Source of the DNA: Octopus vulgaris
Taxonomy: Eukaryota
DNA length: 62,000 nucleotides
Direction of reading: 5' to 3'
Assembly: GCA_951406725.2 (NCBI GenBank)
Contig: OX597822.1
Location: 43,482,001 to 43,544,000 of the forward strand
This document shows, piece by piece, positions 1 through 62,000 of this stretch; within the stretch, counting starts at the first letter, position 1, and every line of letters begins with the position of its first letter. The notes beneath the pieces are model-generated. The model saw only the letters and a program-made list of their open reading frames with translations, ran no database searches and was not told where the DNA came from. The translations under genes were made by a program, and so were the position numbers.

Positions 1-53
1 AATCACCCTGTATATTAGAACACACTCGTCTATATCATTATCTTTATGATCAA

Positions 54-266
54 GGCGGCGAGGTGGCAGAATAGTTAAAACGCTGGACGAAATATAAGCG
101 GTATTCGCCCTTCGCTACGTTCTGTGTTTAAATTCCGCCGAGGTCGACTTTACCTTTCATCCTTTCGGGGTCGATAAATTAAGTACTAGCAAAATAGTGG
201 GGTCAAAAAAATCGACTTATTCCCTGCCTCAAAAATAGCTGCCCTTGTGGAAAAATTTGAAACCAT
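54..266 (+). mobile_element. tRNA-derived SINE, family B (Meta-domain-like core)
   Basis: tRNA-like head (ggcggcgaggtggcagaatagtt...tttaaattccgcc) then gtcgactttacctttcatcctttcggggtcgataaattaagtac; related copies at ~16480-16630 (-), ~21420-21545 (-), ~40960-41110 (+). The Meta-domain resemblance is from memory. Confidence 0.75.
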
Positions 267-810
267 TTTTATCTTTATAATATATATACGGGTATGTTGA
301 ATGCATCAGCATAACATTATTATGAAATACTGTGAAAGAAAAACAGATGCATCTAGATGTGAAAATATGATGCCTCCCCCCATCGAATCTGATTTCATTG
401 TTATGAACGATCCATCAGTCGGGAAGCCAGAAGTCAAAATAATCAGAGCAATATCTAGTCACCATTGTGAAGCTTAGAAGACAGTTCGGTGATGAATTTT
501 GATTGAGATTATAATATAATCGAAAGTTTATGAAATGGATGTAAGACTGGGCTGCTGTATGAAAGGTAACTACCCTGTCCTTTTATGCTTGCAATTCGAA
601 GTATGACACAGAATCTAGTTGTGTAAAAATTCACATAAGTGTTAAATATCAATATTGCATAAAACTGATGTTACTGTCCATGCGTTAGATATTGCAGAAA
701 CCAATGCATTTATATAATGAACACACGCACATATGTCTGTATCCATATATATGTGCATGTATGTATTTATCCAAATATGTATCTATATACGTATATATAT
801 ATATACACAC

Positions 811-851
<41 letters not shown>

Positions 852-981
852 TATAAAATGCATACATAAACATACATACATACACATACATAAATATATA
901 TATGAATATATATGTATATCCATGTTTGTATATATGTGTATATATACATATATGAATGTACACACATACACACATATATAT

Positions 982-1030
<49 letters not shown>

Positions 1031-1032
<2 letters not shown>

Positions 1033-1758
1033 ACAACGTAAGCTGGGCCACTCATATAAACACCAAAGTTGACATGGCCCGCAGAATGTGTTCCTGGATT
1101 CTCAGAACTTTCCAGTCGAGAGATATCCACACCATTATCCTTCTCTTCTCCACTTTTGCCCGACCCCACCTTGAATACTGTTGTCCACTGTGGTCTCCCC
1201 ACACAATACAAGGTATCAAAAAGTCGAAGCACCTCAAAGGGCAATCACAAAAAAGATAGATGGCATGACAGGCCTCGACTATTGGGGTCGACTAGAAAAG
1301 CTAAAACTCTATTCTCTCCAACGTCGTCGTGAGCGCTACATCATCTGCATGATGTGGAAAATATTCCATCAGCATTGCCCAAATGATGTTGGCATCACCT
1401 TTAAGGTACATCCAAGGCTTGGGCCCCGTGCCATCCGCCCAAAACAAAAATCGCACTCTCATCTCATAACAACAATACGGCACAATTATTTCACCTCAAT
1501 TGGCCCCGCTCTCTTTAACATTACACCAAAACACATTAAAACAGAAACTGACCCTATAGGGTTCAAGAAGTCTTTGGACAGATTCCTTCAAGAAATCCCG
1601 GATAAACCCCCTACACCCGGATATGTCTCTGTAAACAATAACTCTCTACTTGAGTGGGCCATAGTGCCCAAATTCTGATGAAAGACTTCACCAGGTGGTG
1701 CTATAAGTTAGACATGGCCTGGGCCAATAATGGCCGAAATATCAAAGTATCAAAGTAA
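1031..1758 (+). mobile_element. 5'-truncated CR1-clade LINE (RT C-terminus, 3'UTR, tail), frameshifted
   Basis: ORFs 912..1259 and 1181..1678 join across a frameshift: RPHLEYCCPLWSPH...EAPQRAITKKIDGMTGLDYWGRLEKLKLYSLQRRRERY; tail atcaaagtatcaaagt; (TA)n on both sides; homologous copy at 57471-58116. Confidence 0.85.
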
Positions 1759-1882
<124 letters not shown>

Positions 1883-2572
1883 CACACACACATATGTTCT
1901 TACGTTCATAAGTAGATATATACATTTATCTATGTATGTATGAAGGTATCTATCTATCCATTTATCGACCTATTTGTATACGTATATATATATATATATA
2001 TATGCATACACGCACAAACATATTCCTTCTCATATTATTGTCATCGTAGACGTTTGAAATCATAATTTAGAAACTTATATATATATATATATATTCTAAC
2101 AATGTATCAATCTGAAAAACAACGGGTAATTTAGTGTTAACATACTTTAATATTTTAATATTTTAATGCACGGACTATTACACATCTAAGCAGGAATTAA
2201 AATCTGTGGCGAGAAAATTGAAAATAGCAAAAAAATAAATAAAAATGCAACGAATTTGATCTAATACTAATATACTATATTTTCATTTCATTTCCGGTGA
2301 GTGAATATTTATGTTATCATTGAAAAGAGGAATTTTATGAAATTGAACAAATAAACATAAATATAGAACAATTCAAATGCTATTTATCGTTTGTGTTTTT
2401 CTTTTATTTTTTTTTCTTGTTTCTGTTAGTTTTTTGTTTTTCTTTAATTTATTTTTGTAATCAAAAGTTTGATCTAGTTGTTTGCACAATTTATTCTGCA
2501 GATAGATTATATATAGATTTCTGTTTAATTATTTATGCATTTCAGTATATTTTTATGTGTTAATTATAAATA

Positions 2573-2734
2573 GGCGCAGGCATGGCCGTGTGGTAAGTAT
2601 GTTGTTTCGTGACCACATCGTTCCGGGTTTACTCCCACTACGTGACACCTTGGGTAAACGTCTTCTAATATAGCCTCGGGCCGACAAAAGCCTTGTGAGT
2701 GAATTTGGTAGACGTAAACTGAAAAAAACCCGTC

Positions 2735-2780
<46 letters not shown>

Positions 2781-2955
2781 CATTTTCATATATCCATGTG
2801 TGTATGAGTCTGTGTTTGTTACCCCTCCTTTGCCTGACAACCGATGCTGGTCTGCTTACCTCCCCGTAACTTAGCAGTTCAGCAAAAGTGACCGAATGAG
2901 AACTAGGCTTACAAAGAATACGTCCTGGGGTAGATTTCTTCGATTAAAAACCCGA
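2573..2955 (+). mobile_element. tRNA-derived SINE, family A (internal microsatellite; OR1/OR2-like)
   Basis: Head ggcgcaggcatggccgtgtggtaag...ccgggtttactccc, core caccttgggtaaacgtcttctaatatagcctcgggccgac, internal (TA)n, 3' half gacaaccgatgctgg...cttacaaagaata; about ten copies or fragments in the window. Confidence 0.85.
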
Positions 2956-3270
2956 AACAAGTAAAAGAATATAAGAATATAGGTAAACATGTACACATAC
3001 GCCCAGAAGCTTTTTCCATTTGACAGTCGTATCGTTAATCAAATATATTCAATGAGAATACAATATACTGAATTTCTGATAAGTGTACTTGGTAGGGAAA
3101 TGTCTGAGACATTTAAGCTATGCATCCATTTAATAAGACCGATTATATATTATATTATAAAATAAGAGTAGGAAAATTACATCCATATACGTCCAAAATA
3201 TTATTGTATGACTAGATATATACAGGATAATTAAATCTGAGAATGAGATTGAAACAGTAATCGCCCGATA

Positions 3271-3675
3271 ATGTAAAGTATAGAAGCCATCTTATCATGG
3301 CTAACCACATTGGGGAGGGGGTGTTACTGTAGCTTTATAGCCCCAAGAGATCTTCGTCTCTAGCTGGCTCTAGACACAATATCTGTGTCCTTGGAGTATT
3401 TGCAAAGGGAGGCCATCCCTTCCTCGCAAGCCTGAGTGATACGCTCGAACTAGTTTCGGGACTTTTGTTGACGAGGGACAAAAATCCCGAAACTAGTTCG
3501 AGCGTATCACTCAGGCTTGCGAGGAAGGGATGACCTCCCTTTGCAAATACTCCAAGGACACAGATATTGTGTCTAGAGCCAGCTAGAGACGAAGATCTCT
3601 TGGGGCTATAAAGCTACAGTAACACCCCCTCCCCAATGTGGTTAGCCATGATAAGATGGCTTCTACACTTTACAT
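3271..3675. repeat. Long near-perfect foldback (~198-bp arms, 9-nt loop)
   Basis: 3271-3468 is the reverse complement of 3478-3675 with only a few mismatches; loop tgacgaggg. Confidence 0.95.
3468..3504 (+). ncRNA. 5'-truncated hammerhead-like core at the foldback centre
   Basis: uUGACGA - GGGA/caaaaa/UCCC - GAAA - palindromic ACUAGU stem III - GUU; C3 is replaced by U and the 5' strand of stem I is missing. Confidence 0.55.
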
Positions 3676-3817
3676 AGATATATACAGTTCTATATTTAAG
3701 AGATGAGGAATTATGTACGTTATTCATATTATTTACATTTTGACGGATTTTGTCCTCATCTTGTTTGTTGTTAGCAAAAAGATTCGGCTGATATACCCTC
3801 CAGCCTTCACCAGGTGT
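3676..3817 (-). mobile_element. PLE terminal (pLTR-like) fragment with degenerate HHR
   Basis: Minus strand reads acac-CUGGUGA-a-ggcug/gagggUauau/cagcc-GAAU, an HHR architecture with core substitutions. Confidence 0.5.
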
Positions 3818-3819
3818 AT

Positions 3820-4150
3820 ATAGGGGATTTGGTGAAGCTTCGTTTTTGATGGGTTTTCAAATGAGATTTGAGCCCAGCAAAAGAATGGCGTGATCTGTCA
3901 CAGACTGTGCACACAAAATGTTCACTGAGATTCACCTTCTCGATCGCAACATTCTTCTTTAAATCTTCTTTGTGTCTTGCTTGTATCATCCTGGCCTCCT
4001 CAAATACTTTCTCTCCACTTCACATTTTTCTTCGCCATCCAACTCGACCCAAAGCAAGGGTTTCTATGGCATTTGAATCAATTCCAAGTGACTTCATAGT
4101 AGTCCTTTTGCCATCCTTAAATATCTTTTTAGGTTTGCACCGATTGCGTT
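3820..4150 (-). mobile_element. RTE-clade LINE 3' fragment
   Basis: Minus frames KPKKIFKDGKRTTMKSLGIDSNAIETLALGRVGWRRKM and FVCTVCDRSRHSFAGLKSHLKTH match the C-terminal zinc-finger-like end of RTE ORFs. Confidence 0.75.
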
Positions 4151-4964
4151 TATACATACATAATACATACATACATACATATATACATACATACATACAG
4201 CCATCACTGGAACTGTAAAAATCGGTAAGACCTTCCAGAAGTTTATCATTTATGTATATATGGACATGTTTAGAATGAAGTATACGCATGAGAATACATA
4301 CATAAAACAAAACATGAAAATTTACACATACATATACATACATACATACATGCATGCATACATACATACATACATACATACAAATATACCCTGTTGAAAT
4401 TGAAATTCCAACGAAAGAGTTTTGGATCTAGGTTATCATTCTCTACTGTCAAGAAATCTTGAAATAAAACTAAATAATGTCATATATACTTATAAGTATA
4501 TAAAATTGTGAACCAGGGAAATGAGGGCAGGAAATGAGTGACAGGTATAATAAAATGCGAACAGTGTACTATAAGAAAGAATAACAGTTTATTGTAATCG
4601 ATAGTTATACACTTTTCCTCATCGAAGTTGCGAGGAAATTCGATAAGCTCATAGTTTATATATAGGTGACATCTGGCTACTGGAGCCACTATACATGATA
4701 ATAAAAATCCAAGTTTAGAGCGTGGAACAGGTAACATGCAAGCTAGCTCAACACTTTACGTATTAATTATGCAATAAGCAATGTTTAAATTAGCTAATCA
4801 TCAGGCTGATTTACCTCAATGAAATGAAGTTTACATTGTCGCTCGGAATTTCTAAGTCAACTCCACCGCTGTGGTGCGTTGAGTGATTAGACTTCGGCTA
4901 TGCTGGGACACTGTTCTGAAGAGTTTAGCCTAAAAAAATCGACTATTTATATTTTGTTTCAAAC

Positions 4965-4992
4965 CTAGCACTTGTAAAGCAGTGGTGGATAA

Positions 4993-5082
<90 letters not shown>

Positions 5083-5093
5083 ACACCCACACA

Positions 5094-5129
<36 letters not shown>

Positions 5130-5280
5130 CGCTTCTTTCAGTTTCTGGCCACCAAAATCATTCAAAAGGCATTCAATCTGTCCAGGGTTATAGTAGAAGA
5201 CACATGCCCAAATTGTCGCACAGTGGAATTGAACTCAAAGCAAATATGGTTGGAAAGCAGTAAAGCATGGTTGCACCTAT
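4965..5280 (-). mobile_element. SINE family A, degenerate copy
   Basis: Reverse complement of the family-A head and core (cttctttcagtttc...tatagtagaagacacatgcccaa) with an internal (CA)n. Confidence 0.7.
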
Positions 5281-5333
5281 ACAGCCCCATCTACATTACA
5301 TATTCCCCTATATTTATTTGCATATATAATAAT

Positions 5334-5404
<71 letters not shown>

Positions 5405-5415
5405 TAGTAATAATG

Positions 5416-5448
<33 letters not shown>

Positions 5449-5923
5449 GTCTTGGTATAAAAGATGGGCTACAGCAAATATTCTGCTCAATACCACAGAT
5501 TTGCTTGTCAGTTGTTTGACCTTAACCAGTTTAGCATGGCCCTCAGTGGCTGACGATATGTGCATCTCTGATCACGAACAGAAGTAGTGGGGGAGCATCA
5601 TAGCCATGTGTTGAGAGGGATTCTTTGGGGTTTGAATAATTCACCTCTGGAAACATGGGTGATTCTTTCAACATCCTTAAACAACCCTTATTCAGGGACC
5701 GTTTGAGCGGGATGGGCTACTCAACCTGAAGAAAATTCTAACTGGGCCCCACCTGCAAGGTCATGTGTTGTTTATCTTGATATGAGATCACCATGTCACG
5801 CACATATGGTTGTGATTCATGTGCCTGGTGTACCTTCATCAGACGGGTAGTCATGATGGGTATATTGGGCTTCGTATATTTTACCCCAGTGTCACTTTGA
5901 TGGCATGAACTGCTCTCTCACTC

Positions 5924-5926
<3 letters not shown>
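5449..5926 (-). mobile_element. Non-coding interspersed repeat, family D, embedded in (AAT)n; possibly the 3'UTR of a Dong/R4-like LINE
   Basis: Homologous to 40325-40740 in opposite orientation; (AAT)n on both sides. The LINE origin is inference. Confidence 0.65.
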
Positions 5927-5959
<33 letters not shown>

Positions 5960-5966
5960 TATAATT

Positions 5967-5997
<31 letters not shown>

Positions 5998-6267
5998 TAA
6001 TAATAACAATAACAATAATAATAATGATAATAATAATAACAATAATAATAACTATAATAATAATAATAACAACAACAACAACAACAACAACAATAATAAT
6101 AATAATAACAATAATAATAATAATAATGATAATAATAATAATAATAATAATAGGGAGTATAACTCCAAACTTACAAATTAATATATGATTTTAATCGTTT
6201 GAATTACATAATAGTGGTTTTTCTCTAATTTTTATATATTATATATACATATATATATGTATGAATG

Positions 6268-6320
<53 letters not shown>

Positions 6321-6321
6321 A

Positions 6322-6369
<48 letters not shown>

Positions 6370-6731
6370 CGGAGCAATGAGTGACTGATGACGATTAATC
6401 AAATCTGAAATCATCGATAATATGACTCTATCTCTTCTCTTCCTTGTCAGTCGTTAGAAAAGCGCTCTCATGCGGCTAAGAGTTGTTTTGACTCTGATTT
6501 CTAGCAATACTGGTGCTGCTTAGCACTCTTGATCGCTTTAGTGACGACTGTTATTTTGCTTTTCAGTTATATACATGCATATATATATATATATATATAT
6601 ATGTATACACACATACATACTGTTGTAGGTATAACATATTCTTTGTCTATCTCCTTAACTTCTTGGAGATTTTAGGTATAATTATACTAATGTGTCCATC
6701 TGTTCTAATTTAATTAAATTCTATGTCTATG

Positions 6732-6818
6732 TGCAGCTGAAGATTGCTCTACATTTTAAATTGGTGCAATGATTTCATTGTTCAATTAAATGGAGTTGCA
6801 TGAAACGATCTTACTGCA
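6732..6818 (+). ncRNA. Degenerate minimal type I hammerhead
   Basis: Stem I ugcag/cugca, core CUGAAGA, stem II base ugc/gca, GAAAC-gauc-UUA (G16.2 mutated to U). Confidence 0.6.
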
Positions 6819-7011
6819 ATAACTCTCGATATCCTTGTTGCTTATTTTGATTTTAATCACCTTATTTTGAATTTGTATGGATAATACTGTACTAAATTCT
6901 GGAGCTTCAACTTAAGTACCATATTCATATGAATCTAAATTTTTGCTGAACTAATCTCCATAGATAGATAGATAGATAGATTGATATATTCATATATATA
7001 TGCATACATAC

Positions 7012-7061
<50 letters not shown>

Positions 7062-7739
7062 GGGTACTTATATAGATGTATGTATATATGTAAATAACGT
7101 TTTACGTAATAATTCCCAGTTGAGAGATCACAACTGTTGACAAAACTTATTATGCACAGATACTGACTTACACATACTCATACACATACATACATACACA
7201 CACACGAACACACACTTGCATAAATGCATAATAACACACACTGTCATACACAATTACACAGGCACACAGAGACATAAACACACGTAAGAGGATAAGTGTG
7301 AGCTTCATTTAATTACTTAAATTAAACGCATTAATGAAGCACGGAAGCCATCGCAGATTTAAAAGAAAAATATCTCAATACTCCATTCACAAAGTGTAAT
7401 AAAATTGATAAACTAAATAAATCAACTTCTCTTTTAAATGTCTTTTTGCTACTAAATCTTTCGGTTGCCTTTCTGGATTGAAAGATATTATTAATGGCTG
7501 GTACATCCGTGAAAATGTTTTGTATCGTTAACTTTGGTAATGTTTTAAAAAGCTGACTTTAATGTTTAACCTCCTCCATAATTCTCTCTCATAATTTGTT
7601 ACGTTGAAATATATATTATCCTATAAATTTTGTCAATGGTCTTAAACATGAAATTAGCAGATTCCATACGACACATTTGGTGATAATATTTTATCCTGCA
7701 CCCCAGTAGCGCTAAAACAATTTCATTGTTGTTGAAATT

Positions 7740-8300
7740 AGAGTGATCTGGGAAAGACTCAGTATTTGTCACTAGCAAAAGCATACCATGTATAAGGACT
7801 TGCCTGATGAAGCAAGCGACCCCGTTCTCTATGGAAGGGGAGTGCTGCGGCTTTCCAGCTAGACTGGTGCGCAGTCTGTTGCAGAATTTTGACCTGGTGC
7901 CTTGAAAACTCGAAGAAAGCCACTAAAGAGGTAAGCATGGCAGTTGAAACCAGCTGAAGGTGACTATGGTTGACAAAAAAACTGCAGTTCAAACCCTTCC
8001 ACTGGCGAAGACTAATTCAGTTTGCTCTGCCCCACTCAGACGAAATATACAGGTTAAGGGGCGAAATGTTTGTGAAACCTGAGAAACCTACTGATGACAG
8101 GGAAGAAGTTCAAACGTTACGATGGATTCAGAAGAAGAGCTTGCAATACTTTCCAACAGCTCAGGCAGTTGAGAAGTATCATGCATGGGGTAAAGTAATG
8201 CATAACCGATTTCTCGTTCACCTTTCATGAATTCTCTTAATACAATCTCACAGAAACCTAGAATCGATTCCATACGCCCCATATCGTGTTCATACGTAAT
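7740..8300 (+). pseudogene. Highly decayed Tc1/mariner-superfamily transposase remnant
   Basis: ENSKKATKEVS..*LWLTKKLQFKPFHWRRLIQ...YHAWGKVMHN resembles, by eye, the RSPRKSTRRAS..VWRILxKxLxFKPY and FHLSGKVNRHN motifs; many stops. Confidence 0.4.
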
Positions 8301-8852
8301 TTTGTGCAAAATTAAATCATACCTTGCAGCAGAATCATTGCATATTTGCATTATCCAGTAGCTGATAAAATATATGAGAATGAGTTTGGTCGAGATAAGT
8401 AAAGATTAAAGTGTGGTGGTTTATCTTTTGATTCTCTCCATTATATTTTCCGCCATACACGATTTCACATGATTTTGTATATTCATATATACACCCATAT
8501 AATTATTAACCATTGTCAGGATGTTTCATATATACGCAATGTCTAGGGGAACATATATGCTATCTATGTGGCAATAATATTTCATTAGACTTGTACGAAA
8601 CAGTGGCTGAAATTAGAAAACTTCACATGCTTTTACATTTACTAAATGATTTTATTTCATGCATGTATATAGAATTCATTATTTTGTTTTCCCTGTTCTA
8701 CTCATCGAGCTGGATCTTTATTCACCATAATATCCGCATGACCAGTTCTACAAATTATTGCTCTTCGTTTATTATTTTCAAATACTTATTAATCTGTTTT
8801 ACAGTAACACGTATTTGTTTTTTTAACATAGTTAGTAATTTTTACTGTGTAA

Positions 8853-9249
8853 TCTTTATATATAAAAGTGAAGTTGTGTGTCTGTCTCCTACGATTTGGA
8901 TTCCTAACTACTCCCACATTTTGCGGTGCAGTTTAACCAAAACCGGGTATCTCATAGTCGTGATTCATATCGGGCCCTTCTGGGTATTAGCGCGCGTCTA
9001 CAATGAGTCTACGATTAAAAAAAAATTACCATCATTTTTTTTCCATTTTAATGCATTTTTTCGCTATTATATAAGGGAGGTAACTCTCTAAAAATGTCTA
9101 CGATGAGTCAACGATTAAAAGAAAAATTACCATAATTTTTCTTCCCATTTTTAATGCATTTGTTTGCTATTTTTTGGCTATAACTCTCTAAAAATGCTTA
9201 TATAGTTATTTCCCTTACAAACCCGAGCAACGCCGGGCGATACTGCTAG
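8853..9249 (+). mobile_element. Non-autonomous Helitron
   Basis: 5' a|TCtttatatataaaag; 3' hairpin cccgagcaacgccggg followed by CTAG; same family as 51995-53042. Confidence 0.8.
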
Positions 9250-9497
9250 CATATATTACAACAATATACTGAAATATATGTATATACATACCTACGTACA
9301 CACGAGCATGTATTTGTGTCTCGGTCTATGTATGTGTGCGTGTATATGTACCATGGGATATATATATGTGTGTACGGTGTGTGTAAGTATCGTATACACA
9401 TAGAATATATTTAGGGACATGTAAATGTACACACACATAACGTACACACACATATGTATAAATATCCTCGAATCCACCTGGCAAGCATTAAGAAGAT

Positions 9498-9534
<37 letters not shown>

Positions 9535-9599
9535 AAAAAGAAGTTTGAAAACACGACTATATAAGATAAATTTTAATTTTCTTAGAAATTTTACATGTT

Positions 9600-9885
9600 G
9601 CCGACTTTCTTAGAAATGGCAGTCTTTCTTCGTTATAATCTATCTTGAATTGAATATTTTCATTAATTCCATTTAGTAGTATTTTAAATTCCTCAGGTTT
9701 TTCTATACTTTCATCCCAGAGGATGAAGCAGTCGTCGAGATATATTTTCCAGTTGTTCTGGATATAGGCGGAGAAATTGTTTTCATATTTTCGAGTGTTT
9801 TCTGTTAGAGTATTATTTCGAGGTATCCAATTACTAGGTTGGCAAAAGAAGGCACAGTACGCGTACCCATCGCTGTTCCCGATCT
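9600..9885 (-). pseudogene. Penelope-like RT fragment
   Basis: Minus frames give GTAMGTRTVPSFANLVIGYLEIIL and NWKIYLDDCFILWD...INENIQFKIDYNEERLPFL (frameshifted); not shown in the ORF track. Confidence 0.85.
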
Positions 9886-10639
9886 TTATCTATAATAATC
9901 ATTATTAAAAATAAAGTAATTGTTGTCTAAAATAGAACTTAGTCCTTCTATTATGAGTTCTTTATTTATGCGAGTTGGATACACACACACACACATACAT
10001 ATATATATAGATAGATATAGATATAGATATGGATATATATATAATACAGACAGATAGATAGATAGATAGATAGTTAGATAACAGGCAGGAAGATAGACGA
10101 TTCTATGCATGTTTATAAATATATATCGGTGTTCGGCCAAGCATTAGCTTTCTTTCTTGGTTCGACTGCTGGCCACTAAGCATCTCTTATATTCCTCTCT
10201 CATGACTTTCATCTCTTATGTTCATCTCCTATGTTCCTGTCTAAAGGCTTTCACTCTACCCACGTAAACTCATCTTGATTCGTCTTTATTGGTCGAAAGA
10301 CACCTGATATCATTTTCCTGTTATTTTCGTTTTTTTTTGTTGTTTACATTTGCTGGCTTTCTCCCAAGATATTTAATGTTCTTACCTTAGATTTTTGGGT
10401 CCAGCCAGATTTGTACAATCTGATGTGTAACCAGCCAAATCTGTGAGCATGATCTGGATACTTAACTGAGGAGGAACGGCTGCGACTGAACGTCTTTGTT
10501 TTATTTCTGTCCGTCTTTTAAATCCATTTTCTGGATTTATACATATGTGTGTGCGTGTGTGTGAGTGTGCATGTGTGTATGTGTGTATGTGTGCATGTAC
10601 ATGTGTGTGTGCCTCTGTGTGTTTGTGGTGTGTGTGCGC

Positions 10640-10684
<45 letters not shown>

Positions 10685-10818
10685 TGTGTCTGTGTATGTA
10701 CATCGTACTTTTTCATTTTTCGTTTTGTTTTTGAACCTCCCAGCTTCTCCAAATGCTCCATTCTCAACTTTTCACTTTTCTTCTCTCATTCAATTTTTAG
10801 TTCGTTATATGTGGTTTT

Positions 10819-10873
10819 TTGCCTGATGAATATGTTTGAGGTATTTCTCAACATAGGAAACTGTTAGTAGCGC
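10819..10873 (+). ncRNA. Type I hammerhead, weak stem I
   Basis: CUGAUGA (10823-29), stem II uauguu(u)gag/cucaacaua, GAAA (10857-60), stem III ACU-guu-AGU, triplet GUA; stem I only 2-3 bp. Confidence 0.55.
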
Positions 10874-10967
10874 ATAAATACATGTATTGTAACCATTGAA
10901 TAATATTTATCTCCCACTAATTAGAGTAGTTTTTGGTAATCCTATCATCACGGAACAGCACATTATA

Positions 10968-11003
<36 letters not shown>

Positions 11004-11078
11004 TGTATGTATGTATGTATGTATGTATAGATGCATATGTGTATGTGCATGTATATATGTATATGTATAGACAGCCAC

Positions 11079-11109
<31 letters not shown>

Positions 11110-11295
11110 AATATTAGGGAATAAATCCAAATTTACAGGGAAAAATTAGATTTAGGATTGAATCCAATTTTATAGTAAAATATTATATTATATTAAATTA
11201 GAGACAAAACCACTATTATGCAAATTAAACAAAGAAAGACTTAAAACAATACATAAATTAATTTATATAAATTTAGAAATTTAACAATTATAAAT

Positions 11296-11356
11296 AACCA
11301 CTACGATTGTTTCATGTCTTATTTCAGCACATCTTTGAGACATTCTTCAGGTGGTT
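11296..11356 (-). ncRNA. Minimal type I hammerhead, intact core
   Basis: aaccac-CUGAAGA-augucu/18 nt/agacau-GAAAC-aauc-GUA-gugguu. Confidence 0.8.
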
Positions 11357-11404
11357 TCAAAACCTTCTTGGTTCATAGTTTAAAACTCGCCAAGAAGGTT
11401 TTGA

Positions 11405-11465
11405 AACCACCTGAAGAATGTCTCAAAGATGTGCTGAAATAAGACATGAAACGATCGTAGTGGTT
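11405..11465 (+). ncRNA. Minimal type I hammerhead, intact core, palindromic stem III
   Basis: aaccac-CUGAAGA-augucu/18 nt/agacau-GAAAC-gauc-GUA-gugguu; stem III ACGAUCGU is self-complementary; predicted cleavage after 11459. Confidence 0.85.
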
Positions 11466-11779
11466 ATTTATAATTGTTAATTTTCTAAATTTATATAAAT
11501 TAATTTATGTATTGTTTTAAGTCTTTCTTTGTTTGATTTGCATAATAGTGGTTTTGTCTCTAATTTAATATAATATATATATATATATATAATATCAAAG
11601 GGTATTCTGAAATATTAGAAATTTCCATTACCCGTGGCCTAGCGTGTAAAAATTTAGTCAATAGATTATATATTATTCATATAAATAGAGTTTAAAGTGG
11701 TTTGGAATTTAGCTGTTCTCTCTAGCGTGCAGGTTGTCTTATGGGGGATACTTCTTATGTCTTTAAATGTACACACACG

Positions 11780-12010
11780 CACGCACAGATATGTGTGTGT
11801 GTGTGTGTGTGTGCATATATTTATGTGCGTATGTCTACGTTTGTCCCCCACCGTTGCTTGACAATGGATGTTAGTGTGTTTCCGTCTCCGCAACGTAGCG
11901 GCTCAGCAAAAGACACCGATAGAATTAGTACAAGGCTTACAAAGAACAAGTCCTGGCGTTGATTTCTTCGACTAAAACCGTTTAAGTCGGTGCTGCAGGA
12001 TGGTAACAGA
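11780..12010 (+). mobile_element. SINE family A, 3' half
   Basis: (TG)n then tttgtcccccaccgttgcttgacaatggatg...cttacaaagaacaagtcctgg. Confidence 0.7.
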
Positions 12011-12052
12011 CACATATCTGAATCATGTAAAAGAATATACATGTATATGTGT

Positions 12053-12412
12053 GGAGGTGCAATAGCCATTGGTTAGGGCAGAGGACACGCGGTTTCGATT
12101 CCCAGTCCGGGCGTTGTGGGTGTTTATGAAGCGAAAATACCTGAAACTCCACGAGGCTCCGGCAGGGGGTGGGGTGGCAAACCTTGCTGTACTCTTTCAC
12201 CACAATTTCCTCTCACTCTTTCTTCCTGTTTCTGTTGTACCTGTATTTCAGAGGGCCAGCCTTGTCACACTCTGTGTCACGCTGAATCTCCCCGAGAACT
12301 ACGTTAAGGGTACACGTGTCTGTGGAGTGCTCACCATGTTAATTTCACGAGCAGGCTCTTCCGCTGATTGGATCAACTGGAACCCTCGTCGTCGTAACCG
12401 ACGGAGTGTTAC
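12053..12412 (+). mobile_element. tRNA-derived SINE, family C
   Basis: Head with B-box-like ggtttcgattccc, body cttgtcacactctgtgtcacgctgaa, tail ggaaccctcgtcgtcgtaacc; reverse copy at 26882-27210. Confidence 0.75.
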
Positions 12413-12424
12413 GATCTGATATGT

Positions 12425-12508
<84 letters not shown>

Positions 12509-12593
12509 CATACATACGTATATATATATACATATATATATATACATATATACATATACATATATGTGTATATATATATATATATATATACAT

Positions 12594-12631
<38 letters not shown>

Positions 12632-13107
12632 GCATACATGCTTCCATATTTACGCACACACATGGAAACATGTATCTTCTTTCCTGCCTGCTAGCCATCC
12701 ATCCATCCATCCATCCATTCATCCATCCATCCATCTCTCTCTCTATCTCTATCTTTCTCTCTTTCTCTTTATCTATCTATCTATCTGCATTACACACGGA
12801 TGTATATATGATTGTGTCTACGCACAGGTCGGCAATTGTTGTGAGGTCATCAATAATTCCTAAAACACATATCCAGCTGGCAAGCATTGAAAAAGATAAC
12901 AATACCTAAAGGTGAACAGCTTGCGATGTTTTCCAATATCAACCACAGCTTCGTATGAGACTAATGAAATACTAATGTCGCTCGAACAGAGTGTATTTTG
13001 CAGCGGACATTGTGTATATTACAAAAGCCTGACAATAACAAATAGTTTTATGTTCGTATTTATGAATATACAATGCATGCATATACACACACTTACTGAC
13101 ACACAGG

Positions 13108-13150
<43 letters not shown>

Positions 13151-13309
13151 GCACACACACGCGCGCACACACACATAACACACACACTTGTAGGTTCCTG
13201 CCACTTACATGAATACAACTAAGTCTATCGTTGGGCTTCCTATAGGGTTTGTAAATATTCTTTTTTAAAAAGTTTCTGCCACCCCACCCCCCATAATATT
13301 TAAGAATTC

Positions 13310-13610
13310 ACTTAAGAATATTAGTAGGCGAATTTCTAGGCTCTCCTCCGATATAAACATATTTAATAATTTTGCCCCAAAGCTCTTAAATATTGTAGAT
13401 TTAAAGAGGAAATAACTTATGCACCTGTTATTGGTCGAGAAATAAAGAAAAGAAAACAGGCATAGGAAAATGATCTGGTTTACACCTCCTTACTCCCTCG
13501 AAGTGACCTTTAATACAGGTAAATATTTCTCGTCACTTGTTGATAGACACTTTCCAATACATCAAAATTCGATTTAGTTAAACCAGAAATTTAAAAAATT
13601 TAATTGCACA
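13310..13610 (+). pseudogene. Penelope-like ORF fragment (RT-EN linker region)
   Basis: NISRRISRLSSDINIFNNFAPK and RHRKMIWFTPPYSLEVTFNTGKYFSSLVDRHFP match the PLE IIWFNPPYS..NIGKxFLxLIDKHFP motif. Confidence 0.75.
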
Positions 13611-13715
13611 TAACACAAAAAAAAAACAACAACACGAAGCCGGCTGTACCTACTGGGATAAAGACTTATACTTGCTGAATAGAGTTTGTGTGACTGAGGC
13701 CATTATTTATGTATG

Positions 13716-13831
<116 letters not shown>

Positions 13832-13923
13832 AGTGTGTGTGTGTGTACCAATGAAGAAATAAGTGATATAGATATCCACTTTATACAGTTCAGCCGAGTA
13901 GCACTCTGATTGAGTTTCAGGAA

Positions 13924-14328
13924 TATAAAATTAGGGAGAGGAGAAAACAAATTCAACGGTCGATGTATGTATTCATTCAATTCATATTAACGAAATTCTC
14001 CATAGTATACAAGGTACATACATAGATGCATTCATCTATATGAAATATACAAAATTTCTAAGACTTTATAAATATATAAAAATCCATACACATATAAAAA
14101 CTATAAACACATAAAAATTCATAAATACAAATATATAAAAAGCCTAGGTCCGTAATTGTACTTGCGAAGTCCAAAGGAAGAAGGTCATAAAGCGGGTGTA
14201 AAATGATTCATAAGATACATACATGCATCTATGTATGTACCTTGTATACTATGGAGAATTTCGTTAATATGGATTGAATAAATGTATACATAGGCCTTTG
14301 AATTTGTTTTCTCCTACCCTTAATTATA
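13924..14328. repeat. Inverted repeat, ~105-bp arms around a ~193-bp spacer
   Basis: 13924-14030 versus 14224-14328, with core tattaacgaaattctccatagtatacaaggtacatacatagatgca and its reverse complement. Confidence 0.85.
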
Positions 14329-14876
14329 TATATATATGTACCTCTATAGATATGTACACATAGGTATATTCATGTATGCGGCGATTGTTAATATATATAT
14401 CTGTACGAGTGTGCATATATATATATATATATATGTTCATGTTTGTGTATGAGTATATTTATTTGTATAAATGTCTAATATATATGTAGGCATATATCTA
14501 TATGAGGTTGAAGTTGCATATACATATATACGTATGTGAGTGTGTATATATTTATACATATACATGCTTATACATGTATATGTATATGCGTGTGTGTAGA
14601 GAGAGATGTCTATATGAGCATGTAAATGGATGTATGGGCATATCTCTCTCTCTCTGTATATATATATATATATGTATATACACATGTCAGTGTGAGTGTG
14701 TACGTATGTAGATTTTACGAACGCAGAAGGAACCTATTTATTCTGAGATTGTGGTTGCGTGTAGTTTTTTATAATTCAAACATTTTTTAATATTTTATAT
14801 CTTTTATATTTTTCACGCCTATTAGAGTAACTTCCCCTTTATTCAACGGTTTTTTTTTCATAGCGTCTACCGTCAA

Positions 14877-14937
14877 AATAGCCGATGAAAATGTCTCGAA
14901 GCTCCTAGCTCCGGCATTTGAAACTCTGAGTTCTGTT
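14877..14937 (+). ncRNA. Type I hammerhead with U4C core variant
   Basis: aauag-CCGAUGA-aaauguc/17 nt/ggcauuu-GAAA-CU/cug/AG-UU-cuguu: 5-bp stem I, 7-bp stem II, 3-bp stem III; paralog at ~26067-26128. Confidence 0.65.
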
Positions 14938-15025
14938 ATGACAACTTACTGATTGTCCTATACTATACTAAACAATACGATGCTATACTATACTATATTA
15001 TACTATACTATACTATACTACACTA

Positions 15026-15067
<42 letters not shown>

Positions 15068-15113
15068 TCCTCTATTATTTACATAATATCGAGGTCTCAT
15101 TTTTTTGTTGTCA

Positions 15114-15200
<87 letters not shown>

Positions 15201-15299
15201 CATGTGTGTGTGTGTGCGATATGAGATCTTTAAGCTTTTACTTATTTGAATCATTGGATAAGAGAGTTGCTGGGAATCACGTTGAAGGGTTAATCGAAG

Positions 15300-15570
15300 A
15301 AAGCGACCTCAGTTCTTATTTTTGAAATCTGGCATTTATTCTACCGGTATCTTTTGCTGAACCGTTATGTTACAGGATCCTAAAGGAACTAACACCGGAT
15401 GTCACGTGATGAAATAAACAAACACACACAGGCACCCCTTCCCACGCCTATACAACCCAGATTCCATTTACAAAATTCACTCACAAGGCACGGTTATGTC
15501 AAGGATTATAGTAGAAGACATTGGTTCAAGCTCTGACACATTGGGGGAATGAATCCAAATCTAAGTGGCT
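15300..15570 (-). mobile_element. SINE family A, degenerate copy
   Basis: ttattctaccggtatcttttgctgaaccg...cactcacaagg...tatagtagaagaca is the reverse complement of family A. Confidence 0.6.
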
Positions 15571-16099
15571 GCAAATTTGAAGAGCGAACTTAGGTAGGAG
15601 TGGTTATAAAACATGTTATACATAGAAAAATTAGATAGATATCTAAATTGGACATGAAGATATGAAAACGTTAAAAAAAAAACGAAAAGAAAAGAAAACG
15701 AAATCGAAAAATGCAAATAATTCTGAGTGAGGTCAGTGAAGTGAAAACTATAATTTAAAAGTTTTAAAGGCCCTCTGCAGAAACTCTATGTCGATTCTAT
15801 AGCATGATTTAAGCGAAACTATTTAAAGTCAAAAGTGTTATAGAAAGATCGTATAATGATCCAATGGGAAGGTCGGGAAGTCTCAATGGTTCTAAGATAT
15901 TAACAAAGATCGTCAAATATATCCAAAATTATAATCATGATAAGAGTAAGAATTTACAGTAAATTGAAATAACTAAATTCATATTTGTTACTGGGGATGA
16001 AGCCTTGCAATAGAAAACGCCGTACACTATTTCAGGTTTTCATCAATGTTGTTCTCGCAAAACTAGGCCACATGGTTCAGTCCAAAATTCAGTATGCGA

Positions 16100-16430
16100 G
16101 AAGCAGTGCATCTGGGAAATCCTCAAATTTATATAGAGCTATTTTCCAGAGGTCATTAATAATATAAGGATATTGAATAGAAACATTCTGTAAGTTTGTT
16201 ATTCTTGTAAGAATTTCGTTTTGTTGGTTAACCAGCATAATGTGAAAACTGTCTCTGAAGCCAATAGAAATGAAAGACATGTAATTGTATAGACATCAAC
16301 AAATGTCTCATTAATGGCAACTGCATGGCAAAAGTAATACTATATAGGACTGAAGTCCCAGTTTATAATAGCCCGGTATCCAAAATTTTAGATGGGGCAA
16401 CAGAAAACCGTTTTAAGGCAATTATTTTAC
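16100..16430 (+). pseudogene. Penelope-like GIY-YIG-region fragment, decayed
   Basis: ILNRNIL*VCYSC and NCIDINKCLINGNCMAKVILYRTEV...DGATENRFK match PLE NRNTIKVSYSC and CNC..CPLNGNC..IIYKA..YIGxTExxFK motifs. Confidence 0.7.
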
Positions 16431-16479
16431 ATGGAAAATAATTCATTTCAATAACCTATTTCTTTACTACCCATAAGGA

Positions 16480-16630
16480 GCTAAACACAGAGAGGACAAA
16501 CAAGAACAGACAAACGGATTAAGTCGATTATATCGATCCCAATGCGTAACTGGTACTTATTTAATCGACCCCGAAAGGATGAAGGGCAAAGTAGACGTCG
16601 GCGAAATTTGAACTCAGAACTAACCGACGC
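16480..16630 (-). mobile_element. SINE family B fragment
   Basis: gtacttatttaatcgaccccgaaaggatgaagggcaaagtagac...gaaatttgaactcagaac is the reverse complement of the family-B core. Confidence 0.75.
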
Positions 16631-16877
16631 GTCAATCATAATCAGACGGGTATGTATTATCCAACATATTTCATAAATTTTGAAACGTCCGACCACCCCA
16701 AACTATCCAGTCAGCTTTAAATATATAGTCGATTATTTACCGAATAATTTATCCCTGCACCATTTATAAACGTTTATAAAAATTGACTGTAGTCAAATGA
16801 TCGGTTACGTGAAACTCAAACTAATAGATTTTTCAGCTGCAGGAAAAATACCGATGATTATGATGATGATAATGTTG

Positions 16878-16924
<47 letters not shown>

Positions 16925-17089
16925 AATAATAATAATGATAATAATAATTATAATTCACATACACATATATATGTGTATGTATATATGTATACATATATAT
17001 TTCACAAACTGTTAGTTTGTGGAATTTCTCAGCTTCAATAATATATGTATGTCTATATGCATGTATGTATGTATATATATATATGTATG

Positions 17090-17150
<61 letters not shown>

Positions 17151-17151
17151 G

Positions 17152-17212
<61 letters not shown>

Positions 17213-17219
17213 GTATATA

Positions 17220-17334
<115 letters not shown>

Positions 17335-18971
17335 CTGTGCGAGTACGTATAAAATATGTACGTATGTATATGGGGGTTCTATGTATATATACGTATATGC
17401 TCAACGGAATCAGTTGGGAAATTAACCTGATATTGCGTTATGAAAAATGCACCAAGGCAACATTGGAAAAAAATATCATGTTATATAAAGAAAACAAATA
17501 TGATAGTATTATTCCAAAAAACACTTAAAAATTATATGAATTAATGACCTAGACATTGTATAACACACGCAAATGGTTTGGAAAAAATATTATGGCCGCA
17601 TTAAATTCATACTTTAAAAAATATAAATGCAAAAAAAAAAATATATATATATATAAGGCAGTAATTCTTAATATTTTATCTAGGTGTTTAAGTAAGAAGT
17701 TACAGTTATAATATCGTGAACTGGAAGTTAAGGTGAATTAGTAAGACTAGACAGGAAAACATGAAATATAATGGCTACGTTTCGAATACATTATCTAAAA
17801 ATCTGACATAGAAATATATTTATCAAGAATACAAGGAGGGTGAGGTATTTTGTAAACAATCACAAAAACTTGAACAAATAAACAAGAACTATTTACTGTC
17901 TCCAGGGAAGTCAAGAAATGAGAAAAAAAGAGAAAAAAAATGAAGTCAGATGAAGTAACAGATATTTGTGAGTAAAAACGGTAAAACAACAACAGAAAAT
18001 ATCTTGCAAAAAACAAGAAATAAGAACTAAATTGAAATTGGCATTATGAAATATCAGACGGTGGTTAGAAAAGTCTAAAAGTTATCATATCGCAGCCAAT
18101 ATGTGACAAACGCAGAGCAGAGAGGTTTCAGAGAATGGCAAACTGAACACATTATAGAATATTAAGATTATCAGAGAGGAGGAGATTAACGTTAATCGCA
18201 CCAAACAATGCTGTCAAGGACCACCAGATAATCAAGACTTCCTTATATACGTGTCAAATGCAGGCCGTATGGTAAAAAAATGTTTCTAACGTAACAACGC
18301 CATCCTCAGTTCGGTTCCGCTGCACAACCTACGATTGTTAATGAGATTAAGTAAACCTGAACTGTGACGACCCTCGTATACACACATACACACACACACA
18401 CACACAGACACACACACACACACACACACACATACACACACGCACACGCACGCACACACACATGCATACACACACACAAACATACATACATAGATACATA
18501 CTGGCGTAGCAAGATACATACCAACACGTCTGAAGCAAAATATGGCTGAAATTGGGTTCTTGGGGGAGAATATGGAAATCCTTAATTCATGCTCTAAAAA
18601 TGATCACGATATGTAACAAAATAAAAATCTGCAAGACCTCCTTAAGATGTAATGGACAATGAACAAAACAAAATTCTTACCTTCACAACCTTGCTACCAA
18701 GTAGTTAGCCAACCAAAATTTAAAAAGAAAAAGTGTAAATCCATCCAACCATCCATCTATACCTAGCTAGCTAGCTAGCTACCTACCTACGTACCTACGT
18801 ACCTACCTACCTACCTACATACCTACCTACCTACCTTCCTACCTACCTACCTACCTACCTACCTACCTACCTACCTACCTACCTACCTACCTACCTACCT
18901 ACCTACCTACCTACCTACATACTTACCTACCTACCTACCTACCTACCTACCTACCTACATACCTACTTACC

Positions 18972-19011
<40 letters not shown>

Positions 19012-19235
19012 ATCAATATAGGGTGGCAAAAAAAAAATTTTGTAGAATTCTTTTGCCACCAGCGGCCTAGTAGGAAAAAATTAAATAGTCATAAACCATT
19101 TTTACGTTCAACATCACAATCAAGGAACGGCCATAATAGGCCATTCACCCACTAGAAATAACAGCCAAAAGCTTTAACCGCAAAATAACATTAATTCCGT
19201 AAACCAGGAGAAAATTGAAAAACTTTTACCCTGTA

Positions 19236-19342
19236 ATTTCTTAGACGATGCACCGTTTCATCTACCGTTTAATGGTAAACTAACCTGATTAAATTAAATC
19301 AAGCCAATCCACCATAGGCCCTTAGACTCATCAGTAAGAAAT
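19236..19342 (-). ncRNA. Type I hammerhead ribozyme, copy 1 (canonical core, extended stem II)
   Basis: auuucuua (19342-35) - CUGAUGA (19334-28) - gucua...uagau stem II - GAAA (19259-56) - C-ggugcauc-GUC - uaagaaau (19243-36); predicted cleavage between 19244 and 19243. Confidence 0.9.
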
Positions 19343-19726
19343 AGCCAAGTCGGAACAGATATTTTTCACGAGGCATTCCTCTTGCTACCTCGGCAATATC
19401 TGACCTAAAATTTTCAAATCGTCGCACTCGCGCCAAATTTATCGGCAGCAAATAAATATAAGCCACCGATTCCATTACGGAACTAACCAGAAAATTCATA
19501 ATTAATCAATATAGGGTGGCAAAAAAAATTTTGTAGAATTCTTTTGCCACCAGCGGCCTAGTAGGAAAAAATTAAATAGTCATAAACCATTTTTACGTTC
19601 AACATCACAATCAAGGAACGGCCATAATAGGCCATTCACCCACTAGAAATAACAGCCAAAAGCTTTAACCGCAAAATAACATTAATTCCGTAAACCAGGA
19701 GAAAATTGAAAAACTTTTACCCTGTA

Positions 19727-19833
19727 ATTTCTTAGACGATGCACCGTTTCATCTACCGTTTAATGGTAAACTAACCTGATTAAATTAAATCAAGCCAATC
19801 CACCATAGGCCCTTAGACTCATCAGTAAGAAAT
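19727..19833 (-). ncRNA. Type I hammerhead ribozyme, copy 2
   Basis: Identical to copy 1, offset by 491 bp; predicted cleavage between 19735 and 19734. Confidence 0.9.
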
Positions 19834-19991
19834 AGCCAAGTCGGAACAGATATTTTTCACGAGGCATTCCTCTTGCTACCTCGGCAATATCTGACCTAAA
19901 ATTTTCAAATCGTCGCACTCGCGCCAAATTTATCGGCAGCAAATAAATATAAGCCACCGATTCCATTACGGAACTAACCAGAAAATTCATA

Positions 19992-20024
<33 letters not shown>

Positions 20025-20439
20025 TATTTTTACAAAAAGAGGAGTGACAGTGACTTCGCAGTTTCTCGTGCTCCATTATGACCGCAGTTCTCTTGAACTA
20101 ATTATTGAATAAAAGCATCTAAGTGCATATGTACACACCCAACATACATACATACACACACACGTATACATATATATTGATAGATAGATATACACATGAA
20201 TGTATGTTCGCATGTATGGTAATATGTATGTGTCTATATATATATATATATCAAGGCATAGATTCACATATGCATACCATAGTATATGATTATAGACTTA
20301 ACAAAGGAGTCTATCATTGACGGATTGGTGATCATTCTCGTTTTTAATCATCATCGCCATTATTGCCGCCATTTCTCAGAGATTTCTCTGTGCAGCTCTG
20401 GACGTAATGTTGTCTTTGATGGCTTTTATCCATTGTCTA

Positions 20440-20780
20440 TACCACAAAAGAATGCCCTAGACTTGCCCAAAACCACTACAAGTTGTGGCGACATGATTAG
20501 GTAGCGGAAGTGATACGTTGGAAATTGTGCAAAACGTGGGGAGCAGAGAAGGGCAAGATGTGGTATGAACATAAACCGCACAGTGTAGCAGAGTCGGAGT
20601 CTAGCGACATTCTTGGGGATTTCCCAATCCAAACAGATCACGTGATAGAGCATAACAGACCGGACCAAGTTGTAGTGGATAAGGTGCACCACATCTGCTA
20701 TATAGTTGATGTTTTATGCCCGATTGATCCACGAATAGTCAAGAAGGAAGGCGAAAAAATAGATAAATATACCATCTTAA
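20440..20780 (+). pseudogene. R4/Dong-clade LINE fragment (zinc-knuckle end and restriction-like endonuclease)
   Basis: ECPRLAQNHYKLWRHD*VAEVIRWKLC...WYEHKP...DFPIQTDHVIEHNRPDQVVVDK...IVDVLCPIDPRIVKKEGEKIDKY contains the RPD..D..KxxKY RLE signature. Confidence 0.85.
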
Positions 20781-20865
20781 GTATGTCTGTATTTGTGTTT
20801 GTATATATATGTGTTTATATGTTTGTGTGTGTTGTGTGTGTGTTGCGCGTGTGTGTGTGATGTGA

Positions 20866-20915
<50 letters not shown>

Positions 20916-21160
20916 CTGTGTGTGTAACGATATAAATTTTACTTCAGTAGCGAAAGAACGTATAGTATGTTGAACTTAGTAAGCCTGCAACGCATGCAAG
21001 ATCCCAGGAGCTCCAACTAAACCTGTGATAAAGGGTTTTGGTGATATTATGGTGAAAGTAACAACAACAATATTAATAATTATAATCATAATAAAGAACA
21101 TGTATGATTATCGATATAGCAACAACAACAACAATAATAATGATAATAATAATAATAATG

Positions 21161-21212
<52 letters not shown>

Positions 21213-21240
21213 TAATAAAGATAATAATAATAATAATAAC

Positions 21241-21284
<44 letters not shown>

Positions 21285-21320
21285 TAATAATGATGATGAT
21301 GATGATGATCTTGTTGATGT

Positions 21321-21360
<40 letters not shown>

Positions 21361-22083
21361 ATTATCCGCTGTGGTCAGCTGACACTTTCCATCAGCTGAC
21401 ACTTTCCCAGCAAAATAAGCTGAGAGTTTTCATCAAAATAATAATAATGACCCCACTGTTTAACTGGTAATTATTTTATCGGTTCCCGAAAGCAATTGAA
21501 GGCAAAGTTAACTTCGGCGGAATTTGAACTCAGAACACAAAGAGGACAAGACAATAACAACAACAACAACAGTAAGAAGAATAAGAAGACGAAGAAAAAG
21601 AAGAAGAAAGAAAGAAAGAAAGATAGAAAATAAAAAAGATGTAGATGAAGAACAACAACAAGAAGAAAACGATAAAAAGAAAAAGCGGAAAATGAAAAGA
21701 AAGAGGAATATATGACAAATGAAGAGGATGCAACCGAAGAAAGACAAAAAAGAAAAAAGGAAGAGAGATATGTAGAGAAAAAAGGAGAGGAGAAAAAGAT
21801 GGCGGTTGTCTGTTAGGTAGATACATGTCGGAAACAATATTAATAATTATAATTATAATAAAGAACATGTATGATTATCGATATAGCATGCCCCGGTGAC
21901 AACAGGATCAATGTGAAAGAAGAAGAATAAATAAACAACCACGAGATTGAGTGAGAGAGAGAGAGAAAGAGAGAGACAGAGTTAGATAGATAGATTAATA
22001 GATTGACAGAGAGAGAAAGAAAGAGTGACAGCAAAAAGGAACGGTTAGCTTGACATAAAATGTATAGTCACTTATTCTGTAAT

Positions 22084-22166
<83 letters not shown>

Positions 22167-22178
22167 GTTTATATTGTA

Positions 22179-22616
22179 CTAGCAGCATAGCCCGGCGTTG
22201 CCCGGGTATGTAAGAGCCCCTAGTAGGCAACGACTAATCCCAATCTAGTCCTTTCCCTCTAGGGAACGAAGGCGCATGTGTAGGTTGCAATGTCTTCTCT
22301 TCACTCGAATACTTCTGTGTAAACGATGTTCTTAGCTGTCCCTTTGGGCGATAAAAAGGTCGAGTTGTGTCCCCTAGACAGAAAATGTGTTGCATATAAA
22401 AAGCTTAGATTCTCGACCCCATGTCGAATTTATCGATTGTTTTCAGAACTGGGGGAACTTTTCAAAATTTTCACTGCGCTAGTTTTGAATTATGACATTG
22501 GGTTATGTGTGTCAAGTTTCATCAGAATCGGTTGAAAGCCGTGGTCAGGGTGAGGGTACAACCTGACAGACACACAGACACACAGACAGACAAACTGCCG
22601 TTTATATATAGAGAGA
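22179..22616 (-). mobile_element. Non-autonomous Helitron, second family
   Basis: Minus strand a|TCtctctatatata...cccgggcaacgccggg hairpin...CTAG|t; no TSD; internal (CAGA)-like repeat. Confidence 0.8.
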
Positions 22617-23016
22617 TACGCGTGTAAGCGTATGTTTGAGAGTGTGTGGCAGTGTCTGTGTCTCAATATGTGTATGTATGTGTGTATGTATATATAGTTT
22701 ACTGTTCCGTTATAGATAGGACCAAGTAAAACAGTTCTCCATATATATATTTACGTATATATTCCATTCACACTGAAATCATACTAAAACAAGTCTTTTC
22801 TTCTTTTACAAAAAAAGGTTCATCTTATACATAAAACCTTTCATTCATTACATAGACATCACAAATGACATTTGCAAAGAGATAGAAAACGTCGCTGCAA
22901 TGAAAATGTAGGCTTTCGAAAAATGTCTGCATCATAGAGCATATCAATATGAGAAACAAAACTACACACACACACACACACATATATATATACATATATA
23001 TACATATACACACACA

Positions 23017-23052
<36 letters not shown>

Positions 23053-23097
23053 TATATATACATACATATATATATATATACATACATATATATATAC

Positions 23098-23162
<65 letters not shown>

Positions 23163-23326
23163 TGTGTTGATTCAGCAGCAGCGACAATTTAGATGACTCA
23201 ATACAAATGTAGAGTCTTCTTTAATGCATTATAACTGCAAGGCTTCGATTTCCAGTACTCAGTACTATTTGTTTCCAATCACTAGTAGGTAAACCGTGCC
23301 TGGTTTTCTTTTCAACATCCACTGTC

Positions 23327-23361
<35 letters not shown>

Positions 23362-23622
23362 CCATATTTGATTTGAAATGAAAAACGCGAGCGTGAATCA
23401 TTGGTTTTTTGTCACATGTCGTTCACAAAGTTTTTTTTTTTTTTACGAAAGAACATAAAGATAAGCAATTCTTCTAATTCCATTTCATTTCATACTTCAA
23501 GAATTACTCTGACTATGAATATTCAGAAGAAGACCAGACCCGCTTTACCAGCTGGTGATTGGAGACGAGCAACTTGGAATACTGGAAATCGAATAGTTTC
23601 ACTTATTACGTATGTATGTATA

Positions 23623-23797
23623 GGCGTAGGAGTGGCTGTGCGGTAAGTAGCTTGCTTACGAACCACATGGTTCCGAGTTCAGTCCCACTGCGTGGCACCT
23701 TGGGCAAGTGTCTTCTATTATAGCCTCTTGCCGACCAAAGCCTTGCGAGTGGATTTGGTAGACGGAAACTGAAAGAAGCCCGTCGTATATATGTATG

Positions 23798-23873
<76 letters not shown>

Positions 23874-24028
23874 TGTGTGCGTGTGTGTGCGTGTGTGTGT
23901 GTATCTTTGTGTGTCTGTGTTTGTTCCCCAACATCGCTTGACAACCGATGTTGGTGTGTTTACGTCCCCGTAACTTAGCAGCAAAAGAGAATGATAGAAT
24001 AAGTACTAGGCTTCCAAAGAATAAGTCA
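23623..24028 (+). mobile_element. SINE family A, well preserved
   Basis: Complete head, core, internal (TA)n(TG)n and 3' half up to gaataagtc, where the transposon fragment begins. Confidence 0.9.
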
Positions 24029-24735
<707 letters not shown>

Positions 24736-25542
24736 CATCCAACCGACATGAATTTACCATTGGGCTATTACTTTCTGTTCGCAATCTTAGCGACCAAAAC
24801 AATTTGGCAATCAATACCTTAACGTCCTTTAGTCCATACATCGATGACAACAGCACTAGCAATTAATGTAAATTTTTGAAAAGCACAATGAAAAATTCTA
24901 TCTCGATGTGATATCAAAATCTTTAGAAGTGATCATTACCACTATCACTGGCACTTTTGCAATTATAGGAAAAGGGCATACTCAATTCTGAGTATATAAT
25001 TTATTGGAATGAAAGTTTGTAAATTATATGATGATAAACTATATTCTTATATTTTGAAATGCTTCTGGTTAAAGGTGATGACAACATCGATACAGCAAAT
25101 TGTCTATCATGAGTACAGACGTGGCTGATAATACCGAATCAATATAGGCAGTTCTGGCAGCACTGAGCAGAATGAAGGTGACCTCAAACAACACATACAT
25201 ACGGTTGATGACGATGGCCATGCCTCTCTTCATGAGGTTTCTTGCGTTAGGTTTCAGAGAGCACAGCTCCAGCATCACTCACAGAATTCTATGCCTTCCA
25301 ATTGGAAGCCAGGACTTGCACTGGAATTAAAAGGGTAAAACGTGATAGTATAATATTTACAGCACAAATATCTCCCTTTATTGAATTTCTATTTACAAAC
25401 TTATGTCATCTATCATTCATAGAAAATACCAAAAAAGTTTACATTAAAGAATGGCGCTGCAAGTACACAAGCATACGTTTAAAACATTAATACGTTTAAT
25501 ACATCATAAGATGTTTTTCCTTTGGCTTTGTTTTATATTTCC

Positions 25543-25644
<102 letters not shown>

Positions 25645-26212
25645 CATCTATCTATCTATGTATCTATCTATCTATATACGTATATTTATATGTACAGATA
25701 TCTAAATATCTATGTATTATGTTATGTGTATGTATGCAAATACCTCTATAAATATAAGTATGAAGTTACGTACACATACACACAGACACACACACACACA
25801 CGCACACACACATATATACATGTGTGCGCGTGTGTGTGTGTGGATATGTGTGTATGTATGAGTACGTACATACGTATATGTTTGTGTCTGTATGTGCATG
25901 TACGTATACATGTTTGTGTGTGTATGGATAAAGACGTTATGAATGCAGGTGGTTTATGTCAATGTATTATAAGAATATGGTTGCGTGTATGTTTTTGTTT
26001 TTTTCTTTTTCTACCTATTAGAGTGACTTCCCTTTTATTCAATGGTTTCATAGCATCTGTGCCATTAATACCCGACGAAAAATGCATCGCAGCTCTTCGT
26101 TCCGACATTCGAAACTCCGAGTATTATAACAACTTATTGTTTGTTCTAAATTATGACATATATAAATAATCATCTATTTATCAATTAATCGTGGTCTCAT
26201 ACTTTTGTTGTT

Positions 26213-26319
<107 letters not shown>

Positions 26320-26384
26320 GTTATTATTATTATTATTATTATTATCATTTATCATTATATATATTTATATATATATAAATACAA

Positions 26385-26417
<33 letters not shown>

Positions 26418-26881
26418 CGTGTGTGTGTGTATGGGGATACGTATATACATGTAGATATGTGTAACATGTACTCACATCCACATTTTTATCTGTCTATAGT
26501 CATTTAGTAACCATATACAGCAGAAATTTTCTTTAGTATTATATAAACACGATGCTTGGCATCTATTAACTGGCTTATAGTAGCATCTTTTGTATTTTCT
26601 CGTGTAAATGACAATCTGTTGACCATTTCAAAAGACACACTTAACCGACAGACATAACCCGACCTCTGACAACCGATTATTTCCCGAAGATTCACATAGG
26701 AAATAAAGAAAACTTGAGTAGCGTAAGAGTAATTATTACTCTACGCGTTTCTATAAACACTGCTACAGATATTGATTAATAACCCCCTCACTTGCGCATG
26801 CATTACATTACAAAAGCACGTAGAAAAAAGGTCAATCTACTGGCACCCGGGTACTTGAAAGTTAAATAATTAGAACTCTAG

Positions 26882-27210
26882 GCACCCTCTTCGCTTACGA
26901 CGACGAGGGTTCCAGTTAATCCGATCAACGGAACAAGCCTGCTCATGAAATTAATGTGCAAGTGGCTGAGCACTCCACAGACGCGTGTACCTTTATCATA
27001 GTTCTCGGGGATATTCAACGTGACACAGAGTGTGACAAGGCCGGCCCTTTGAATTACAGGGACAACAGAAAAAGGAAGTAAGAGTGAGTACAGCAGGGTT
27101 CGCCACCATCCCCTGCAGGGGCCTCGTGGAGCTTTAGGTGTTTTCGCTCAATAAACACTCACAACGCCCGGTCTGAGAATCGAAACCGCTAGGCCATTGC
27201 GCCTCTACAT
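26882..27210 (-). mobile_element. SINE family C
   Basis: Reverse-complement homolog of 12053-12412. Confidence 0.75.
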
Positions 27211-27709
27211 TTATAACAATGTAAGCTAGCTAGAAAGAGGAGTAAATAATTAGATAGACAGGCAGGTCAATGGATTTCGTACATGTGACAATAGTTAGAT
27301 AAATTGAAAAGTGATAGAGCAGGGAAGGCAGTTTCCCTAGTCGAAAGATGCTCTGACATAGAATTTGTAGTCGAAATAATAGTGGTAGTTTGTTAATGGA
27401 AGCTACAATGGCGACCGTTGCAGAATCTTTTGTCGCTGAAACCTAACGATGTACAGTTGTCTCACTATCAAGTGAGACAACTATCACCTGACTTAATGTG
27501 GGCAGTCATCATATATATATATCGTTCAAATACACATACACACATCAATAAAGTAGAAAATTGGATTCAGTGAATCAAGAGAAACTCGCGGTAAGCATCT
27601 CATACATACATGAATGCCTAAATAATACATATATACATACATACATACATTCAAACATATATACATACGCATACACGCACAAATATATATATATATATAC
27701 ATCCACTTG

Positions 27710-27846
<137 letters not shown>

Positions 27847-27893
27847 GTCTATATCTATCTATCTATCTATCTATATATCTATTTATGTATCTA

Positions 27894-27968
<75 letters not shown>

Positions 27969-28417
27969 TTACCTACACAGGGTCACAGATACACACATAT
28001 ATAAATCTAAATGTGCCAAGCTATCTTCTATCTACCTATCTCTTTCTATATATCTATATAAACAGAGAAAGATCGAGAGTAGGAGAGAAGACATATGTAA
28101 ATACACACACACACGCACACGCACACACATGAACTGTAGCTAATTAAACCATTCATCTATATCAAACACATTCGAAATATAGTCTGAAAAGAAATTTGTA
28201 GACTTTTCCAAGAGTCGATACTTTAAAAGTGTTGATTAGTAATATATTTGTATCCTTGTGTAGATAATGTAATGTATTGATATTCACACTTTTGTTAGTT
28301 TGATTAAAGAAGTTCGAAAAATACCGTATTTTTCTGACATTATTCTGACGGTAATGTGCAGTAAATACACACAGACAGATAGACAGCCAGCCAGCCAGCC
28401 AGACAGACAGACAGACA

Positions 28418-28454
<37 letters not shown>

Positions 28455-28861
28455 TCATATGAGCGAGCAATAAAGAGAATCTTGAACGCGGAATAATTGT
28501 GGAGACAGCTTAGAAGATCGGCTAAATATCCTTAGAAGACGGAAAAATTGTGTGCTTCGAAAGGTGTACATCTCAGATTCCCGTGAAAATTCCGTATCGT
28601 TGAGGTAAACGACCCTTAACAACAAACTTCTTCTTTTATAACCCTAAATGATAGCTTTGGAATGTGAGAACATTTTCTTATAAAGAAAGTTAAATGCGCC
28701 GATCAAATGGTATTTTACAGAAAAGATAGGAGAGCTGGAAAGCAGAATAGCTATAAAATACCTTAGAAGCTTGGATACATACGCCTAGAAGAGGGAAGTA
28801 ACCACATACACACACACACACACACGCACACTTATATATGCATACATACATACATACATAC

Positions 28862-28914
<53 letters not shown>

Positions 28915-28945
28915 TATGAAATAGAGTCCAGAGTAATCCAGGAGT

Positions 28946-29230
28946 CTTTAACGTTTCGAGCCTACGCTCTTCCACAGAAAGGAACACAGAAAGAAACAAG
29001 GAGAGAAACAATCAGAGAAAAAATGTGTGTAGTGGCTACCGATCGATCATGGCCACTACACAGCTATCGGTAGCCACTACACACACATTTTTTCTCTCCT
29101 TATTTCTCTCCTTGCTTCTTTCTGTGTTCCTTTCTGTGGAAGAGCGTAGGCTCGAAACGTTTATGGCTTTTTCAATTCCCGAGCATTATGCTAATACATC
29201 TGTCTTAGTCTTTTGTATTTTTCGTGAATT
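28946..29230. mobile_element. Inverted pair of PLE terminal fragments from the 49522-51928 family
   Basis: Arms ~28950-29043 and 29066-29161; both carry CUGUGGA-a-gagc/guag/gcuc-GAAAC-GUU, shared with 49620-49657. Confidence 0.8.
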
Positions 29231-29235
29231 CTCCA

Positions 29236-29328
<93 letters not shown>

Positions 29329-29489
29329 TGTATATATATATAGGTTATGAGAAGTAATGGCGTCATTGAGACCTAAAGGTGTCAGGTAATGCTGATTAAG
29401 TGCTTTAGATAGACCGAAGTTAAATTCCAGGTTCGGTGACTATGCGAATAAGGGGTTCAACGTTGGTCATATGTCAGCGTGTGTATATA

Positions 29490-29770
29490 AAAATTTTATT
29501 TAGTAATGAGATAAAAAAAACAAGGCTGTGAAGATTTTAGAATATTTATCGATAGGTCCTTACAGCTATTTCCAGGATATTTATTATAATCCTTTCATCG
29601 GAGACGGTGTGTGAGGATGGTTATAAAATAGTTAATTTAGATAAGATATAAAATAGAGAGTGAGGTGGAGGATATAAAAGAAAATAGGTTTGAGATATGT
29701 AGGGATATAGCATTTGTAGATCTATTTTTAAAAGCAGAATGGTATACATGTAATATTCCAATACCTTATG
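29490..29770 (-). mobile_element. PLE 3'-end fragment with U4C HHR at 29556-29605
   Basis: Minus strand gucu-CCGAUGA-a-aggau/10 nt/auccu-g-GAAAU-agcu-GUA-aggac; palindromic agcu loop. Confidence 0.55.
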
Positions 29771-29959
29771 AGTAAAATCCAATAGAATTTTTTAGTTCGA
29801 TTCAGCCCGAGGTTAGCTCATCATTTTTCAGTCATTTGTTTATATTTAAAAATTGTTGCTTCAAATCGGAGAATAAGTATCATTATGATACATTGTATAC
29901 AGTTATTATACTATCAGCCTTCCATTGTAGCTTTCTCTCCATAACACGCAAAGCCTCTC

Positions 29960-31105
29960 GGTTTATGTATGATGCGATTCTTCAAAGGCATTTTAGATCA
30001 ATGTTAACCCTCTGCCGCCTTGTCTCATTTTAGCTAGATGCAGCCTACGTCATTGCTTATGTGGAAATTGTGTGCTTGTCAGTATTTTTCGGGTTTTCAC
30101 ATCAATGGCTCAGATCTCATCAATCGTCCAATCATGCAGCCCAAATGTTGGTGAGCCACTGTTTTATTGGAAGCAGATACCTGTGAGGTTCAAATTGTCT
30201 TTATTCAGCTGTAATATTCTTTAGTGACACGTGTTACATGTGCCATTGGAAGACATGTTTTCATCCACCCCTAGATACCTGCAAAATTCCTCTCAGATAT
30301 AGGGGAACAAGTCAAGACATTAATGGAGACGTTGCTAGTCTGGTTTACAGTTTTTCCCTTTTTCACAACGATATAACAACATTTATCCTGACCTAACTTC
30401 AACCCTACATCTTTTGAGAATGTTGTAACCATGTCAAGGCTCTTTTTCATCTCGTGCATATTCTTTGCATAAAGTTTCGAGTCATTCACAAAGAAACAAG
30501 TGTGTAATTTTGGTATTTCTTTTTCCTTGTGAACTAATAAAATATCTTTCCGACTCCCTTAACATAAATAACAAGCGGTTTACAGAAAGTATAAACAACA
30601 TTCCAGAGGCTGTCTCCATGGAATATGCTTTCACGATACTGTATTCTATCAGTGATAGAATACAGTCACTCTTTATGTTTAATTTCAAAATGGTGGCCCA
30701 CGATGAAGTTGGATCAGCTATGGCTTTGACTATGTTCACTGGAACTTTATCAAATTTAAAGGCTTCTAGCATCTAGTGGGGAACAGACTCAAAAGCTTTT
30801 TTGTAGTCTAGCCACATTGAAACTAGGTTCCTCCTATGCTCTCGCACCTCCGACATCACAGTTTTGTTGATTAACAGTTGCTCGGCATATCCCCAGACTC
30901 TCTGCTTCCCAGGTGCTTGTTCTGCTGTGATGATGTTATAGGTTTCACAATAGTCCTGGAGGAAGAGGTTTAATCATGCTGTATATCTTATACATTAAGT
31001 TCTGGCATGCGATTGGCCGGCAGTTTTTTGCTATGTGGGTGGTTCTGCATTTGGGGATCAATTTTGCCTTTGCCAGAGCTAACCACTGTAGTATGCTACT
31101 GCTCC
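29960..31105 (-). pseudogene. R4/Dong-clade LINE RT fragment, frameshifted
   Basis: QLLINKTVMSEVREHRRNLVSMWLDYKKAFESVPH; THLFL..DSKLYAKN...FSKDVGLKLGQDKC; IDVKTRKILT. Confidence 0.85.
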
Positions 31106-31214
31106 CATTAAGATGGTACAGACAGACTGATAAGATAAGGTCGGTAGAGGGTTAGTGTCTTGTACCAATATCCATCAAGCAAGTCTCTTCGAACGATCGA
31201 TGCTGTATGCCATG

Positions 31215-31570
31215 CGTGTATGTATGTATGTATGTATGTATGTATGTATGTATGTATGTATGTATGTATGTATGTATGTATGTATGTATGTTTGTATGTA
31301 TGCATGCATGTATGCATACATATATGTATATGTATGTATGTATATTTGCATGCATGTATTTATGTATGTATGCATGCATGTATGTATGTATGTATGTATG
31401 TATGTATGTATGCATATATGTATATACGTATGTATGTATGCATGTATATATGTGCATATGTATGTATGCATGTATATATGTATGTATGCATATATGTATA
31501 TGTATGTATGCATGTATGTATGTGTGTATACGTGCATGCTTGTATGCATGCACATATGTATGTATGTGTT
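31215..31570. repeat. (TATG)n-derived compound microsatellite
   Basis: Read directly; source of the MYVC/HTYI ORFs. Confidence 0.95.
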
Positions 31571-32810
31571 CCTTTTTTGCATTTGTCTCCCTATCATTGC
31601 TGGTATACACCTCCATAACTTAGAGATTCGGCGAAACGGACCGATAGACTAAATACTGGCATCGTTTTGTTCGACTAACTCCTACAAGCAGTGCTCCAGC
31701 TTCGTCGCAGTCCAATGACTATAACAAATAAAAGATGAAAGTCAACTCTATAGGAACGGTATGAACTTAAACACTATCGACAAAAACAACCGAGACCCCC
31801 AATACTTCTACCTACACCATTACAACAAACGTCATTAACGCTACAGATACCATCTCATCATATATTACTGTAGCCATCATCGTAGAGAAATCTATCACTA
31901 CTACAACTAACATTAAATGGACGTCTATGATTACTGTCATTAACACCATCATGAATATGAGACGTCTTGGCGCAGCCGTTTTGTCGCCGCCCATCTGGTG
32001 TCAATGATTCGACGCTGACTTATTTGACATCACACGTTTTAATGTTTCTTTTATTATAATGCTTTGCTCATTCTCTTCCTGTCTCTACCCCACCCTCTCT
32101 CTTTCTCGTTCTTTCTTTGTTTCTGTGTATGAGTATATGTGGGGACAGATTTGCTAAAGAATAGAACCAACGTTTTCTCTGCGTACTGTAAAAAGCAAAA
32201 AAAAAAAACCAGGTTGAGCTAGGCTTTTCACTTCGACATGGTAAAACTCTCACCTACAACCGCTACCCAAACAAGCCCATGGAATCGAGGGTTGTCACCT
32301 GAGTGATGCCAAGGTGTCAATCACCAGGAGTATGGAATAGCTGATAAATGAAGAGTGGGAGCGAGGCAATGTAATATTGGATGTCTCCATACCTGGCCTG
32401 AGATCATTTCTTTCTATATGACGAGAAGGAAGGTATTTACATAAATTATTTTCAATAAATGTATTGCTATATCTCATCCTGACACTCATTTTATCTGTGT
32501 GTGTATATTTTAGTGCGTGTGATTATGTGTCTGTGTTTGCCTTTGATGCTAAAAAGTACTGTCGCCAAACCAGGTTGATGATCACTCAACGGTACTAACT
32601 CATCTGCATCCAGTCAGCTGCGCCCAAACAGCTACGCTCAAAAAAATACGCCCAAACGGCTGCACCAAAACAGCTGCGCACAATAGTCTCATTCAGCACC
32701 TTCATTATACGCATGACAGATCTGGTAGAGTATTGGTCAAAATATATCGCAGTATTTACGCTCCTTGATATTCGAAGTTGAAATCTCTTCGGCATTGATA
32801 TGTATATACA

Positions 32811-32900
<90 letters not shown>

Positions 32901-33259
32901 TATATATATATATTTATAATCGATAAAATTAATTAATAATGTACTGAGAGATATTATATAGATTATAACCAAATTTGGAATGTATTATTCTAATAAATAT
33001 AAAGCAAAGTGTGTTTTTCAATTATATATTAAAAGTATTTTGCAAACACAAAATGCATTAACGAACACGTGTACGCATGTATGTATTTATACACACACAC
33101 ACACACATATGTACGCACATATATACATGAGTAAACATAAATACGAACATGTGTTTATACATAAATAAATAAATAAGTATATACATTGGCTTATCAAATC
33201 ACTGCCTGATTCTGCATATATATATATATATATATATAAGTATGTATAAGCATACATAT

Positions 33260-33291
<32 letters not shown>

Positions 33292-33786
33292 GTATGTATA
33301 AGCATATATATATATATATGTATGTATATATAATATATATTTAGATTGATATAGTTACACACACACACAAATATACACATAGGCAAACTTGCATATATAC
33401 TCACACACACGCATACACACATACACACACACATATATATATATATGCGCATGTATGCATAAACATAGACATAACTACATAGATGTGTGTTTGTACATAC
33501 ATAAATATATATACATACATACATACATAATTACACACATAGATGAATATATACATACACAAGCTTATCCAATCACTGCCTGGTTCTGCATGTGTTTTAT
33601 TCTCTCTTTTTTTTTTTTATTAATTACAAATATTCAGAAATAATTAATTGTATGTTCAGTTTGAATTCTTCCGTAATCAGGTGTTACGTAAAGCAGGGTG
33701 AGGGGGTATGTTCATCTCTTTCTCTCCTGGACTCATTATTTTGAACGTTATTTCGAACGACATCGCCATCGTCGTTGTCCTCGTCG

Positions 33787-33840
<54 letters not shown>

Positions 33841-34066
33841 ACGTCATCATCATCAACGTCATCATCATCATCATCATTATTACTATTTTTATAATGATTG
33901 CTAAAGCCACAACGTTCATCATAATCCTCATCATTATTTTTCGTATACAAACATGGGTTGAGATTATCAACGTAACAATCACCACCACCACCACCACCAC
34001 CACCGCCGCCGACGCCACACTACAATCAATCTCCTCCTCCCCCTCTTCCGCCTCCTTCTCTTCCAG

Positions 34067-34107
<41 letters not shown>

Positions 34108-34142
34108 AATTACCGTCATCACCGTCATCACCGTCACCATCG

Positions 34143-34178
<36 letters not shown>

Positions 34179-34721
34179 CTTTTGCAATTGTTGTTGTTCT
34201 ACACCGCCTCTTTATTCTTTTGAGCACTTCTTCCTCAACCTCTTCCTCTCCTCATCCTCCTTCTCCTTCTCCTTCTTCTTCTTCTCCTTCCTCATCTCAT
34301 TCTTCTTCTTCTCATTCATCTTATTGTTACTAATATCATCGTTGTTGCTGTTTATGCTACACTTTACTTCTTTGAGCTGGTACCTCACCAAAAGCCTGCT
34401 ATAATCCAATTAGCTGTTTTGGCAAATCCTGAACAAGGCTCCGTCTCTTAATTTAATCAAAACACAACTGCGATGCCATTTCCACGTTTCCGCTATAGAA
34501 TTGTTCCGCAATTTGAATTACTCAACATTTTACATATGTTGACTCTCTCTCACACACACAGACACACGCGCACACGCGCAGACTTATATAGATATATTTA
34601 TATGTATATGCATATATGTATATATATATATGCATATATCTGTGTGTATAGAGGCATATATAAATATGTGTTTGTATGTGTAAAAGCAAATATGTATATA
34701 TATATAATATACATACATACG

Positions 34722-34753
<32 letters not shown>

Positions 34754-34947
34754 CCGTATATTAGAAGTAAATAGGATTGAGGGCGCGAAAGGGAAAGCGA
34801 ATGAGAGATATGTATATAAGAATCATAATCACTAGCGCACACGCATGTGTGTGTGTGTGTGTGGTTGTATATATATATATATATGTCTATATATATATAT
34901 GTCTATATATATATATATATGTCTATATATATATATATATATGTATA

Positions 34948-34993
<46 letters not shown>

Positions 34994-35017
34994 TACATAT
35001 ATATATATGTATATGTC

Positions 35018-35060
<43 letters not shown>

Positions 35061-35473
35061 ATCTGGAAAACGAGCATAGAGATAAGAGCGTGCATCTTAA
35101 GATAAGTATTAATTTATATATTGATAAATATACACATATGTATATTTCCGTTCGGGTGTTTCGCTTTATATATATATATATATATGTATATTATATGTGT
35201 GTGCGTATAAATTCACATCTGCATGCACACTAGCGCACGCAGACTTGCATGTCTCAATATATATTTTTACATACACATGGATGTATGTGTGTATATACAT
35301 ATTTATTTAAACTTTCTGTTATTTGTGTACGTATGAATGCATTTTCTTACGCTGGCTGAACCAAGGTTATTTATACATCGCAGAAAATATATACACTCGC
35401 ATAAATATCTATATACGAACTTAAGCTCACAGGGACATAGAGAAAATAGAGAGTGAGAGAGAGAGCGTGAGCG

Positions 35474-35510
<37 letters not shown>

Positions 35511-35596
35511 GACAGAGAGTGAGAGAGAGTGAGTGAGAGCTTGAGAACTACCTCGGGTTAAATCTCAAAAGTATGTATCTATCTATCTAATCTATC

Positions 35597-35649
<53 letters not shown>

Positions 35650-35662
35650 ATATCTATCTATC

Positions 35663-35724
<62 letters not shown>

Positions 35725-35760
35725 TATACGAATAGATATGCATATACACTTGTTCATTAG

Positions 35761-35924
35761 CGTATTTGCAAAGTGCATTATGGAACCGTTATACCCCTTC
35801 CGCCTCATGGACCCAGCGTAGTGAACCTCAGTATTCTTTTCCCTCTCCCCGCTACCATAGCCAACCATGCAGTGAACCGAACACCCAAGCATCCCGGATG
35901 CTCCCACCCCCGACATCATTTTAG
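35761..35924 (+). CDS. Candidate terminal coding exon of an unknown host gene
   Basis: cacttgttcattAG acceptor at 35759-60; after two split-codon bases, 53 open codons YLQSALWNRYTPSASWTQRSEPQYSFPSPRYHSQPCSEPNTQASRMLPPPTSF* in a non-repetitive GC-richer island; no homology recognised. Confidence 0.25.
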
Positions 35925-36056
35925 TTATTAATGGAATACTTTTATTGTCTACTCAAAGATCTTGGTATATTTTCGTTTTTTTTTTCACATTGGCACACAG
36001 ACACACACGAGTACATGCATGTGTTATTGTATATTGAGTTTGTTTTCAACATTGAC

Positions 36057-36117
<61 letters not shown>

Positions 36118-36384
36118 ATACAAGCGTGCTCCCACAAGCACACACGCATGTATATATACTTATTCACTCTCATTCATACCTAAATATACACAGGAAGACA
36201 CCGCACTCACAACTACACACCACCCAAATGCCTCTGGCCCATTCCATCACATCTATATATATACATATATACATACACACACATATATGTATATATATAT
36301 ATATATATATATCATATATACATACATATCTATATCTATCTAAATATATATATGTATGTATATATATATATATAAATACTATAT

Positions 36385-36415
<31 letters not shown>

Positions 36416-36444
36416 CATACATATATATATATATATATATACAT

Positions 36445-36533
<89 letters not shown>

Positions 36534-36653
36534 CATAACGTTCATCATAATCCTCATCATATACATATCTATACACATATATATAGAGATATATAGAGAG
36601 ATATATGTACGTGCACAATCTCTTTATGTATATATATTGATATGTATGTATAT

Positions 36654-36724
<71 letters not shown>

Positions 36725-37480
36725 TCGCTCTCGTTTATTTTCATTTCTCTATGAAACCAAGCATGCATTATGCAGAAATTCTTGGAATCATTAAACCAAA
36801 ATATATTTTTGCGAAATGAAATGTTCAAACAGAGTTAAAACAAACAAAACAAGAATATCAGCCTCGGCAACAACAACACCAACAAAATCTGGAACATAAT
36901 CATCATCATCATCAGCAGCAGCAGCAGCAGTACAAACAGCAGCCGCAGCAACAACCTCCAAGAAGTAAAATGTTATGTGGAGGAGACTAAAACTAGAGAT
37001 TAAATGGCTACGTGTCTGTTTCGTTACTAATCAGCGTTTTTTTGTTAATCTTCAGCATCATGATGATGATGTTTGTCATCATCATCATCATCATCATCAT
37101 CATCGTCGTCGTCGTCGTTGTTGTCCTCGTTGTCACCACCACCACCACCACCTCCACCACCACCACCACCACCACCACCACCATCATCATCATCATTATC
37201 ATCATCGTCGTCGTCGTCGACGTCATCGTTCTCGTCGTAGTCGTCGTCACAATGATCGTAATATTTCTGTTTTATACAAATATTGTTGCTAATATTTTAC
37301 CATATATTGCCAGTTATTAAATAACTCTCAAAAGCTATCGTTAACATAATTAAAAAAAAAAAAAACGGAAAATGTTTTATCAGTATTATTGAATAAAAAT
37401 CTAAATACGAACGAATACCACCACCACCACCACCACTACCACCATCATAATCATGCTCATAATTATTATTATTATTATTA

Positions 37481-37541
<61 letters not shown>

Positions 37542-37692
37542 TACTATTATTATTATTATTATTGTTGTTGTTGTTGTTGTTGTTGCTGTTGTTGTTGTTG
37601 TTTTGTTACTGATGTTGTTCTGATGCATCGTTGTTTTGCGGTAATTGTTCTGGCTCTTTATGTTCAGAGTTGGCCTTGTGCCTAAACTAGAG

Positions 37693-37788
<96 letters not shown>

Positions 37789-37789
<1 letters not shown>

Positions 37790-38883
37790 TCCATCTGCTG
37801 TCAACAGCTGCTGAATGGAGGGCTGGTATACCGTGGTTGCTGATGTGCAGATAGTCGCTGAGTTTGCGGCATCTCCAGCGTTTCTTTGACGGTGAGTAGG
37901 TGTGCTCACCGTTTGTAAGAGACACTTTTCCACAGCTCGTCAGTTTGACGGAGCTGCCTGGATTAGGCGTAGACCGAGGAGGGTCACTTGGCACCTCGAG
38001 TGCCGTGAAGCGCACACAACCCTTCGCTGGGCGGGCAATGCAGTCGGTGGTATTCCTACTCTAGCGGTCTATAGAGGGCTAGTGGAGGGAAAGTTCGACG
38101 ACGTTCTCGGGGAAACTCTGGGCATCGATGAAGATCAACTAACCGGTCTGTTTCGGAGAACTTTCGGCCCTGGGCCTATGGATAACTTACAGAAATCCCT
38201 TGCCTGGCAGTGCTACCGAGGGGCGCTGCCTGTTCGGATAAACTTTACAGGGACGGAAGTTCCGTCAGCCTGGCCTGCCCGAGTATTGCTGACCTGTGGG
38301 TTTATGTCGAACAGCTACTGTAGCGTGTAGGACAGACCCGGCTATCAGCTGAAACTTTTGTGAAAATTGTCCCGCCACCCATTTTTCGGCCGGAAGGAGC
38401 AGGCAATTTTTATTTGTCTAGTGGCTGTAGCGAAAGAGGTAGTATGGTGGACCCGTTTGAAAGGGCTAAAGACAGACACTTTCCTCTTTGGACAAGCCCC
38501 TCATCAACTTTTTCAAATTTCACTTGAAAAGGAAGTTGGGGTGGAGAGGGAAGTGTTGCTTTTTAGCAAGTTTATTGAAAGTTGGGTGAATGTTGGAAGA
38601 ATGGCCAGTGTGAAAGGACCAATTCTGAGCGTGCACCTATAAAAAGGGAATCAAAGGAGAAGGGCTCTTGCCCTATTGTTCAGGCACCCGTGGCTTTTGT
38701 GTGTTTTTCTACGAGGACCTTAAAGCGCATCCCTGATCGGGAGATTTAATTTGTCCAATTTTTATCGTTATTACATTGTGTACACACGAAAACCCATTGT
38801 ATCGTCCTGTTTTTGTCTTTTATGTTGTGGTGTGTCATTGAATGTTTTTGTATATGAGCCCTTATGGCTAATAAAAGAATAAA
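37789..38883 (+). mobile_element. 5'-truncated Tx1/L1-group LINE in (ATT)n
   Basis: LAWQCYRGALPVR (zf-RVT-like), then AIFICLVAVAKEVVWWTRLKG...FFKFHLKRK; 3'UTR ending ctaataaaagaataaa; (ATT)n on both sides. Confidence 0.75.
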
Positions 38884-39029
38884 TTATTATTATTATTATT
38901 ATTCATCTTTCCACTAGTCTTTTTCCATTGCGTTGTTTCTTTGCATTTCCGAGTACAGCTTTCTGTCCCTACGCTGTGGTTTCGTTTTGATCTTATCTTC
39001 ATTATATTGAATGAGCACTACGTAAGATT

Positions 39030-40110
39030 TGTGCGGTGCCTAAAAGTACTCAATTCTGTATTTCATATGTACTCGTAAGCTCTGGTTATGTCCTTGTGTG
39101 TATGCGTTTTGGCCATAACTAAACCACCTGCTACTATAGAGATTATTTCTGTCTTCAAGCTACACATTCGAGTTATCTTTAATTCTAGATCCCTGTATTT
39201 CGGAAGTTTCTCCATTTCTTTTAGAAGTAAATTGTCATCTTACGGTACTGTAATGTCGATTACAAGGCATCGTTCCTTGGTGGACTCTGACAACATACGT
39301 TCGATTAGCCTTGCTCTCCCTATCTGTATGTATCAGCATAGCCCAGAGTATGTATGCTTTGTCTTTTTTTGAGACCTTTTTTCTGTGGTATGCCCTATTT
39401 CTCTCCGTTGGCATTCCATAGTGTTGGCACGAGTCCCATTGTATATAAATCCCATCTCTGTCGTGTCAGAGATGTATTGGCCAGACAAGAAAAAAATGAT
39501 TTATTATTTCTTCTCCATCACCACATATTACTCAATGACATATGTATTATTTATTATTTTTTTTTCGTCTTTTCTGACGAGGAGGCTTTGATCTTGTATC
39601 GCAATTAAGGATTCTTTAGGCTTTGACTTCAGCTCCGCGCTTCTTCAAACGTGTTGGCATGATTTCCTTCTCTCTTTTTCTTCTCTTTATCTATTCCTGA
39701 TTTTTGCTATGAAAGGACTTCTCTCGACATTGATCTGTCAAAACACATTGTAGCTAAAGATTTAGCATAGATCTTAGCGGCTTCACAGTGTTTTCGTTGT
39801 TTCTTCTTTTCCCCGAAACCATCAGTTATTGTCGACCCCTGCTCTGTAATTTACGACTTCCTTGAAGACAGAAAACAGTTGTTTGTTTTGTTCAGTAGCT
39901 ATTTATATTAGCTTTCCATGATTCTGCATTAGATATTTTTGCAGTTCTATGGTGGATGTTGTATAATATTTTTATTGTTTTACAAATCATCTACTGCTTT
40001 CAGTTCATGGTATGTATAATCTTTCTTTGTCAGATGTTGGATGATGTATTCTAAATGCAGTCATTATTTCCGTTCCCTTTCTGCTTAGTCTTGCTAGTCC
40101 ATTCATCATC
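39030..40110 (-). pseudogene. Decayed R4/Dong-clade LINE 3' region
   Basis: Minus frames ERLYIP, RHDRDGIYIQW..CQHY, ERCLVIDITVP*DDNLLLKEMEKLPKYRDLELKITRM; abuts the (AAT)n run starting at ~40130. Confidence 0.7.
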
Positions 40111-40134
40111 ATCATCATAAGTATCGTAATGTTG

Positions 40135-40207
<73 letters not shown>

Positions 40208-40214
40208 CAACAAC

Positions 40215-40255
<41 letters not shown>

Positions 40256-40261
40256 TAATAA

Positions 40262-40317
<56 letters not shown>

Positions 40318-40324
40318 GTTGTTG

Positions 40325-40740
40325 TTGAGTGAGAGAGTAGTGCATGCCCTCAAAGTGACACCGGGATAAAATATTCGATGCCTAGTATCCCCATCATAAG
40401 AATACACCAGGAATATACGTCATAACTATATGTGCGCGGCATGGTAATTTTATATCAACCTGAGCAGCGCATGATCTTGTAGGTAGGGCCCAGTTAAAAT
40501 CTTCTTCGGGTCGAGTAGTCCATCCCGCCCAAAAGATCGTTGAATAAGGTTTGTCTAAGGATGTTGAACAAAACAGCAATGTTCCCTGAGTTGAATTATT
40601 CAGACTCCAAACGATTCCTCTCAGCACATGGCTATGATGCTCCCCAACCAATTATGCCCGTGATCAGAGATGCACATATCGTCAGCCACTAAGGGGCGTA
40701 CTTAACTTGTTACGGTCAAACAACTGACAAGCAAATCTAG
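40325..40740 (+). mobile_element. Repeat family D copy
   Basis: ttgagtgagagagtagtgcatgcc...gacaagcaaatct, homologous to 5449-5926; preceded by (AAT)n/(ATT)n. Confidence 0.7.
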
Positions 40741-41501
40741 TTCCGATGTTTTACAACCCTCTGGGGTCTGCAATGTGTTTCATCCTTTTATGATCAATGA
40801 AATAAAGTAACAACAACGTCCTGGCCCAATGGTATCGACTAACCCCTCCCCTCAAAACCGCTTGGCTTGTACATAGATTAGGAACCGATAAAAAGGAAGC
40901 GAACGGGAAGAATCGTTTGAGCTTCTGAAAAAATCCCTTGCTATTTTTTTTCCGTCTTTTAACGTCCGAAGTTGAAATGTTGTTCTCGTCATTGGCCTTT
41001 TATCCCTCTAAAGTCGATAAAATAAAGTACCAGGCTAATACTGGGGGTATGGGTAATGACTAACCCATCACCACAATATTGTTAGTTTTGTGCCTAAATC
41101 AAAACCAGTTTTTATGTGTATTAGCAGAGCTACAAACAAAATATCTCGCGTTATTTACTTATTGTGTTAATTAGCACAGCCCGTACAGCTCATATTCTAC
41201 AAAATATTCTGGCATATTCTATAGAATCATCACCCATTAGTATGGCGCTACTCCCAAACACATATTCAACGCTATCAATTCTCTCTGCTGTAGCACAACT
41301 CAGGAAGCACATTTTCAATAAAATCTCGGCCGAATTATATAACTTGCAGATCATATATATCTGTCGTAAAATCCAAACTCAACACGATCCACAGAACAAA
41401 CATTCTATCTGTCTGACACCTAACCCTAAAATATAATCAACGGATGTTAAAAAAACTCAGGCATTTCTCAATGTAGAAATAATACATTTCTAAATCTCCT
41501 A

Positions 41502-42084
41502 GAGAGATTTATGCAGCAGCAGCACGGTAAAGTGATAGTATGTTGTCAACTTAATGTGACAGTCCCATGAAAGGGAAGAATGCTACTGTTATTTAACCCT
41601 AGGAAACACCGTTTCCTGTTGGACTTGACACATTTCCTGTGTCCTTATGTTTTCAAAGGAGAGATAAAAACCTCCACCCAGCAAAACCAGCAACCAGAGA
41701 CTAATTTCAGAGTCATTGCTCAAAATCAGTGTGGAGTAGATTCGCCTGCTAGATGTCGATATCTATCCACCTGTGAAAACATATATATTTCAAGTGAAAT
41801 ATACATGTTTTCAAGAGCGGATTGGCATCGACAAGTAGTAAGACATGCTACACCACACTAATGATGAGCAATGACTTTGAAACTAGTCTCTGGGTGTTGG
41901 CTTTGCTGACTGGAGGTGTTTGTCTCCACTTTGAAAACATAAGGACACAGGAAATGCGTCAAATCCAACAGCAAACGGTGTTTCCTAGGGCTAAATAACA
42001 GCAGCATTCTTCCCATTCATAGGACTGTCACATTACGTTAACAACATTTTATACTGTATCCTGCTGCTATTGCATAAATTTCTC
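41502..42084. repeat. Old ~580-bp imperfect foldback with two decayed HHRs
   Basis: Arms centred near 41793; HHR-like motifs at 41694-41734 (-) and 41853-41893 (+). Confidence 0.8.
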
Positions 42085-42649
42085 AATTTATATCACAATT
42101 TCAACGAGCCAATGACATATTATTTCAGGTCAGTTTTTTATGCAATCACGCTGTAATGATTGAAATAGTTATACACTGGACAACATAGTACTGATATTCC
42201 AGCAATTTCACCTTCGATTTGAGTATTGCATTGTCTTTTGTGATAGCGCGTGCGCATGGATTTAAACTGATTTCGCCTATTTGGAACGCTTCTTGGAACA
42301 CGTTTTGCCTTGGGTTGGTGCATAATTATGGCGCTTTTTTTTAAACAAATTTTATTCAACAACAACAATAACAATATTTAACAAAAGCATCTTTAAGTGA
42401 CGATCTGATCATCTGCTAAGCAAATGGGAAGCAGTAATTGGAGTAGATGGTGAATATGCTCCGGAATAATCATTTAAAGATGTTTTTGTTACGTGTTGTT
42501 ATTGTTTTTGTCAAATGCACCAACCCAATAATTTGTGAATATGTTTTATAATATTATGTAGTGATTGCACAGAATAAGTGCTACGCTATATTTTTCAGTA
42601 TGTTACAATACCAAGACATATAGTTCTAGTAACGAATTTTCCCAAAAGA

Positions 42650-43565
42650 TGCTGACAAGGAATGACGCGTAATAAGGCATGTTATCTTGGTGTAATATCC
42701 AGGTCTTTTTTTGTGTATGGATGCCTCATACGTCTTTCTTCGTACTGTCTTTGCTAACTGACTCAGCACCTTCTAGTAAAATTCGTAATTGAACTTCTGC
42801 TTGTTTTGAACAAACTTATGTACGACACTCAATAAGTAAAAAAAAAGCAAAAAAAGAAAACACCCAAACAAAGCAGACAATTCGACCATGACCTTCGCGT
42901 TTGAGCTACTCTGACGTGATATTTTATTCGTAGCGACAATGATATATTGTATTTCGTTTTCACATTGTAGACATACTGCCACGTATCATCATCTGTTATA
43001 ACACATTCCAGAAAGTCTTCATCACTTTTCAAACATTCACCTGACCGAGTTTCGCTCCCCCTTTGTTCATAGGCCTGAAGACGAGGAACAAATATTATGA
43101 AACTATAATATCTCTCTAAACTTTTTTTTCGAATCATGTAACCCGAATTTTTACAGACCTCTACTTCAGAAATTATATGGAGAGTTAGGCTTCGATTTTC
43201 AGGGATCATAGCTCGTAATTTCGCATCGTCCATATAGTCCGTTCTTGTGTCAGTTTGTCCGGGTTTAAGGAACGTCTTCTCGATTTCAGACATCCGGTAC
43301 TACATCTATTTCAGACATCCGGTACTACATCTATTTCAGACATCCGGTATCACATCTAACATAGTCTACGGTTCCAGCATTCTTCCTCAGAAGCCTGCTG
43401 TGCTTTTTAAAATGTTTCCATATATGTTATTGAATTTTCCAATTTCATAGAAACGCGTTGTTCTAGAAAAATTCTTCATTGTTTCATTTAAACAGGGCCA
43501 TATCAGATCCAAATATCCGATCCGTTTTCTGTTCGGATTGGCCTTTTGTTCAGAACTGGCCTCTC
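42650..43565 (-). pseudogene. Decayed mariner transposase
   Basis: KLRAMIPENRSLT...FVPRL..YEQR...DFLECVITDDDTWQYVYNVKTK...CLLCLGVFF; includes a 25-bp x3 tandem at 43283-43357. Confidence 0.75.
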
Positions 43566-44379
43566 ACACCCACCCTACAATACCATTTTAAAAATAAGCA
43601 ATCACATTATTGAAGTCTCAAAGCTACAAGATGATGCTTGATTTATTCAAAAAACGATATGAATAAAATGCATTAAATTTGACAGTGTAATCTGAATATT
43701 AAATGGTTGACTTGCGACAAATCGCCATGTGCATTAATCATCCGCTCACTGAAGCATGTATAGATTGATGACGGGTTGAAATGGCGGAATGTGGCTATTA
43801 TTAGACTGAAGGACAAGATCACCCATCTAGAGAAAGGAGAAGAGAAGTAAGACAGAGGGAAAGAAAGAAAGAGAGGTTGGAACAGATGGAGAGAAGGCAG
43901 AGAGAAGGACAAAAGAAGAGGGAGAAGGTAGAAGGCCACGGTGTCTGATTCCTTGACAGGCAGATAGGAGATAAGAGATGGAATATTTTAGAATTTACGT
44001 AGTACATTGTTAACTAGATTTTGTCTTCTAGCAGACTTACTTCCTTTGCATGCAACGAGAACTTTCTTGATTCTGACCAAAGTCATCCTTCATCGGTGTA
44101 GATCGGATTTCCTCCTCACATAGAAATTCTCGCTTACGTGTTGCATACGTCTACGACACATGCTGTGGCACCATCGAATGGGGAATAAACCGAAATGGTT
44201 CTTATGACCTAAAAACGTCAAATGAACAAAAACCAAAACAAAAAAAAAAACAAAAAAAAGGAAGAAGAAAGCAGCGATCCGATGAGAAGTCTTTATGTGG
44301 TCGAAACTGTTTCTACTGAGTCGAAACAATCAACAACACAATCAACAACAATATCTCGAAGAGCTGACATCAACGATAG

Positions 44380-44436
44380 CGAAAACTACTGCTACCACAA
44401 ATACTCCTCCTCCTCCTCCTCCTCCTCCTGCTGCTG

Positions 44437-44486
<50 letters not shown>

Positions 44487-44567
44487 GCTGCTACTAATGC
44501 TGCTTGTACTGTTGCTACCACTGCTGCTGCTGCACTACGATTATTGCTGCTGCTGCTGCTGCTGCTG

Positions 44568-44621
<54 letters not shown>

Positions 44622-44702
44622 ATGCTGCTGGTGCTATTGCTACCACTGCTGCTGCAGCTGCTACTCCTCCTCCTCCTCCTCCTCCTCCTCCTCCTCCTCC
44701 TC

Positions 44703-44766
<64 letters not shown>

Positions 44767-44770
44767 AGCA
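44380..44770. repeat. Compound trinucleotide repeat (CCT/GCT/ACT) with internal block duplication
   Basis: Read directly; ctaatgctgct...tgctaccactgctgctgc occurs twice. Confidence 0.9.
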
Positions 44771-45070
44771 ATAAAACAGCAACAGCGGGAAGTCTGTCAA
44801 ACCGCCACAGTTTGTAAAGTTGTCAAAATGCCCAGATATGTCACCGCAGCCATATATTTTCGATAGAATCTTTATCTTTTAATTGTTTCACCGATTGGAC
44901 CGTAGCCATGCAGGGTCACCGCTTTGAAGGGTTTTAGTCGAGCAAATCAGGTTCATTTTATTGGTCTGGTACTGGTTCTATTGGTGTCAATGGTCAAATG
45001 GTGGTAATACGGGAACGTAAACGAATCGACACCGGTTGCAAAGCAGTTGCGGGGTTCACAGACAGGTATC

Positions 45071-45102
<32 letters not shown>

Positions 45103-45754
45103 TGCGCATTTGTATGTGTGTGTGCGTATGTATGTGTGAGTACGTTTGAATGTGTGTATGCGTGTGTGTGCATCTGTATGTATGTTTGGTGCGCGTGTGT
45201 TTGTATGTGTGTGTATGTTTGCATGTGTGTGTGCGCATGTGTGTGTATGTGCGTGTGTTTGTATGTGTGTGCGTTTGTATGTGTGTGTGTGCGTGTATGT
45301 GTGTGTGCGTTTAATGTGTGTGCATATGTGTGTATGTACGTGCGCTTGTGTCTATGGAAGTTTGTATGTATGTGTATGTGCGTGCTTTTGTATGTATATG
45401 TGTGCGTGTGTGCGTATGTGTCTGTGCGTTTGTATGTATATGTGTGATTGCGTTTGTATGTATGTATGTCTTTGTATGTGTGTGTGCGCGTGTGTGTATG
45501 TGCGCGCGTTTGTATGTGTGTGTGTGCATGCGTTTGTATGTGTCTGTGTTTGTATGTGTGTGTGTTCACCTTGGACAAGTGACTTTTACTATAGGCACGG
45601 GCCAACCAAAGCCTTATGAGTGGATTTGGTAGACAGTCGGTTGTTGTTATAGAAGGTGGGCAGGGCAACATACTCCCTGAGCGGGAGGCCAATCCGCCAA
45701 TATTTGCAGTTAGGTGGTCTGGTGTAATATAAAATGAAATGTTTCACACAATCC

Positions 45755-46280
45755 CGCTGCGTGCCGCCTTGGGGGAAGTGTCTTCTACTATAGCATCGGG
45801 CCGACCAAAGCCTTGTCAGTGAATTTCGTCGAGAGAAACGGAAAAGAAACCCGTGGTATATATATATACGTATATATATCTCACCTTCTCTCTCTGTTTT
45901 ATTTCCCCCTTATTCCTTTCTGTCGAAGAGCGTCGGCTCGAAACGTGAAAGCCTTTTGTATTTTTCCCGAGAATAAAAGTAATACACTTGCTTGTTTTTT
46001 CTACTCCTGTCTTCGTTTGTGATTTTCTGTACATGTGAACTATGTATGTATATGTGTGAGTGTGTGTATGTGTGTGTGTTTGTGTATTTGTGTCTGTTCG
46101 TCTCCCCACCACCACCGCCTGACAACCGTGTTCGTCTTTTTACGATGTAGCAGTTCGGTAAAAATACCGACAGAATAAGTACATGGCGTAGAAAGAATAC
46201 GTCGATTTGTTCGACTAAAAACCCCTTAAGGTGGTGTCCCAGCATGCCCCCTGTCAAATAAGTAAAACAAACAAATGAAT
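45755..46280 (+). mobile_element. SINE family A with a PLE terminal fragment (~45880-46035) nested in its microsatellite
   Basis: SINE head and core to 45860, then cttt-CTGTCGA-a-gagc/gtcg/gctc-GAAACGTG (45916-45951), then the SINE 3' half resumes at ~46040. Confidence 0.75.
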
Positions 46281-46300
46281 AAATATATATTTTATAAGCC

Positions 46301-46535
46301 TAAAGCTTATAAGCAATTGCCGTGTATCGACTAAAGATAATATTTTAATACTGGGAAATATAAGCCATCAAGAGAAGAAGTTGATTTTCGGTACGCATAC
46401 AACTCACGCCTCTCTATATACTTGATACGTGTGTTACCATTAGACTGTCTTGCTTCTTCCCATTAGAATTAAGAACTATAAATTCATAGTGTTGTTTTCT
46501 TTAGTCAATACACGGCGATCGCTCATACACTTTAA
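46301..46535. mobile_element. MITE with ~40-bp imperfect TIRs
   Basis: taaagcttataagcaattgccgtgtatcgactaaaga versus tctttagtcaatacacggcgatcgctcatacacttta; related to 53796-53907. Confidence 0.65.
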
Positions 46536-46634
46536 GCTTGTGAAATATTATTTACAGAATTGTCATTTATCAGCGCAGAAACAAATGCACGTGCGTGCGC
46601 GCGCACACACACATATAGGCATTTGTGTGTGTAT

Positions 46635-46671
<37 letters not shown>

Positions 46672-47708
46672 AGAGAGGAAAAATTATAATTTTTCCTCTC
46701 CTATCATTTCTCCACGTGCGGTTAACACAACCCCCACCATTTACCGACCTATATATATATATATACACCCACACACACATATGTACACGCACACACACAC
46801 ACACACACACACACGCACGTACACAGACACTCACACATATATATATATATACATACATACACACGAGGGAGTGCTGAAAATTCCCTGGGTTTGCTTAAAA
46901 GAAAATACAGAAGGATTTTATTCAAAATGTATCCCTCTCAGATTCACACACTTATTGCTGCGGTCCGCAGTCATATATACATATATATATATATATATTG
47001 ATTTATATATATATATGTAGACACACACAAATACACACACACTTACATACATGCAAACATATATATATATACATATGTGAAAATATATATATATATACAT
47101 ATGCGATTATGGCCTCGTAACCTAGTGGCTCAGCAAAATAGACCGATAAAATAAATACCAGCTTTTAAAGAAAATATATCTTAGTTTCGAATTGCTCGAT
47201 TAATACACTTCAAGGTGATGCTATATCATGGCCGCAGTCAAATAACTGAAACAAGTAAAAGATAAAAGGTTCATATGTGTATATATATATATGTATATAT
47301 ACATGTAGAGGTAGGTACGTACATATATGTATATATGCATATGTTTTATTTATTTATTAATATATTATTTATATATATATATATATATATATATTGGCCT
47401 GCTCGCTTAGCCAGTGGGGTGGCGTCATGTGAAGGCTAAAACAATGTGAAGCGCATTGTGACCAGCGATGTGTAGCAACATCCTATAGCCTGGTCGGTCA
47501 CGGTGATCACGTTGATATATATATATGTGTGTGTATGTATGTATATATTTATGGAACAAAATCGCAATAGAATTAATTAAAACGTTCGTATAGATTCACG
47601 ATACAAAGGCGGACAAGACAAGAGAAACAGACGGGTCATTCTTGGCTTTCTTTTATCAGTCAAGTAACAGAAGTCACAACCATTTTGGACAACACACACA
47701 TATCATAG

Positions 47709-47850
47709 TCACAGGAGTGGGTGTGTGATAAGTTGCTTGCTTACCAACCACATGGTTCTTGGTTCAGTCCCACTGCATTTCTACAATGGCCTCGGATCGA
47801 CCAAAATCGTGTGAGTGGATTTGGTAGATAGAAACTGAAAGAAGCCCGTC

Positions 47851-47900
<50 letters not shown>

Positions 47901-48148
47901 TTGTGTGTGTGCGTGTGTGTGTTGTGTGTGTGTGTGTGTGTGTCTATGTTTGTCCTGCAAACATCACTTGACAACCGATGCTGGTGTGTTTACGTCTCCG
48001 ATACTTAGCATTTCGGCAAAAGATACCGAAAGAGTAAGTACTAGGCTTACAAAATCCTGGGGTCGAATCCTTGTTCGAATATTGGCGGTGCTCCACCAAG
48101 GCCGCAGTCAAATAACTGAAACAAATAAAACAATAAAAAATAAAAGAA
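47709..48148 (+). mobile_element. SINE family A, near full length
   Basis: Head, core, internal microsatellite and tail gcagtcaaataactgaaacaaataaaa. Confidence 0.85.
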
Positions 48149-48658
48149 TATATATATGATCCGAGAGAGAGAGAGAGAGAGAGGAAAAGAGAGAGAGAGA
48201 GAGATGAGATAGAGAAAGGAAGAAAGAAGCGGGAAAAAGACATAAATGTCTTGAACATCTCCTCCCATAATTCACAACAAGCTTGAGAAACACAGACGAG
48301 GTCAATATGAACAATTGGCACGGGTTCAATATCGTTCGTGTACCATTATTGAAGTCGTTAAGTGGAAATCCGCTGGTTAGACCAGTGTGAACTCCATTTT
48401 CTGATTGTTTCACACAGTATTCAGTTGGACACGACACACAGACATCATACGTCACGCACACATAGGAGGCACTTTTATGTCACGCATATATAGGAGACAT
48501 TTTACAAACGTACACATACATATACCCATGTTTACACGTTTTACACGTATATACGCAGACATCATACAATGGCGTTACAATTCCAACGCACATTTAATAC
48601 ATATACACACTCCAGTAAGCTTTAACACAGTTAGCTGGTCAAAGGCATAATGTGCATG

Positions 48659-48691
<33 letters not shown>

Positions 48692-49246
48692 GTGTGTGTG
48701 TGTGTGCATATGTGTGTGTGTGAATGTGTGTGAATGCATATATATACATATATATATATATATACACGTATATATATATACACGTATATATGTATATATA
48801 TATGTGTGTGTGTGTTTGTGCATATATATACATATATATATATATACATATATATGTATATATATATATATATATACATACACACACACACACACATATA
48901 TATATATGTATATATACATATATAAATGTACATAGATATATACAAGCATATATAAACACACGTATACAAATGTGTGTGAGAGCGTGAATGAGTATATATA
49001 TGTATATATATACACTTACATTCTTACAGACACACATCTAAATATGTGTGTGTGTATGTGTGTGTGTGTGTGTCTAGAATCACATATAATTACTCACGCA
49101 CAAACAAATATTTATTGCAGAGCGACAACCTCTGAACAAGACAAAAAACAATTCTCAACTTCACAGATCTGAGTGTTTTCACGCAATCGGCTGCTGAGGC
49201 ACATAACATAATATATATATATATATATATATATGCTGAGGCGCAT

Positions 49247-49324
<78 letters not shown>

Positions 49325-49477
49325 CATATATGTGTGTGTGTGTGTGTGTATGTATATATATATATATACAGATGTATATATGTATGTATGTATCTCTATC
49401 TATCTGCCTGTCTATATTTCGATACATATACACAAATACAGACAGACACATATACACACATACGCACACACACACAC

Positions 49478-49523
<46 letters not shown>

Positions 49524-49619
49524 CGGGAAGCTTTATGAAAATAAACAAAAGACGAAGGCAGATGGAGTACAAACAAACAATTGTATTAGTATGGCGCCCA
49601 GGAATATAAATAAAACAAG

Positions 49620-49657
49620 TCTTTTACGTTTCGAGCCTACGCTCTTCAACAGAAAGA
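49620..49657 (-). ncRNA. Variant hammerhead-like motif in the PLE terminus (CUGUUGA core)
   Basis: ucuuu-CUGUUGA-a-gagc/guag/gcuc-GAAAC-GUA-aaaga: 5-bp stem I, 4-bp stem II, loopless ACGU stem III. Confidence 0.6.
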
Positions 49658-50417
49658 TACACAGAAAAGACACACGGAGAGAAACAAAGAGAGAAAAAAA
49701 TGCGTGCAGAGGCTAGCGAATCAACATGGCGATCTGATTTCGGCCAGAAGTCAAAGATCAAACGTGAGACGCAAGAGCGAAATTAGAGGAGATAACAGGG
49801 TCAAATGACCTCGCCCCAACATAAGTGTGTGTGTGTGTATAAGAGAGTATGTAGTGCGTATGAGAGGTCTGGACGTGCGTATGTATATATGATGTGATGT
49901 GTAAAGTCGTATGGTGTAGTGTAGAGAGAGGAGATGAGGGGGAGAGGGGGAGTGAGGAAGAGGGGGGAAAGAAAAGAGGAGGGAAAAAGGAAAGAGGAGA
50001 AGGGGAGGGAGAAGGGGAAAGGTGAGAGTGAGGAGGGGGAGGGGGAGAATGAAAGAAGGAGGGGTGGTGAGGGTGAGATGAGATGAGGGGGTGGAGGGGG
50101 AAATGAGATGAGATGAGGGTGGTGGGTGGAGGGGAAAAGGAGATGAGGGTGGAGTGTGAGGGGGAGAAGGAAAGAGGAGAAGAGGAGGGAGGAGGAGGGG
50201 GAAGGGGGAGAAGGAAGGAGAAGAGAAGAGGAGGGAGGATAGAGGGAGGGGGAGAGGGAGAGAGAAGGGGAGTGAGGGAGCAGAGAGAAAGAGGGAAGGG
50301 GAAGAGGGAAGAAGAAAGAGGGAAGAAGGGAAGAGGAGGGAAAGGGAGTAGGGGTGAAAGGATGAAGGACTGAAGAGAAGTAGGGGTCGGGAGGAGGTTA
50401 GATGAGGAGGGGGGAGA

Positions 50418-51925
50418 GTTGAAACCAAATGGCGTAAAAGAGCGAAGAGAGAAGATTAATCCCTGTTCACGGCGCAAACGGGAATCCGGATGGCCTCTGT
50501 GCAAGGACAAACCGAACACAGACAGGTGTTGCAAGGAGTGACCGGTGGAGCGGAAATGGCGTGAGACCGGTGTGTCGTTGGCAAGGCGGACGTCACGGAG
50601 GTGTTCCGCGAACCGGTCAGCCAAGCGGCGTCCCGTTTGTCCGATGTACAGGGAATGGCAGAGAGAGCAGGAGACGCAAAAGATGATATTGCTGGAGGTG
50701 CAGGTGAAGGAGTTGATGATGCGATAGGGTCGATGATGGGTGCCAGTGAAAAGGGTGGTGTTGGAGAGGTAAGGGCAAGTGCGGCAACGTGGGCGGGAGC
50801 AGGGGAACGAGCCAGGTTGGGAGGTAGGATCAGGGAAGGAGCTGTGGACCAAAAGGTCTCGTAGGTTATGGGCTCGTTTGAAGGAGGGGAGGGGTCGGTT
50901 AGGGAAGAGGTGTGAAGTGGACGGGTCGGACTGGAGATGCCGGAAAGATCGAAGAATGGTGCGTTGGAGAGGTAGGGTCGTGGGGTGGTAAGTGAGCGGA
51001 AAAGGGAGGCGGGTTCGGGGAGAGAGAGCAGATGCACGGTCTACGGAACGTGCTCTGGCAAGGGCGGTGTGGATAGTGGAGAGGGGGTATCCACGTAGGA
51101 TGAAGTGGTGAGCCAAACGTTGAGACTGAGTCTCAAAGTCATGGTCGTCACTACAGAGCCTACGTAGACGGAGGAATTGGGAATAGGGGATGGAAAGCTT
51201 AGTGTGCTTTGGGTGGGAGGAAGAGAAGTTGAGGTATGAGTGTGAGTCTGTGTGTTTGTAGTGAATGGAGGTGGTAAGAGTGGAGTGATGAATGCTGACC
51301 GAAATGTCGAGGAAGGAGACAGAGGTGTTGGAGATGGAGGTGAAGTGGAGGGCTGGATGGAAGGATTGAACGAAAGAGAGGAAGGAATCTAGATGTTCAC
51401 GGGAGAGTGAGGTGGCACCGATAATGTCAATGTAACGACCGTATAGTTCAGGAGTGGGACCAGTGAAATTAGAGAATATTTGGGCCTCAACATAGCCAAC
51501 GAACAGGTTCGCATAGTTGGGGCCCATTCGCGTTCCCATGGCCACTCCCGAGGTATGTTGGTAGAACTCGCCCGCGAACGAGAAGCAGTTGAGAGTAAGG
51601 ACAAGTTCGGCCAGGCGAATGAGTGTGGTGTCAGGTTCAGGGTTGGGACGGAGGTCGAGAAAGTGTTGAAGTGCCCGCAGTCCTTCGTGGTGAGGGATAA
51701 CGGTATAGAGGCTCTGGATAAGCATAGTAAAAAGGATTTTGGGAGCCAGGAGGAAAGGAGAAATAGTTGAAAAGCCAGAGAGCATGGTTGGTATCGTGGA
51801 TGTGGGAGGGAAGAGACGCCACTAGGGGGGCAAGGACACGGTCGAGGTATTTAGAGATGAGCTCTGTGGGGCAGTTATAGGTGGAGACGATGGGGCGGCC
51901 AGGGTTGTTGGGTTTGTGGATTTTG
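50418..51925 (-). pseudogene. PLE RT + GIY-YIG endonuclease, probably inactive
   Basis: IPKIHKPNNPGRPIVS (upstream, frameshifted), LFTMLIQSLYT, GVAMGTRMGPNYANLF, RYIDIIG (one Asp of YIDD missing), FLDI, CSRPRCRTC linker, NIIF..CSLC..YIGQT, EH...HF, ending PFGFN. Confidence 0.92.
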
Positions 51926-51987
<62 letters not shown>

Positions 51988-51994
51988 ATATATA

Positions 51995-53042
51995 CTAGCA
52001 GTATCGCCCGGCGTTGCTCGGGTTTGTAAGGGAAAATAACTATATAAGCATTTTTAGAGAGTTATAGCAAAAAAATGCATTAAAAATGGAATAAAAAATG
52101 ATGGTAATTATTTTTTTTAATTGTTGACTCAGTGTCTTCAAGCCATGAAGTCGTTGTTCTAAAAGAACGCTGGTCTCCTTGACAACGCTTTACGACGTTG
52201 ATTTCCTTACACTCCCTTCCCCACAGCTTCACGAGGGAGGGAAGAAGGGGGTGAAGCAAACAGGTTCAGGTGTGAGCGTGGACGCCAACTCCGCCGCCAT
52301 CGACACACGAAAAAATATGCATTAAAATGGAATAAAAAATGATGTTAAATTATTTTTAAAATCGTAGACTCATCGTAGACGCGCGCTAATTCCCAGACGG
52401 GCTCGATATGAATCACGACTATAAGATACCCGAATTTGGTTAAACTGCACCGCAAAATGTGGGAGTACTTAGGAATCTAAATCGAAGGGGACAGACACTT
52501 ACACAACTACAGTTTTATATATATTGACTAGCAGTATCGCCCGGCGTTGCTCGGGTTTGTAAGGGAAATAACTATATAAGCATTTTTAGAGAGTTACTTC
52601 CCTTATAGATGCCAATTCGGGCTTTCTTAGCTATTTCTGTTTTGGTGTCTTCAAGCCATGAAGTCGTTGTTCTAAAAGAACGCTGGTCTCCTTGACAACG
52701 CTTTACGACGTTGATTTCCTTACACTCCCTTCCCCACAGCTTCACGAGGGAGGGTAGAAGGGGGAGAAGCAAACAGGTGCAGGTGTGACCATGGACGCCA
52801 ACTCCGCCGCCATCGACACACGAAAAATTATGCATTAAAATGGAATAAAAAATGATGTTAAATTATTTTTAAAATCGTAGACTCATCGTAGACGCGCGCT
52901 AATACTCAGACAGTCTCGATACGAATCACGACTATAAGATACCCGAATTTGGTTAAACTGCACCGCAAAATGTGGGAGTAGTTAGGAATCTAAATCGAAG
53001 GGGACAGACACTCACACAACTACAGTTTTATATATATATAGA
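51995..53042 (-). mobile_element. Head-to-tail dimer of a non-autonomous Helitron
   Basis: Units 52528-53042 and 51995-52527 each run TC...cccgagcaacgccggg hairpin...CTAG; junction CTAG|TC; outer flanks A and T without TSD. Confidence 0.85.
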
Positions 53043-53519
53043 TATGTATGTATGTATGTATGTATGTATAATTCATATTTAAAGCTGGGCGCAGTATAAT
53101 ACCAGAAAGGAAAATTCAATCTTCACTAAGTACGACTAATGATACCTAGACACCTACATTGCTAGAAATAGAAGTAAAATACTTCCTCAAGGAAGAGCAC
53201 AAATCTACAAATCTATACACATAGGTTGGCTGAGGAACAAACCTTCACATGTCTGAATAGTGGGGCATGGTGAGGTTTGTTTATCTTTTATCTTTTACTT
53301 GTTTCAGACCACAGGACTGCGGCCATGTTGGAGCATCACCTCGAATAATTTTTAGTCAACTGATTCGATTCCAGTGTATATTTGTTTTTAAACCTGGTAC
53401 TTATGCTATCGGTTCCTTTCGCTGATCCGCTAAGTTCCACGGGGCGCAAACACATAAATAAAGTATATAAACGTATAAATAAAGTATATAAAGTATATAT
53501 ATATATATAAAGTATATAT

Positions 53520-53624
<105 letters not shown>

Positions 53625-53795
53625 TTTATAAAGTATATATATATATATATATATATGTAAAAAATACAAACTGGGACAAGAACGCAAAACATTTAGAAGA
53701 CGATACAAAAAATACAGACATTCGAAGCCTTCAATCTTCAGTCAAGAACCGGATCATTCTCGCAATTTCGGCCGGACAGTTTTGTTAAAATAAGT

Positions 53796-53907
53796 TTAAA
53801 GCTTATAAGCGATCACTGCGCCATTGCCTAAAGAAAATAGTCAAATAATTGGGTATTATCAGACTATTTTCTTTAGTCATTGCGCAGTAAGGGCTCACAA
53901 GCTTTAA
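53796..53907. mobile_element. Short MITE/foldback of the same family as 46301-46535
   Basis: ttaaagcttataagcgatcactgcgccattgcctaaagaaaatagtc / gactattttctttagtcattgcgcagtaagggctcacaagctttaa. Confidence 0.7.
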
Positions 53908-54447
53908 GATTATTAAATACTATTATTATTATTTACAGAATTGTAAAAATCGACGCTGCTTCACAAAACTATCTTCCTTTTCGTCACGTGATCATCTTTC
54001 TTTTCCTGCATGGACGATGAAAAGAAAGGACGAATTTTTCTCTCTCTCTCTCTCATCTATCTTCTCTCTCGTAGTGTTCACTATTTTCCTCTCGCTCTGG
54101 TCTAACGACCCGAAATGTTTGTTTTCGTTCGGTTTTCTTATATATCACTATTGTAATTTTTTCCCCAACTTGGAACCTCCATGAATCCTAAATTTTATTT
54201 TAGAATTTATGGGAGCAACTATCTTTGCAAACTCATATTGTCTTTGAGTGCTCGAAAAGAGTACTAGATAGACAGCCGACAACTGATAAAGGGTCGTTTC
54301 TCTGTGTTTACTTGTCCTGTTTTCCATTTTACTTGTTTACGTATTTTACTCGTTTTTCCATTGTTTCTTTATGTATTTCATGTTATTTGCACCGTTGGTA
54401 ACGTTCCCATATATGCATGTGTGTGCATATATACATACATATATACA

Positions 54448-54483
<36 letters not shown>

Positions 54484-54659
54484 TATATATACATATATAT
54501 ATTATTTATATAAAAATATAATTATGACGCGAACTCTTTAACCCTTTACTTGACCTTTCCTTCCTTCCTGTCTGTCTTCCGCTTTACCTGTCTCTCTCTT
54601 CTTATTTTTCACCCTTTATGATTTCCTTTCCTCTCTCTCTCTCTCTCACTTCTCCTCAT

Positions 54660-55120
54660 CTCTCTCACTGCTGAGTGGACTACCAACTTTCTTTTGCTCG
54701 CAGCTTTCTACAAGTCAACACCGACTTTTTCTTGCGCTCCGAATTTTTCCATCGTCTAGGCTTAAAAAAAGCCCTCAATGTTGATTTCATTGTCCTGTTT
54801 TTATTCTTTATGTGCACTGTATTTTTATTTGTATTGCTTTTACGTCCTGTTCTTGTCACTTTTTTTCTTTCCTTGTTTTACTCCTCTGCAGAAAAAATTT
54901 ATTTAATTCTTTTGCAGGAAGGATTGCTTCGGCGGGTCGTGTTCTGTCCTTACCTACGAAATACGCATTGAGTCGAACCAGGGACAGCTGATGAAGGGGA
55001 ATATTCCTTGTATTGTTTGTCTTGTACTCTGTTTTTTCGTTGTTAAAAAAGTCCGTTTCCTAGTTTGTTTTTATGTTTTCGTTTCTCGTTTTGTTCTACG
55101 TTTATTTGTGGTGTCCTGTA
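54660..55120 (+). mobile_element. Probable PLE 3'-end fragment
   Basis: EFFHRLGLKKALNVDF resembles PLE C-termini; the downstream block partly repeats 54260-54420. Confidence 0.35.
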
Positions 55121-55129
55121 CTCATATTT

Positions 55130-55184
<55 letters not shown>

Positions 55185-55337
55185 TGTATATATACATATA
55201 GATGTAGGTACGTACATATATGTATGTATGCATATATTTTATTTATTAAATTATTATATTATATATGTATATATATATATATATGTTTGTATATGTGTAT
55301 ATATATATATATGTATGTATATATGTATATATGTATG

Positions 55338-55368
<31 letters not shown>

Positions 55369-55483
55369 ATATGTATGTACGTATGTATGTATATATATAT
55401 ATACGTGTGTGTGTGTATGCAGAGGGAGGGAGGGAGGGAGAGAGAGAGAAAATGAAAGAGATAGACAGACAGAAACAGAGAGA

Positions 55484-56107
55484 GGGGTCCCAAAGCACAT
55501 GTACCCCATGTTTATTAAAGTATATTTCATTTTTCAAAGAAGAAGTTGATTTTAACTCTTCTATGGACGTCTGTTTTCAAACATATGACGGTTCTCGTCC
55601 AGGAACTGGTGATGATGAATGCGAAGCAATGGAATCGGATAGACTGTTCTTGGAATGTAACTATTCCAATAACTGGGATTCAAAATGAGATAGGTGCTCG
55701 GTATTGAAATTCCGATCTCACGATACGCTTGCTGCACAGATTTTCCTTAAATTTGACCATACGTTTCCAGTACCTTTTCTTGTTTGTGTGGCACGTAAAT
55801 GTCTGCAATCATCCGGAACGATTCTCGTAGATATTCCAGAAATTTCCATCTGCTTCAAACTTACCTCTAATTCCAGTGATGATAAGTCGTGTAGCTGTAT
55901 CTGTCTGGAACTACCTCCTAAACTGTCTTCGAAATTCAACTGCATTTTAAAACTTCCAATAGTTTTTAGTCTAATTTTTTTGATCAAAGCTTAGTCTGGC
56001 AGTCTTCGTGATTTCTAATAGATTAAATTTCAAACCAAGAAAAAAAAAGAAAATGATTTATCAGCTTTTAGGGAAGTATGTGTCCATCTTTTTGGAGCAA
56101 CCTCTAC
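55484..56107 (-). mobile_element. Internally deleted Tc1/mariner element with decayed N-terminal transposase
   Basis: Minus frame KNYWKF*NAVEFRRQFRR*FQTDTATRLIITGIRGKFEADG...NRSG and YWNSYIPRTV; degenerate TIR-like ends ggggtcccaaag and tttttggagcaacct. Confidence 0.65.
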
Positions 56108-56446
56108 ATACATACATACATACATACATACATACATACATACATACATACATACATACATACATACATACATACATACATACATACATACATACATACA
56201 TACATACATACATACATACATACGTATCATCAGTAACATATTTTGTCACAATTATCTTACCTGAAAGGCATGATATGTCAGGCAGTGACCTTTTCTATTG
56301 CTGTTTAGTTCCAAGTTTGTTTCACTGTAGAAAGATGCTGACTAGACGAATAATATTTTGCCAGAGAATATTGGGAGAGTCTTCGGCTTACGTCGCAGAT
56401 AATCTTTTTAGTATTGAAGTTGGGTGCTTAAAATCGTTTGTATATA

Positions 56447-56676
56447 CTGGGTGTTCAAAAATTCACTCCGCAGTGAATTTTCTTCATCCTGCTCAAATAT
56501 TGCCTATCTATTTGTAGGTGAACTCACTTAAAGTGAAATTAACAATGCATACTTTCAGCAAGATGGAACTACAGCACATACTTCGCGCATCTAATATATT
56601 CTTTTGTAGTCTTATATCATCTTATAAATATTTATTTTGCAAGAAAATACTGCAGAGAAACTTTTTGAACACTCTG
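56447..56676 (+). mobile_element. 230-bp mariner-derived MITE retaining a catalytic-motif fragment
   Basis: ta|ctgggtgttcaaaaa ... tttttgaacactctg|ta; internal frame YFQQDGTTAHTSR. Confidence 0.75.
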
Positions 56677-57426
56677 TATAACTGTAATTCGTTCGCGTTT
56701 CCACAACTACACCGTGCCTTTGTTATCATACACTCCTCCACGAAGTGCATTTTCCATGACATCGCTTAATGCCTAACAAATTACTTGTTTTACCAAAAGA
56801 TTTCCTAGAATGTGTAGGACTATCTCGAGTATATATCATCGTTCACAAAAGAAAATAAATCTTTTGGCAAGACTAGCTTTTATATTAGACAGTTTCCCAC
56901 AGACAGGTGAGAATCTGCCTACTTGAGTTGAACGCCTATAGAGTATATTCTTTATGTCGTTGAATGAATCAACTGCTATTCTATTGTATAAAACTTGTCG
57001 TTTGTGTAATTTTGATGTTGTTATATTCGATGATTTTCATGTAATTAATTCGTCTTTTGCTGGTTGATCAGTTTCCACTTTGGCTCAGCAAAGTGTTTTT
57101 TTTGCTGCCGTTCTATAGACTGAATGGTTGCTGCCACGCAAGACACCATGATCTCTTGTTTCTGCGGTAAAATATAACGAAAATCATACTTATGATACTG
57201 CGAAAAATCGTCAAATATGAAATCATTTATATAGATAGACACGTATATGTATGTACATAGGTACATAGTACGTACGTACGTATGTATGTGTGTATGTATG
57301 TATGTATGTATGTATGTATGTATGTATGTATGTATGTATGTATGTATGTATGTATGTATGTATGTATGTATGTATGTATGTATGAATGTATGTATGTATG
57401 TATGCATGTATGTTTATATATATCTG

Positions 57427-57465
<39 letters not shown>

Positions 57466-57470
57466 ATATA

Positions 57471-58116
57471 AACTTTGATAAACTAAGATATGTTTCGATC
57501 AAAGATTGATCCAGGCCATGTCTAACTTAATAGCACCACCTGATAGGATTATTCGAATTCTGTTTAAGTCAAGTTTTGTTCAAGTAGTGAGTTCTTGTTG
57601 GGTGAGTTGTATCAAGTTTTGTTCAAGTAGTGAGTTCTTGTTGGGTGAGTTGTATCACGTTTTGTTCAAGTAGTGAGTTCTTGTTGGGTGAATTGTATCC
57701 AATTATGGGTGGCTTATCTGGTATACTTTGAAGGAATCTATCCAGACTCCGTTTAAAGTTGATGGGATCCTTTTTCTCTTTGATCTCCCTCGGGACAATG
57801 TTAAATAGGGCAGGGCCTGTCGAGGAAAAGAAATTATGTTGCAGTGTACATGTATGTTATGATCTTGAATTGGGCAGGGGACGTATGGCCCGTGGTCCCA
57901 GTCTTGGATGAATATTGAAGCTAATGTTAAGGTCGTTTGGGCAAAGTTGGCGGTATATTCTCCACATCGTACAAATGATGTACCGCTCACGGCGAGGCTG
58001 GAGGGAGTAAAGTTTCAAGGCTTTAAGGCGATCCCAATAAGGGAGAGCAGCCATGCCTTCAATTCGTTTAGTGAGTGCCCTCTGGGGTGACTCAATTCTG
58101 GAGATGTTTTGTCTTG
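57471..58116 (-). mobile_element. 5'-truncated CR1-clade LINE, related to 1031-1758
   Basis: ISRIESPQRALTKRIEGMAALPYWDRLKALKLYSLQPRRERYIIC; shared 3'UTR ggtggtgctat(t)aagttagacatggcctgg; TA runs at both ends. Confidence 0.85.
57570..57698. repeat. 43-bp x3 tandem repeat near the CR1 3' end
   Basis: caagttttgttcaagtagtgagttcttgttgggtgagttgtat starting at 57570, 57613 and 57656. Confidence 0.95.
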
Positions 58117-58135
58117 TATATATATATATATATAT

Positions 58136-58571
58136 AAATAGATCCGCTATGGTATAGCCACTAAAAATTGTTTCCAAGGAGAAATAACACAACATTTAAC
58201 GAACGGCAAGTGAAAAATAACGAAAAAATAGATTAACTCTGGACAATTGTTTCATTATTAATGTAGTATGCAATTTTACTTACATAACATCTATAATTCA
58301 TCAGCAGAAGTTTGTCTAAAATACAATTTATTAAATCGCACGTTAAAATTTGACGCAGCGTCAAACACACGTGCGGTTCAATCGATTGTATTAGCAGCTA
58401 TGATTCAAATTTCCCCGCCAAAAGTATGATAAGACTTCTGGAAACGAATACTGCATAAAATATTTACTGCAGTATAATTAAATTTACAAATGAGGGTGAA
58501 AAATTTGATATTAATTGTGTTATTTCTCCTTGGGAACAATTTTTAGTGGCTATACCGTAGCGGATCTATTT
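58136..58571. mobile_element. 436-bp MITE with ~57-bp TIRs, superfamily unassigned
   Basis: aaatagatccgctatggtatagccactaaaaattgtttccaaggagaaataacacaa and its near-exact reverse complement ending at 58571. Confidence 0.8.
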
Positions 58572-58720
58572 TTAGCACTAGAGTCGACCACATAGTGGTT
58601 ACTCTCTCATATTTATGTATAAATTTGTATTGTATCCCTGGCTTTTATGTGCTAAGCCACTTGGTGTTAAATTGATGGTATTATTAAATTAATATCAAAT
58701 TTTTCACCCTCATTTGTAAA

Positions 58721-58768
<48 letters not shown>

Positions 58769-58846
58769 TCATAATATACAGACAGCATATATATATACAG
58801 AAATTTTGTATATGTATTAGATTGTGTATGTCTGACTTCGTGTGTA

Positions 58847-58914
<68 letters not shown>

Positions 58915-59080
58915 CATACATACATAATTTGAGACTACAAGACACCGTAGAAGATTTATAATAGAATTTTAAACAATAGCGCGCAATGGAATTCTTAGAC
59001 TTACTGTTATAATACCTAAAGTTATAATGACCTCACTTTGTATTACTGCTCTTCCTGCACCTAATACTGTAGTTATAAAA

Positions 59081-59130
<50 letters not shown>

Positions 59131-59620
59131 CGTTATATATTAAGACGGGAGGCTCTACTATTATTCACAAAGACAGAGAAATGAAGTCTCTGAAGACCCT
59201 CATTGTAGAATTACAATATAATTTACTTCATATTAAAAATATTTATATTATCGTTATTTCAAAATTATACTACGGTTATGTTCGATTATAACAACATACA
59301 AGTGTGTTTTAATGGCTAAAGTGATTCTACCGCGTTGTGACTGATTTAGTCACGAAAGGTTATCTGTTGGCCGAGGTGTGGCTATGGGGTGAGAGGGCTG
59401 CTCCGCAACCACATGGTTCTGGGTTTCGATCCACTGCGCGGCACGTTTGGCAATTGTCTTCTACTAAAGTAACGGGCTGACCGAAGTCTTGGGAGTAGAT
59501 TCGGTAGGCGGAAACTGAATGAAGATCATCGTATACATCAATCCATCCATCCATCCATCCATCCATCCATCCATCCATCCATCCATCCATACATACATAC
59601 ATACATACATACACACACAA

Positions 59621-59656
<36 letters not shown>

Positions 59657-59661
59657 AAAAA

Positions 59662-60503
59662 ATTAATAAAAAGAATTCCAACCTTGTCTGATTTTCACGT
59701 TTTATTTACAATCTTATAATGATATATTATAAGATAATATATTATAATTGTCAGCCCAAGTGAAATCGAGAGGAAAATCAGAGAAAAGAATTTTATTGAT
59801 AAATTCGAACCCAAGCTAAATAAGCAATAATAATAATACTTAGAGGTATTACTTCCACTGCTACGACCATGACCACTAACAACAACAACAATACTAAAGG
59901 TGATCAAGACAAAGATAGCAGGAAAATTATCTTATTTAGGGTTAAAAGTTCTATTGCCACCACCATCACCACTAGCAACAATAATTAAGGTGCTGACAAT
60001 GATGATGATGACAATTGAAATATAAAAATATAAAAATCTCTGACAAAGGATATTTACAACATTTCTAAAAATAACCCAACAATTGCTGCTTCGGCCAGGG
60101 TCAAGATACAGGACTCTTGACCTGTCCAACAAAGCGTGATGCCTAAACCAATCAGCTCAACCAACCAATCAGCTTAAGTAATTGAGTGATACTACACACT
60201 GATTGGTCAGAATACAGTTTGCAAAACCTAGCACTCTGGAGCCTACCCAGCTGTATTTATAGCACAGAATCACTCATCTTGCTACAGTCAAAAATTGTGA
60301 AGCATGACTGTCAACACTACTACATGAACCCGAAGATTGCAGAATTCAATGCATGAAAGTACTAGTTCAATCAGAATGAATATTTAACATTCTACTATTT
60401 CATTTTATTTTATTCAATTATAATATATTATCTTATAATATATCATTATAAGATTGTAAATAAAACGTGAAAATCAGACAAGGTTGGAATTCTTTTTATT
60501 AAT
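59662..60503 (+). mobile_element. 5'-truncated PLE with an inverted 89-bp copy of its 3' end at the 5' side
   Basis: Arms 59662-59750 and 60415-60503; interior begins VSPSEIERKIREKNFIDKFEPKLNKQ* (GIY-YIG C-terminus-like) and contains an HHR. Confidence 0.75.
60325..60369 (+). ncRNA. Minimal type I hammerhead, U4C variant
   Basis: ugaac-CCGAAGA-u-ugca/gaauucaa/ugca-u-GAAA-GUAC-UA-guuca; palindromic AGUACU stem III; CUA triplet. Confidence 0.65.
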
Positions 60504-60907
60504 ATATATATATATATATATATATAAAGAAAAAATAAAACAAAAAAACGCAATAGAAGACAATAAAACATTCGGACAGATAGACGATACAAAGGCGGAC
60601 AGGAGAAACAACAATTTGAAGGACAGGAAAAAAAAAAGGTGGGTCATTCGTGGCCTTCTTTCATCAGTCAAGTATACCAAAAGTCCTTACTGTTCCGGAC
60701 AGTTATGCTCGAGACAGTTCATTCTGGTTGCTCCCCCACCCCCAAAGTCAAATCTAGGAGCATTAGATTCTTTTGTAAGGAAGCTAGTGAATGTGTACTG
60801 CAACAAAAGCAAAAAAACGGAGTACATGGTACACAAATCCAAATGAAAACAAGAATATAACAGCAGGTGTCTTTTGACTAATAACAAAATATACATACAT
60901 ACATACA

Positions 60908-60984
<77 letters not shown>

Positions 60985-60989
60985 GTCTG

Positions 60990-61165
<176 letters not shown>

Positions 61166-61239
61166 CATACACACATATAACCATGTATATTCATATATCA
61201 ATAAACACGATTATATATGCTTATAAACAAAAGCAGATT

Positions 61240-61438
61240 CTTTTTTATTCTTTTTTCTTTTATTTATTTCAGTTATTTGGCTACGCCCATGCTGTAGCAC
61301 CACGTTGTAGTCGAACAAATCAACCCCAGAACTTATTGTTTGTAAGCCTATCGGTCTCTTTGCCGAACCACCGCTAAGTTAAGGGAACTTAAACACGCCA
61401 GCATCGGTTGTCAAGCGACGGTGGAAGGACAAAGACAG

Positions 61439-61512
<74 letters not shown>

Positions 61513-61667
61513 GACGGGCTTCTTTCAGTTTCCGACTACCAAATCCACTCACAATGGTTTGGTCTACTCGAGACTATACGAGAAGACACATGCCCAAGGT
61601 GGCACGCAGTTGGAGTGAACTATGAGGTTGGTAAGCAAGCCACTTACCACACAGCCACACTTATACG
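61240..61667 (-). mobile_element. SINE family A
   Basis: Full reverse-complement family-A structure with internal (CA)n(TA)n. Confidence 0.85.
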
Positions 61668-61837
61668 TTGTTATAATCGAACATAACCGCAGCATAATTT
61701 TGATATAAATACGTAAAGATATACATGTGTATCTGTTACTCTCTTTTAAAAAAATTTTTTTTTTACTTGTTTCAGTCATTTGACTGAGGCCATGCTGGAG
61801 CACCGCCTTTAGTCGAGCAAATCGACCCCGAGACTTA

Positions 61838-62000
61838 TTCCTTGATTGTGATGTTGAACTTATAAATGGTCTATGACTATTTAATTTTTTCCCACTAGGC
61901 CGCTGGTGGCAAATAAATTCTACGAAATTTTTTGCCACCCTATATTGATTAATTATGAATTTTCTGGTTAATTCCGTAATGGAATCGACGGCTTATATTT
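61838..62000 (+). mobile_element. Third, diverged copy of the 491-bp HHR unit, running off the window end
   Basis: Reverse complement of ~19127-19011 continuing through the unit junction into ~19503-19455; about 10 substitutions in ~160 bp. Confidence 0.9.

What the first reader, a model, noticed from the sequence alone, without database searches (positions are those of the whole stretch)
19011..19993. 491-bp tandem dimer with a hammerhead in each unit: candidate cephalopod retrozyme / circRNA-generating element
Seen: two head-to-tail units, identical by eye except one A-run, between (TA)n tracts, with no transposase or RT ORF. On the minus strand each unit has a complete type I HHR: perfect 8-bp stem I (auuucuua/uaagaaau), canonical CUGAUGA and GAAA, 5-bp stem II base, paired stem III and a GUC triplet. 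Predicted cuts at 19735/19734 and 19244/19243 would release an exact 491-nt monomer. Established: non-LTR retrozymes and related HHR satellites (newt satellite 2, Schistosoma SM-alpha, Dolichopoda pDo500, and those reported in corals and mussels) are tandem HHR repeats whose transcripts self-cleave to monomers, can circularise, and are thought to be mobilised by PLE RT. Inference: this is such an element. I do not recall one described from octopus, and the unit is longer than most I know. Alternative: a tandem pLTR shed by a PLE.
Basis: partly seen in the sequence, partly recalled or inferred. Interest (0 to 1): 0.93.

Follow-up and report, generated by a model that had tools for sequence, protein, structure and literature searches.

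The report
Tandem hammerhead-ribozyme repeat (non-LTR retrozyme)
A non-coding 491-bp repeat, present as an exact head-to-tail pair inside a (TA)n microsatellite, carries a hammerhead self-cleaving ribozyme motif in each copy and fits the already described animal "retrozymes" that make small circular RNAs, so it is a real but fairly ordinary new example.

Summary
Window 19010-19993 is an exact two-unit tandem repeat of 493 + 491 bp. The units are identical except for an A10/A8 run, and the repeat is seamless between two (TA)n tracts. On the minus strand each unit has a full type I hammerhead: 8-bp helix I, CUGAUGA, GAAA, a 4-bp helix III with palindromic UGCA loop, and GUC. The cut sites lie exactly 491 nt apart. 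A hammerhead descriptor found none this good in 200 shuffles of the window.

Three caveats apply:
- Rfam Hammerhead_1 scores 22 bits, below the 34-bit gathering score.
- Helix II is 68 nt long.
- Its closing pair is G10.1•U11.1, not the highly conserved G-C.

The unit is non-coding and 37% GC. It folds far better on the ribozyme strand (z -5.7 against -2.3). A third, diverged, truncated copy lies at 61838-62000. A 5'-truncated Penelope-like RT/GIY-YIG element and two other hammerhead-like inverted repeats in the window also abut (TA)n tracts.

Best reading: a non-LTR retrozyme, probably mobilised by a microsatellite-targeting Penelope-like element from a circular or multimeric RNA. Self-cleavage, circRNA formation and the cephalopod origin could not be tested. 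The kind is known, including in molluscs, so this is a new member and interest is moderate.

The parts
19010..19502 (-). Repeat unit 1 (493 bp, A10 run). On the ribozyme (minus) strand this is the downstream unit.
19503..19993 (-). Repeat unit 2 (491 bp, A8 run). On the ribozyme strand this is the upstream unit.
19727..19833 (-). Upstream type I hammerhead. Helix I 19833-19826 / 19734-19727; core CUGAUGA 19825-19819; helix II 19818-19751; GAAA 19750-19747; helix III 19747-19736; C17 at 19735. Predicted cut 19735|19734.
19236..19342 (-). Downstream type I hammerhead. Helix I 19342-19335 / 19243-19236; core 19334-19328; helix II 19327-19260; GAAA 19259-19256; helix III 19256-19245; C17 at 19244. 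Predicted cut 19244|19243.
19244..19734 (-). Predicted 491-nt RNA released by the two cuts. Its 5' UAAGAAAU pairs with AUUUCUUA near its 3' end, so the two ends are brought together.
   Evidence: Linear fold -147.1 kcal/mol, z -5.7. Circular fold -142 kcal/mol, 63% of bases paired.
19272..19315 (-). 19-bp hairpin extension of helix II; the same feature lies at 19763-19806. Six of its 19 pairs are G-U, so it forms only in the ribozyme-strand RNA.
   Evidence: pairs counted from the sequence.
18975..19008 (.). (AT)17 tract abutting the left end of the insert.
19994..20027 (.). (AT)n tract abutting the right end of the insert.
61838..62000 (+). Third copy of the family, 93% identical. Its ribozyme strand is the + strand. 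It is truncated at its 5' side next to a SINE-like repeat and runs off the window end. It reads straight through the unit-to-unit junction.
50415..51927 (-). Context, not part of the repeat. A 5'-truncated Penelope-like element carrying RT, a CX4CX2C linker and a GIY-YIG endonuclease. It is a candidate family for the mobilising enzyme. Its 5' end abuts (TA)n at 51929-51994.

Best explanation
This is a non-autonomous, non-coding retroelement of the metazoan non-LTR retrozyme kind, inserted as an exact dimer into a (TA)n microsatellite.

**Proposed working, with shown and inferred steps marked.**
1. The minus strand is transcribed through both units. This is inferred. The strand has several U runs of four or more, which argues against Pol III.
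2. [quoted passage not shown] The motif is shown; catalysis is inferred. The palindromic UGCA loop of helix III would also allow the two ribozymes to act as a dimer.
3. The 8-bp helix I holds the two ends of the monomer together. This is shown by folding. A host tRNA ligase of the RtcB type closes it into a circle, as inferred from published retrozymes.
4. The circle, or an uncleaved multimer, is copied by the RT of a Penelope-like element. Priming is at a nick in a (TA)n tract and gives head-to-tail cDNA copies. This is inferred from three facts. The insert is exactly two seamless units. Its ends lie about 235-259 nt from the cut sites at the AU-rich patch UAUAUUGAUUAAUUAU. PLE-type elements in the same window also sit at (TA)n.
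For: - **Exact dimer.** Period 491, units identical but for one homopolymer.
- **Full hammerhead in each unit.** It matches the whole Rfam model 1-45 and is far beyond chance (0 of 200 shuffles at this quality).
- **Ribozyme fold is accessible.** The ribozyme-competent fold is -35.4 kcal/mol against an MFE of -39.3.
- **Strand-specific structure.** Sense strand -147 kcal/mol, z -5.7; antisense -90 kcal/mol, z -2.3. As circles, -142 against -85. Six of 19 pairs in the helix II hairpin are G-U.
- **Non-coding.** Only a 66-aa ORF, with no homologue. GC is 37%.
- **Dispersed family.** A 93%-identical, oppositely oriented, truncated copy lies 42 kb away and reads through the unit junction.
- **Microsatellite association.** Both ends abut (TA)n. 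Such tracts cover 4.7% of the window. The PLE fragment and both other hammerhead-like inverted repeats each have an end within 4 bp of a tract, where the chance for any one site is 0.013.
- **Linker motif.** The PLE carries the CX2-5CxxC linker proposed to mediate microsatellite bias (PMC8557442).
- **Fit to published definitions.** All these features match the published description of non-LTR retrozymes and their co-occurrence with PLEs (PMC7229834; preprint 10.64898/2026.07.22.740005).
Against: - Rfam score is 22 bits, below the 34-bit gathering score.
- The 10.1-11.1 pair is G-U instead of the very conserved G-C.
- Helix II is 68 nt with no hairpin loop near the core, so the usual loop 1/loop 2 contact of canonical metazoan type I hammerheads (helix I 6 bp, helix II 4 bp) cannot form as such.
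- The thermodynamic MFE prefers an alternative pairing of GAUGA with UCGUC.
- Only three copies are visible. No copy was found outside the window, so conservation of the ribozyme across copies is untested.
- There are no expression data.
- TA tracts are so frequent here that one insertion inside a tract has a chance probability of about 0.05.
Confidence: 0.62

Rival explanations
1. Fossil retrozyme. The repeat descends from a retrozyme family, but this ribozyme variant (G-U at 10.1-11.1, 68-nt helix II) no longer cleaves usefully. On this reading the locus is a silent, dead insertion that makes no circRNA.
For: Sub-threshold Rfam score. Departure from the most conserved helix II pair. Absence of canonical loop-loop contacts. 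An MFE that competes with the active fold. Published PLE-type hammerheads cleave poorly in vitro.
Against: The two units are identical over 491 bp, so the insertion is young or homogenised. The core has all the invariant residues. Helix III is longer than in amphibian motifs that do work. G10.1 itself is retained. A U-U mismatch at this position still supports activity in natural ribozymes.
Confidence: 0.2
2. Solo or tandem pseudo-LTRs left behind by a Penelope-like element, with no independent life of their own.
For: PLE pLTRs carry type I hammerheads and PLEs insert as partial tandems. A PLE copy and PLE-like inverted hammerhead structures are in the window. In Xenopus, retrozyme families sit next to PLE pLTRs in trees.
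Against: No RT/EN ORF adjoins the repeat. BLAST of the unit against the window finds nothing at the PLE at 50.4-51.9 kb or in its flanks. That PLE's 3' region has no canonical hammerhead core. The ribozyme here has a canonical-type paired helix III rather than the minimal PLE type. The junction is seamless and the insert is exactly two units, with no 30-40-bp tail.
Confidence: 0.1
3. A DNA-level tandem duplication or small satellite array with no RNA intermediate, such as replication slippage or unequal exchange. On this reading the hammerhead is a passive passenger.
For: Only two units are present. The region is extremely rich in microsatellites that promote slippage.
Against: Unequal exchange between the flanking (TA)n tracts would leave TA repeats between the units, and the junction has none. 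A dispersed copy in the opposite orientation reads through the same junction. RNA structure is strand-specific.
Confidence: 0.05
4. Assembly artefact. The dimer results from mis-joining reads of a single-unit repeat.
For: The units are identical. Repeats flanked by microsatellites are hard to assemble.
Against: The two units differ in A-run length, and the third copy independently shows the unit-to-unit junction. Raw reads are not available, so this cannot be tested further here.
Confidence: 0.03

Closest known systems
Metazoan non-LTR retrozymes (Cervera and de la Pena 2020, PMC7229834), e.g. Mytilus galloprovincialis 350-390-bp repeats and Acropora millepora 220-240-bp repeats
   Same: Head-to-tail repeats with one type I hammerhead per unit. 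No ORF, LTR, PBS or PPT. GC below 50%. A highly self-paired predicted RNA. Co-occurrence with PLEs. Dimers are an accepted array size.
   Different: The unit is 491 bp, above the usual 170-400 nt. Helix II is 68 nt with an internal loop instead of a short hairpin. The closing pair is G-U. Helix I is 8 bp. No expression or cleavage data exist. Copy number is unknown.
Minimal hammerheads in pseudo-LTRs of Penelope-like elements (Cervera and de la Pena 2014, PMC4209133)
   Same: Type I topology, a palindromic helix III loop, tandem or inverted arrangements, and association with microsatellite targets.
   Different: Not attached to an RT/EN ORF. Helix III is a real 4-bp stem. No similarity to the PLE in the window.
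Amphibian satellite 2 / axolotl HHR_Amex retrozymes (330-350-bp repeats)
   Same: A tandem type I hammerhead with a palindromic tetraloop on helix III, capable of dimeric action. One family has a weakened base of helix II.
   Different: Those form very large arrays (about 120,000 copies in the axolotl). Here a dimer plus one dispersed copy is seen in 62 kb. Helix III is longer here.
Plant LTR retrozymes (PMC4918200)
   Same: Two hammerheads flank a non-coding RNA that is cut and circularised, and the element is non-autonomous.
   Different: Plant elements have type III hammerheads inside LTRs, a PBS and PPT, 4-bp TSDs, and are mobilised by Gypsy. None of these applies here.

Membership tests
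Hammerhead ribozyme, type I (Rfam RF00163) | Conserved core: C3-U4-G5-A6-N7-G8-A9, G12-A13-A14, the A15.1-U16.1 pair, and H17 (not G) before the cut | tested here: met
   CUGAUGA, GAAA, an A-U closing helix III, and GUC are read on the minus strand in both units. The Rfam alignment covers model positions 1-45.
Hammerhead ribozyme, type I (Rfam RF00163) | Three helices around the core, with helix I open-ended | tested here: met
   Helix I is 8 bp. Helix II has a 5-bp base plus a 19-bp extension. Helix III is 4 bp with a UGCA loop.
Hammerhead ribozyme, type I (Rfam RF00163) | G10.1-C11.1 Watson-Crick pair closing helix II | tested here: not met
   The pair here is a G10.1-U11.1 wobble. It is described as the most conserved pair after 15.1-16.1.
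Hammerhead ribozyme, type I (Rfam RF00163) | Score at or above the curated Rfam gathering threshold | tested here: not met
   22 bits against 34. The shortfall is mainly due to the long insertion in helix II and the U at 11.1.
Hammerhead ribozyme, type I (Rfam RF00163) | Loop 1 / loop 2 tertiary contact | tested here: inconclusive
   No hairpin loop lies close to the core. Internal loops in helix I (after 8 bp) and helix II (after 5 bp) could substitute, but this is only a guess.
Hammerhead ribozyme, type I (Rfam RF00163) | Site-specific self-cleavage | not testable with these tools
   Needs in vitro transcription.
Metazoan non-LTR retrozyme | Head-to-tail repeats of a few hundred bp, each with a type I hammerhead | tested here: met
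   Two units of 491/493 bp with a hammerhead in each. Published ranges are 150-450 bp and 51-972 bp.
Metazoan non-LTR retrozyme | No protein-coding capacity and no LTR/PBS/PPT | tested here: met
   Only a 66-aa ORF, with no homologue. Three substitutions in its first 15 codons in copy 3 are all non-synonymous (alignment). PBS and PPT were not searched for specifically.
Metazoan non-LTR retrozyme | Low GC (below 50%) and a stable, highly self-paired RNA | tested here: met
   GC is 36.9%. z is -5.7 and 63% of bases are paired.
Metazoan non-LTR retrozyme | Multi-copy, dispersed in the genome | tested here: inconclusive
   One further diverged copy is in the window. The genome was not available, and public contig scans found nothing.
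Metazoan non-LTR retrozyme | Target-site duplications, when present | tested here: inconclusive
   (TA)n lies on both sides. This could be a split microsatellite or a long TSD.
Metazoan non-LTR retrozyme | Co-existence with PLEs in the same genome | tested here: met
   A PLE RT/GIY-YIG copy lies at 50415-51927.
Metazoan non-LTR retrozyme | Expressed as linear and circular monomer RNA | not testable with these tools
   No transcriptome access.
PLE pseudo-LTR | The repeat flanks, or is continuous with, a PLE RT/EN ORF and is homologous to a PLE terminus | tested here: not met
   No ORF adjoins the repeat, and there is no BLAST similarity between the unit and the PLE region of the window. Only one PLE copy was available for comparison.
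Plant-type LTR retrozyme | Type III hammerheads inside LTRs | tested here: not met
   The topology is type I, with helix I open.

The most novel reading that the evidence does not exclude
The locus may preserve a direct footprint of how animal retrozymes move. It is an exactly two-unit, seamless insert whose ends are circularly permuted relative to the ribozyme cut sites. Both ends fall on the same AU-rich patch, just 3' of a 13-bp hairpin, and the insert sits inside a (TA)n tract. PLE fragments in the same window show the same microsatellite association. This would point to rolling-circle, target-primed reverse transcription of a circRNA by a microsatellite-targeting Penelope-like element. 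In addition, the hammerhead may be an active variant with a new peripheral architecture: a 68-nt helix II, internal-loop contacts and a G-U closing pair.
Probability: 0.25. Interest if true: 0.55.

Novelty: new member of a known kind. Interest (0 to 1): 0.35.

Why it matters
If the source is indeed a cephalopod, this would add that class to the animals known to carry retrozyme-type circRNA generators. I found no paper in the searched library that describes one. It would also supply a compact natural cassette for making a 491-nt circle.

Two further points have more general interest:
- The insert geometry (exact dimer, permuted ends, (TA)n target shared with PLE copies) bears on the open question of which enzyme mobilises animal retrozymes.
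- The long helix II offers a test of how much peripheral variation a hammerhead tolerates.

Neither point changes the established picture.

Tried and rejected
- **Rfam at gathering threshold over the whole window:** no hit. The motif appears only in an E-value search.
- **Exact-pattern scans for other copies:** two scans of metagenome contigs, one with the unit junction and one with the ribozyme 5' half, and one of viral contigs. All returned zero.
- **Reaching other genomic copies through the 66-aa ORF in the unit:** no homologue.
- **Identifying the organism:**
  - The 675-aa PLE ORF and its best hit are not on record as exact products.
  - The RT-like ORF at 1181-1678 has an 85% relative only in an unnamed JGI metagenome contig, and a 64% relative in assembly GCA_024449705.1.
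  - Those accessions appear in no paper.
  - The 'octopus' attribution therefore remains unverified.
- **Pfam on four window ORFs, including the PLE ORF:** no family at E <= 0.01. The PLE identity rests on homologues that carry RVT_1 and GIY-YIG domains and on tblastn.
- **Hammerhead in the PLE's 3' region:** no canonical core. I saw a degenerate UUGAAGAG...CGAAAC string near 49610-49640, but it does not fit the motif.
- **Structure conservation between copy 3 and the unit:** 10 substitutions only. Five of the 8 at paired sites are G-U to Watson-Crick transitions, but most partners lie outside the window. This is too few to count as evidence.
- **tRNA-like heads for the neighbouring SINE:** none.

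Full report

Yes. Tandem Repeats Finder reports one array at 19005-19993 with period 491, 2.0 copies and 99% matches. Aligning the two halves shows every column identical except a 2-nt length difference in one A-run, A10 against A8. After equalising that run the two units are the same string. The exact limits are 19010-19502 (493 bp) and 19503-19993 (491 bp).

The unit-to-unit junction (..TTCATAAT|TAATCAAT..) is seamless. The array lies directly between (AT)17 at 18975-19008 and an (AT)n tract starting at 19994. A (TACC)53 tract lies further left.

**2. The ribozyme motif**

Each unit reads as follows on the minus strand:
- Helix I, 5' strand: AUUUCUUA.
- Core: CUGAUGA.
- Helix II: 68 nt, with a GUCUA...UAGAU base.
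- GAAA.
- Helix III: ACGG-UGCA-UCGU.
- C17 and the cut site.
- Helix I, 3' strand: UAAGAAAU.

This is the complete type I topology with all invariant core residues.

Rfam does not report the motif at its gathering score. In an E-value search of the 1.1-kb region, Hammerhead_1 matches both copies over the whole model (1-45) with 22 bits against a cut-off of 34, E = 0.017. The shortfall comes from a long insertion in helix II and from U instead of C at 11.1.

As a chance test I wrote a descriptor: core, GAAA, three helices, non-G at position 17. I ran it on the window and on 200 dinucleotide-preserving shuffles. It finds 5 hits against 0.04 expected. At the quality of the two motifs here it finds 2 against 0 in 200.

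The ribozyme-competent secondary structure of a 127-nt segment costs -35.4 kcal/mol. The MFE is -39.3 and pairs GAUGA with UCGUC instead. That gap is ordinary for hammerheads, because the energy model does not credit the core.

**3.

- The pair closing helix II is G10.1-U11.1. The 10.1-11.1 pair is described as the most conserved pair of the motif after 15.1-16.1, although natural ribozymes with a U-U mismatch there are active (PMC3088659).
- Helix II is not the 4-bp stem plus loop of canonical metazoan type I hammerheads (PMC4209133). It has 5 bp, then a 7+7-nt internal loop, then a 19-bp hairpin at 19272-19315. The usual loop 1/loop 2 contact therefore cannot form as such.
- Helix III has three pairs beyond A15.1-U16.1 and a palindromic UGCA loop. 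This resembles the more stable invertebrate type and also permits the dimeric mode known from tandem hammerheads.

**4. Evidence that the RNA, not the DNA, is the constrained object**

- The 491-nt monomer folds to -147.1 kcal/mol (z = -5.7) on the ribozyme strand. Its complement reaches only -89.8 kcal/mol (z = -2.3).
- Folded as circles the values are -142 and -85 kcal/mol.
- Six of the 19 pairs of the helix II hairpin are G-U. The hairpin therefore exists only in the sense RNA and is not a DNA palindrome.
- In the monomer fold the 5'-terminal UAAGAAAU pairs with AUUUCUUA near the 3' end. The two cleavage ends are thus held side by side, which is the geometry needed for ligation.
- The unit is non-coding. 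The only ORF is 66 aa and has no homologue among 5.8 billion proteins. In the third copy all three substitutions in its first 15 codons change the amino acid.
- GC content is 36.9%.

**5. Family and surroundings**

BLAST of the unit against the window finds a third copy at 61838-62000. It is 93% identical and in the opposite orientation. It is cut off on its sense-5' side, where it meets a SINE-like repeat that occurs many times in the window, and it runs off the window end. It reads straight through the unit-to-unit junction. That junction is therefore internal to the family's continuous sequence and not an accident of this locus.

The window also holds the following:
- A 5'-truncated Penelope-like element at 50415-51927 (minus strand). 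It covers residues 289-801 of an 806-aa relative and has one frameshift. It carries RT, a CX4CX2C linker and a GIY-YIG endonuclease.
- A 188-nt, 98% inverted repeat at 11184-11371 / 11390-11577, with a hammerhead-like motif in each arm pointing outward.
- A third hammerhead-like motif at 58242-58304 with an inverted partner.

The last two have palindromic minimal helices III (CGAUCG, CAAUUG). That is the PLE type, which is often found as pairs on opposite strands.

None of these elements resembles the 491-bp unit. All of them have an end within 4 bp of a (TA)>=8 tract. Such tracts cover 4.7% of the window, and a random site lies within 2 bp of a tract edge with probability 0.013. The literature reports microsatellite insertion bias for PLEs, including (TA)n, and attributes it tentatively to the CX2-5CxxC linker (PMC8557442).

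**6. Most likely mechanism**

The element meets the published description of metazoan non-LTR retrozymes (PMC7229834):
- short head-to-tail repeats, each with a type I hammerhead;
- no ORF, LTR, PBS or PPT;
- GC below 50%;
- a stable self-paired RNA;
- co-existence with PLEs.

Following that model, a minus-strand transcript through both units would be cut at the two GUC sites. The 491-nt monomer would be closed by a host tRNA ligase. The circle would then serve as template for a PLE reverse transcriptase.

Two sequence facts add something specific. First, the insert ends lie about 235-259 nt from the cut sites. A linear, ribozyme-cut monomer therefore cannot have been the template; it was a circle or an uncleaved multimer. 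Second, both ends fall at the same phase, on the AU-rich patch UAUAUUGAUUAAUUAU just 3' of a 13-bp hairpin, and the flanks are (TA)n. This fits priming and termination by microhomology between a nicked TA tract and that patch, after two rounds of copying.

These steps are inference and none is demonstrated. The sense strand contains many U runs of four or more, so Pol III is an unlikely polymerase for a multimeric precursor. This too is inference.

**7. Rivals**

- **Fossil element whose ribozyme variant no longer works.** This is the main one, because of the G-U pair, the odd helix II and the lack of any expression data.
- **PLE pseudo-LTR remnant.** There is no adjoining ORF and no similarity to the one PLE available. 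However, a 2026 preprint argues that retrozymes derive from pLTRs, so the two readings are not far apart.
- **Pure DNA-level duplication.** This is disfavoured by the seamless junction, the dispersed copy and the strand-specific structure.
- **Assembly artefact.** This cannot be excluded without reads, but the units differ in the A-run and copy 3 shows the junction independently.

**8. What could not be done**

- No copy was found outside the window, so conservation and covariation of the ribozyme are untested.
- The organism could not be named. The low GC (34.9%) and extreme microsatellite density say nothing either way.

**9. Novelty**

The kind is well described in cnidarians, a mussel, amphibians and other animals, and is stated to occur in many invertebrate phyla.
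- Unit lengths up to 972 bp are reported.
- The giant squid genome paper lists 235 Rfam Hammerhead_1 hits without further analysis.
- Full-text searches found no paper describing a cephalopod retrozyme.

This is therefore a new member of a known kind, with an unusual helix II. Interest is 0.35.

Noticed in passing
window 11184-11577: A near-perfect inverted repeat (two 188-nt arms, 98% complementary, 18-nt spacer). Each arm holds a hammerhead-like motif pointing outward: AACCAC-CUGAAGA-AUGUCU..AGACAU-GAAA-CGAUCG-UA-GUGGUU, at 11411-11459 (+) and 11350-11302 (-). The right end abuts (TA)n at 11573-11591. It looks like two head-to-head 3' ends of a Penelope-like element with minimal hammerheads. 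Rfam does not see it at E <= 1, and fold z-scores are weak (-1.1 and -1.4).
   Followed up: partly
window 58242-58304 (-), with partner 58515-58574: A further hammerhead-like motif: CUGAUGA, a 5-bp A-U-rich helix II with a long loop, GAAA, and a palindromic CAAUUG helix III. Its 3' side reaches (TA)n at 58117-58136. A 60-nt inverted copy of its tail (95% identical) lies at 58515-58574. The fold z-score is -2.1.
   Followed up: partly
window 50415-51927 (-), ORF 49758-51785: A 5'-truncated Penelope-like element with RT, a CX4CX2C linker and GIY-YIG, and one frameshift near 51750. The reading frame has lost its stop and runs on through about 500 nt of C/T-rich low-complexity sequence. The 5' end abuts (TA)n at 51929-51994. 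No canonical hammerhead lies in its 3' region. Its closest named relatives, at about 50% identity, are from corals, a periwinkle and sharks.
   Followed up: partly
window 9817-9921 (-): A short second fragment of a PLE-type RT: tblastn to P0016 residues 402-436, 49% identity, E = 1.5e-5.
   Followed up: no
window 61500-61837 and e.g. 23632-23796, 2583-2747, 47717-47863, 45749-45868, 59376-59538: A SINE-like dispersed repeat family with many copies in the window (70-84% identity). One copy directly abuts the truncated third retrozyme copy. ARAGORN finds no tRNA-like head.
   Followed up: partly
whole window: Extreme microsatellite load. There are 84 pure (TA)>=8 tracts (4.7% of all bases), plus (TACC)53 at 18760-18972 and long (TATG)n, (TG)n, (AAT)n and (CTT/CT)-rich tracts. 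These produce dozens of spurious sub-threshold microRNA matches in Rfam E-value searches.
   Followed up: partly
window 1181-1678 (+): A 165-aa ORF resembling the C-terminal part of a non-LTR retrotransposon protein. It has 158 homologues, none with a Pfam domain. The best is 85% identical on an unnamed 1-kb JGI metagenome contig (sample 3300037538).
   Followed up: partly
window 19299-19499 and 19790-19990 (-): A 66-aa ATG ORF on the ribozyme strand of each unit that runs into the hammerhead. It has no homologue, and all differences in the third copy are non-synonymous, so it is probably a chance ORF.
   Followed up: yes
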